Positions 1 through 64,000 of a stretch of DNA of 64,000 nucleotides are shown piece after piece. Under the pieces are notes generated by a model, which was not told where the DNA came from, did not search any database, and saw only the letters and a list, made by a program, of their open reading frames with translations. The position numbers and the translations under genes are program-made. Where the stretch lies: contig NIVC01001790.1 in the NCBI GenBank assembly GCA_002269645.1, positions 37,611-101,610 on the forward strand. Reading direction: 5' to 3'. Position 1 is the first letter of the stretch; each line of letters begins with the position of its first letter. This stretch comes from Macrostomum lignano (Eukaryota).

Positions 1-764
1 TTTAGAGGTAATGTGAACTTGATTTGTTAATCTTCTATGTTAGGCTATTATAGTATTAGTAGGCCTAGCCTAACCTAATAATTTGATACAAACAGTTTTA
101 GAGAATTGTAGGCCTATGTTAAAAATGAAACTTGTTATCATCTTAACTTAAATTTGAATGTATATTGTAAAAAAGTCAATAGAAAAACTTAAAATAGGTC
201 TATTCTTTATGACTTTATTTTAGGGCTAATACTATTAGTATTAAGCCTAGTATGAGTAATGAGTAGGCCTAATGACCTATGGAGTCATGCAAAATTTATA
301 CTATGATTATAAGTATGATGAGTTATGACATTATTAAACAGCCTGTTAAAGTCAAAGAGCATATTAAAGAGAATAATACAATTGGCAATTTTTTTAAACC
401 TGCTCTGAAACCGGATCAGGGTTCATTTAAGTTCATTCGTTGAATTGTTCAACTTCTTCGTTAAACTATTTCGCTTAACAAAAAACTGATTCAATTATTT
501 AAAAAAATATTTAAACGAGCTCAAAATTTAATCTCACTTTAAACAAAAACAAGCAAAAAATAACAACCATTAAACTAAAAACTATTTAGTTTCAGTACTT
601 GATATATAACTAGAGGTTTGTTGAATTTTTAAATGTCCAGCTGTTACTGGCTTTTTAGCATTCTAATACATACCTTACAATAATGACGACTTCATCTTTT
701 TCAGCAGTTATTGTACTTCTTCGCTTTCTTGCCATTTTTTTAACTGGCTTCAATGATTCATTTC

Positions 765-2763
765 CAGTGTTGGGCAAGTTACTCTGAAAAAGTAACTTGC
801 CTTCACTTAACTTCAGGTTAAGTAACTTCCGGTTCCATTGTTCCAAGGAAAGTAACTTCCGGCACTTGTTCCGGTACCGGTACTTTTTAAAAAAGTAACT
901 TCCGATACTTGCGTTACCGGTCCTTTCCAATATTTTAAGAACCGCCAATTAAAAAGTACTTAAACATGTCTCTGTGAAAAAAACAAAAACATGTGTGGGT
1001 CTAGAGTTAAACATGATGTTATTCCACAAATAAAAGATGCTACTACATAATGTTTTTGTTATTATCGCGTCCAAAATTTGAGTGAATAAATAACACCTTT
1101 ACAAAACAAAGATTACTGTACATCAGGACGATTCGCATAAAAAATTTGGAGGCTGATTTTCAAATATTGATTCTGACTCTTCAGAAGTGTGTATGGAGAT
1201 AATTTTTGTCCAATAGATGTGTCACAATGATCAAAGTAGAATACTTCAGGCGACTCTTAGTTTGTGTGGGCCATTCTCTTGTCTTGACTTACTTTGACTT
1301 AGCTGCAGGGGGCGTCCGGCGGATGCAGCGAGGAGGCGGAGGAGAATGCCCATTTCGCTAGCCCCTGGCGACCAATGACTTCCGTTGAATTGATGTCGCT
1401 CAGGGGGACCCGTCGGTCTCGCCTGCAGCGCGGTCCTCCTCACCGGCGGTGGGGAAGAAGTCAGCTCGTCCCGTGTCCCTGAGGTACCGGCGAGCAGCGG
1501 GATGCTCTCGGGCCTGCAAACGTCGGAGAGAACCGGGTTTGGCCCGAGGTGAGTGAGCCTGGCCCTGGTGAAAACCGGGCAGTGGCAGATAAAATGCTCG
1601 GCGTTTTCACTGCCTGAGCGGCAGAAGGGGCACCGCTCCTCGGGTACTTGGCCCTGAAGGAAGCGGTGGCGAGAGAAGCAGCCATGCCCGGAGAGGGCCA
1701 TTCTGACTGCTCTGAGGTCTCTGCGGTTGAGCCTGAGGAGGGCTCTACGCAGGAGAGGAGAGGGGCAGGGGACGGCCGCACGGGATTGCCTACAATTCCG
1801 GTGTCGTGCCACCTGCGGAGATGCTCGGAATCAGTCCAGCGCTTAACGCGGGAATTGATCACCGAGGCGGGGATGGGGGCTCCCGGGCCCGGCCCCAGCA
1901 GCGCGCCGGCGGAGCCAGCCTTGGCCAGCCATTCTCTTGTCGCCCTACTATATATATAGTATTGTGCTGTAGTTTTACAGCAGCTATATTTTTACAGTAG
2001 TTTAAGTAGACTTTTGTACTACTGACTCATTTAGAATCAATACTCTGCATGGGAGCCTTAGAAATGCCAGTTAACAGTACCGGACAACAAATGGCTAGAA
2101 TTTGATAGATGGACCAATGCGCAAGACTTTAAAATAACTTCATTATAGTGCCTTTGCGCTGCAAATTAGAAAATTAAAATTAGCCTCTCAAAAGAGTTAA
2201 AACTCAAAACCTTCTTAGATTGCATCACTCGTGTCGTCCTGCACGAACATCGAAATGAAGAAATCGGCCTTCAAAAAATGTTCCACGAATCACGAGTGTA
2301 GCGTCCTGAAGTACTGCTATAGTTATGCTTGTTAGAAAAATCGCAAGGAGTTGTTAAATAAGGATGTTTCTTGTGTTTCTTGTGTCTTGTTACAGCATTA
2401 GTAGCTCGTACCAATTTAATTACTTCATTCCATGATTCTATATGATGCTTAAAATGTGATTTAACTTAAAAAGTAAAAAACCACATGATCTAAGGTAATT
2501 TTTTTTACCTTTGTATAATTTTACTACGAGTATTTTGGTGAAAGTTGTGCGCTTTTGGGAAATATTTAGTGCTAAATTGACTGTGTTTGGCACCTAAAAT
2601 TTCATGTTCAAGTACCGGAGGAACGGATCGACTTATCAAAAAGTAACTTCCGTTGCCGAAGTCCGGCATTTAAAAAAAAAACCGGACAAAAGTGCCGCTC
2701 TAAAAAAAGGAACTTCCGGTACTAAAAGTGCCGGAAGTGCCAGAACTTTGCCTAATAACACTG
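765..2763. mobile_element. Non-autonomous hAT-type DNA transposon (~2.0 kb, including a nested LINE fragment)
   Basis: Imperfect TIRs CAGTGTTGGGCAAGTT (765) and reverse complement CAGTGTTATTAGGCAAAGTT (ending 2763). Exact 8-bp flanking duplication TTCATTTC at 757-764 and 2764-2771. Repeated subterminal AAGTAACTTCCG motifs at both ends. No transposase ORF. Confidence 0.8.
1284..1927 (-). mobile_element. 5'-truncated non-LTR retrotransposon (LOA/R1/I-group-like C-terminus) inserted in the hAT element
   Basis: ORF 1246..1812 encodes [20 protein letters not shown]...[19 protein letters not shown], the CCHC zinc-finger tail typical of RNase H-bearing LINEs. Flanked by exact 14-bp TSD GCCATTCTCTTGTC (1270-1283 and 1928-1941). 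Short AAGTCAA-type repeat tail at the 3' end. Confidence 0.8.
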
Positions 2764-3693
2764 TTCATTTCTGACAAGATAAGAATCTATTAAACACTTT
2801 TTTCTTAGACAGAATTTCTGTAAATCTTGACAATGCTGCGACCGGTAACTACATGTAAATTAATCAATTATTGTGCAGTAATAATTCATTAATTAACCAG
2901 CGGCCGCCGACGTCACCGAGGTATACAACGTCAATAGAAGTCTACGGCGAACTAGCATTTGTGTAACAGACTAATTAACAGATGCTACAGTACAAAAACT
3001 TTTTTAATTTTACATATTTTTCTACAATATTTATTGCTTTCTGTCGCACACATGCGTACATGTAACATCGATGTAATGACATACATGTACGTACTAACAT
3101 TTGTCTAACGCGCTCGCTGGACATCAGCGTAATGTACTGCGTGAAAGTACTCATCGACGTCGCAGCTGATCTCGGAAAGCATCTCAGACATCGACATGCG
3201 ACATCATTATTCAGGTTGCATGATATGGGATCACGTACTGTTACGTGTACATATGTGATATTGCAGTACATATATCCTATTGTAATTATTCTATCAGTGG
3301 TCGACCCTTGTTTCATATATTTAAGGTGGATTGAGTGGATCCAGCCAGGGCCGGCAGGGACGCAATTGGCCCAGCAGAGTGGAAAGGAGATAAACGTACT
3401 GCCCTGCCCGTACACTATTTAATTCCCTTGTTGGGCCTTGGGATCTTTTCTATGCTGTTCTGAGTAATGTACGCTCGTACATGCTTTTAGATCTAGCCAA
3501 ATACTGTATCGGTCACGCTATTAACACTCAACAGGGGGCGAAATGCTCAAAGAGAATGGCACCTGCGATTTTTAATCATCGTAAAACACAATGTAACGTT
3601 CAAATCATTTCTCTCTCGATTTCTCTCTCGAGTATGTATTTCGCCAAAACAGACTTATATGCGGCACAAAGTTGTCTTCAATAACCAATTTTG

Positions 3694-5720
3694 TCAAGCC
3701 CGCTGCGGCTGCAGCAGCACTTTAGAAGCCTGGCCATCTCGCATTAGCTGCAGTCCTTTTGAAAACTCCTCTATAGGTAGCTTTTTAATTCCCAACAGCT
3801 CCAGGCTAAGACCGTCGATGCAGGACAGCTCGCCTAGCAGGCCGATCGCCTCTGGCAGGGTGTACCTACTGGCGCAGGCGGACAGCACCGTGAGCTCCTT
3901 GAAGAACGCCGCCAGCGGTTCGAGCGTCAACTGGCTATCCACGTTGCCGATACCCAGCAGGAGGATGCGGCCGCTATTGCCGGCCACCTCGCAGGCGAGC
4001 GAACCGGCCGCTGGTGAGCCGCTACACTCGACAACGACGTCGAACGGCTTTAGTTTGGCCACCTCCTCCGGGCTGCAGGCGGTGAGGCCGCTAATCGCTC
4101 GGCCCAGGCCTTCAACTAGGCGGCGTCGTTGGGCGTTTGGCTCGCTCACCGTCACTCGAGCGACGCCGCGTCGACGCAGAGCAATGCAGGCCAGCAGGCC
4201 GATGATGCCGGCGCCGGCTACGAGAGCTCGGCTGGTGCCAGGCAGGTGGCCTAGGCGGTTCAGGCCGTTGAGAACGCAGGAGAGCGGCTCGGCTAGAGCT
4301 GCCCAGTCGGCTGGTGGCGACTTGAGAGTTTCAATAATAAAGATCGAGTTATACGTGTTATACTTTTCAATAACTCAACTACCAAGGTCTTCCATGTGGA
4401 ACTATTGTAATCTCAGCTACATGTACATTTGAAGTAATCTGCGTTTTAAAGGGTTATATCTAGATGTATGATATCTATGTATGATATTTGTCTTTGCTGG
4501 AGTGTCTGCTTTTTTAGGCAATGTTATCATCCTTGAGGGGCTTTGGAGGGGATGGCTCCCACCTTGGAAGGGTTTAATTTGTCTCTGTCCTTGGAAAGGC
4601 GTGTCTTTATCCTTGGAAAGGTGTGTCTCTGTCCTTGGAATGGCGTGTCATTTCCTTGGAAGGCTGTCTTTATCTTTGAAAGGGTGTGTCTATCCTTGGA
4701 AGGGTGTGTCTTTATCCTTAAAAGGGTGTCTGTCCTTGGAAGGGTGTGTCTCTGTCCTTGGAAAGGCGTGTTTCTATCCTTGGAAGGGTGTGTCTTAATT
4801 TTTGAAAAGGTTTCTGTCCTTGGAAGGTTAAATCTCCGTCCTTGGAAATGAGTCTGTCATTGAAACTAAGGTTGTGTCGATCCCTTCATGGAAAGGTGTG
4901 TCTCTGTCCTTGGAAGGGTGAGTCTCTGTACTTGGGGTGTCTGTCCTTTTAATGGTGTGTCTCCCTCTTTGGAAGGGTGTGTCTTCTTCCTTGGGAGTGG
5001 TGCCCATCTTTTTTGTTTTTCCTCATTGTTTCTGGTGCAGAAGAAAGTTTTGACTATACTGGATTCGATATGCGTTAATGTTATTCTCATTGGGGACATA
5101 AACAAATGTTATTCCTGGAGTAATAGTTTATAAGATTAATCTACAGTTTTTACCTGTCCGCCCGAGTAGCGATCAACCGGATGAATCCTGTCCAACGGTA
5201 CCTCAAGCACTGATTGCCAAGTGCCGTTAACGTTCAGCCCAATAAAGCTTGAAAAATATTCGTCGCACTGATTGTATCTGTAGATAAAAAAGATATTTGA
5301 TGTTAGAGAGCCTACTTCAAAGATTTAAAAGGCATCTTTTTGGTCTTTGGAAGTTCATGGCACAAACCTGCCATCCCTGCACTGCCTACAGCTGCCGCAC
5401 TGTCCCACCGGTTGCAGCACCATCAGTTCTCCAATCTTGATTGATTGCTTCGCAGCTTCGTCCTCGTCGTCGGCTAATTGAATCACGTGACCCGAAGCTT
5501 CGTGTCCGAGAACTCGAGGCTCTCGACCAGTAATAAGTGAGCCAGTGCCGCGACCAGATAGAACATGCAGGTCGGTGCCGCAGACTCCGGCATGAGAGAT
5601 GCTCACCAAAGCGTGTCCGCGTCGAGGCTTTGTTGGCACCGGGAGCTCACAGAGCGACACCGTGCCAGCTTCGTTTGGCTCGGAACTCGAAGGCGGGGTG
5701 TATTGAACAGCTTTTTGCAT
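3694..5720 (-). CDS. Zn-dependent medium-chain alcohol dehydrogenase (sorbitol/threonine dehydrogenase-like), 3 exons, ~367 aa
   Basis: Exons 5720-5368, 5277-5154 and 4320-3694 join in frame through GT-AG introns (1104 nt). Motifs: GVCGTDLH, GHE, structural Zn CGSCRQC-x7-C, AEPLS, Rossmann VAGAGIIG. Confidence 0.9.
4540..5000. repeat. Degenerate ~19-20 bp minisatellite in ADH intron 2
   Basis: Recurrent CCTTGGAAGGGTGTGTCT(C/T)T units. Confidence 0.8.
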
Positions 5721-6023
5721 GTTGCTAGAGCCTTTTGCTTAGTTGGTTTGCTTGGTGTATAGGACTTAGGGGTGTGGATCTGCTGTAGCAAGATTTTTTA
5801 GAACCAGCTTATATCAGTCTTATGTTTCCAGGGGCTTGGGTTCGACTGATAAGATCTGCAGAATACTTATTAACAAAGTCACGAGGCACCTGAGCCTATG
5901 CTTAGTTGTAGTTTTCCTATGCCCGCGTTTATCCATGTTGGCTCGTACGACGCACACCTGTATTAAACACTGTCGTATTGAAAAATTGTCCATTCTTATC
6001 TCCACGATAAACTTAACTCGGTT

Positions 6024-6587
6024 TGTAACCGCAAACTGAGTGTACTCGTGAATTGTATTCTGGTCATACAGTCGAACAACAGCAACAGCCAGTATCTGAT
6101 ACTTTACGCTTGTAAATTAAATTTTAGATGTAGGGTAATATCTATAACAACAACGAGTACAAAAAGACAAGAAAAACAACAACAAAGTACGCAGTTCCCC
6201 AATAAGTCAGTGGAGGGAGCGTCAGATGGAGAGCACCGAAGCTCAGGATGCAGTCCACGTATCTCCGGGTACTCGCTTGACCCCGCCTGAACGGTCCCGG
6301 CAAAGTGAGCAGCCCGTTCATCCGTCCTGGACAATCATTTTCTAAATTTATAAACGTTTCTTAAATGTGCTTCACATGTACAGCATTTGACGTCTCTGGC
6401 TTTGAAATCAAGTGTGTATTTGGGATGGCTGTGTGTCTTTTAGTCTCTCTTCTCTGTCACGAAAGACTTGCAGCACATCATTGGAGTTTGTATTGTTTCC
6501 AGGGTCAAAACGACTCAGTAAAGCGAGATGCAATTAACAAGAGAGCAGTCCCCAGCCCCAACGGCACAAATCAAACGCAATCTCACA
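6024..6587 (-). mobile_element. Candidate 3' LTR of the Gypsy remnant
   Basis: On the minus strand a polypurine tract GGGGAAGGTAG is immediately followed by TGTGAGA at 6587. A plausible ...GTTACA end lies at 6024. The distal boundary is uncertain and there is no second LTR in the window to compare. Confidence 0.4.
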
Positions 6588-8084
6588 CTACCTTCCCCAA
6601 GAAAAACAAGGGATAAAAAACGGAATTAAAACAAAAGGAAGGACAACAAGAAAGTTGATGCAACGCCAAATAAGTCCTAATCAAGCAACGGACAGAAAGC
6701 TCGTCAACAGGTCGCCGTGTAAAAATCCGGCCGCAGTCGCTGCCTGCCCAACCGGCGTACCGCGTTGCCGGGTTCAGCCGCGTCCGGTCACGCAGCTGCT
6801 CCCAGGCTAACCAGCTGATCCGCGGAGTCCTCGGCGCTCTAAAATTCGTCCTCGGTGGCTGGCTTGGCTGACGGCCTGTCGCTCAGATTCGAACGATCGA
6901 TAAAGCGCTTCAAACGGTCATGGTGGGCCAGCAACCGTCGCCTGCCGTTCACGGCCTGCAGCTGGTAGTTCACCGGGCCGACCTTTTTAAGGACTATGAA
7001 CGGGCCGGACCACCGGTTCGACAGCGTCTTGCACTGGCAGCGCTTCATCGCCTGGTGCGTCAGCATCGCTCGGACACAGGTCTGGAAGTCGGTAGTATCT
7101 GCCCTTAGATTGCAGAGCTCTTGCTGCGATCTCTGAGCCGTGTGCAGGTGCACCCGCACTAACTGGAAGCCGCGCCTGATTCTCGTCTGCAGGTCCGCGA
7201 AGTCCTAAGGATGGTCGCGCTGCCCACCGAGCGCCAAGTCGACCGGCAGTCTGGGCTCCATGCCGCGTAGAACTTTGAGCGGCGACTCGCCCGTGGAGCT
7301 GTGCTCAGAACTGTTGCAGTAGGCCCACAAGATGTAGGGCAGCAGGGCGTCCCAGGTGGCCTGGTTCTCCGAGCAGAATCCCGAGAGCATGTTGCCCAGC
7401 GTCCTATTGAATTTCTCGACGCTTCCGTTGCCGCTGGGGTGAAACGGTGAGGTCCTCAATTTTTCTGCTCCGAGCAGTGCGCAGGTCTGCTTGAAAACTT
7501 TGGCCTCGAACTGGCGACCTTGGTCCGAGTGCACGACCTCCGGAACTCCGTGCCGCAGCATCACGCAGATCACCAGAGCCTCGGCTACCGTATTGGCGTC
7601 GATCTGGCTGAGGGCCGCCGCCTCCACCCACTTTGAAAGCGTGTCGACAAAGCAGAGGATGTAGTTCTTGCCTAACTTGATTTGCATGACAGCCCACGGC
7701 TTGGCCGGTAGCGGCTGCCGCACCAGCTCAGCGCATGCTCCCTTCGGCGCTTCCTTACGGCGTTTCCAGATTAGGCAGCCCCGAACCCAGTCCCGCACAT
7801 CCTCGCGCATGTCCGGTCATCAGAAACGCTCGCGCAGGCCCGCAGCAACCCCCCCCCACGCTGTCTGAGTTGACCTGCGCTCGGCCGGTCGTGCGCCTGT
7901 TGCAGCAGTTGCCCTCACATGTGCAGGGGAATCGCCGGCAACCCCTTGTGGAGCAGTGCGCTGTCCGGTGACAGCTGTGGCGAACCACGTGTAAAACCTG
8001 GTCCTGGTCTTGCTTGTCAGGCAAATTAGTAATCTGGAACTGCAGCGTCGCTGCTCCAGCCTGAAGACTTCACTTTAGCACACT
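6588..8084 (-). mobile_element. Ty3/Gypsy LTR retrotransposon remnant (decayed integrase region)
   Basis: RERF.WPDMREDVRDWVRGC (H2C2 region), rve core YILCFVDTLSKW...VHSDQGRQFE...TSPFHPSGNGSVEKFNRTL, and GPF motif (WSGPFIVLKKVGPVNY). In-frame TAG at 7207-7205. The segment that normally carries the first catalytic Asp appears deleted. Confidence 0.9.
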
Positions 8085-8086
8085 AG

Positions 8087-8416
8087 AGAGAGAGGGAGAG
8101 AGAGAGAGAGAGGAGGGCGCCTCCAATCTCAGGCACGGACGCGGTACATGTAAAAAGGACAAACAAGTCAAGATGATTTAAGTTGCCGATATTTCGAATT
8201 AGGTAAATTCTTCGTCAGGGCAAATGAAAAGTAGCGACAAGTGGTGTTGTAAAAGTTATTAAATAGGCGGGTTAGAGGGGAGAGAGAGTAGGCAGGTAGA
8301 TAGAGAGCGTACGGTATGTACACTTGGTGTGAGTCGATAAAACACTATTAGAGTTGAAAATGCAAAATAAAAAACAGTGCACAAATAAAGTGAACCGCAC
8401 GTGGGCTGCAGCGATC
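8087..8416 (-). repeat. PLE 3' terminal direct repeat (pLTR)
   Basis: Matches 13231-13560 with no mismatch seen by eye, from the AG-rich tract to GCTGCAGCGATC. Confidence 0.9.
8183..8223 (-). ncRNA. Minimal type I hammerhead ribozyme in the 3' pLTR
   Basis: UUGCC-CUGACGA-A-GAAUU(uaccu)AAUUC-GAAA-UAUC-GGCAA: stem I UUGCC/GGCAA, conserved core CUGANGA and GAAA, 5-bp stem II, palindromic minimal stem III. Predicted cleavage after AUC (between 8188 and 8187). Confidence 0.85.
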
Positions 8417-8831
8417 CTACACACGAAATAAATAATGGAATAGTGCGACTGCACCGGTGTCTAAAAAGGGGAAAGAGTGACTCTAAGCACTTTACAAAAT
8501 TGACCTCAATAAATAAATAAGCAGTAAATCAATAAATAAATAAATAAATAAGGTGAAAGGCCCTCAAAAACTTAAAAAAGAGCAATTGTACGATAAGCAA
8601 AAGAGTAAAAGTAAAAAGTGTAATAAAAAGTACAGGGTGTCAAGAAACAATAGAAATGTTGATGCAGAATAAATGCTGAGAATATACAAAAGCTGTGCTT
8701 GGGCTAGCGATGAGAATAAAAAAATTTCTAAGAAAGGAGCAACAAAAGGCTTGGTAGGTACCGGCACGGTCTGACAAAGGTAAGTAGAAGGGAAAGTGAA
8801 GTAAAAAATCAAAAGGAAAAAATACAAAAAT

Positions 8832-11074
8832 TCAATCAGTGGTGGACTCCAGTCGACTGGGACAGAGCAGCTGCCGGAGGTTCCGCCCTTTGGTGTAGGC
8901 GGGCAGCACCGGCGCCTCGCAGCACCGGGCCACGCGGCCCTTCACCGCGGCCACCAGGGCGTCCGACCTCGCACAATGGGGCAGGATCAGCGGGATGGCC
9001 GGGTTGTGCAGCGTGCCGGCAAGCTCGTTGACGCCGTGCGGGGTTTGAGTCTTTAACACCTCGATGAGCTTGGCCTCGTGGCGCTGCCGCCGCTCGTTCG
9101 CTCTGGGTCCCGTGCCGTCACGAGACCAGATGCCGGTGAAGGCGAAGTCCGCCAGACTGTGGCCATCACTGGTGAAATGGCGGGCCACCGGAGTGTCACG
9201 GGCGTGCCGGATGTCGCCGATGTGCGCCAGCATGCGGCCGCGGATGCTGTTGGCGGTCTCGCCTACGTAGATCGTGTGGTCGCACCGGCGGCAGAACACG
9301 GCATAGACGGCGTTGGTGGCGTTGCAGTCGATCCGCTGACTGATGATGAGCTGGACTGTCGTGGCTGCTGATCCGGGGCAGACGGAGGCGAACCTGGCGT
9401 GTGCCTGGCAGCACCTGCACAGCCGGGTCGGGTTGCACGGCAGAAAGCCGAATTCCCACCGTCTCGTCGGGTAGAAGCCCAGCTCCGTCAGCATCTCGTA
9501 CTTGATCGTGCGCAGGAACCGCCGATTGTAGCCCTGGTGTTGCACCAGACTTGAAAACAGCCCGGTGCACGCTGCGTCGAATCGGCCATCAGGGAACACC
9601 GCCGGGCGTATCTGAGGAGCTGGGACTTCACCACGCCCCGGAACGTCCGCTTCGGGTGGAAAGAGTCGCGGTGAATGAGCGTTCGGCTGTCGGTCGGCTT
9701 AAAATACACCTTAGTTGCCAGGCGCTTAACGTCACCCTCGCGGTCCCAGAAGACGGTGGTATCCAGGAAGTTGACCTCGGTGCTGCTGTAGCTCAGCTGC
9801 AACCTGATGTTCGGGTCGAGGCCATCCAGGAGCTCGTGGAAGCGGACCAGCTCGTCTCTCGTTCCGTGCCAGACGCCGAAGATGTCGTCGATGTAGCGCA
9901 GCCACAGGGCGGGCTTCTGCGGGCTGAGCTCCAGGCCCCGCTGCTCCCAGTAGCCCATGTAGATGTTACTGTAGCTGGGCGCAAACGATTTTCCCATGGC
10001 CGTGCCTTTCACTTGCAGAAAAAATTTGCCATCGAACTCGAAGTCGTTGCGCTCCAGGTTCAGCTTGAGCAAACTGAGGAGGCTCGCGTCCGGGCGCCGG
10101 GCGTCCGGGTGCTCTCTGAAGGCCCTCTGTACGCACTCGAGTCCGGCCGCGGTCGGGATGTTAGTGTAAAGGCTGGCGACGTCCATGGTGAACAGAAAGG
10201 TCTCGCCCCGCGCCGGGCAGGTGATGTCTCTGATGGCCGCCTGGAAATGATCGGTATCCCTGATGAAGCTGGGCAGCTGGATGACGATCGGCTGCAGGAA
10301 GCTGTCGATGAAGCGGCCGCTGGCATATGATTCGCTGTCCACGTCAGACACGATGGGCCGGCCTGGCGGGATGTCGCCGAGCGGCCACGACTCGGCAGGC
10401 TTGTGAATCTTTGGCAGGATGTAAAAGCGTCGCGTCCGGAACTCCTCCTTCGGACAGAAGGCGGTGAACTGGCGTTTGTCGATAAGCCTGCGGTCCAGTA
10501 GCGACTGGAAGACGGCGCGGATTCTCTGGGCCGTGAAGCGGTTGATCGGCTCGTTCAGAGGCCGGTAGAAGGCCGGGTCGTCCAGCTGACGCAGGCATTC
10601 ACGGACATAGTCCTGCCGGTCCAGGATGACCAGCTGGCTGCCCTTGTCGGCCGGCTTGATGACGATGGACTTGTCTGCCCGTAGATCTCGCAGTGCCTTC
10701 GCCTCCGCCTGACTGATGTTAGGAGCGTTCCTGCAGTCCCGGATGTTCTCCCTGACGTCGTCCAGCTCCGCCAGAGCGGCTTGAATTTCGGGCCGGAGGC
10801 GGCTCGGATCGATGCTGGCCGTTGGGCGGCGGGGAAGCGGCGGACCGTCGTTCACCGTCAGTTCGCGCTTGAAGCCGCGAGCCGCCGACACGGCCAGACG
10901 CTCGCCAAAGTCGCGGACGCCGGACGCCAGTGACTCCGCCGAGGTGCACCGAGGAGCCACTACGAAGGACTGGCCGCGCTCCAGCAGTTGCAGTTCAGTC
11001 GGTGCGAGAGCGCGGCTGGAGAGGTTCGTCACCCTCAGTTGGGGGGGCCCATGGCTCGCCCCCGGCCCGCTCAG
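8832..11074 (-). CDS. PLE ORF2: reverse transcriptase plus GIY-YIG endonuclease (one apparent 1-nt deletion at ~9580, no 5' AUG)
   Basis: ORFs 9488..11032 and 8832..9599 join into RYARRCSLMADFDAACTGLF if one T is restored in GATT(T)CGAC. The frame is open back to a TGA at 11125-11123 without any ATG. Confidence 0.85.
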
Positions 11075-13199
11075 TTTTTTGGAAGGTCGCCCACCGTCTC
11101 CAGGGTGACGGCGAACGCCCCATCAGCAGACTGTCGCTCCAGGCTGATCTGGTCCCGTCGGAATGTCAGGACCTTGGTGTCCAGCGAGATCAGGCTGACA
11201 GATCGGTAGCTGCTCAGGAGCTGGTTCGTCTTGCGACAGTTACTCTTCTGGAGCGCCGGCGCATCGGGGGGCACACGGTCTGCACCACCCAGATTGACGC
11301 GCCGGGGAAAGCCTTCCTGATGTTGGTCAGGCTCATCTTCCAGAGCTTGGCGATGGAGAAGTCGAAGCTCTCACGGTGGAGGTCGTTGTTGCCGGCCCAG
11401 ACGATGACGCGGCCCGTGTCGGGACTCGCATTCTCCACCTTGCTGATGTTCTTCAGGTAGTCCAGCGTGAGGCCCGGGAAGCAGTGCACCTCTAGGTCTG
11501 GCGAGGCCAGCTTCACGAATTCCACGTTCTGGTCAGCGATCACCAGAGTGGGCTTCTGCTTTGACCTCAGCTTCCAGTGCTTCTTGGCTCCGTGGTGGTA
11601 GATGACTTTGTTCTCCCGTAAGCTTCTGGCAGTCTTCGACGGTTGCATGAGGCTCCCGGAATCCGGAGAAGCAGATGGGGGCCTCTTCCTGGTGGCCGCC
11701 GGGGTTCCAGAGTCAGCGGCATCTTCGCTTGTCCGGGCGGTGACAGTCTCTGGGACACCAGTAGACGTAGTCATGGGGAGGGATACCTCCCTGTTTGTCG
11801 GAGTCTCAATTGAGGCACAGTCCTGTGCGGATGGCGCCGTAGAGTTCTCTTCATAAGCCGTCGAAGCTGACGAGGCCGCCGATGAAGCCGCCGGTACAGT
11901 CGCCGCCGATGAAACCGCCGGCGCAGTCGCCGACGAGGCCGCCGACGAAGCCGCCGATGAAGCCGCCGGCGCGGTCGCCGACGAGGCCGCCGACGAAGCC
12001 GCCGATGAAGCCGCCGGCGCGGTCGCCGACGAGGCCGCCGACGAGGCCGCCGACGAAGCCGCCGATGAAGCCGCCGGCGCGGTCGCCGACGAGGCCGCCG
12101 ACGAAGCCGCCGATGAAGCCGCCGGCGCGGTCGCCGACGAGGCCGCCGACGAAGCCGCCGATGAAGCCGCCGGCGTGGTCGCCGACGAGGCCGCCGACGA
12201 AGCCGCCGATGAAGCCGCCGGCGCGGTCGCCGACGAGGCCGCCAACGAAGCCGCCGATGAAGCCGCCAGCGCGGTCGCCGACGAGGCCGCCGACGAAGCC
12301 ACCGATGAAGCCGCCGGCGCGGTCGCCGACGAAGCCGCCGATGAAGCCGACGAGCCCGCCGACGAAGCCACCGATGAAGCCGCCGGCGCAGTCACCGCCG
12401 ATGAAGCCGCCGGCGCGGTCGCCGACGAAGCCGCCGATGAAGCCGCCGGCGCGGTCGCCGACGAGGCCGCCGTTGAGGCCGCTGGCGCGTTAGCTCCAGT
12501 CACGAAGGTGGACATGAGCTCCTCCGACGCCTCCTCGATGATGGAAGCCAATGAACTGGACGTAGGTGGGGCAGCGGTCGAAGCTTGGGAATGCGTCGTG
12601 GCCTGGAGCTGCGTATCCGGTTCACTCAAACAGCCAGCCAGTGCCTTGAACCCATGGGTGTGCAGGCGCTCCATCACACCGTCAAGGATGCGGGGACTCC
12701 AGGCTCTGCCAATCTTGTTGGCGGCCCACCGGATGCCTATGAGCCAGCCGGTCTTGAATTCATCCACCGGGCCAGATAGTCGAAGCTGCTCCAACTTCTC
12801 GGCCACCGCTGCGAACTGCGTGCCGTAATGCGTCCTCATGTCCGCCGTTGTGTGCACCAGCCACTGTAGGGCGTTGGATTCAAAGCGCTGGTGAGTCTCC
12901 TTGCTCTGGAACGCTGGACAGAGGAATAAGGTCAGGCTATCTGCCTTCCTTCGGACTGTCACTGGAGCTGCCGGGCGAGACCAGTTCTGCAGATGGTGGT
13001 GGATCCTGCACAGTCCCTTGCACGCTGCCGCGACTTGGTTGCTAAAGGGCTGTTGCTGTGGTCTTGGCGGGGGCAGAGTGGCAGGCTGTCTGGGCCTTTC
13101 AGGTCGTTCACTGTTTCTCTGAGGTTCAGCTTGACGTCCAATGCGTCTCCGACTGTTGAACCACTGACGTTGCTGACGGAAGTTAGTTGCTGAGCTCAT
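11071..13199 (-). CDS. PLE ORF1: N-terminal helical domain, Ala/Ser tandem linker and SGNH-hydrolase-like domain (one apparent 1-nt deletion at ~11270)
   Basis: ATG at 13199 (MSSATNF). SGNH-like blocks LVIADQN, VHCFPG and VIVWAGNND. Continues into ORF 11071..11274 if one C is restored in the C6 run at 11266-11271. Ends ...DLPKN-TGA. Confidence 0.7.
11870..12485 (-). repeat. In-frame coding tandem repeat (mostly 36-48 nt units, SSAASSATAPAA) inside PLE ORF1
   Basis: GCCGCCGACGAAGCCGCCGATGAAGCCGCCGGCGCGGTC-type units, all multiples of 3. Confidence 0.9.
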
Positions 13200-13230
13200 G
13201 TCGTCCAAATGAATTACCGGTGCTGGCCAA

Positions 13231-13560
13231 AGAGAGAGGGAGAGAGAGAGAGAGAGGAGGGCGCCTCCAATCTCAGGCACGGACGCGGTACATGTAAAAA
13301 GGACAAACAAGTCAAGATGATTTAAGTTGCCGATATTTCGAATTAGGTAAATTCTTCGTCAGGGCAAATGAAAAGTAGCGACAAGTGGTGTTGTAAAAGT
13401 TATTAAATAGGCGGGTTAGAGGGGAGAGAGAGTAGGCAGGTAGATAGAGAGCGTACGGTATGTACACTTGGTGTGAGTCGATAAAACACTATTAGAGTTG
13501 AAAATGCAAAATAAAAAACAGTGCACAAATAAAGTGAACCGCACGTGGGCTGCAGCGATC
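13231..13560 (-). repeat. PLE 5' terminal direct repeat (pLTR)
   Basis: Copy of 8087-8416, located immediately upstream of the ORF1 ATG. Confidence 0.9.
13327..13367 (-). ncRNA. Minimal type I hammerhead ribozyme in the 5' pLTR
   Basis: Identical to the 8183-8223 motif. Predicted cleavage between 13332 and 13331. Confidence 0.85.
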
Positions 13561-13949
13561 AACCTCCGCTAATTCTCAAGATATGGCCACAATAGCTAAA
13601 GATAAAATAAGTAACTCAAGAAGCCATTTTGGTTGTCCTAACAACAACTGAAATTAATCAACTGAGCACAGCCTTTTGTTCCATTTTGTAATAAATATTA
13701 TAAAAAAAGATGCACAAATACCGTAGTTATATCAGTGGTAATTAAAGCGATTTTTTCAAAGTTTCTCTGGTAAAAATTACAACTTTATAGGAAATAACTC
13801 ACTCCTAGATTTTAGGCAATTTAACTGAGGAGTGTAGTTTTTTAGGAGTGCGTCGCCACCTCAAAGGGATTATGGATAGAGCGTACTTTTAAAAATCAAC
13901 AGCTTTGTATAGACTAACGTTTTCGTACTGTAGTGATTAATCAAAGTTC

Positions 13950-13955
13950 TTTATT
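13950..13955 (-). terminator. Candidate AATAAA polyadenylation signal of the AOX/XDH gene
   Basis: AATAAA on the minus strand ~175 nt downstream of the stop codon at 14129. Confidence 0.4.
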
Positions 13956-14128
13956 GAAGGTATACACTACGAAGCGCCATAAGAATTAGGCTTTAAAGAG
14001 TTTCTAAAAATGTTCTGAGGATTAATCTACTAACTAATTGGATTAAATATTCTAGAGCCACATTGTAAGAGCATTTAGAATCGTGTTTAACTGTTTCATC
14101 CGAGCGTGAAAAGCTCTGAGCGGTTTCA

Positions 14129-17100
14129 TTACTCGACGGTATCGAACTTCCTGTCCTTGGCGCCGACCTCGCACAGCTGGAGCACCCGGGCCGGCGTCAG
14201 CGGCAGCTCGAACGTCAGGTTCACGTCCGGCTTTCCCTGCTGCTTCCGGAAGGCCTCAATCGCTCTCTTGATGGCGGTGACGCAGGTGGCCGCCAGACCG
14301 AACGGCGGCTCCCCGATCGCCTTGGTGCTGAACACGCTGTCGGTGTCTCCCGGCTTCTTCATTAGGCGGACGCGAAAGTCGCGCGGCACGTCGGCAGCCT
14401 GCGGCGGCTTATAGTTCCAGGTACCGTCGGCCAGGTTTCGCCCGGTGTCGGAGTCGTACACGGTTCTCTCGGTCAGGTAGTAACCCATGCCGAACACGTA
14501 GGCGCCCTCGATCTGGCCAATGTCCACGCCAGGGTTGAGGCTCTTGCCGATGTCCATCATGATGTCCGAGCGCAGGACGACGTACTCGCCAGTGAGGATG
14601 TCCACCTCCACCTCGGCCGCACCTACTCCAGTGCTGACGTATCTAGCGTGCTGGCCCTCCTGATTCTTGCTCCTGTAACTGGAATAGATTGACGATAAGC
14701 GATATTGTAGAGGCGTGAAGATGCGATGTCTGATGGCTAACTATATTAATGCACATTGCAGAACCAATCAAGGTCAGCCAAAAAAATTATCCCGAGATAC
14801 TTACGTTCCAAACGCCTTTAAAAGTACGCCAGACATGATGGCGGTCACCACCAACTCATTCCAACCAGCTTCCGGTTTTGTCTCCTTGACCGGCAACAGG
14901 CGCTCCTTAATTTGATCAGCCGCCACTTTGGCAGCCATGGCGTTGAGCTCGCTGGTAGCGCTGCCACCAGTGATGTCCATCTGTGGCAACATCATAGTGT
15001 CGGTCGGTTTGGCCTTCACCATGTCGAGTGTGGCGCCAAACTCGGCCAGCTGAGCGACAACCGCTTGAGCAACCTTAGTAGTCAGTCCCTGACCCATTTC
15101 GTGCCCGCTATGCACAATGGAGATGCTGCCGTCCATGTGCACCGTCAGGTCAACTTCTGAAACACCGAACCTGTCGTAGCCAATGTGGTACGAAATGCCA
15201 GAAATGTCCAGTCCTCGCTTTTTGTACTTGTTCTCCTGAAAGTTTGTTCATTCAATTGTTGTTTACTACTCATATTTTGCAAAATACTTTCGAAGTCATA
15301 CAGTAACTATTGGTGGTTTACGTCTACCTTATTAAACTTTTCGATGGCGTTCCTTCGTTCCTCAATATTGGCTTCGGCGTAGAGTTCGTCCCACATTTTC
15401 GGCAGGTTGTCGTTGACTCGCTTTACTCCATGCTGGTCAACCTTCCAGATTTTAAAAATTACAGACAATTTTTTAAATTATGGATGCTTTCAGACACGAA
15501 ATTTCTATTTGGTAGTAATTTACTCATCACCAGTTTACTCACCTGCCCAGCTTGGTACAGGTTGCGTCGCTTAAACTCAATGGGATCCATTTTAAGGCCA
15601 TGCGCCATGTGATCCATCATGAGCAAATTGATAATCGTGGCTGGAGCGGATCCAGGCGAGCGAACGGCAGTGGCGCCGGGCTTGTTCGTTCGAACGTACA
15701 TCAGATCAGTCTTGAACGTCGGCACATAGTAGCCTTGGTCCAGGCCGGAGTTGATTTCTGGGCCAATCATCGCGATAAAGTTGCAGGAGACTCCGGCGTC
15801 AACTGCATTGTTCCAGTGAACGCTCATGAGTTGACCATCGGATGTAGCGCCGGCCTTGTACTTGGCTAGCACGGTTGGACGTTTCTGCTCAAACTGGGCA
15901 AGGGTGTCCAGCCTCATGAACATGGTGCATGGACGATGCTTCAGCTCGCATGCGATAGCACACACCGAGGCCACGTGGTCGACCTTAAAATTTTCGGTTG
16001 AGATAAACGAGTGTATATCTAAAATGCGTCTGAGAATGAAGCTTAACTCGAAGAATCTTGTTCATTTGCTTACTTACCATTATTAACTTTCCACCGAAAC
16101 CTCCTCCAAGGCGAGGGCAAACCGCTCGGAAGTGCGATCTGGGCCTGCGCATCACTTTAGCAAGCACGGTGGTCAGGCCTTCGACCCACTGGTGCGGCGC
16201 GTGTACTAAAAAGCCTTCCTCCGTCTGGCGAACGCTAGCAGTGATTGACTCCATGAAGAAGTGCAGCTGCTCACCAGCCAGCACCTCTCCTTCAACCTGC
16301 ACCGCCTGCTTCGCCATCGCAGCGTCTGGGTCCTCCGTCGATTTCTTCTGGGCGTCCTGGAAGTAAATCGACTTCTTAGCCAGAGCCTCCGAGATATGCA
16401 CGATTGGCTCGTCGCCGGCCTCGAATAGAACCTCGACCAGGCTGGCGGCTCGGTCGGCGGCCCATTGTGTGTTAGCCATGGCGGCCGCCACCGGCTGACC
16501 GGCGAAACCAACAACATTCGATGGGAAGATCTCGTCCGTTTGCCTGTTGAAGTCCGGAAGTAAAATAAATAATTAAGCCTTTAAAGTATCAATATAGATG
16601 TGCTAGAGACTGCGGAAAAATCTAAATCATACTCACGCTTCAGCCGGGAAGATAGGCAGGTCGTAGTTGTTTGTATATTTGCCTTCAAGATCTTTCAAAG
16701 TCAGAAGACCTTCGAAGCCTGGCACTTTCTGAAAGACAGAATCCAGGACATAAAGTTAAAAGGATATCGAAGAAGAAACGATCGTTTATTATCAGATCAT
16801 TTCATATCATATCAGATCATATCAGATCAGAATCATAGCATTTATTTGGGATACCTCGGCTTCTTCGGTGTCAAATCCTGTGACCTTGATGGCGGCCTCG
16901 GGAGCACGGACAAAAGCTAAAAATAGCTCATTCGCGTGAGCTGGGTAGTCGTTCACGTAGGTGGCCTCGCCGGATGTCTGCGCCTTGGACTCGAGCTTCC
17001 TGACCGATTGGCCCAGCGGTGCCGGCTGAAGCTCTTCTACAAAGTCCTGCTCGCCTCGCTGGAGAGGTCGGGTGAGGACGGGACCGCCCGAGCGAGCGGC

Positions 17101-19268
17101 GCCTTCGACAGCGTCGCTGCCTATGTCCAAGATGGTCTTGTAGAGAAGGTTCACGGCCAGCTGTCGACGGTGCTCGGGTGAGGAGGCGGTGGCTTCCTCG
17201 ACCGGCACCACCTCCGACTCGAGCACCTTCAGCGCGGCTGAAAGTTTTTGCGTATGGGTTAAGCAATTGTGATTCTCATGTCTGATAATATTTTAACAAC
17301 AAAACCTTTCGTTTAAAACTCACATTCGACAACCTCTTCATCCAGAAGGCTCTTGTTCAGCAGAAAGTTTTCTGTCTTCGTGGCTCGATTCTACAACAGA
17401 CAAGGTTACATGTCAACTATTGCAATACTTTGTTGCTTCTGTTTCGCTACTATAAGTTTAGAATCAGCTGCAGTGCTTACAAATTTGTCAGAAATTCCAC
17501 CAATAACAATGGTTGGACGCTCAAGCACAGTGTAGTCCTTTTTCTTGTCAACAGCAAGCTCAAAGGCTCCGTTGACGTAGGCATGAGCGTTCTGCAAGAG
17601 AAACATGTGGGTATTTCAGTGTAGTAAAGTATTATTGGTACGCATGCTGTTCCGTCAAAAATACATGATTGACTTTTAGCTCACGAGCTGACGCGGCGTG
17701 ATCTTGAACGACCTGTAGAAGTGCTGGTCTGTCGAGATCGCCGGCAGCTTGGCCGACACGATCACCTTCCCGCGCATGTCCATCCTCAGAAAGTCAGTCA
17801 GCACGTGATCCTGAGTACCCTGCTCATCCGCCACCTTGATCACGGTCTTTGCCGCCTCCAGTGTGATGAACACGTCCGACGGAAAGTCCTGGTGTCGGTG
17901 CTTCATCATGAGGTTTCCGGCCCACGACGCGTTCGCGCGAACGGCCTGATTGGCTACCTGCTGGTAGTGGTCGCTGATTCTGTCGAGGTGAGCCAAACCG
18001 GGCACCTTCTCGGCGGCCTCCTTGAATATTTCAATAAGCTCGCGAAGAGTGACGGTAGAACCGATCTCCAGACCCGACTTGCTCAGCTGAAATCAACGCG
18101 AAGTGTTACTTAGCTTGGACTACGAGCGTACAATCCATCTGATAAATTCTTGCTGTAACATCTACCACTCACCCTGATGTTGTGCAGCTCTGGAACGTTG
18201 CGAACGTTGATGTAGCAGTTGACGAGCACGTCTTCCTTGAACACTCCGGCAGAAGTGTTTCCGCACACGAGCTGGTACTCATCGTCCTTGTACCGCTTGA
18301 GCAGCTTGAGCAGTTGGTCCAAGCTTCCAGGATTGTAGAAGCGCTGTCCCTTCCAGCCGCGAGCGATCGGAATCACACCGGATGTAGGTGGCTTCGCGAT
18401 GCCTTCAGCGCACAGGCTCTTGTTCATTTCCTGAGCAATGGAGTTGATGTTGTGTTTTGAAGGGGATGTTGAAAGGGACTAATGATTGTGCGCCCGACAA
18501 CATGCATGTAGGTGTAAACCTCAGACTCACCTCGATGTCGACGCAAGCGCCGTTGTTCGAGTCGCACGCAAACGACTTCATGCCGTCAAGAATGGACCGA
18601 TAGCCGGTGCAGCGGCAAATGTTTCCATCAAAGAAGTGCTCGACCTGCTGCATCGTCGGCTTCGGGTTCTCCTGCAGCTGGCTGTACATGCTCATGACGA
18701 ATCCGGGAGAGCAGAAGCCGCATTGGGTGCCATAGTGCTCAGCGAGTCTCTCCTGGATCGGGTGGTACGGCTTGCCGCTGCCTCCGATGCCCTCGATGGT
18801 GGTGACGTGCCAGCCTACTGCCGAGTACACCGGACACAAGCACTGCAACCGATCACACGAGTCGCGTCATGACATCGGAGCTGACGTATTGAATTGCATC
18901 CTTATAAGTAGGTCGTAATCACGAAGCAAATGGAGACTCACCGAGTTGACAGGCACTGACACGACCTCTTCTGTAGCCGGGTGCTTGTAGGTGGCCGTGA
19001 CAACGCAGCATCCGCATCCGCCTTCCCTGCACAGCACTTTCGTGCCCTTCAGATTGAGCACATCGCGAAGGAAATCGTTGAGACTGGTCTCAGGGTTGCA
19101 GTCCTTGGGAACTAAATCACAGATAGTTTCGGATCAACGTATCTTATCAATTTTCAGCATTAAAAAGCTTTGTGAGAAAATCGTTAAGTTAAACTTACTC
19201 TCCAAAGGATTGCCATTCACGTAGATAACCGGATCTCCGCTGAACGTATTGATGCCACCAGAATACAT
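14129..19268 (-). CDS. XDH/AOX: Molybdo-flavoenzyme of the xanthine dehydrogenase/aldehyde oxidase family (aldehyde-oxidase-like), 14 exons, ~1288 aa
   Basis: Exons 19268-19199, 19111-18942, 18842-18531, 18430-18173, 18086-17685, 17591-17481, 17390-17324, 17237-16855, 16728-16637, 16543-16078, 15983-15543, 15441-15328, 15235-14805 and 14678-14129 sum to 3867 nt in frame. 2Fe-2S motifs CREGGCGCC, QCGFCSPG and ICRCTGY. FAD region. Moco motifs RLGGGFGGK, GHEMGQG, GQIEGA and KAIGEPP. Confidence 0.95.
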
Positions 19269-19601
19269 CGCGACTTGCACTCGCTGGTTTTAAGTCCTAA
19301 CAGTATCGGATCAAACCTGGCGCACACAGGTTAAAGTCTCTTGCCAACGGTTTGCGTTGAGTATTTATTCAGACCCCTCTCTGCCAGAAAATTGGAACGA
19401 AAAACCCTTCAAAATAGGTCTGGCTTCAACTCGGCCCAGGGTTCAATGGTTGCTATACAAACTCTTCACCCACAATACAGAGGCTCTTCTTTAGCTTAGA
19501 AACTGTGCGCAGTCAGTTGTTTGTTGTGTCAAATTTGTTGCAGATTGCTTGTCAAACTGCGCGTGTGAGAAGCCTCTCAGTAGCTTTAAGAGCAGATAGT
19601 T

Positions 19602-19602
<1 letters not shown>

Positions 19603-19670
<68 letters not shown>
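19603..19670. repeat. (GA)n microsatellite
   Basis: Pure AG dinucleotide run upstream of AOX/XDH. Confidence 0.95.
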
Positions 19671-19674
<4 letters not shown>

Positions 19675-20849
19675 AAGAAAGAAACAGAGATAAAAAGAAG
19701 GAGAGAAGAGAGGAGATTAGATATAGCTATGCTAGACAATATAGAGACGCCATATGCAATGGCACCACAGGCAGTCAGGCAGTGTTTCACGCGTGGCTCA
19801 AAGCATATTGCAACAGAATTGTGTCTAAACTCCACTATTCAATAATAGCTACTCATTTTAAACATTGGAGTGTCGTTTAAGTACAATTTTAGCTTGCTTA
19901 TTTGTCACAATAAGCAGCGTCCAACGTACAAAAACTCGTGATGCACTGTCAAATATTCTGCAAGAAATGACCTTCCTTGACAGAAAAAATGCATTTTAGA
20001 TAGATCGATGTGCTCAGTCTACGTTCGTTGCTTTATAGTTAATTTTACATTGCATCAAATCGTCGTACGTTGGGTTACGGGTCAACGGACGAGCATGCCC
20101 ACTATGGTTTACACGTAAATGTTATCGCGGTACCAGAATGAACCTTTTTCAACTAAAAAGTACGGTAAAACAAAAAACGTTGCTAATTCGTTGATTTCAT
20201 TCAAGCACAACCATGAGATAAAGTCGCTTTAAAAATATTATCAGAGTCAACATGTACCCCTTTTGCTGTGCGTACAATCTTTTAAAGCGATCTTAAGTGA
20301 CCGATTTGAGTCAGCATTCAATTAAAGCAGTGGCATGATATTAGTCTGATCTTTGCTTAATAAATCTTTAAAAAACCTCCTACCTATAAAGATGTTTTGT
20401 CAAAAAAGAATGATTTTTTGTAATTTTTGCAACTGAAACGCTTTCTATGCTACTTACATTTTCGCAAAAAAGATTTCCTATAAAATTATTTCTTTATTAG
20501 TTTCGTCAATGCTGCAGCCTGTCAAATGCAACAAATTCCAGCCTTTTTGCACTTTTACGTACCCTTCCAGCCACAGAACTTACAACTAGAGCCACGCCCA
20601 CAGTTCTGTGCTTCCAGCCATCAAAATGGAAATTCAATGCGTTTGTAGTAATCGATACATATCGGCACCAATAATAGTCTCCTTATTAGCTTCTTTTGCT
20701 TAGTACATTTTTTAATTTTGAAATGGTGTAGAATAAACTATTTTCAATTTTTAATGCTTAACTATTTAATCTTTCTGACTTTCTTTTAATCTTCTGACAA
20801 AGATGAAATCCACTGCGATGCCATGCAAAAATTGGAAGTAAAAAAGTTT

Positions 20850-20921
20850 GGGCTCAGCAGGGATTTGAACCCGGGACCACTCGCACCCTAAGCGAGTATC
20901 ATACCCCTAGACCACTGAGCC
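20850..20921 (-). tRNA. tRNA-Pro, anticodon AGG
   Basis: GGCTCAGTGGTCTAGGGGTATGATACTCGCTTAGGGTGCGAGTGGTCCCGGGTTCAAATCCCTGCTGAGCCC. 7-bp acceptor stem, A and B boxes, and a downstream T5 Pol III terminator. One C-U mismatch in the T stem. Confidence 0.92.
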
Positions 20922-21662
20922 ACTATCCAATCGATGCCAAATCATGACATCATAACAGTCCACGCAATGGTCCTTTGCGTATTAGTCGTAGAATATAACT
21001 ACTTCAAAAATTTGAGTTAACAAGGCGCCTTGTTTTTTCGAAAGATAAAGAAGTTAGAAACGGGCCAAAAAAGCATATACAATTAGTAGTACATGGTTGG
21101 TATAATATAAGGGTAAAATAATATTTGGACGGATAGGATTCTTTTAAAAGCGAAAGATTATTACTATATAGCTGTCAAAATCTTTAGATAAGTTTTTTGT
21201 AAATGGAAATATATAGGCGTCCGTGCAATATATAGTTCCCGATAGACGCAAAAATATTAGGTTTGAATTTTAAAATGTTTGTTTTAGTGCCATTTCTGTG
21301 ATTAAATTACGTAGCAAGATAAAAGACTTCTAAGCTAAGCCGTAATATAACAAAGAAGATAAGCAATTAAATTCGTGTTTAAAAAACTCAAAATCATCAA
21401 AAACCGCAAAGTAAGCCAAAAAATATTAATCGGTTTTTGTTGCAATGGGGGAACTAACCGGAGCTAATTGTGAAGGTTAGTTATGCTTATTGAAAAAAGA
21501 ACATGGACATTGCTGTGGTTCATTAACATACTGCACATATCAATAGCGTTGATTAAATTAATGTTAGCATTTAAAGTAATATAGAATTTTACCATTCAAC
21601 AGATAAAAAAACAATGGTTATATTTAGTTATTTTAAAGAGAAAAAATCAAGTTTATCTTTTG

Positions 21663-22815
21663 AAGGGCACCGCAACTGCGCCCCCGAGTTCTTTTTATGG
21701 GCACCGCTAATGCCCGCCTGTTCCTTATATGAGCACCGCTGCTCCCCCCAGTTCCTTCGATGAGCACCGCTACTCCCCCAGTATGATGGGCACCACTACT
21801 CGCCCCAGTTCGATCCTTTGATGGGCACCGCTACTCCCCCCAGTTCGATCCTTTGATGGGCAACGCTACTCCCCCCAGTTCGATCCTTTGATGGGCACCG
21901 CTACTCCCCCCAGTTCGATCCTTTGATGGGCACCGCTACTCCCCCAGTTCACTTGATGGGCACCGCTACTCCCCCCAGTTCGATCCTTTGATGGGCAACG
22001 CTACTCCCCCCAGTTCGATCCTTTGATGGGCACCGCTACTCCCCCCAGTTCGATCCTTTGATGGGCACCGCTTCTCCCCCAGTTCACTTGATGGGCACCG
22101 CTACTCCCCCGTTCCTTGATGGGCACCGCTACTCCCCCAGTTCCTTGATGGGCACCGCTACTCCCCCCAGTTCGATCCTTTGATGGGCACCGCTACTCCC
22201 CCAGTTCACTTGATGGGCACCGCTACTCCACCAGTTCCTTTGATGGATACCGCTACTCCCCCAAGTTTCTTTTAATGGGCACCGCTACTCCCCCGTTCCT
22301 TGATGGGCACCGCTACTCCCCCCAGTTCGATCCTTTGATGGGCACCGCTACTCCCCCCAGTTCGATCCTTTGATGGGCACCGCTACTCCCCCAGTTCACT
22401 TGATGGGCACCGCTACTCCCCCGTTCCTTGATGGGCACCGCTACTCCCCCAGTTCCTTGATGGGCACCGCTACTCCCCCCAGTTCGATCCTTTGATGGGC
22501 ACCGCTACTCCCCCAGTTCCTTGATGGGCACCGCTACTCCCCCCAGTTCGATCCTTTGATGGGCACCGCTACTCCCCCAGTTCACTTGATGGGCACCGCT
22601 ACTCCACCAGTTCCTTTGATGGGCACCGCTACTCCACCAGTTCCTTTGATGAGCACCGCTACTCCCCCCAGTTCCTTTGATGGATACCGCTACTCCCCCT
22701 AGTTTCTTTTAATGGGCACCGCTACTCCCCCAGTTCCTTCGATGGATACCGCTACTCCCCCAGTTCCTTTGATGGGCACCGCTACTCCCCCAGTTCACTT
22801 GATGGGCACCGCTAT
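21663..22815. repeat. ~28-33 bp minisatellite just downstream of the EML stop codon
   Basis: GATGGGCACCGCTACTCCCCCCAGTTC(GATCCTT/AC/C)TT units with variable C-run length. Confidence 0.95.
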
Positions 22816-22913
22816 CCTCCCTCCCAGTGCGATCCTTTGATAAAAACTTCAAATTCATATCTTGTCTCAAAAAGTCTGCTTATAGTCTGCTCAAGTCTAC
22901 AGCAATCTGTAGC

Positions 22914-30566
<7,653 letters not shown>

Positions 30567-31091
30567 TTTCAGTAGTTTTTCTATATGTTTTGTTACGGAT
30601 AATCTAATTTTTCAAACAGAGAAAATATTGCACAAATAGTTAGCCGCTAGTCAATGCTAATGAACAGGACTTCTTTGCTAGCTTGTCTGCGCTTCCCTGC
30701 GTCTCCTTTTGACCGATCCCTAGCTGGGCTCAGGTGTGTGCATATTATGGTTACCATGGAAACTTATGGGCGGAGAGATCGAGAGAGAGACACACACAGA
30801 GGAAGGGAGTGAGGGGTAATTTTCGAGACAGGAAAGGAAGTAGAGAAGTGTGTGATCCCGGGATTCGTTCGTCCATTCCCATTGCTCTGCACTGTGGGGA
30901 TTAGAGAGAGAGGGCTTGGTAGATAAGGGTCTGGTCAGGTGCGCGGGACAGGGATTGGATTGTGTACTCAGGATTGGGTCATTAGTAGGACAGAAATACT
31001 CTGATTTGAGCGCAGGAACTTTTACCCCCTATAGTGCTCACTGCCTGCTTGCTCCTGTTCACAACGGCCCATCCTGCCCCCTTTTCTGCAT

Positions 31092-31890
31092 CTAGAGTGC
31101 TAGAAATAGAGTATCTAGAGTGCTAGATGTAAAGTATCTAGAGTGCTAGATGTAAAGTATCTAGAGTGCTAAATGTAAAGTATCTAGAGTGCTAGATGTA
31201 AAGTATCTAGAGTGCTAAATGTAAAGTATCTAGAGTGCTAGATGTAAAGTATCTAGAGTGCTAGATGTAAAGTATCTAGAGTGCTAGAAATAGAGTATCT
31301 AGAGTGCTAGATGTAAAGTATCTAGAGTGCTAAATGTAAAGTATCTAGAGTGCTAGACTTAAAGTATCTAGAGTGCTAAATGTAAAGTATCTAGAGTGCT
31401 AGATGTAAAGTATCTAGAGTGCTAAATGTAAAGTATCTAGAGTGCTAGATGTAAAGTATCTAGAGTGCTAAATGTAAAGTATCTAGAGTGCTAGATGTAA
31501 AGTATCTAGAGTGCTAGACTTAAAGTATCTAGAGTGCTAGACTTAAGGTATCTAGAGTGCTAGACTTAAAGTATCTAGAGTGCTAAATGTAAAGTATCTA
31601 GAGTGCTAGATGTAAAGTATCTAGAGTGCTAGATGTAAAGTATCTAGAGTGCTAGATGTAAAGTATCTAGAGTGCTTGATGTAAAGTATCTAGAGTGCTA
31701 GATGTAAAGTATCTAGAGTGCTAGATGTAAAGTATCTAGAGTGCTAGACTTAAAGTATCTAGAGTGCTAAATGTAAAGTATCTAGAGTGCTAGATGTAAA
31801 GTATCTAGAGTGCTAGATGTAAAGTATCTAGAGTGCTAGATGTAAAGTATCTAGAGTGCTAGATATAGAGCATCCAGAGTGCTAGATGAT
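31092..31890. repeat. 23-bp minisatellite upstream of EML
   Basis: TCTAGAGTGCTAGATGTAAAGTA units. Confidence 0.95.
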
Positions 31891-32289
31891 CTAGAAAAAC
31901 GTTAAGAATTAGAATCAGATAATTCCCACTGACAAACTACTAAATCAAGAGTTTTATGGAAAACTGTGGTACAAACTGTGGATAGTTGTTGCCATGCCGT
32001 TGCCAAGCGTTAATAATTGAGTGGCCGTCAATTATAGAAGCCCAGTTACGGGCGTACATGTATGAACGGTACAATGCGAATGGGCTGGGTGACAAGTGGG
32101 CAACAGTGCATAACATCTGATAATTAAGGAGGCAATACTTGAGGGGTAATTTAATTTACTCTCAAGTACAAGTACGAGAATCTATGAGCGTAGATACATA
32201 ATTTTTTTACGCTTATAGTAAAGAAAGTACTGAGCCAAATTCTGAAAATGGAGGGCTGCAGAGAAAGGGAGCGTCGGAGTTTGGGAAGG

Positions 32290-32700
32290 TGGAGAGAGGG
32301 GGTGGCGGAGAGAGGGTGTGACGGAGAGAGGGGGTGGCAGAGAGAGAGGGTGTGACGGAGAGAGGGGGTGGTGGAGAGAGGGGGTGGCGGAGAGAGGGTG
32401 TGGCGGAGAGAGAGGGTGGCGGAGAGAGGGTGTGGCGGAGAGAGGGGGTGGCGGAGAGAGAGGATGGCCGAGAGAGGGGGTAGCGGAGAGAGGGGGTGGC
32501 GGAGAGTGGGGGTCGCGGAGAGAGGGGGTGGCGGAGAGAGGGGGTAGCGGAGAGAGGGGGTAGCGGAGAGAAGGGGTGGCAGAGAGAGAGGGTGGCGGAG
32601 AGAGAGGGTGGCAGAGAGAGAGGGTGGCGGAGAGAGAGGGTAGCGGAGAGAGGGGGTGGCGGAGAGAGGGTGTGGCAGAGAGAGGAGAGAAGAGGAGAGG
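32290..32700. repeat. ~16-bp purine-rich minisatellite
   Basis: GGCGGAGAGAGGGGGT variants. Confidence 0.9.
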
Positions 32701-33154
32701 AATATTGATAAAGAAGAGCATCACGAAGAGAGCAGATGGAGCTGCTGGCCGTAGTGAAACGAAAGTGCGCAATAAGATACAAGCGAGAGAAAACAGAAAA
32801 AGTTAGCACAAAAATGGTAATCTTCAAATTTAGTTTGCAACAAAAGAAATTGACACTTTTGCCTGCATAAAACTGCACTAGTGAATCCTATCTGGAAAAT
32901 TTCTGAATTAATTAGCCTGCCTCCAAGTCTTTAATTGTGTTGCCTTTCGCAAAATTCTCATTAGCAAGTCAATCAACTTTTTAGACAGCGAACATGAGCC
33001 CTCAGGTGACAGGTAACTCAGTGTAGTCAATAACAGTCTGCAGCTTGTAGCAGGATCAAGCTTGTGCCATGGAGTTTCAGAATTCTAACAATCTGGGAAT
33101 GAAAACTGACATACTAAATCTTTTTAGTATTATCTAGTTTCTGCAGTAGTAGTA

Positions 33155-34480
<1,326 letters not shown>

Positions 34481-34639
34481 GTACGGTAGAGACAGACCAT
34501 TCCAATGAGAGGCGATGAAGTACTGCAGGAAGGCTACCTTAACAGTTAGTCAGTCCAGACAATAAGTCTAAAGCTCCATGCTTGCACTATAAATACCTGT
34601 AGGTCCTCTCTCTCGCACTGTGAACTGTTGCTTCCAGAA

Positions 34640-37600
34640 ATGTCACAGCAGCAAAAATCGACCCTTGACCCGCCAGCCGTCGCTTCCGACAAGCAAACTC
34701 GTCGAAAAGAAAAAGACGAAGTTAAAAAGAAGAGAGCAGCTCTGGTCTTTGTTGAACGCAGATTAGAAGCCCGCGCCGAGCTCAAACTAAAAATCATTCT
34801 GATAGGCAGTAGCGGAGTTGGCAAGAGCAGTTTGTTGAGCAAATTTCTTGAAGAAACTGCCGACATTGGACAGATGCAGCTGACGATTCTGTGCGACTTC
34901 TTTCACTGCATGCTCAGGCTGGGAGGCAGAACCGTGCAGCTCAGGATGTGGGACACTGGCGGAATGGTGACCTTGCTCAACTGTGTCTGGCATGCTCAAC
35001 TGTGTCTGGCATGCTCAGCTGTGTCTGGCATGCTCAGCTGTGTCTGGCATGCTCAGCTGTGTCTGGCATGCTCAACTGTGTCTGGCATGCTCAACTGTGT
35101 CTGGCATGCTCAACTGTGTCTGGCATGCTCAACTGTGTCTGGCATGCTCAACTGTGTCTGGCATGCTCAACTGTGTCTGGCATGCTCAACTGTGTCTGGC
35201 ATGCTCAACTGTGTCTGGCATGCTCAACTGTGTCTGGCATGCTCAACTGTGTCTGGCATGCTCAACTGTGTCTGGCATGCTCAGCTGTGTCTGGCATGCT
35301 CAGCTGTGTCTGACATGCTCAACTGTGTCTGGCATGCTCAACTGTGTCTGGCATGCTCAGCTGTGTCTGGCATGCTCAACTGTGTCTGGCATGCTCAACT
35401 GTGTCTGGCATGCTCAACTGTGTCTGGCATGCTCAGCTGTGTCTGGCATGCTCAACTGTGTCTGGCATGCTCAACTGTGTCTGGCATGCTCAACTGTGTC
35501 TGGCATGCTCAACTGTGTCTGGCATGCTCAACTGTGTCTGACATGCTCAGCTGTGTCTGGCATGCTCAACTGTGTCTGGCATGCTCAACTGTGTCTGGCA
35601 TGCTCAACTGTGTCTGGCATGCTCAACTGTGTCTGGCATGCTCAACTGTGTCTGGCATGCTCAACTGTGTCTGGCATGCTCAACTGTGTCTGGCATGCTC
35701 AGCTGTGTCTGGCATGCTCAACTGTGTCTGGCATGCTCAACTGTGTCTGGCATGCTCAACTGTGTCTGGCATGCTCAACTGTGTCTGGCATGCTCAACTG
35801 TGTCTGGCATGCTCAACTGTGTCTGGCATGCTCAACTGTGTCTGGCATGCTCAACTGTGTCTGACATGCTCAACTGTGTCAGGCATGCTCAACTGTGTCT
35901 GGCATGCTCAGCTGTGTCTGGCATGCTCAGCTGTGTCTGGCATGCTCAGCTGTGTCTGACATGCTCAACTGTGTCTGGCATGCTCAACTGTGTCTGGCAT
36001 GCTCAGCTGTGTCTGGCATGCTCAACTGTGTCTGGCATGCTCAACTGTGTCTGGCATGCTCTGAAATGCTCATTTATGTTGGACATGCTAGAGCAGCTAA
36101 ACTATCTAAAACGTTAGTTATATCATTCATTTATAAAAATTTCTGACTCGTCATCAACAATCTGACTCATCAATCAACCATCTGACACATCAACCAACCA
36201 TCTGACACATAATCAACCATCTGGCACATCAACCAACCATCTGACACATCAATCAACCATCTGACACATAAATCAACCATCTGGCACATCAATCAACCAT
36301 CTGACACATCAACCAACCATCTGACACATCAATCAACCATCTGACACATCAACCAACCATGTGACACATCAACCAACCATCTGGCACATCAAACCAACCA
36401 TCTGGCACATCAACCAACCATCTGGCACATCAACCAACCATCTGACACATCAATCAACCATCTGGCACATCAACCAACCATCTGACACATCAACCAACCA
36501 TCTGGCACATCAAACCAACCATCTGACACATCAATCAACCATCTGGCACATCAAATCAACCATCTGACACATCAACCAACCATCTGACACATCAATCAAC
36601 CATCTGGCACATCAACCAACCATCTGACACATCAATCAACCATCTGGCACATCAATAAACCATCTGTCACATCAATAAACCATCTGACACAAGCAATCAA
36701 CCATCTGACACATCAATAAACCATCCGACACATCAATGAACCATCTGACACATCAATCAACCATCTGACACATCAACCAACCATCTGTCACATCAATCAA
36801 CCATCTGACACATCAATCAACCATCTGACACATCAATAAACCATCTGGCACATCAATCAACCATCTGACACATCAACCAACCATCTGGCACATCAATAAA
36901 CCATCTGTCACATCAATAAACCATCTGACACAAGCAATCAACCATCTGACACATCAATAAACCATCTGACACATCAATCAACCATCTGACACATCAATCA
37001 ACCATCTGACACATCAACCAACCATCTGGCACATCAATCAACCATCTGTCACATCAATAAACCATCTGACACAAGCAATCAACCATCTGACACATCAACC
37101 AACCATCTGACACATCAATCAACCATCTGACACATCAACCAACCATCTGACACATCAAACCAACCATCTGACACATCAACCAACCATCTGACACATCAAT
37201 CAACCATCTGACACATCAAACCAACCATCTGACACATCAAACCAACCATCTGACACATCAACCAACCATCTGACACATCAACCAACCATCTGACACATCA
37301 GTCAACCATCTGACACATCAGTCAACCATCTGACACATCAGTCAACCATCTGACACATCAATCAACCATCTGACACATCAGTCAACCATCTGACACAAGC
37401 AATCAATCATCTGATACTTCAATCAAGGCTAATCAATACTCCAGGAGCGTTTCGAAGCAATGAACTTGGCATCGAACTTCTACCGGAACGCTCACGGCGT
37501 CATGCTCGTGTTCTCAGTCACCGATCTCGCTTCGTTCGAATCGCTGCCTCGCTGGTTGGACCGCGCCAGAGCCAGCATCGGCGGCAGTGGCGCAACCGGC

Positions 37601-37948
37601 GAAGGTGGCGAGTTCGAATGCTGCCTGGTTGGCAACAAGGCAGATGAAGAGTACAGGAGGCTGGTGTCTCACAGAGAGGCTCAACGCTATGCCAATCAGC
37701 TCGGCGTGCCCTACATTGAGACCTCGGCTCTGAACGTGGTCAACGTGCAGAAAGCGTTCGTTGACCTGACACTGGCCATCATGAGAAGCAGACTGCCGCT
37801 TCAAGAAGACCGCTCCCAGACTGCTGCGGTCAAACTCAGACAGCAGAAAGCGCAGCAGCGGCTGCAGTCATCGGCTGAAGCTTTTACTGATGAAGCTGAA
37901 AGCATTGGTTACAGACGGAGACGGAAGCTGGCCTGCGTGTGCCTCTAA
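34640..37948 (+). CDS. RAB: Divergent Rab-family small GTPase, 2 exons (34640-34966, 37445-37948), ~276 aa
   Basis: G1 GSSGVGKSS, effector-like TILCDF, G3 WDTGG-M|ERF across the splice, FYRNAHGVMLVFSVT, G4 GNKAD, G5 IETSA, C-terminal RRRRKLACVCL. The donor (ATG|GTGACC) is weak but the phase fits. Confidence 0.85.
34976..36060. repeat. 19-bp minisatellite in the Rab intron
   Basis: CTGTGTCTGGCATGCTCAA units starting ~10 nt after the donor. Confidence 0.95.
36160..37420. repeat. 20-bp minisatellite in the Rab intron
   Basis: CCATCTGACACATCAA(C/T)CAA units ending ~20 nt before the acceptor. Confidence 0.95.
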
Positions 37949-37967
37949 GATCTGAAGGGACGATTAA

Positions 37968-38460
<493 letters not shown>

Positions 38461-38867
38461 GTCCATTTCGTAGTCCATCTATCTGTCTAGCGGTCCATCC
38501 ATCGTAAAAAGATTGTCCACATGTCTTACTAATAGTAGCATAGTGGCAGAGACATTTCAGAGAGCTCAGAAAGCACTAAATACTGGTAGTATATAGTAAA
38601 AAGGTCCAACTCTGTACAATACAAGAACACCCAGCCCCGCTTAGAAGTAAATCATTCAAATAAATCACATGAGCAGCACAGCTCAATTCAAGAAGCCCCC
38701 CTTATTCTTCTGTAAAAACTCCCGTCATGAAATAAGGCCATAGCCAGCCAATCGAAGCAGGGCAAGTCCTGAAGCCGTTCATATAAAAATTGTCTTTCAC
38801 TCGGACCCTGGATTAGTCTAAAGAAGAAGCCAAGCAGACAGACACTTACTGGCGGCTAAAAGCAACA

Positions 38868-41800
38868 ATGACAAAAGAATCTGAGAACAACAAACCAGCG
38901 GCAGGAAAAGCTGAAGATGAAGCTGATATCCAAGCTTCTCCTTCGCCGGTACCTGCCAAGAAGATTGAACTGCGCAAAGAGATCGGGGTACTCCAAGGAG
39001 TCGGCATCATTGTCGGGTGCATCGTCGGGTCCGGCATCTTCGTATCGCCGAAAGGCATTCTGCAAGAGTCAAAGAGCGTCGGCCTGAGCTTCATCATGTG
39101 GGCTGTTACTGGGATCTTCAGTGCACTGGGAGCCGTGTGCTACGCCGAGCTGGGTACTACTATTCCCAGGTCCGGGGCGAGTACATCTACGTACTGCAGG
39201 TCATGGGCGCCCTGCCAGCCTTTCTGGTGCTTTGGATCACCTTTGTTGCCATCGGGGCTGTTAGCAACGCCGCCAACTCGCTCCTGTTCGCCAAGTACTG
39301 CCTGTCACCGCTGTTTGTTGGCTGCCCCGTGCCCGAGCTGCTCACCAGGGCCACAGCCTTCCTGTCTGTTGGTGAGTTGCTCCTGTCTGTCCTTCCTGTC
39401 TGTTGGTGAGTTGCTCCTGTCTGTCCTTCCTGTCTGTTGGTGAGTTGCTCCTGTCTGTCCTTCCTGTCTGTTGGTGATTGGCTCCTGTCTGTTCTTCCTG
39501 TCTGTCCTTCCTGTCTGTTGGTGATTGGCTCCTGTCTGTTCTTCCTGTCTGTCCTTCCTGTCTGTTGGTGATTGGCTCCTGTCTGTCCTTCCTGTCTGTT
39601 GGTGAGTGGCTCCTGTCTGTCCTTCCTGTCTGTCCTTCCTGTCTGTCCTTCCTGTCTGTCCTTCCTGTCTGTTGGTGAGTTGCTCCTGTCTGTCCTTCCT
39701 GTCTGTCCCTCCTGTCTGCCCCTTCCATGCCTGTTCTTACCTGTCTTCGTCCCTGTCAGCCTAACTGTCTCTCCTTACCTGTCTCTCCTTACCTGTCTCT
39801 CCTTACCTGTCTCTCCTTACCTGTCTCTCCTTACCTGTCTCTCCTTACCTGTCTCTCCTTACCTGTCTCTCCTTACCTGTCTCTCCTTACCTGTCTCTCC
39901 TTACCTGTCTCTCCTTACCTGTCTCTCCTTACCTGTCTCTCCTTACCTCTCTTTTCTCCTTTACAAGGCAGTGGTATTTAAAAGACTGCATAAAAAACGG
40001 TGCAGTCGCACAAGGAAAAAAACATGAAACACTTCTAGAAGAAACTATAATCTGCAGAATCCCAATGCTTCATCATTAACAGTGTGCGGTTAAATTAGCT
40101 AGCAGCAGGAAACGGTGGTGCAGTCCTGGAAAGCAGTTTTTATCGGCGGTATAAACGGCATTTTCCAAGTTTTTATGGTAGCAGACGTTAAGTGGATCCA
40201 ACTATTATATTTACCGGTAAATGTCTCGAATTCCTTGGAAAAATCTTTACTTGCACTCGAATGCGAGCAACTTAGAAACACAGTTGTTGGGGAACTGATT
40301 TTGTAAATCAATAACTGACTTGGTTCCAGCTTCATGGGATATCTTGTGTGGCCTCAGCTGCATCAGAACTCATGGGATATCTTTATGTGGCCTCAGCTTC
40401 ATCAGAACTCATGGGATAACTTGTGTGGCCTCAGCTGCATCAGAACTCATGGGATAACTTGTGTGGCCTCAGCTTCATCAGAACTCATGGGATAACTTGT
40501 GTGGCCTCAGCTTCATCTGAACTCATGGGATATCTTGTGTGGCCTCAGCTTCATCTGAACTCATGGGATATCTTGTGTGGCCTCAGCTTCATCAGAACTC
40601 ATGGGATATCTTGTGTGGCCTCAGCTGCATCAGAACTCATGGGATATCTTGTGTGGCCTCAGCTTCATCAGAACTCATGGGATATCTTGTGTGGCCTCAG
40701 CTTCATCTGAACTCATGGGATATCTTGTGTGGCCTCAGCTGCATCAGAACTCATGGGATATCTTGTGTGGCCTCAGCTTCATCAGAACTCATGGGATATC
40801 TTGTGTGGCCTCAGCTTCATCTGAACTCATGGGATATCTTGTGTGGCCTCAGCTTCATCTTCAGCTTGACATTTGAATTGTTAAAATGTGGTGATAAAAA
40901 AGGAAAAGTTTGAATTCAGTTTTCCAAACCCAGAACTGCGTTCGCCTCGAGCATATTTAAAAGTGGGATAAATGCACGAAGCACGAACCTATAGGTCGGA
41001 TTCCTGCACGCATGCCAGGATATCTCCCCACCCAGCTTGCCTACACGTAGCTTTTCAGCCTTTGTTGCCAAGATGCACCACCCCGAGGGGGATCTCCTGC
41101 AATCAAGCGGGACTATAGCCAACCTTTGAAAACTTTTTCCCAAGAATTGGTAAGCCAGGCAGCGGCCTCTAGGAGAGGAGAAGAAGAGAGGCGGGGTCAG
41201 AGACAGCTGTTGCTGGCAGACCTAATTCTCTCCGCGGCTTCCCACAACCGACCACTTTCCTAATCTGGCAGCGGGAAGGCAATTCATGGCCAGGGACCGG
41301 AAATCCAGGGTTCAAGGCTGGCTCCCAGAGAAAGAAGTGAAGGCCAAGTGGTGACTGTTAGGTTTCTTTTGTCTTCCTCTGGATTCGATTGAGGTTGCTA
41401 AACTGGCTTTCCCAAAGCCAGGAGACTCACAGATCAGGTTACCTCTGAGTTAACTTGTGTTTATTTGGCAGTGCTATCGCCCTCTGCTTTCAGTTTAAAC
41501 GCTACCTCTTCTCTTCTCTCCTCTCCTCTCCTCCCCTCTCCTCTCCTCTCCTCTCCTCTCCTCTCCTCTCCTCTCCTCTCCTCTCTTCTCCTCTCCTCTC
41601 CTCTCCTCTCCTCTCCTCTCCTCTCCTCTCCTCTCCTCTCCTCTCCTCTCTTCTCCTCTCCTCTCCTCTCCTCTCCTCTCCTCTCCTCTCCTCTCTCTCC
41701 TCTCCTCTCCTCTCCTCTCCTCTCCTCTCCTCTCCTCTCCTCTCCTCTCCTCTCCTCTCCTCTCCTCTCCTCTCCTCTCCTCTCCTCTCCTCTCCTCTCC

Positions 41801-44800
41801 TCTCCTCTCCTCCCTCCTCTTTCGTCTCCTCTCCTCTCCTCTCCTCTCCTCTCCTCTCCTCTCCTCTCCTCTCCTCTCTTCTCCTCTCCTCTCTTCTCCT
41901 CTCCTCTCCTCTCCTCTCCTCTCCTCTCCTCTCCTCTCCTCTCCTCTCCTCTCCTCTCCTCTCCTCTCCTCTCTCTCCTCTCCTCTCCTCTCCTCTCCTC
42001 TCCTCTCCTCTCCTCTCCTCTCCTCTCCTCTCCTCTCTCTCCTCTCTCCTCTCCTCTCCTCTCCTCTCCTCTCCTCTCCTCTCCTCTCCTCTCTCTCCTC
42101 TCCTCTCCTCTCCTCTCCTCTCCTCTCCTCTCCTCTCCTCTCCTCTCCTCTCCTCTCCTCTCCTCCCTCCTCTTTCGTCTCCTCTCCTCTCCTCTCCTCT
42201 CCTCTCCTCTCCTCTCCTCTCCTCTCTTCTCCTCTCCTCTCTTCTCCTCTCCTCTCCTCTCCTCTCCTCTCCTCTCCTCTCCTCTCCTCTCCTCTCCTCT
42301 CCTCTCCTCTCCTCTCTCTCTCCTCCTCTCTCTCCTCTCCTCTCCTCTCCTCTCCTCTCCTCTCCTCTCCTCTCCTCTCCTCTCCTCTCCTTCTCCTCTC
42401 CTCTCCTCTCCTCTCCTCTCCTCTCCTCTCCTCTCCTCTCCTCTCCTCTCCTCTCCTCTCCTCTCCTCTCCTCCCCTCCTCTTTCGTCTCCTCTCCTCTC
42501 CTCTCCTCTCCTCTCCTCTCCTCTCCTCTCCTCTCTTCTCCTCTCCTCTCTTCTCCTCTCCTCTCCTCTCCTCTCCTCTCCTCTCCTCTCCTCTCCTCTC
42601 CTCTCCTCTCCCTCTCCTCTCCTCTCTTCTCCTCTCCTCTCCTCTCCTCTCCTCTCCTCTCCTCTCCTCTCCTCTCCTCTCCTCTCCTCTCCTCTCCTCT
42701 CTTCTCCTCTCCTCTCTTCTCCTCTCCTCTCCTCTCCTCTCCTCTCCTCTCCTCTCCTCTCCTCTCCTCTCCTCCCCTCCTCTTTCGTCTCCTCTCCTCT
42801 CCTCTCCTCTCCTCTCCTCTCCTCTCCTCTCCTCCCCTCCTCTCGTCTCCTCTCCTCTCCTCTCCTCTCCTCTCCTCTCCTCTCCTCTCCTCTCCTCTCC
42901 TCTCCTCTTCTCTCCTCTACTCTCCTCTCCTCTCCTCTCTTCTCCTCTCCTCTCTTCTCCTCTCCTCTCCTCTCCTCTCCTCTCCTCTCCTCTCCTCTCC
43001 TCTCCTCTCCTCTCCTCTCCTCTCCTCTCCTCTCCTCTCCTCTCCTCTCCTCTCCTCTCCTCTCCTCTCCTCTCCTCTCCTCTCCTCTCCTCTCCTCTCC
43101 TCTCCTCTCCTCTCCTCTCCTCTCCTCTCCTCTCCTCTCCTCTCCTCTCCTCTCCTCTCCTCTCCTCTCCTCTCCTCTCCTCTGCTCTCCTCATTCGTCC
43201 CCTTTTGCCTGTATGTTTTGGATTTATAACTTCAAAAAGGCCAAGAACGATCCGCAGCATTATGCTCACAATAGGACCATATATGCTCGACAGTAGCTCA
43301 TGTATTTTATTTGTTTGCTATTGCAGCAATATTGAGTGAGCAATCGATATAGACTTCTGGTTCTACACAACTTGTTGGCACTTGGAAGAGCCTCTGTCCA
43401 TGAGCACAAAGAGTCACGTGTTTTCCTCGCTCCGAGTAAACTCTCTCGAGCGATCATTTCCTGGAATGCTCAATAATGCATGCGGTTAATGACAGTTGCT
43501 TCTAGCAGCTGTTTGCTTGCAAACAGCTTACAAAACAAGTTCGGGAAATTTAATTATCCGAGTAATTAGCAGCATAGACTACTGATTGCTAGGAACGCAT
43601 TAAAATTAAGGCCAATATTTTATTTTGAGACTTTGCGTCTTCATCGGAGTCAATTTATTTCCATAACGAGATGCGCTAGCTTTGACAATCTCAAATTTCA
43701 TTTTTTTTAGCTGTAGGGAAATTGTTTTATTTGATTGACTGGCTAAAACCGAAGGTTGACTCTAAATCCGATTAGCTAAAGTCCTTTGTCAGACAATAGA
43801 ACCCAATTACCATTCAAGAGTCCAACAGATTAAACTCCTGTGACTCTCGGCGGTTCTTCAGACCAAACCAAGAAAATGATCGAATTCTCACGGCGCTCAA
43901 CTTTATTGCAACAGGTGGCCACGTACTCAGTCTATCTAGACAATTGTCGGGTGCCAAAATAACTTGGAAAGTTCTGCAGCACCGAAGTCTAATGAATTCC
44001 GTGAAATTGTCAATTGTGGGTTGTTTAAGTCATGAAAACGAAAACTGTACTTAACTTAAATCAGTGACGTATATTAAGCGCACGCAGGGACTACTAAAAC
44101 ACGGGACAGGAAACTGGCCAAATCATGCAGAAAGTAGTTGGAGGCTGGTAGTACTAGCTGTTTTAGTAGTCCCTGTGCGTACTTAATCGCATAATATCAA
44201 CATGAAACTGCCGCATCCACCACCCCATAGCACCTACCACCCCACAGCACTCACCACACCACAACACTCACCACCCACAGCACCCACCACACCACAACAA
44301 CCAACACCCCATAGAAATGATAGCATCCATGCACAATACCCTGAAATATCGATCGTTCGTCAATCTTCGCTTTTACTCAACACAGCGCTCCTATGCTCCA
44401 TCAACTGCATCAACGTTAAATGGGCCACAAAAACAGCCGTCATCATTTCGATCTGCAAAGTTAGCGCCCTAATTCTGGTAACCGTCATCGGTTTCTACAA
44501 CCTGGCTCAGGGTAAGACGGAAAACTTCGAATATTCATTCAGTGGAAGTGACTACGGAGTTGGCATGATCTCCGCTTTCTACCAGGGCTTCTGGGCCTTT
44601 GCTGGATGGTGAGTTCTTGCTCCGGACTTTTTTGGAGGATTCTGTCGGTGGTGGGTGCTGTGGGGTGGTGGGTGCTGTGAGGTGGTGGGTGCTGTGAGGT
44701 GGTGGGTGCTGTGAGGTGGTGGGTGCTGTGGGGTGGTAGGTGCTGTGGAGTGGTGGGTGCTGTGGAGTGGTGGGTGCTGTGAGGTGGTGGGTGCTGTGAG

Positions 44801-47800
44801 GTGGTGGGTGCTGTGGGGTGGTGGGTGCTGTGGGGTGGTGGGTGCTGTGGAGTGGTGGGTGCTGTGAGGTGGTGGGTGCTGTGAGGTGGTGGGTGCTGTG
44901 AGGTGGTGGGTGCTGTGAGGTGGTGGGTGCTGTGAGGTGGTGGGTGCTGTGGGGTGGTGGGTGCTGTGGGTTGGTGGGTGCTGTGGAGTGGTGGGTGTTG
45001 TGGGGTGGTGGGTGCTGTGGGGCAGTGGATGCTGTGGGATTGTTGTTGCTTAGAGTTGTGGGTGCTGTGGGGTGTGGTGGGTGCTTCTGGATGGTGAGAT
45101 GATTTAGATTTCTTACTTACGCGCCACTTAATTATGACTTATTTTCGCATAAAATCTCATGCAGTCAATGTGCATAAGCAATATAAATTGCATCGAAATT
45201 TTCACTTCACTACTGAAATTTAATGACAAGTAGCACTATTAGAACATTCTAAAGAATCAAGCCTATTCTATCTACCCATCTCTCACACACAGGAACTATC
45301 TTAACTTTCTCACCGAAGAGATGAAGCGACCGTCGCGCAGTCTCCCATTGGCTATAGTGATCTCCTTATCGTTGATCACGGTGATCTATGTGACCGCCAA
45401 TCTGGCTTACTTGGCTGTGCTTACGCCCGATCAGCTGATAGCATCTCACGCCGTTGCCGTGACATTCGCCGAGCGAACAATGGGCCCGGCAGCCTTCATC
45501 ATGCCGCTATTCGTTGCCATAGCCATATTTGGCAGCATGAACGGTGAGGTGCTGAGCATGTCTAGGGCGGCTTTCACTGGCGCCTCCGAGGGCCACTTTC
45601 CCTCGGCTCTGGCAATGGTTAGCGCCACTAGATTGACGCCAGTGCCGTCCGTGCTTTTCATGGTAAGTCTAGCGGTGTGTCCCGCTGCTTAGTTTTTGCT
45701 GTTCTAACAGTTCAGCAAGTTGCGCTATTTCCGGCCATCTAGAGACCCTCAAGTATCTCATCTACAGACAGACCCTCAAGTATCTCATCTACAGACAGAC
45801 CCTCAAGTATCTCATCTACAGACAGACCCTCAAGTATCTCATCTACAGACAGACCCTCAAGTATCTCATCTACAGACAGACCCTAGAGTATCTCATCTAC
45901 AGACAGACCCTAGAGAATCTCATCTACAGACAGACCCTCAAGTATCTCATCTACAGACAGACCCTCAAGTATCTCATCTACAGTCAGACCCTCAAGTATC
46001 TCATCTACAGTCAGACCCTCAAGTATCTCATCTACAGACAGACCCTCAAGTATCTCATCTGCAGACAGACCCTAGAGTATCTCATCTACAGACAGACCCT
46101 CAAGTATCTCATCTACAGACAGACCCTAGAGAATCTCATCTACAGACAGACCCTAGAGGATCTCATCTACAGACAGACCCTCAAGTATCTCATCTACAGA
46201 CAGACCCTAGAGAATCTCATCTACAGACAGACCCTAGAGGATCTCATCTACAGACAGACCCTAGAGGATCTCATCTACAGACAGACCCTAGAGGATCTCA
46301 TCTACAGACAGACCCTAGACTATCTCATCAACAGACAGACCCTAGAGGATCTCATCTACAGACAGACCCTAGAGGATCTCATCTACAGACAGACCCTAGA
46401 CTATCTCATCAACAGACAGACCCTAGACTATCTCATCTACAGACAGACCCTAGAGGATCTCATCTACAGACAGACCCTAGAGGATCTCATCTACAGACAG
46501 ACCCTAGAGGATCTCATCTACAGACAGACCCTAGAGGATCTCATCTACAGACAGACCCTAGACTATCTCATCAACAGACAGACCCTAGACTATCTCATCT
46601 ACAGACAGACCCTAGAGGATCTCATCTACAGACAGACCCTAGACTATCTCATCTACAGACAGACCCAGAGGATCTCATCTACAGACAGACCCTAGAGGAT
46701 CTCATCTACAGACAGACCCTAGAGGATCTCATCTACAGACAGACCCTAGAGGATCTCATCTACAGACAGACCCAGAGGATCTCATCTACAGACAGACCCT
46801 AGAGGATCTCATCTACAGACAGACCCTAGAGGATCTCATCTACAGACAGACCCTAGACTATCTCATCAACAGACAGACCCTAGAGGATCTCATCTACAGA
46901 CAGACCCTAGAGGATCTCATCTACAGACAGACCCTAGACTATCTCATCTACAGACAGACCCTAGAGGATCTCATCTACAGACAGACCCTAGAGGATCTCA
47001 TCTACAGACAACCCTCAAGTATCTCATCTACAAATAGACCCTAGAGGATCTCATCAACAGACAGACCCTAGAGGATCTCATCTACAGACAGACCCTAGAG
47101 GATCTCATCTACAGACAGATCCTAGAGTATCGCATCTGCAGGCCCTTATATTTTTTTAAAGACTTCCATCTCAATATCCAATCTAGAGATCTCAATGCTT
47201 CAAATAGATCTACATGGGAGCTGACCTTGCTAATTGGATACAAAGAGTACATGTGCAGCTGTAACCCCACCCTCAGGGAATCTGCACAGTCGTATTTCAG
47301 CAGCTATTCACTAACCAGTTAGACTACCTCATCGAGCTCACCGGGTTTGCTTTCATGTCAATCGTACTGATGGCTATTGGCTGCCTGCTCTATTTGAGAT
47401 TCAAGCAGCCACAACTGGTGCGACCTTTGAAGGTGAGTGAGCATTCTTTGTAACTTTTTGTTCCAATGGCGATAGGTAGAAACAACTGCTGTTTACTATT
47501 GGCTGTGTAAATGTGAACACCTGTTAATTAGACTAGGTTATGTGTATGAGTAATGGGCAAAATTTTCTTTTTCTACATGTAAACATGCAGAAAGCCTTAT
47601 ACTTGACTCAATTCTAAACTGAAATCTTAACTTTTATCCAGCTTCCAATCGTTGTGCCAATCACATTGTTCGTCATCACTCTATTGATCTGTATTATCAC
47701 TTTTGTGAAATCGCCTAAAGAAAGCATACTGTCTGTGGTCATCATGTTAACTGGTTTGCCCTTTTATGTATTTGGTGTCATGTGGAAATCTAAGCCAACC

Positions 47801-47979
47801 AAATTGCAGCAGAAAGTCGGTGAGTTCTCGAAGCTGAAACAAAATGTATTTTCAATTGTTAATTATATTAAACGTACACGTACATATGTACTTTATGAAT
47901 TTCAGATGGCATTACTTACTTTGTGCAGAAGTTTTTGCTAGTTCTACCCCAGGAGAAACCATTTGACGAGCAGGAATGA
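38868..47979 (+). CDS. SLC7A: SLC7 L-type/heterodimeric amino-acid transporter light chain, 6 exons, ~501 aa; 1-nt frameshift in exon 1 as assembled
   Basis: Exons 38868-39371, 44386-44608, 45293-45662, 47277-47432, 47642-47819 and 47906-47979. Motifs [21 protein letters not shown](G)[10 protein letters not shown]|NYLN and FGSMNG. The frame is restored only if one G is added to the G4 run at 39174-39177. Confidence 0.9.
39372..39720. repeat. 34-bp repeat derived from the SLC7 exon 1/intron 1 junction
   Basis: CTTCCTGTCTGTTG|GTGAGTTGCTCCTGTCTGTC repeated, with further GTGAG copies at 39406 and 39440 and more downstream. Confidence 0.9.
39768..39950. repeat. 14-bp minisatellite in SLC7 intron 1
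   Basis: CCTGTCTCTCCTTA units. Confidence 0.95.
40330..40860. repeat. 38-bp minisatellite in SLC7 intron 1
   Basis: ATGGGATATCTTGTGTGGCCTCAGCTTCATCAGAACTC units. Confidence 0.95.
41500..43190. repeat. ~1.7 kb (CTCCT)n polypyrimidine/polypurine tract in SLC7 intron 1
   Basis: Pentanucleotide repeat with recurring TCTTTCGT and CTCTT interruptions. Confidence 0.95.
44217..44312. repeat. C-rich minisatellite upstream of SLC7 exon 2 (reverse complement of 44646-45085)
   Basis: CCCACAGCACCCACCAC variants. Confidence 0.75.
44646..45085. repeat. 17-bp G-rich minisatellite in SLC7 intron 2
   Basis: GGTGGTGGGTGCTGTG(A/G) units. Confidence 0.95.
45742..47140. repeat. 27-bp minisatellite in SLC7 intron 3
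   Basis: CAGACAGACCCT(CAAGTA/AGAGGA)TCTCATCTA units. Confidence 0.95.
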
Positions 47980-49815
47980 ATTTTAATGATTTTTAGCAGC
48001 TTGTTTGAAATATGATTGGCTTAATTTGTTTAAAACGGCTTAACCTCTATACCGTTTAACATCTAATTAACTGGTATAGCTAAATAATTTTTCTGCTTAC
48101 GACTGAAACTTTACAAAATGACTAACCGCACAGACTATGTACTTGCATGATATTTTGGTGGCGGTGGCTTAAATTTATTCCCTATTGTTATGCTAATAGC
48201 TATAATTCTTTTAATTCTTGCTAAAAACTTTGATTCCCTTTAGCTACACTGCATACGTAGCTAGCAAAGTAATATCAAATTTATAAGGCCGGTAAAAAAT
48301 GATGAAATTTTTTTATTTCGTCTATATTTAGTGATAGCAATTAGTTTATAATAAAAAAGTTCTAATTTTTTAGAAAATTCTAATAAAAATAATGAATTCT
48401 ATAAGTTAGCATAAATCTATAAACAAAAAATAATCACAGAAAAACAAAAAATTACGCTATGATAAGTCATAGCTTTATGTATCTGCAATACACGTGTTTT
48501 ATCGTCATTTATTATTTTCTTTTAAAACAAATGACCACTTAGATAAATAAGTTCTAACTGAACAAGCATAATTATCTAAATGTAGCTACAGGTACGTCTA
48601 ATTATCAATCAACTATACAATGATTTTATGAATTGTCTTTTCTCTTTTAATCTTATCTTTTAATTCCTCATGCATCGCTAATCCTTGAATTAAGCAACGC
48701 AATCTTTTAATAAACAAAAGTAGGTAATTGATCAGTTTTTAATTTTAATTGTAATTATACTTACTCTCTATTGTATTTTTATGATTGTTTTTTATTTTAG
48801 CCGGCACATTCAACATATTTCGTTAATCACTACTAATATTTAATTTATGAAAAATGCAGTTTATTTGCGAGCACTGAGCACATATAATTAATATTAGATT
48901 TAATATGTTTAAACCAGTCCAGTACCACGATACACTAATGTAGAGCTAGGAGTAGTAGAACTTAGAAGTCGTTGATTTTTTGTTATACTTTTTTAAATGG
49001 AATCGCTTATAACTTGCTTTTTACTCTTTGACGTAACGTAAGGTACAGGATTCGATCTATGTGTGCACTAGCTGAAATTTACTATGTGCCACTCAGCAGA
49101 TCCAGAAGCGATTGAAAGAGTGTGCAGCCTGTCAGGAGCCAACAAGAACTTTGCCCCAGCAGGTTCTATAAAAGCTTGTCGAAGGGTCAGGTAATTCGAC
49201 GTGAAATTCTATATAAGGACTGAATAAAGAACTTTTGCCCCGAAAGTAGTGAAGTTTGTATGTATTGCAGCTAAAGGAGGAAAGATAACACTACCTTGAC
49301 TGGCCATGCCAGATTCCACCGGTTCCCAATCAACATTAGGCAGCAAACCTCATTAGTTTACAGGCAAAGTACAGAAGAAATAGCAGCATGCAAAAGTAAC
49401 GAGTGTATGCACACACAAATCTATCACCTACAGTGTAATCAGTGTTTGTTTACAATGTTGAATATTTTTTGTTTTCCTGATTAACAAATGCGCAGAAAAA
49501 TGATGCGATAGCTTTACATATATGTACACCAAAACGGTATATCTATACAGTATGTACACAGCTGTACTACGAAGGGGTACATTGTCACAATAATGTACAT
49601 TTAAACTTCATGGAGGCAGTTAACTTCATTGACACCAAGTTGGCTGTAACAATAGGCTTTTGGGTAACGATTGGGTCTCGTATTAGGGGAAACAGTTGGG
49701 TGCCGTTGAAGCAGTTTGATGTCAGGGGAAGCAGGTATCAGTGGAAGCAGTCGGTGTCAGTGGAAGCAGTCGGTGTCAGTGGAAGCAGTCGGGTGTCTGT
49801 GGAAGCAGTTGGGAG

Positions 49816-49998
49816 GGGTGGGTTTCACAAACGCGAAATTTCATAACCGCTAAAAATTTTGCACTTACTTTCATATACTGCAGTCTTTTTAGCGGTTGTG
49901 AAGTTTCGCGGTTGTGAAGTTTCGCGGCTATGAAGTTTCGGGGTTGTAAAAGTAGGTGATTTAGCGGTTGTGAAATTTCGCGTTTGTGAAAGCAACCC
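49816..49998. mobile_element. Small MITE with long TIRs (183 bp; 8-bp TSD, Merlin- or hAT-like)
   Basis: TIR GGGTGGGTTTCACAAACGCGAAATTTCATAACCGCTAAA versus reverse complement GGGTTGCTTTCACAAACGCGAAATTTCACAACCGCTAAA. Flanks GTTGGGAG and GTTGGGAT (7/8 match). Confidence 0.75.
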
Positions 49999-50203
49999 GT
50001 TGGGATTCAGGGGAAGCAGTCGGGCGTCAGTGGAAGCAGTTGGAGGTCAGTGGAAGCAGTTGGGGGTCAGGATGCTTCTCCTGACTGCTTCGTCAGGAGA
50101 GGTCAAGAACAGTGTTCTGAAGCAGTGAGCTTGCATTGCACACAGTTTTAAGTCGCAGATTGCGGCCTCTGCGTGCTGCGTGGGCCCAATCGCTGCACTG
50201 ACT

Positions 50204-51536
50204 TTAAATCACAGCAGCTTCAGGCGGCTTGCTAAAAATCAATTTTCGTTCCACGCTGGTTTTTGGTGACTTGATGGGCAGTGAAACGCTGTGGTTGCGG
50301 GCCTCCTCCGCCACGGATGCCAGGTCCAAGCTGCGGTGTCGGCTGCCGCCGCTGACCTGAAGTGTCAGGAGGTGCAATAGTGTGTTAGAAGGTGCAGTAG
50401 GGTGTCAGGAGGTGCTATAGTGTGTTAGAAGGTGCAGTAGGGTGTCAGGAGCTGCAGTAGGATGTCAGGAGCTGCAGTAGGGTGTCAGGAGCTGCAGTAG
50501 GGTGTCAGGAGCTGCAGTAGGGTGTCAGGAGCTGCAGTAGGGTGTCAGGAGCTGCAGTAGGGTGTCAGGAGCTGCAGTAGGGTGTCAGGAGCTGCAGTAG
50601 GATGTCAGGAGCTGCAGTAGGGTGTCAGGAGCTGCAGTAGGGTGTCAGGAGCTGCAGTAGGGTGTCAGGAGGTGCAGTAGGGTGTAAGGAGCTGAAGTAG
50701 GGTGTCAGGAGCTGCAGTAGGGTGTCAGGAGCTGCAGTAGGGTGTCAGGAGCTGCAGACCTGCAGTAGGGTGTCAGGAGCTGCAGTAGGGTGTCAGGAGC
50801 TGCAGTAGGGTGTCAGGAGCTGCAGTAGGGTGTTAGGAGCTGAAGTAGGGTGTCAGGAGCTGCAGTAGGGTGTCAGGAGCTGCAGTAGGGTGTCAGGAGG
50901 TGCAGTAGGGTGTAAGGAGCTGCAGTAGGGTGTCAGGAGCTGCAGTAGGGTGTCAGGAGCTGCAGTAGGGTGTCAGGAGCTGCAGTAGGGTGTCAGGAGC
51001 TGCAGTAGGGTGTCAGGAGCTGCAGACCTGCAGTAGGGTGTCAGGAGGTGCAGTAGGGTGTCAGGAGCTGCAGTAGGGTGTCAGGAGCTGCAGTAGGGTG
51101 TCAGGAGCTGAAGTAGGGTGTCAGGAGCTGCAGTAGGGTGTCAGGAGCTGCAGTAGGGTGTCAGGAGGTGCAGTAGGGTGTAAGGAGCTGAAGTAAGGTG
51201 TCAGGAGCTGAAGTAAGGTGTCAGGAGGTGCAGTAGGGTGTCAGGAGGTGCAGTAGGGTGTCAGGAGGTGCAGTAGGGTGTCAGGAGGTGCAGTAGGGTG
51301 TCTATTAGCTAGTATAATGTCTCACATGCTGCTGCATCAAGGACCTGTGAGCCGGCTTCAATCCAAGCATCGAGTCCTGACTGGGTAAGTTCAGATTCGA
51401 TAGGCACAAGCGACCGGTGCAGCCGCCAGGTAACCCACCGTGTAGTTGCTGCAGCAGCAGCCAGTTCTCAGTTCGGTCTGTTCGAGTTACAACTCCATTA
51501 CTGCTGGCAGTGACAGGCAGTTGAGGTGCAACTTGT

Positions 51537-51578
<42 letters not shown>

Positions 51579-51925
51579 GGCGGCGGCGGGTGAGGCGCCT
51601 GCGGCAGGCTTAAGAAGTTCGGCAAAGCTGTCGAGTTCAAACGAGATCGAGCGATAGCAGCGTCAAGAAGACGCTCTGACCTTCGTCGACATCTGGCTCT
51701 GTAGACCAGGTACAGCATTGTGGCGAATAGGACCGCCAGCAGGGCCAGTCCAGTCTGCAGTCCATGGCTAGGATTATAGTCCATGAATTGCTTATTAGCC
51801 GGCGATGGATTGGAAGTTGAGTACTGGAAACGAATGGTGCTGCTCTCAAACGTTTGCTGCTGTTGACTCGGGGCAGCGATGACCGCGGATTCGGGACTTG
51901 GCCTGCGAGTGGAGAAGGTTCGCAT
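50204..51925 (-). CDS. Orphan single-pass membrane protein with polyQ cytoplasmic tail, 2 coding exons (51925-51326, 50356-50204), ~250 aa
   Basis: Hydrophobic segment GLALLAVLFATMLYLVY followed by RARCRRR (positive-inside), and P4Q-rich tract. Donor CAT|GTGAGA and acceptor TTCAG|GTC are both phase 0. The second exon is open to ...PPEAAVI-TAA. Start codon and any upstream exons are uncertain. Confidence 0.55.
50362..51300. repeat. 20-bp minisatellite filling the intron of the orphan membrane-protein gene
   Basis: GGAGCTGCAGTAGGGTGTCA, ~47 copies. Confidence 0.95.
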
Positions 51926-52009
51926 GGACTGCCGACTCAAATGGCTCAACCATTGCGTCTAACGGATTTGTCAGATTTTATGACTAACTGTCATTTTTGC
52001 ACGATGTTT

Positions 52010-53560
52010 TACTCTCCTTCTCTCACCCGTCTCCCTCTCTCCCCATCTCCCTCTCACCCCTCTCCCTCTCTCTCCCTCTCTCTTACTCACTCTCCTTTTC
52101 CTCTCTCACGATCCTCTCCCTCGTTTCCCCTCTCCCTCTCTCACAATCCTCTCCCTCGTTTCCCCTCTCCCTCTCTCACAATCCTCTCCCTCATTTCCTC
52201 TCTCCCTCTCTCACAATCCTCTCCCTCATTTCCTCTCTCCCTCTCTCACGATCCTCTCCCTCGTTTCCCCTCTCCCTCTCTCACGATCCTCTCCCTCGTT
52301 TCCCCTCTCCCTCTCTCACGATCCTCTCCCTCGTTTCCCCTCTCCCTCTCTCACGATCCTCTCCCTCATTTCCCCTCTCCCTCGCTCACGATCCTCTCCC
52401 TCGTTTCCCCTCTCCCTCTCACCCCTCTCCCTCTCTCACGATCCTCTCCCTCATTTCCCCTCTCCCTCTCTCACGATCCTCTCCCTCATTTCCCCTCTCC
52501 CTCTCTCACGATCCTCTCCCTCATTTCCCCTCTCCCTCTCTCACGATCCTCTCCCTCGTTTCCCCTCTCCCTCTCTCACGATCCTCTCCCTCGTTTCCCC
52601 TCTCCCTCTCTCACGATCCTCTCCCTCATTTCCCCTCTCCCTCGCTCACGATCCTCTCCCTCGTTTCCCCTCTCCCTCTCACCCCTCTCCCTCTCTCACG
52701 ATCCTCTCCCTCATTTCCCCTCTCCCTCTCTCACGATCCTCTCCCTCATTTCCCCTCTCCCTCTCTCACGATCCTCTCCCTCATTTCCCCTCTCCCTCTC
52801 TCACGATCCTCTCCCTCATTTCCCCTCTCCCTCTCTCACGATCCTCTCCCTCATTTCCCCTCTCCCTCTCTCACGATCCTCTCCCTCATTTCCCCTCTCC
52901 CTCTCTCACGATCCTCTCCCTCATTTCCCCTCTCCCTCGCTCACGATCCTCTCCCTCGTTTCCCCTCTCCCTCTCACCCCTCTCCCTCTCTCACGATCCT
53001 CTCCCTCATTTCCCCTCTCCCTCTCTCACGATCCTCTCCCTCATTTCCCCTCTCCCTCTCTCACGATCCTCTCCCTCATTTCCCCTCTCCCTCTCTCACG
53101 ATCCTCTCCCTCGTTTCCCCTCTCCCTCTCTCACGATCCTCTCCCTCGTTTCCCCTCTCCCTCTCTCACGATCCTCTCCCTCATTTCCCCTCTCCCTCGC
53201 TCACGATCCTCTCCCTCGTTTCCCCTCTCCCTCTCACCCCTCTCCCTCTCTCACGATCCTCTCCCTCATTTCCCCTCTCCCTCTCTCACGATCCTCTCCC
53301 TCATTTCCCCTCTCCCTCTCTCACGATCCTCTCCCTCATTTCCCCTCTCCCTCTCTCACGATCCTCTCCCTCATTTCCCCTCTCCCTCTCTCACGATCCT
53401 CTCCCTCATTTCCCCTCTCCCTCTCTCACGATCCTCTCCCTCATTTCCCCTCTCCCTCTCTCACGATCCTCTCCCTCATTTCCCCTCTCCCTCTCTCACT
53501 CCTCCCCCTCTCTCCTTCTCTCACCCCTCTCCTCTCTCACCCCTCTCCCCATCTCAACAG
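52010..53560. repeat. 35-bp polypyrimidine minisatellite with higher-order periodicity
   Basis: CTCTCTCACGATCCTCTCCCTCATTTCCCCTCTCC units, with a shortened unit recurring about every 240-300 bp. Confidence 0.95.
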
Positions 53561-54376
53561 CAACTCAACTACCCTACCTTTTGTTTGATCGATCCTCGAA
53601 AAGATTTGCAGCTGTCCGCATTTTGCTTAATTGTTGCCTTGATTTTTTAACAACTTTGGCCGCCTGTCAGTCTAATTTAGACGTTCGGCTGCTCATGCGT
53701 CTGATGATTAGGATCTTTTTGGTAGCGAGCATTCCAAAGGGATTAGCAGGCTTTAGCTGAGGTTGCCTAGTTCATTTTTTTAATTTCCTGAAGAATGCCA
53801 CGCAGTGCGCAAGCGGAGTCTCTGTGGCAGCACCCCATTTTTAATGCGCGACGCGGAAAGGGGGGGCAGCAGACTTGAACGGCCACTGCCCTTCTTTGTG
53901 CGCCGTACGTCTTCAGCACTTCCTTGTCTAAAAAACTTCATCCCAAATCTCGTTCAATGTGTGCGTGTGCGTGTGTGTGTGTGTGTCCATTGACCCTCGT
54001 CTATTGGCTTCTGCTATTAAGCCATTAGTTAGCTCGTAGTGCTTTAAAGCTAGAAAAATAAGCCAATTGAAATGTCTCAATTTTACAGCACACACACAAG
54101 TTAAAGGCTATAGGTTCTTCAGAGTAACAATTGAATGATCAAGGGGGAACATGTCAGAAATGTCAGAGAAATGAAACTGTGTCATAAAACTTCAGGAAAC
54201 GCACTTGGTTGTCAGGATAGGCTAATTTTGTTGTCAGGAACAGCAGATTATTAAGTGTAAGAGCTCTTGAGTATTAAGGGAAGCAGTTGGGTGTCAGGGG
54301 AAGCGGTTTGGGTGTCAGGGGAAGCAGTTTGGGTGTCAGGGGAAGCGGTTTGGGTGTCAGGGAAAGCAGTTTGATG

Positions 54377-54784
54377 CAGTGGCGTAGCCAGGAATTTCAA
54401 TTGGGGGGGGGGGCGAGTTGGCCTGGCTGGCCATGCCTTATGCCATTGCCACTATTGGCGCCGCAGGCACTCATTTTGGCGCCGCAGGCACTCATTTTGG
54501 CGCCGCAGGTTCTCATTTTAGCGCCGCAGGCACTCTTTTTGGCGCCGCAGGCACTCAATTTAGCGCCGCAGGCACTCATTTTGGCGCCGCAGGCACTCAT
54601 TTTGGCGCCACAGGCACTCGATTTAGCGTCGCAGGCACTCATTTTGGCGCCACAGGCACTCGATTTAGCGTCGCAGGCACTCAATTGCCTCATGGTTTTT
54701 GGTACCCGCCGCGCCCAACCCCACCCCCCAGGAGATTGGAGGGGGGGCGCGGCCCCCCCCCGCCCCCCCCTGGCTACGCCACTG
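54377..54784. mobile_element. hAT-type MITE carrying the same 21-bp minisatellite as 25362-26011 (opposite orientation)
   Basis: Perfect 15-bp TIR CAGTGGCGTAGCCAG/CTGGCTACGCCACTG. Exact 8-bp TSD GTTTGATG (54369-54376 and 54785-54792). About 11 copies of GGCGCCGCAGGCACTCATTTT. Confidence 0.92.
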
Positions 54785-54965
54785 GTTTGATGTCAGAGAA
54801 GCAGTTGGGTGTCAGAAGAAGCAGTTTGGTGTCAGGGGAAGAATTTGTGCCATGTTAACGAGAATTCCCCTGAGACTGCAGGACACAAATCGATTGTGAG
54901 GAAAGTGTTTGCTTTGAATGATATCCATGTTCCGTATGATTTTTTGAGTGTCCGTAGTTCATGAA

Positions 54966-55260
54966 AGAGAGAGAGAGAGAGAGGGAGAGAGAGAGAGGAG
55001 GGCACCTCCAATCTCAGGCACTGACACGGTAACGGTAGAAAGGATGGAAGAGAGTCAGTTTAATTGAATTGCCGATATTTCGAAATTATTATATTTCTTC
55101 GTCAGGGCAACTGAAAAGTAGTGACAAGTGGCGTTGTAAAAGTTATTAAATAGGCGGGGTTAGAGGGGAGAGAGAGTAGACAGGTGGATAGAGAGCGTAC
55201 GGTAAGTATGTACACTTGGTGTGAGTCGATAAAACACTATTAGACTTAAAAATGCAAAAT
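54966..55260 (-). mobile_element. Solo, diverged copy of the PLE terminal repeat
   Basis: Collinear with 8087-8380: AG tract, CCTCCAATCTCAGGCAC, hammerhead, GTAAAAGTTATTAAATAGGCGGG, GTACACTTGGTGTGAGTCGATAAAACACTATTAG. Confidence 0.9.
55069..55110 (-). ncRNA. Type I hammerhead ribozyme in the solo pLTR
   Basis: UUGCC-CUGACGA-A-GAAAU(auaaua)AUUUC-GAAA-UAUC-GGCAA. Core and stem I are unchanged, and stem II has compensatory substitutions. Confidence 0.85.
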
Positions 55261-55669
55261 ATTTCGTATTTTTTTTAAAAGTAGCTGCATCTACGACTCA
55301 TTCGGATGTACACAGCATCAAATTGCACTCATTTTAGTCTTGACGAAGAATATAAATAGAAAAATTAAAACTTTCTCAAAGTCAACGTTAATGGGTTGAC
55401 TCTTATTGAAGATCTACTGCTAAGCTTTTTTGGTTTTGAAAGATTCTTTTTTTGCCGAGACGTGGACGCTAATGGTCACGTTAGAGGTGTTGGGACCGCG
55501 AGCCCCTGTACCAGAGGGCCCAGCTGCAGGCCTGTCCAGATCCGAACCCGTCGATACGTGGACTGTCTGCTGTGCGACACAGAGGCGCTCGACACCGCGT
55601 TGGCAGGGTGGACTTGTCCTCCACCTCACTGCAAGACTATTTTTGTTCCTGTTCCTGCTGTTAGTCTTT

Positions 55670-58600
55670 TTGTTGTTAGATGCGGTGAGCCTCTCCTAGA
55701 GGGGACACAAGCCGATGGCCCCCAGAAGAAGCGCCACCACGTCGGCGCGATCGAGATCTCTTAATTAAGCTGCAACTGCCGTTGGCACGGCGCTGAGATT
55801 CAAGGGCCGGACAGTTAAACAGATGGAACTGGTCCACCGCCTCCTCGCAGAGCCAACAGTTACCACAACTCGTTTCGGTAGTATGCCGAGTCTGGGCAGT
55901 GGCCGGTACGGGTTTGTGAGACGAGGACCTGCTGTCTTCTTGGGCCCGTGTGCATGGTGACAGTTTGGCCGTGAGTCCGGGTCAGTGGGCAGTCAGGGTA
56001 GGTCTATACCTGAGGAGGTGCCGGATGCGGGCCTTCGCGGATTCGAAGGTGATGGCGACGTTGTCTTGCGGGAGGGTGGTCGTTTGCCTTGCCTCCGCGT
56101 CAACAAGCTCATTGCCTGTGACTCCAGAGTGCCCTGGCACCCATTGCATGGTGATTCTGGTCTAGTGGGCAGCGGCGATGAGGCGCCCCTTCACGTTTTC
56201 GACCAGAGGATTTGTGGTCGGGCGATCCGCCTGCAGGGCCGCGATGACACTCTAGCTATCATGAGGATAGCGGCCTCCTCGGGAGACCCCTTGTTCGCAG
56301 CAAGCCGGCTTCAGGCTAATAGGCGTGACGCCCGCCTCCAAGTAGATGGCCTCAACGGGGGTCAAGCGAGGGAGACCCGTTACGATCCGGAGGGCTTCGC
56401 GCTGCATGCGGTCGAGGGCGTTGAGGCGAGTCATGGCCAGCCACGGTGTCTAGACTGCAGCCGCGTTCCAGATGACGGATTCATCAAGGGCGCGGTAGGC
56501 ACGCAGGAGCAGCTTGCTGTCCCAGCCCCACTCACGGTGAGCGAGGGCCCGCACGATGGCCCCCTGGCGGAGCATTTTGTCCCGGACAGAGGAAGTCTGC
56601 TTGTCAAAGAGGAGGCCTCGGTCAACCCAGATACCGAGGAACTTGATCTCTGGCTTCACTGGAATCTGCTGACCGAGAAGCGCGATGTTAAGATTGCGGT
56701 GGCGATCATCCCGATCATGAGAGATAATACAGCACTCCGTTTTAGACGGATTGATGTCAATGCGCAGGTGGGAAGCCCAGCCAGCCTTCAACGCGCTGTA
56801 GGGCGGCCTGGAGCCGCGCCTGGGTTTCCTGCAAGTTACGGTCGGTAGTCCATATCGCGAGATTATCGGCATAGCCACTGTAGTCGATGTGGAGCGCAGT
56901 GTGTCCAGACCACATGTTAGTGCAGAGGACTGGCGAGCTGACGGCGCCCTGGGGGAGGCCTCCCGCAGCCTGCGCCACTTCCCAATCGTGGAGCCAATCC
57001 GCACGGCCATCTGCCTGCCTTCGAGGAAGCTGGCAAACAAGTGCACCATGCAAGCGGGAATGCCTTCATCCATCATCCGGCCAATGATTCAAGTACACCA
57101 GACTCGATCGAACGCGCGTGAGCAATCGATGAGGACGGCCACCGATTTCAGGTGCGGGCGTTTCTCCCCAGCCATCTTGCATGGATTGGACCAAGCGGGT
57201 GATCTGCTCTTCGCAGTTGCGGCCCCGTTGGAATCCAGCTTGCCAGGGCTGGATAATGTTGTCGCATTCAAGCCTGCAGTAGAAGCGGTCCAGAATAAGC
57301 CGCTCAAGAATTTTGCCGCAGATGGAGGTGAGGCTGACTGGCCTATAGCTACCGAATTCTTTGGGATCTTTGCCATCCTGCAGCAGTGGGACAATAACAG
57401 CCTTCTTCCAGACTCCAGGAGAGTGGCCAGTGCGCCAGCAGTGGTTGAAGACAGAGAGTCAGGCACTCATCCAGGAGTCCGGGAGATGGACGAAAGGCCG
57501 CTTCAATATCGTCGGGGCCACACTTTTTGGCTGGGTCGAGTTTTTATCGACGGCCCGTCTCAATTCGCCAGGAGTGAAATCCCTGCAGTAGTGATCGTTG
57601 TCCACAGAGTATCGAGACAGGCGCTTGGCCATGGGAACTTTGATTTTGCGGTCCCCAGTTGTGTGCTTGAGAGTGCTGATTTCCTCGTAGTGTCGGTATT
57701 AGCTTTTTTCTTGTCCGAGCGCAGTTCTCGGCCGTTGACGACAAGCGATTCGCTAGGGGGATTGCTGATGGCCGTTGGTCAGGCACTTGACAGTCCTCCA
57801 GACCTGCTTGCAGTCGGAGGAATCTGACTGACATTTTGATGACATAGTTTTGTCAGAATTCGGCTTTCTTATAGTGGCGCAGAGTTTGGACAGCTCATGG
57901 CTTTTTTCAAGCCACTCGCGGGGAGGAGCGCTCGATTCTCGCAGCAGATTACGGGTGTTGCGGAGCGCGCTGAGCTCATCGTCCGAATAGGGCTTGTTAT
58001 TATTAGACACCTTTTTGAGCGGAATGGCCGCTTCAGCGGCTTTGAGCATGACAGAGCACAGCCTGGTGATCTGCTTCTTAGTCGAGCCACTGTTGAGATG
58101 GTCTGAGTCCGCAGCAAGAAGGGCCTGGTAGGCGGCCCAGTCCACCTTTTTCCGTGCCCAGCTGAGACGGGGAGCGGTGCAAAGGGTTTCTCGTAACTCC
58201 CGCACCGTCAACGGGATAGGCCGATGGTCGGATCCAAGCTCGGTAAGCGGCCGCCAGTTGCAGTGGTCGGCCACGGATTTGCTAGCAATGGTGAGATCGG
58301 ATGCGCTGGACCGACCGGTGCCTCTGTCAACGCAAGTGTGCTCACCCGTGTTAAGAATGCGGTAGCCTGTGGAGTCACACCAGTCAACCAAAGCAGTGAG
58401 CTTGAGCTGCACCCTCAGGTCCTTGATCAGGGTCGCTGCCACAGGCGTGGTGATGTAAGTTGAAAGCACCAACCAGGATCTCGCGGTGGAAGCACCGGAG
58501 CCAGCTGTCGACGCTGGGGTGTTCACGGTGGTCCTCACCTTCAACGCGACGAATGGGGGCCGGTAAATGTTGGAGTTGACAAGTTTATGCCTGGCTGAGG

Positions 58601-59120
58601 TGCTTATCGATATTCTACATCCTTCGGTGGTGACGCCGGATCAGCGTCTCAGCTTCTTGAATGGGATGCCTTGCCGGATGAAAAAGAGCAGGCCGTCACC
58701 TTTGATGTTCGGGTCGAGCCGGGCGGTTTGACGATCTTTGCAGATGGTGCTGAACACCGGGATGCGGGGGTCCTGTTGAAAGAGGTGAGCTTCGACTCCT
58801 GCACCGCAACAATGTCGACTTGAAGCCGGATGACCAGGTCCTCGAGCTCGTCCATTTGGTTGCTGACGTTCCATTGGAGAATTGAGTTCAGAGTTCTTTT
58901 TAGGGTTCCAGCCTTCTTGTTGGTGGGAGCGGCGCGTGTCCCCGGCAGTGGGATCAGGTTCTTCAGGGTTGTTGCTGTTGTAAAACTATGCAGAAGGTTT
59001 ATAAGTAACGTTTAACAGAAGTCATTGTCGGGTCTGAATCATAATTCCGCGAGTGGTCCGCAGTGTCTTTGACAGATGGTCGATCCGGAAAAGTCAATCT
59101 TTTGGATGACAATGGTGTTG
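55670..59120 (-). mobile_element. Decayed APE-RT-RNase H non-LTR retrotransposon (I-group/Ingi-like)
   Basis: APE ILQWNVS...DIVAVQESKL, RT DCSRAFDRVW, GLPQGAVSSP and YADN(L), then QREALRIVTGLPRLTPVEAIYLEAG, RNase H WVPGHSGVTGNELVD, and a terminal CWLC...H...C finger. Many stops and frameshifts. CAA-rich tail near 55670. Boundaries are approximate. Confidence 0.88.
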
Positions 59121-59534
59121 TGAAAATGAATATAATGGTTACAATATTTGCATTTTAGGGCTAAAATGTGAACTCGTGGTATGAAAGACCCATACAGTTA
59201 TAAGTAGTACAGATGAAGGTTGAAAACTCCTTAAGTGTCATGACACTGCATAGGCAAACATTTGATAAGCTGGCACGGTCTTATCATTTTGTGATCTCAA
59301 ACCATGCAGCCACGTGTTGCATGCAAATTTAGCGTTAGTTCATAAGCAGCCCCTGCATTCGATGGCCTGTCTTTCCCGTTTCCAATCTTGGAGTTTTATT
59401 ATCTATAGCTTGAATTGAATAATGTAAGCCGCTTTGAAATTGAATTACCAGTTCAAAGAAAGTCTCCAACAAACTTTATTTTATTCTATGACTCAAAAAA
59501 CACCGGAAATTATAAAAGTAATAACACCGGAGAA

Positions 59535-62500
59535 ATGCAACAACAATTGAAAGTGGCCATTGTTGGCGGCGGCATCATTGGCACCGCGTGTGGCCTGAGA
59601 ATTCTGGAGACCCTGCCAGCCGCCGAGGTGACTATTTTCACCGATCAGGTGACGCCGAACACAACTGGAGATGTGGCGGCCGGATTCTGGACTCCTGTTT
59701 ACCTGAGCAAGACGCCAACTCAGCTAAGCGAGTGAGTTCTCTGAGATCGCCATGCCCATGACATTGAGCCAATTGGTATCTCAGCAACTCCCCTCCTGAG
59801 CCTTAGCATCTCAGCAACTCGCCCCCACTGAGCCTTGACATCTCAGCAACTCCCCATTGAGTCAATTGGCATCTCAGCAACTCCCCATTGAGCCAATTGG
59901 CATCTCAGCAACTCCCCATTGAGTCAATTGGCATCTCAGCAACTCCCCTCCTGAGCCTTAGCATCTCAGCAACTCCCCATTAAGTCAATTGGCATCTCAG
60001 TAACTCCCCATGGAACCATGGCATCTCAACAATTCCCTCCCTTCACGCACAGCAAAACAGCTTTTATTCTAGAGCGAATAACTTTCCTGTCTCTAAAAGT
60101 CTAACAATTTCTGAGAAAGTTTCTAAGACGTTTATGCAAAAGTAATCCTCAGCGGTATTGGATTTTCTGTACAAAGCTGATTCAAGCTTAACTTTCATAC
60201 AAAAAACGATGACTACATGTAATATTTCTCAAACTACTGTTAAAACACCTTAACAATCTTCAATTGTAGTTCCTGGTCGGAAGAAACCTATCGCTATTTG
60301 CAATCGATTGTGGAGTCAAATCCGACGCCTGGAGAGAACGGGGTGCACTACACTCCGGGATACACTGTCTACAGGTCGGAGAACTTACCAGTAAGCAGAT
60401 TATTTCAATGATTATTCAGATTGAGAGTGTGCAACTACACACTTTAAAAGCATAGAAATCAATACTATTGAAGCACACTGTCTTTCCTCAAAACGTCACT
60501 GATTATTCTGAAGGCTGTTTCTAAAAATAGAAAATTACGTCAGTGAAAATTTTATGGTGCTGCTAAAAATAGAAACACGCCATACCCAGAGCTTCTGGGA
60601 CTTTCTAAGAATAGAAAATTATCTCCGACCAGTACGAGTAATCGTATCCATTTTTATAGCTAAATATAGTCTGACGTCATTTTCGAGGGTTAAGGAAACA
60701 AAATCGTTCGGTTTTTTGCACTCGCAGGTAATCAGTTGGTCGCACATTCCAATAGGATTTCGTCCGATGACCGAATCAGAGGTGTCAATGTTCCCGCCGG
60801 AAATTAAAGGCGGCTACTTCTACGTGTCAGTCATGGCTGAGGGTAGAAAGCTGCTGCCTATTCTGATGGATAAGTAAGTGAAGCTTAATCTCGGATTTTA
60901 TTGCTTGTTGCAGAAATCCTGGGTGTAAGTACTGTGGTAAGTACAAATTTACTTTGGAACACTCATTAAAAAATAGTTTTTAACCATTCTGGCGGATTCT
61001 ACCAGACCATTTAAGAGTTCTAGCATGGGTTTGTGTTCAGGTTCCTGTTCTAGTTGCTGTTATGGTTGTAGTTCCTGTTCCAAAGGGTCTGGTCTATGAG
61101 AATTTCCCACAGGAAGTTTTCCCGCAGAGTTTTTCCTGTCAAAATTTCAAGTCAAATCCAATCGGATTTGAAATCTAGTCTAGTCTAGTTCTAATCTAGT
61201 CTAGTTTTTAATCTAGTCTAGTTTATGTCTAGTCTAGTCTAGGCTAGTCCTAATCTAGTCCAGCATTGTCTATAGACTGGATTTGACTTGACTGGAAAAA
61301 CCTTGCCGGAAAACCTCGGCGGGATATTCTCGTGCTCCCGTTCCAAATGCAGTCCCTGTTCTGCAGGATGTAGTTGTTTGGTTCTGGATGTATAGTTCGG
61401 TTAAGGATGTAGTTTCGGTTCCGGTTCCTGTACCTGATGTGATTCGTTCTACCAGGGTCATGTAAGTTCCTCTCGCAATTTGGTTGATCTTGCTCAGTTT
61501 TAATGACAAATTATTGCAGTCCTGCTCAGTCTAAGTTTCAGTTTTTATTTTCGATTTTCTAGCGTCACTACATGCCACCGAATTGCCAAAAAAACACCGC
61601 AGATTTAAAAGACTCGGTGGTCGCCTTGTAACCAACCGTCGTCTGACCTCGTTTGACTCTCTGATTGGCCAGGGCTTTGCTCGAATCGTCAACTGCACGG
61701 GTCTGGGGGCCAGGGACCTCTGCGCCGACGAGAAAATGTACCCCATCAGAGGGCAGGTGCACCGGGTAAGAGCACCGTGGATGAACTTCTGGCTGATGGA
61801 CTCGGAGACCAGCACATACTGCTTGCCAAAGTGAGTGGAAGGCAATGAATTGGATTTTTGGAAGTCGGTGTAAGAGTTTAGTTTACACTAGCAATCTACG
61901 CCCCCCGTTGGGGAGCCAAAGAAATGCAATGCACGTTTTTTTAATAAGCTGCATGTAGCCTTGAAATCTTAAAAAATCTCCTGTGAAACTTCTAACCCAA
62001 CCATAACCCTAAATTTAATATTTTGTCCATGAGTTTTTACATGACGCTTCCATTATTTTTGCATGACGCTTCCATGATAAACATTTTTAATAAGCTACGA
62101 GCTACATGAGCTAAGTTATAAGCTACCCTAACCCAGCCCTAACCCGAATCTTAACGCTATAACCCTGAACCCTAAACCTAAACCCTAACACCAACCCTAA
62201 CACCACCCCTAACACCAACCCTAACACCAACCCTAACACCAACCCTAACACTAACCCTAACACCAACCCTAACACTAACCCTAACACCAAACCTAACACT
62301 AACCCTAACACCAACCCTAACACTAACCCTAACACCAACCCTAACACTAACCCTAACACCAACCCTAACACTAACCCTACAGCCTGACATCTGCATAAGT
62401 TTGTGAAGCGCTAGTAGTATTTTTTAGCTTAGTATCTTAGCGTTGGGGAGCCAAAAATGCAGTACAAGTTTTGTAATAAACTACATGTAGCATCTCTTTG

Positions 62501-63821
62501 CAATATACCTCAGCCGTTTCTTGTAAGCCTTGACACGTCAGTAATTCCACCCCCCCTCCCACAAGCTTTAACATATCAACTTCCCCCCTGACATCTCAGC
62601 GATGCCCCCCATATGAAATCTAAAAAAATATGTCCACCTAACACTAACCCTAGCCTAACTCTAACCCTAACCCTAACCCTAACCCTAAAGCACTGACATT
62701 TCAGTAATTCACTCCAAGAGTCATTATAGCACTACAGCATTATAGCGATTCCCTGCAAGCCTTGACATCGTAGGGATTCCCAAATGAATCTCTTAACTTC
62801 GACATGAAGCTTCTTTTAATTTTTACATTACGCTTTTTCTATCAGCGATCCCTCCCCTGAGGAAGCAACAAATAATGTATTAAAAAGTTTTCAATAAACT
62901 ACATGCAGCTTCTGACTTTAGCCTTGACATTTCAGCTATTCCCCCTGTAAGCCTTGAAATGTCAGCGATGCCCCCCATAAACCTTGAAATCTGAAAAATC
63001 CCCTGTTAACCTTGAAACCCGCTAAAATCTAACCATCAATCCAAACCTGACCTAAACCTAACTTTAACCCAACCTAAAGCCTTGAAATCTCAGCAATTCT
63101 TCTCCCCTAAGCCTTGACATTTTAGTGATTCCTTCTTTAAGAATCACAGCACTATAACGATTCCCTCCAAGCCTTGACATCGTAGCAATTCCCAAATGAA
63201 TCTTTTAACTTCGACAGGACTTTTCTTTTATGTATACATAGTGCTTCTTTTCTTTTTTACATGACTCTTCTTCTATCAGCGCCCCCGTGGCGAGCCAACA
63301 AAGAATGTAATAAAAAATTGATCGGTATTGATCGGTAAATGCACTAATGATGCATCTAGGGTTTGATTCTCAAGTCAAAGTCTAGATGCTCAAACGAAAG
63401 ACAGTATGGTCAACTCAGGGACTACTTAAACTTAAGGACTAGTTTAAGTAGTCCCTGGGTCAACTGAAGATTAATGTGCTTAAATGAAGGTCACGATACT
63501 CAATTAAAAGTTACATTGCTCAAAATAAAGATCACAATAGTCAAGTTAATAGAGTCTGTTCATGATACTGAAATTACATTTATGCTAGATTAAAATTTGC
63601 CTCACCGACCATGCAGTTCGGACACTGTGGTACTCGGCGGCACCTCACAGAAAGGCAACTGGAGCACGGAGGTGTCAGCAGTTGACAAAGCGGACATCCT
63701 GCACCGAGTAACATCTCTGTGGCCGTCACTTGCCTCAGCTCCCATTGTGCAGGACGCTGTCGGTCTGCGGCCTGGTCGTGAGCAGGTTCGCTTGGAGAGG
63801 GAAATTCGACCCGACTGTACT
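59535..63821 (+). CDS. DAO/DDO: D-amino-acid oxidase / D-aspartate oxidase (first 5 exons; last exon beyond the window)
   Basis: Exons 59535-59731, 60270-60390, 60728-60873, 61603-61830 and 63617-63821 are in phase. Motifs VAIVGGGIIG, TTGDVAAGFW, VNCTGLGA, PIRGQV, VLGGTSQKGNW and VGLRPGR. The GHG-containing C-terminus is not in the window. Confidence 0.93.
59745..60035. repeat. ~31-bp repeat in DAO intron 1
   Basis: CATCTCAGCAACTCCCCATTGAGCCAATTGG variants, related to units in intron 4. Confidence 0.85.
61098..61331. repeat. Foldback (inverted repeat) element with CTAGT-rich loop in DAO intron 3
   Basis: Arm 61098-61160 (GAGAATTTCCC...AAGTCAAATCCA) is an imperfect reverse complement of 61278-61331. 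Confidence 0.7.
62155..62380. repeat. Telomere-like 12-bp repeat (CCCTAACACCAA / CCCTAACACTAA) in DAO intron 4
   Basis: Alternating CCCTAA and CAC(C/T)AA hexamers. A pure (CCCTAA)4 tract lies at ~62664-62688. Confidence 0.85.
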
Positions 63822-63865
63822 GTGAGTTCGAATTTAGTAGCCTTTTATCTGACTTACGATTCATA

Positions 63866-64000
63866 CAGTTCGAGTTGAGTATAGCTTCTCAACCTGATTC
63901 CGTTCGAGTTGAGTAGTTTCTCAACCTGATTCAGTTCGAGTTGAGTATAGCTTCTCAACCTGATTCAGTTCGAGTTGAGTATAGCTTCTCAACCTGATTC
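63866..64000. repeat. 34-bp minisatellite starting DAO intron 5 (runs off the window)
   Basis: GTTCGAGTTGAGTATAGCTTCTCAACCTGATTCA, with an internal GTTGAG/CTCAAC hairpin. Confidence 0.9.

Follow-up and report, generated by a model that had tools for sequence, protein, structure and literature searches.

A Penelope-like element (PLE) in the genome of Macrostomum lignano carries, where its first open reading frame (ORF1) meets the downstream frame for reverse transcriptase and endonuclease (RT-EN), a slippery heptamer that we read, with a probability of nearly 90%, as a site of programmed -1 ribosomal frameshifting yielding both ORF1 protein and an ORF1-RT-EN fusion. This element occupies the minus strand of the window, by which we mean the whole stretch of 64,000 nucleotides that was analysed and to which all coordinates refer. 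In the proposed model, most ribosomes would terminate at the TGA that closes ORF1, releasing a protein of about 700 aa with a predicted inactive SGNH-fold end, and a minority would, with tRNA-Lys and tRNA-Asn paired to A_AAA_AAC, slip back by a single base and translate on through RT as well as the GIY-YIG endonuclease to give a fusion of about 1,450 aa. The outcome would be a gag-pol-like excess of a likely structural ORF1 protein over enzyme. A gag-pol-like, two-ORF expression strategy of this kind was the core of the original prediction made on this DNA, and it is now backed by counts in genomic copies, by contigs of sequencing runs and by conservation across dozens of families.

ORF1 and RT-EN are flanked by pseudo-LTRs, which are identical 330-bp direct repeats at 13231..13560 (5' copy) and 8087..8416 (3' copy), each ending in a (CT)n tract. 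A motif read by eye in the 5' copy (13327..13367) combines a CUGACGA core, stem II, GAAA and a short palindromic stem III, a layout that we take to be that of a minimal hammerhead-like ribozyme, and the 3' copy holds a hammerhead-like motif at 8223-8183; an Rfam scan of positions 8000-14000 found no hammerhead at E<=5, its sole match being a miRNA at chance level. ORF1 extends from an ATG (MSSATN...) to a TGA (11071..13199) and is broken in the window copy at a C run (11271-11266). The -1 frame (9488..11122) encodes the RT N-terminal motifs and RT core, including VTNLSS (11032), LERGQSF (10984), KPADKG (10657) and YIDD (9895), and is followed by the RT thumb, a CX5CxxC linker (9437-9408) and the GIY-YIG endonuclease (core at 9314-9255), all within 8832..9698. 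This linker matches the CX2-5CxxC form that passages of PMC8557442 define between RT and EN. Pfam matches in the window element itself score below the Pfam cut-offs (RVT_1, E=2.6e-4; GIY-YIG, E=0.018), and PF00078/PF01541 are present in homologs of about 40-50% identity. The PLE-type RT is thus joined to a C-terminal GIY-YIG motif, the presence of which separates the element from the EN-deficient class (Athena, Coprina). The element is probably a Neptune-type, endonuclease-bearing (EN+) PLE, the accompanying quick RT tree being one without named Neptune or Nematis references; a scan of viral contigs returned no relatives.

The ORF1 protein consists of a basic N-terminus, an Ala/Ser repeat linker and a C-terminal SGNH/GDSL-esterase-like domain (11074..11555), and its intact form, seen in the natural genomic copy L033, measures 704 aa. 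Pfam Lipase_GDSL_2 matches this copy below the cut-off (E=6e-4) and is found in 18 of 49 members at E<=0.01, and the family profile matches the ORF1 esterase of ZfL2-1 (PDB 4c1b, E=1.7e-8), which identifies the domain as an SGNH/GDSL fold. The window family has lost the catalytic Ser and His, which are replaced by Q and S, whereas both are kept in 42 of the 49 aligned rows of relatives; from its residues, the domain of the window ORF1 is predicted to be inactive. Esterase-bearing Neptune-like PLEs, described in passages of PMC3905857 and PMC5408684, likewise have an SGNH-type domain upstream of the RT. The word 'frameshift' is absent from the first of these papers and occurs once in the second, of an LTR element.

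At its 3' end, ORF1 reads GAC CTT CCA AAA AAC TGA (D-L-P-K-N-stop) on the minus strand. The heptamer A_AAA_AAC thus lies in the phase of ORF1 at 11074..11080, its six As being 11080-11075, and the stop codon follows directly (11071..11073), as had been predicted. A_AAA_AAC is also the gag-pro signal of MMTV, and U_UUA_AAC is the frameshift signal of coronaviruses. The RT frame is the -1 frame, reads KKLSGPGASHGPPQLRVTNLS across the site and is closed upstream by a TGA at 11125-11123; its first ATG in the window copy falls inside RT motif A (FTMDVASLY, 10192-10166). The downstream ORF is open across the site with no usable start of its own. Both the closed upstream end and the lack of an ATG before the RT core had been part of the original prediction. 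By chance, strict in-phase heptamers occur at 52 of 26,035 codons in the ORF1 bodies of related families (0.2%), and the base composition of the window ORF1 gives an expectation of about 0.06% per position.

The original prediction had warned that an A7 run misassembled as A6 would explain the offset equally well, the element then having a single fused ORF; this caveat is rejected by the data, and we regard such an error as scarcely credible. It would be in keeping with the two other breaks of the window element, which are likely errors of this type, with the variable length of C runs, and of the A run in a second family of the same genome (family 2), in the assembly, and with three database proteins that are natural-looking single-ORF fusions (P0016, P0033 and P0038). 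Yet the count is six As, never seven, in each of the 30 genomic copies examined; the contigs of four public sequencing runs from four studies add an A at the heptamer in no case; and the -1 offset is also kept in assemblies made independently from unrelated organisms. The same run contigs, one set of which may come from the source sample of the assembly, supply the missing base at both other breaks in all four runs. In run X2, one contig covers 10722-11450 and shows both the six As and a run of seven Cs; in run X1, five As are seen in two contigs (depth 9.7 of 62.9). The C6 run that breaks the window ORF1 (11266..11271), found in 9 of 28 assembly copies including the window copy and longer by one base in the contigs of all four runs, is likely an assembly under-call of C7. 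The second break, a one-base loss in RT-EN at 9579..9581, is likely an assembly error or a private mutation, since 27 of the 28 other covering copies and the contigs of all four runs are one base longer. Both breaks had been put down to one-base losses in homopolymers; they exist, but the latter lies in a T2 that is one base longer in most copies, hardly a homopolymer.

In copy L033, both ORFs are intact (the RT-EN frame measuring 748 aa) and the -1 offset is kept. Among the 28 of the 30 copies that could be phased, the other two lacking a downstream anchor through a 266-nt deletion, the downstream frame is at -1 in 15, at +1 in nine and in frame in four. The 13 copies that are not at -1 arise because a G3C7 run, 24-33 nt past the heptamer, varies in length. 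Run contigs, which drop rare variants, list no indels in this run; in two of the copies at +1 the G3C7 run is interrupted, which a simple under-call explains less well.

Alignment of relatives, proposed at the outset as a check together with that of other copies, shows that heptamer, stop and -1 offset recur across families. Three further families of the same genome, at 28-36% identity over the N-terminal part of the RT, have A_AAA_AAC-TAG, A_AAA_AAC-TTG-TAG and T_TTA_AAC-TAG at the same place; the protein matches examined in this genome were 40 of 150 listed, hand-picked among the distant ones. The heptamer of the T_TTA_AAC-TAG family is present in 15 of 15 matched copies, and the nine copies of family 2 have a full A7 in five, A6 in three and A5 in one. 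Of 77 metagenome loci, 56 have an ORF of 150 aa or more upstream; the 21 loci left out, most of them cut short upstream, include four (L149, L154, L160 and L166) in which the RT frame has a long N-terminal extension. The downstream frame overlaps in -1 phase at 54 of the 56 loci, with a strict heptamer at 47 and a near-canonical one at the other seven, and is in phase 0 at two. Clustering at 70% identity gave 51 families with a median pairwise identity of 41%, and a strict heptamer occupies one of the last four ORF1 positions in 42 of them, or in 39 of 48 without the three hand-added families of the same genome, compared with 3 of 45 at the ends of RT ORFs. Form and place of the heptamer are kept while its identity varies (U_UUA_AAC in 29 families, A_AAA_AAC in nine, others in 13), and the stop codon abuts it in 33 of 51 families and follows one codon later in 11. 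The first ATG of the RT frame lies past the conserved LxKGL motif in 40 of 49 families. Among database proteins, FKL, the -1 reading of U_UUA_AAC, is found in 17 of 35 homologs with long N-termini (background 0.3%), and in homologs starting MxxxxKL the second residue has a G-starting codon in 19 of 19 cases versus 30 of 92 other homologs, as the overlapping Trp codon of ORF1 predicts. A synonymous-site profile between subfamilies, in which divergence is low from about -450 to +300 nt relative to the site, is explained by recombination as well as by constraint and was not used.

These comparisons also bear on two routes to the enzyme other than ribosomal slippage. If RNA polymerase slipped on the A run and added one A to some transcripts, the frames would be fused in the RNA; runs of six or seven As, for which transcriptional slippage is known, are present in the window family and in two other families of the same genome. 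The commonest signal, U_UUA_AAC, however, holds no run longer than three, which fits re-pairing of tRNAs and not polymerase slippage, and none of the four runs shows an added A, though their contigs drop rare variants. We consider polymerase slippage very improbable. Alternatively, RT-EN could be made through splicing, with ORF1 either joined or skipped, introns being possible in PLEs according to the Fig. 1 legend of PMC8557442, or by separate initiation, either through re-initiation past the TGA or at a near-cognate CTG, GTG or ACG start near 11038-11029, just upstream of VTNLSS. An ATG in good context at 11053, in the ORF1 frame, would lead into the RT frame in those 4 of 28 copies whose downstream phase is 0, but it opens only five codons when the run has seven Cs, the length found in the run contigs, and is GTG in three diverged copies. 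The four runs, whose status as RNA is a guess, list no joints at the junction, and neither splicing nor initiation explains that 42 of 51 families have an in-phase heptamer at the stop or that 54 of 56 loci are in -1 phase; together we rate these routes as very unlikely.

The GC-rich segment downstream of the heptamer is present as originally described, and its minimum-energy fold over 45 nt is a hairpin (11041..11067) of -20 kcal/mol that begins after a 6-nt spacer, a candidate stimulator. A stimulatory role for this stem, as had been proposed, is at most putative: the hairpin is no better than shuffles (z = +0.19 for the 45-nt fold, and between +0.19 and -1.23 over four window lengths), and H-type pseudoknots are not enriched across families (15 of 51, versus 12-19 of about 51 for six different offsets) in a simple scan that misses bulged, long-range and three-stem forms. 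Over the 51 families, the mean fold z is -0.52 (p=0.001 versus other offsets), and local folds are weaker than -5 kcal/mol in 27 of them.

The layout, with an X_XXY_YYZ heptamer in the upstream phase, a -1 overlap and the enzyme as a fusion, is that of gag-pro and gag-pol in retroviruses and LTR retrotransposons. Here, in contrast, it is found in a non-LTR, telomerase-related retroelement with neither gag nor protease, the heptamer is directly followed by the stop in most families and many families have no detectable 3' structure. Canonical EN+ PLEs are single-ORF elements according to the abstract of PMC8557442, and endonuclease-bearing PLEs are described in the same way in a passage of PMC11167929. 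The idea of a frameshift in PLEs is not wholly new: the Fig. 1 legend of PMC8557442 already mentions, for a clade that it leaves unstated, an ORF1 separable by a frameshift with a pseudoknot. The two-ORF PLEs covered there resemble the window element in having ORF1 upstream of the RT with a frameshift between them, and differ in that the window element has a GIY-YIG endonuclease and no pseudoknot was found conserved across its families. A full-text literature search over titles, the starts of abstracts and passages returned no description of slippery sites for EN+ PLEs, and earlier PLE papers or Repbase reports may contain one. The frameshift and pseudoknot of the legend may refer to EN-deficient Athena elements.

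In this branch of EN+ PLEs, two ORFs offset by -1 are the rule. An annotation that begins the RT at an internal ATG, or takes the offset for decay, would miss the real enzyme, which is likely the ORF1-RT-EN fusion, and this fusion is what would be needed by anyone expressing such elements for biochemistry or genome engineering. The 51 families also form a natural panel of slippery sites, some with structure downstream and some without it, for studying whether an adjacent stop can stimulate -1 slippage. More tentatively, a large and ancient PLE branch, with and without endonuclease, might make its RT by -1 frameshifting at a heptamer set against the ORF1 stop, many families being free of structure and slow termination driving the slip. 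If this were true, structure-independent -1 recoding would be widespread in eukaryotic chromosomes, and the single-ORF picture would be overturned for this EN+ PLE branch.

The Penelope-like element (PLE), which is probably of the Neptune type, lies on the minus strand of the window, spans 5.5 kb and is bounded by two pseudo-LTRs (8087-8416 and 13231-13560) that are identical and 330 bp each. ORF1 runs from 13199 to 11071 on this strand, ending in D-L-P-K-N-TGA, and, as in the original prediction, the slippery heptamer A_AAA_AAC (11080-11074) is found in ORF1 phase at this stop; the reverse transcriptase (RT) frame is likewise -1 relative to ORF1, closed upstream at 11125 and devoid of an ATG before RT motif A. 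Downstream of the RT, a CX5CxxC linker leads to a GIY-YIG motif, matching the RT-linker-GIY-YIG order described for Neptune and Nematis PLEs in PMC8557442, and all Pfam matches of the RT-endonuclease (RT-EN) fall under the Pfam cut-offs. Flanking the element on the same strand are the integrase core (rve, E=8e-12) of an LTR-retrotransposon fragment, immediately beyond the 3' pseudo-LTR (7205-7816), and a molybdopterin-binding enzyme exon (MoCoBD_2, E=1.6e-32; 14129-14740 and upstream), whose gene, which probably encodes xanthine dehydrogenase or aldehyde oxidase, ends ~570 bp before the 5' pseudo-LTR.

It had been cautioned that the offset might stem from an A7 run misassembled as A6, which was not borne out. 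A DNA search of the M. lignano assembly (eukaryotic, 764 Mb) gave 41 matches, and all 30 copies fetched have six As at the heptamer. In contigs from four public runs, each of a different study and with no platform recorded, no A is added there. All four do carry one extra base at both 11265 and 9579, where the window copy has its two other breaks; one run contig covering 10722-11450 has six As and seven Cs. In addition, a natural copy, L033, keeps the -1 offset with both an intact 704-aa ORF1 and a 748-aa RT-EN. In view of the copies and run contigs, we regard an assembly origin of the offset as refuted. On the other side, two contigs of run X1 show five As (depth 9.7 of 62.9), and the downstream phase, set by a G3C7 run, is -1 in 15 of 28 assembly copies, +1 in nine and 0 in four. 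Because no indels in the G3C7 run are listed in the run contigs (which can lose rare variants) and the assembly's C runs also vary in length at other sites (from 6 to 15 Cs at 11271), this phase variation likely reflects under-calls and decay.

Some copies are rearranged. L029 and L030 have a common 266-nt deletion from 8 nt past the heptamer, removing the hairpin and RT N-terminus, and in L031 (G000:C1827:320600-326700, minus strand) the ORF1 front is swapped in frame for part of an LTR-retrotransposon pol, in which RT, RNase H and integrase-like segments were recognized by eye; the resulting open frame of 1,003 codons terminates at the same slippery site. Subfamilies that are highly divergent in RT core and endonuclease are near-identical over the SGNH domain and junction (~10780-11530), through either recombination or constraint.

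A protein search of the same assembly found distant families (40 loci fetched). Three of them, sharing 28-36% identity across the N-terminal part of RT, have RT in -1 and ORF1 ending in A_AAA_AAC-TAG, A_AAA_AAC-TTG-TAG or T_TTA_AAC-TAG. Family 2 copies have A7 in five of nine, A6 in three and A5 in one; family 3 has A7 in 10/10, with identical downstream phase in seven (one false regex match removed), and family 4 has TTTAAAC in 15/15. Family 3 also forms head-to-tail arrays with a period of ~4.5 kb (G000:C29, C668 and C1095).

The junction extends to metagenomes, where 56 of the 77 loci kept show an upstream ORF of 150 aa or more. Of these, 54 overlap in -1 phase and two are in phase 0, while +1 phase does not occur. 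A strict heptamer is present in 47 of these 54, a near-canonical one (e.g. G_UUA_AAC) in seven. Clustering the 54 with four own-genome loci at 70% identity gave 51 families (median pairwise identity 41%), 42 of which have a strict heptamer within the last four positions of ORF1 (39/48 without the hand-added own-genome families), compared with 3/45 at the ends of RT ORFs and 0.2% per codon within the bodies of ORF1. The stop directly follows the heptamer in 33 families and comes one codon later in 11, and the first ATG lies downstream of the conserved LxKGL motif in 40 of 49. In L132, a metagenome locus, ORF1 and RT share one frame separated by a single TGA, possibly a read-through variant or a nonsense mutation.

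These counts uphold the proposed gag-pol-like expression strategy: the signal at the junction is real and strongly conserved, and a programmed -1 frameshift is its most likely explanation. Tandem -1 slippage on A_AAA_AAC would make ORF1 protein the abundant product and an ORF1-RT-EN fusion the minor one (probability roughly 0.88). Production of RT-EN through splicing or separate initiation would leave the retained heptamer and phase unexplained and is very improbable, and so is RNA polymerase slippage, a poor fit to the U_UUA_AAC majority. MMTV and coronaviruses are the comparison systems for such frameshifting. The GC-rich stem proposed downstream, a candidate stimulator, is predicted to form a stable hairpin (6-nt spacing, -20 kcal/mol), but its stability is no better than that of shuffled sequences. 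Across families, folding immediately after the site is a little stronger than at other offsets (mean z -0.52, p=0.001), yet folds are weaker than -5 kcal/mol in 27 of 51, and simple pseudoknots are not enriched. Stop-stimulated slippage needing no RNA structure, across this branch of PLEs, is a tentative and rather doubtful extension.

The final 180 residues of ORF1 are SGNH-like: a 49-member profile matches the ZfL2-1 ORF1 esterase (PDB 4c1b, E=1.7e-8), with weak Lipase_GDSL_2 matches in 18/49 members. Catalytic S and H are present in 42 of 49 aligned rows; the window's family has Q and S instead, so its domain is predicted to be inactive. Database homologs (best 120 of 2,314 matches) show a matching imprint of the junction in their protein sequences: 17 of 35 proteins with long N-termini have FKL close to the N-terminus, and in 19/19 MxxxxKL starts the second codon begins with G. 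Six homologs (P0028, P0077, P0078, P0084, P0095 and P0099) have FF instead of FKL at this N-terminal place, the reading that would be expected from a U_UUU_UUZ heptamer. The database proteins P0016, P0033 and P0038 are single-ORF forms with the SGNH domain joined in frame to RT. In a quick tree (unrooted, without bootstrap) all three fall into a single group inside the frameshifted families, which suggests that the fusion is secondary.

Frameshifting in PLEs has already been mentioned in print: according to the Fig. 1 legend of PMC8557442, a frameshift with a pseudoknot can set ORF1 apart. Esterases in Penelope or Neptune-like elements are described in PMC3905857 and PMC5408684. Passages of PMC6431247, PMC5718144, PMC3846280 and PMC11167929 do not mention a programmed shift in PLEs. 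In our search, with incomplete coverage of key PLE papers, no EN+ PLE was described as having a slippery site, and the breadth seen here was not found documented.

Within the metagenome set, 27 loci (L107-L167) form a well-supported group in a quick tree. Some of its members have an endonuclease and others lack it, although some of the 'noEN' labels stem only from cut contigs. The esterase-frameshift junction is common to nearly all of them, and downstream structure is absent in most. Should their hosts include fungi or protists, the range of C-terminal EN+ PLEs would extend beyond animals.
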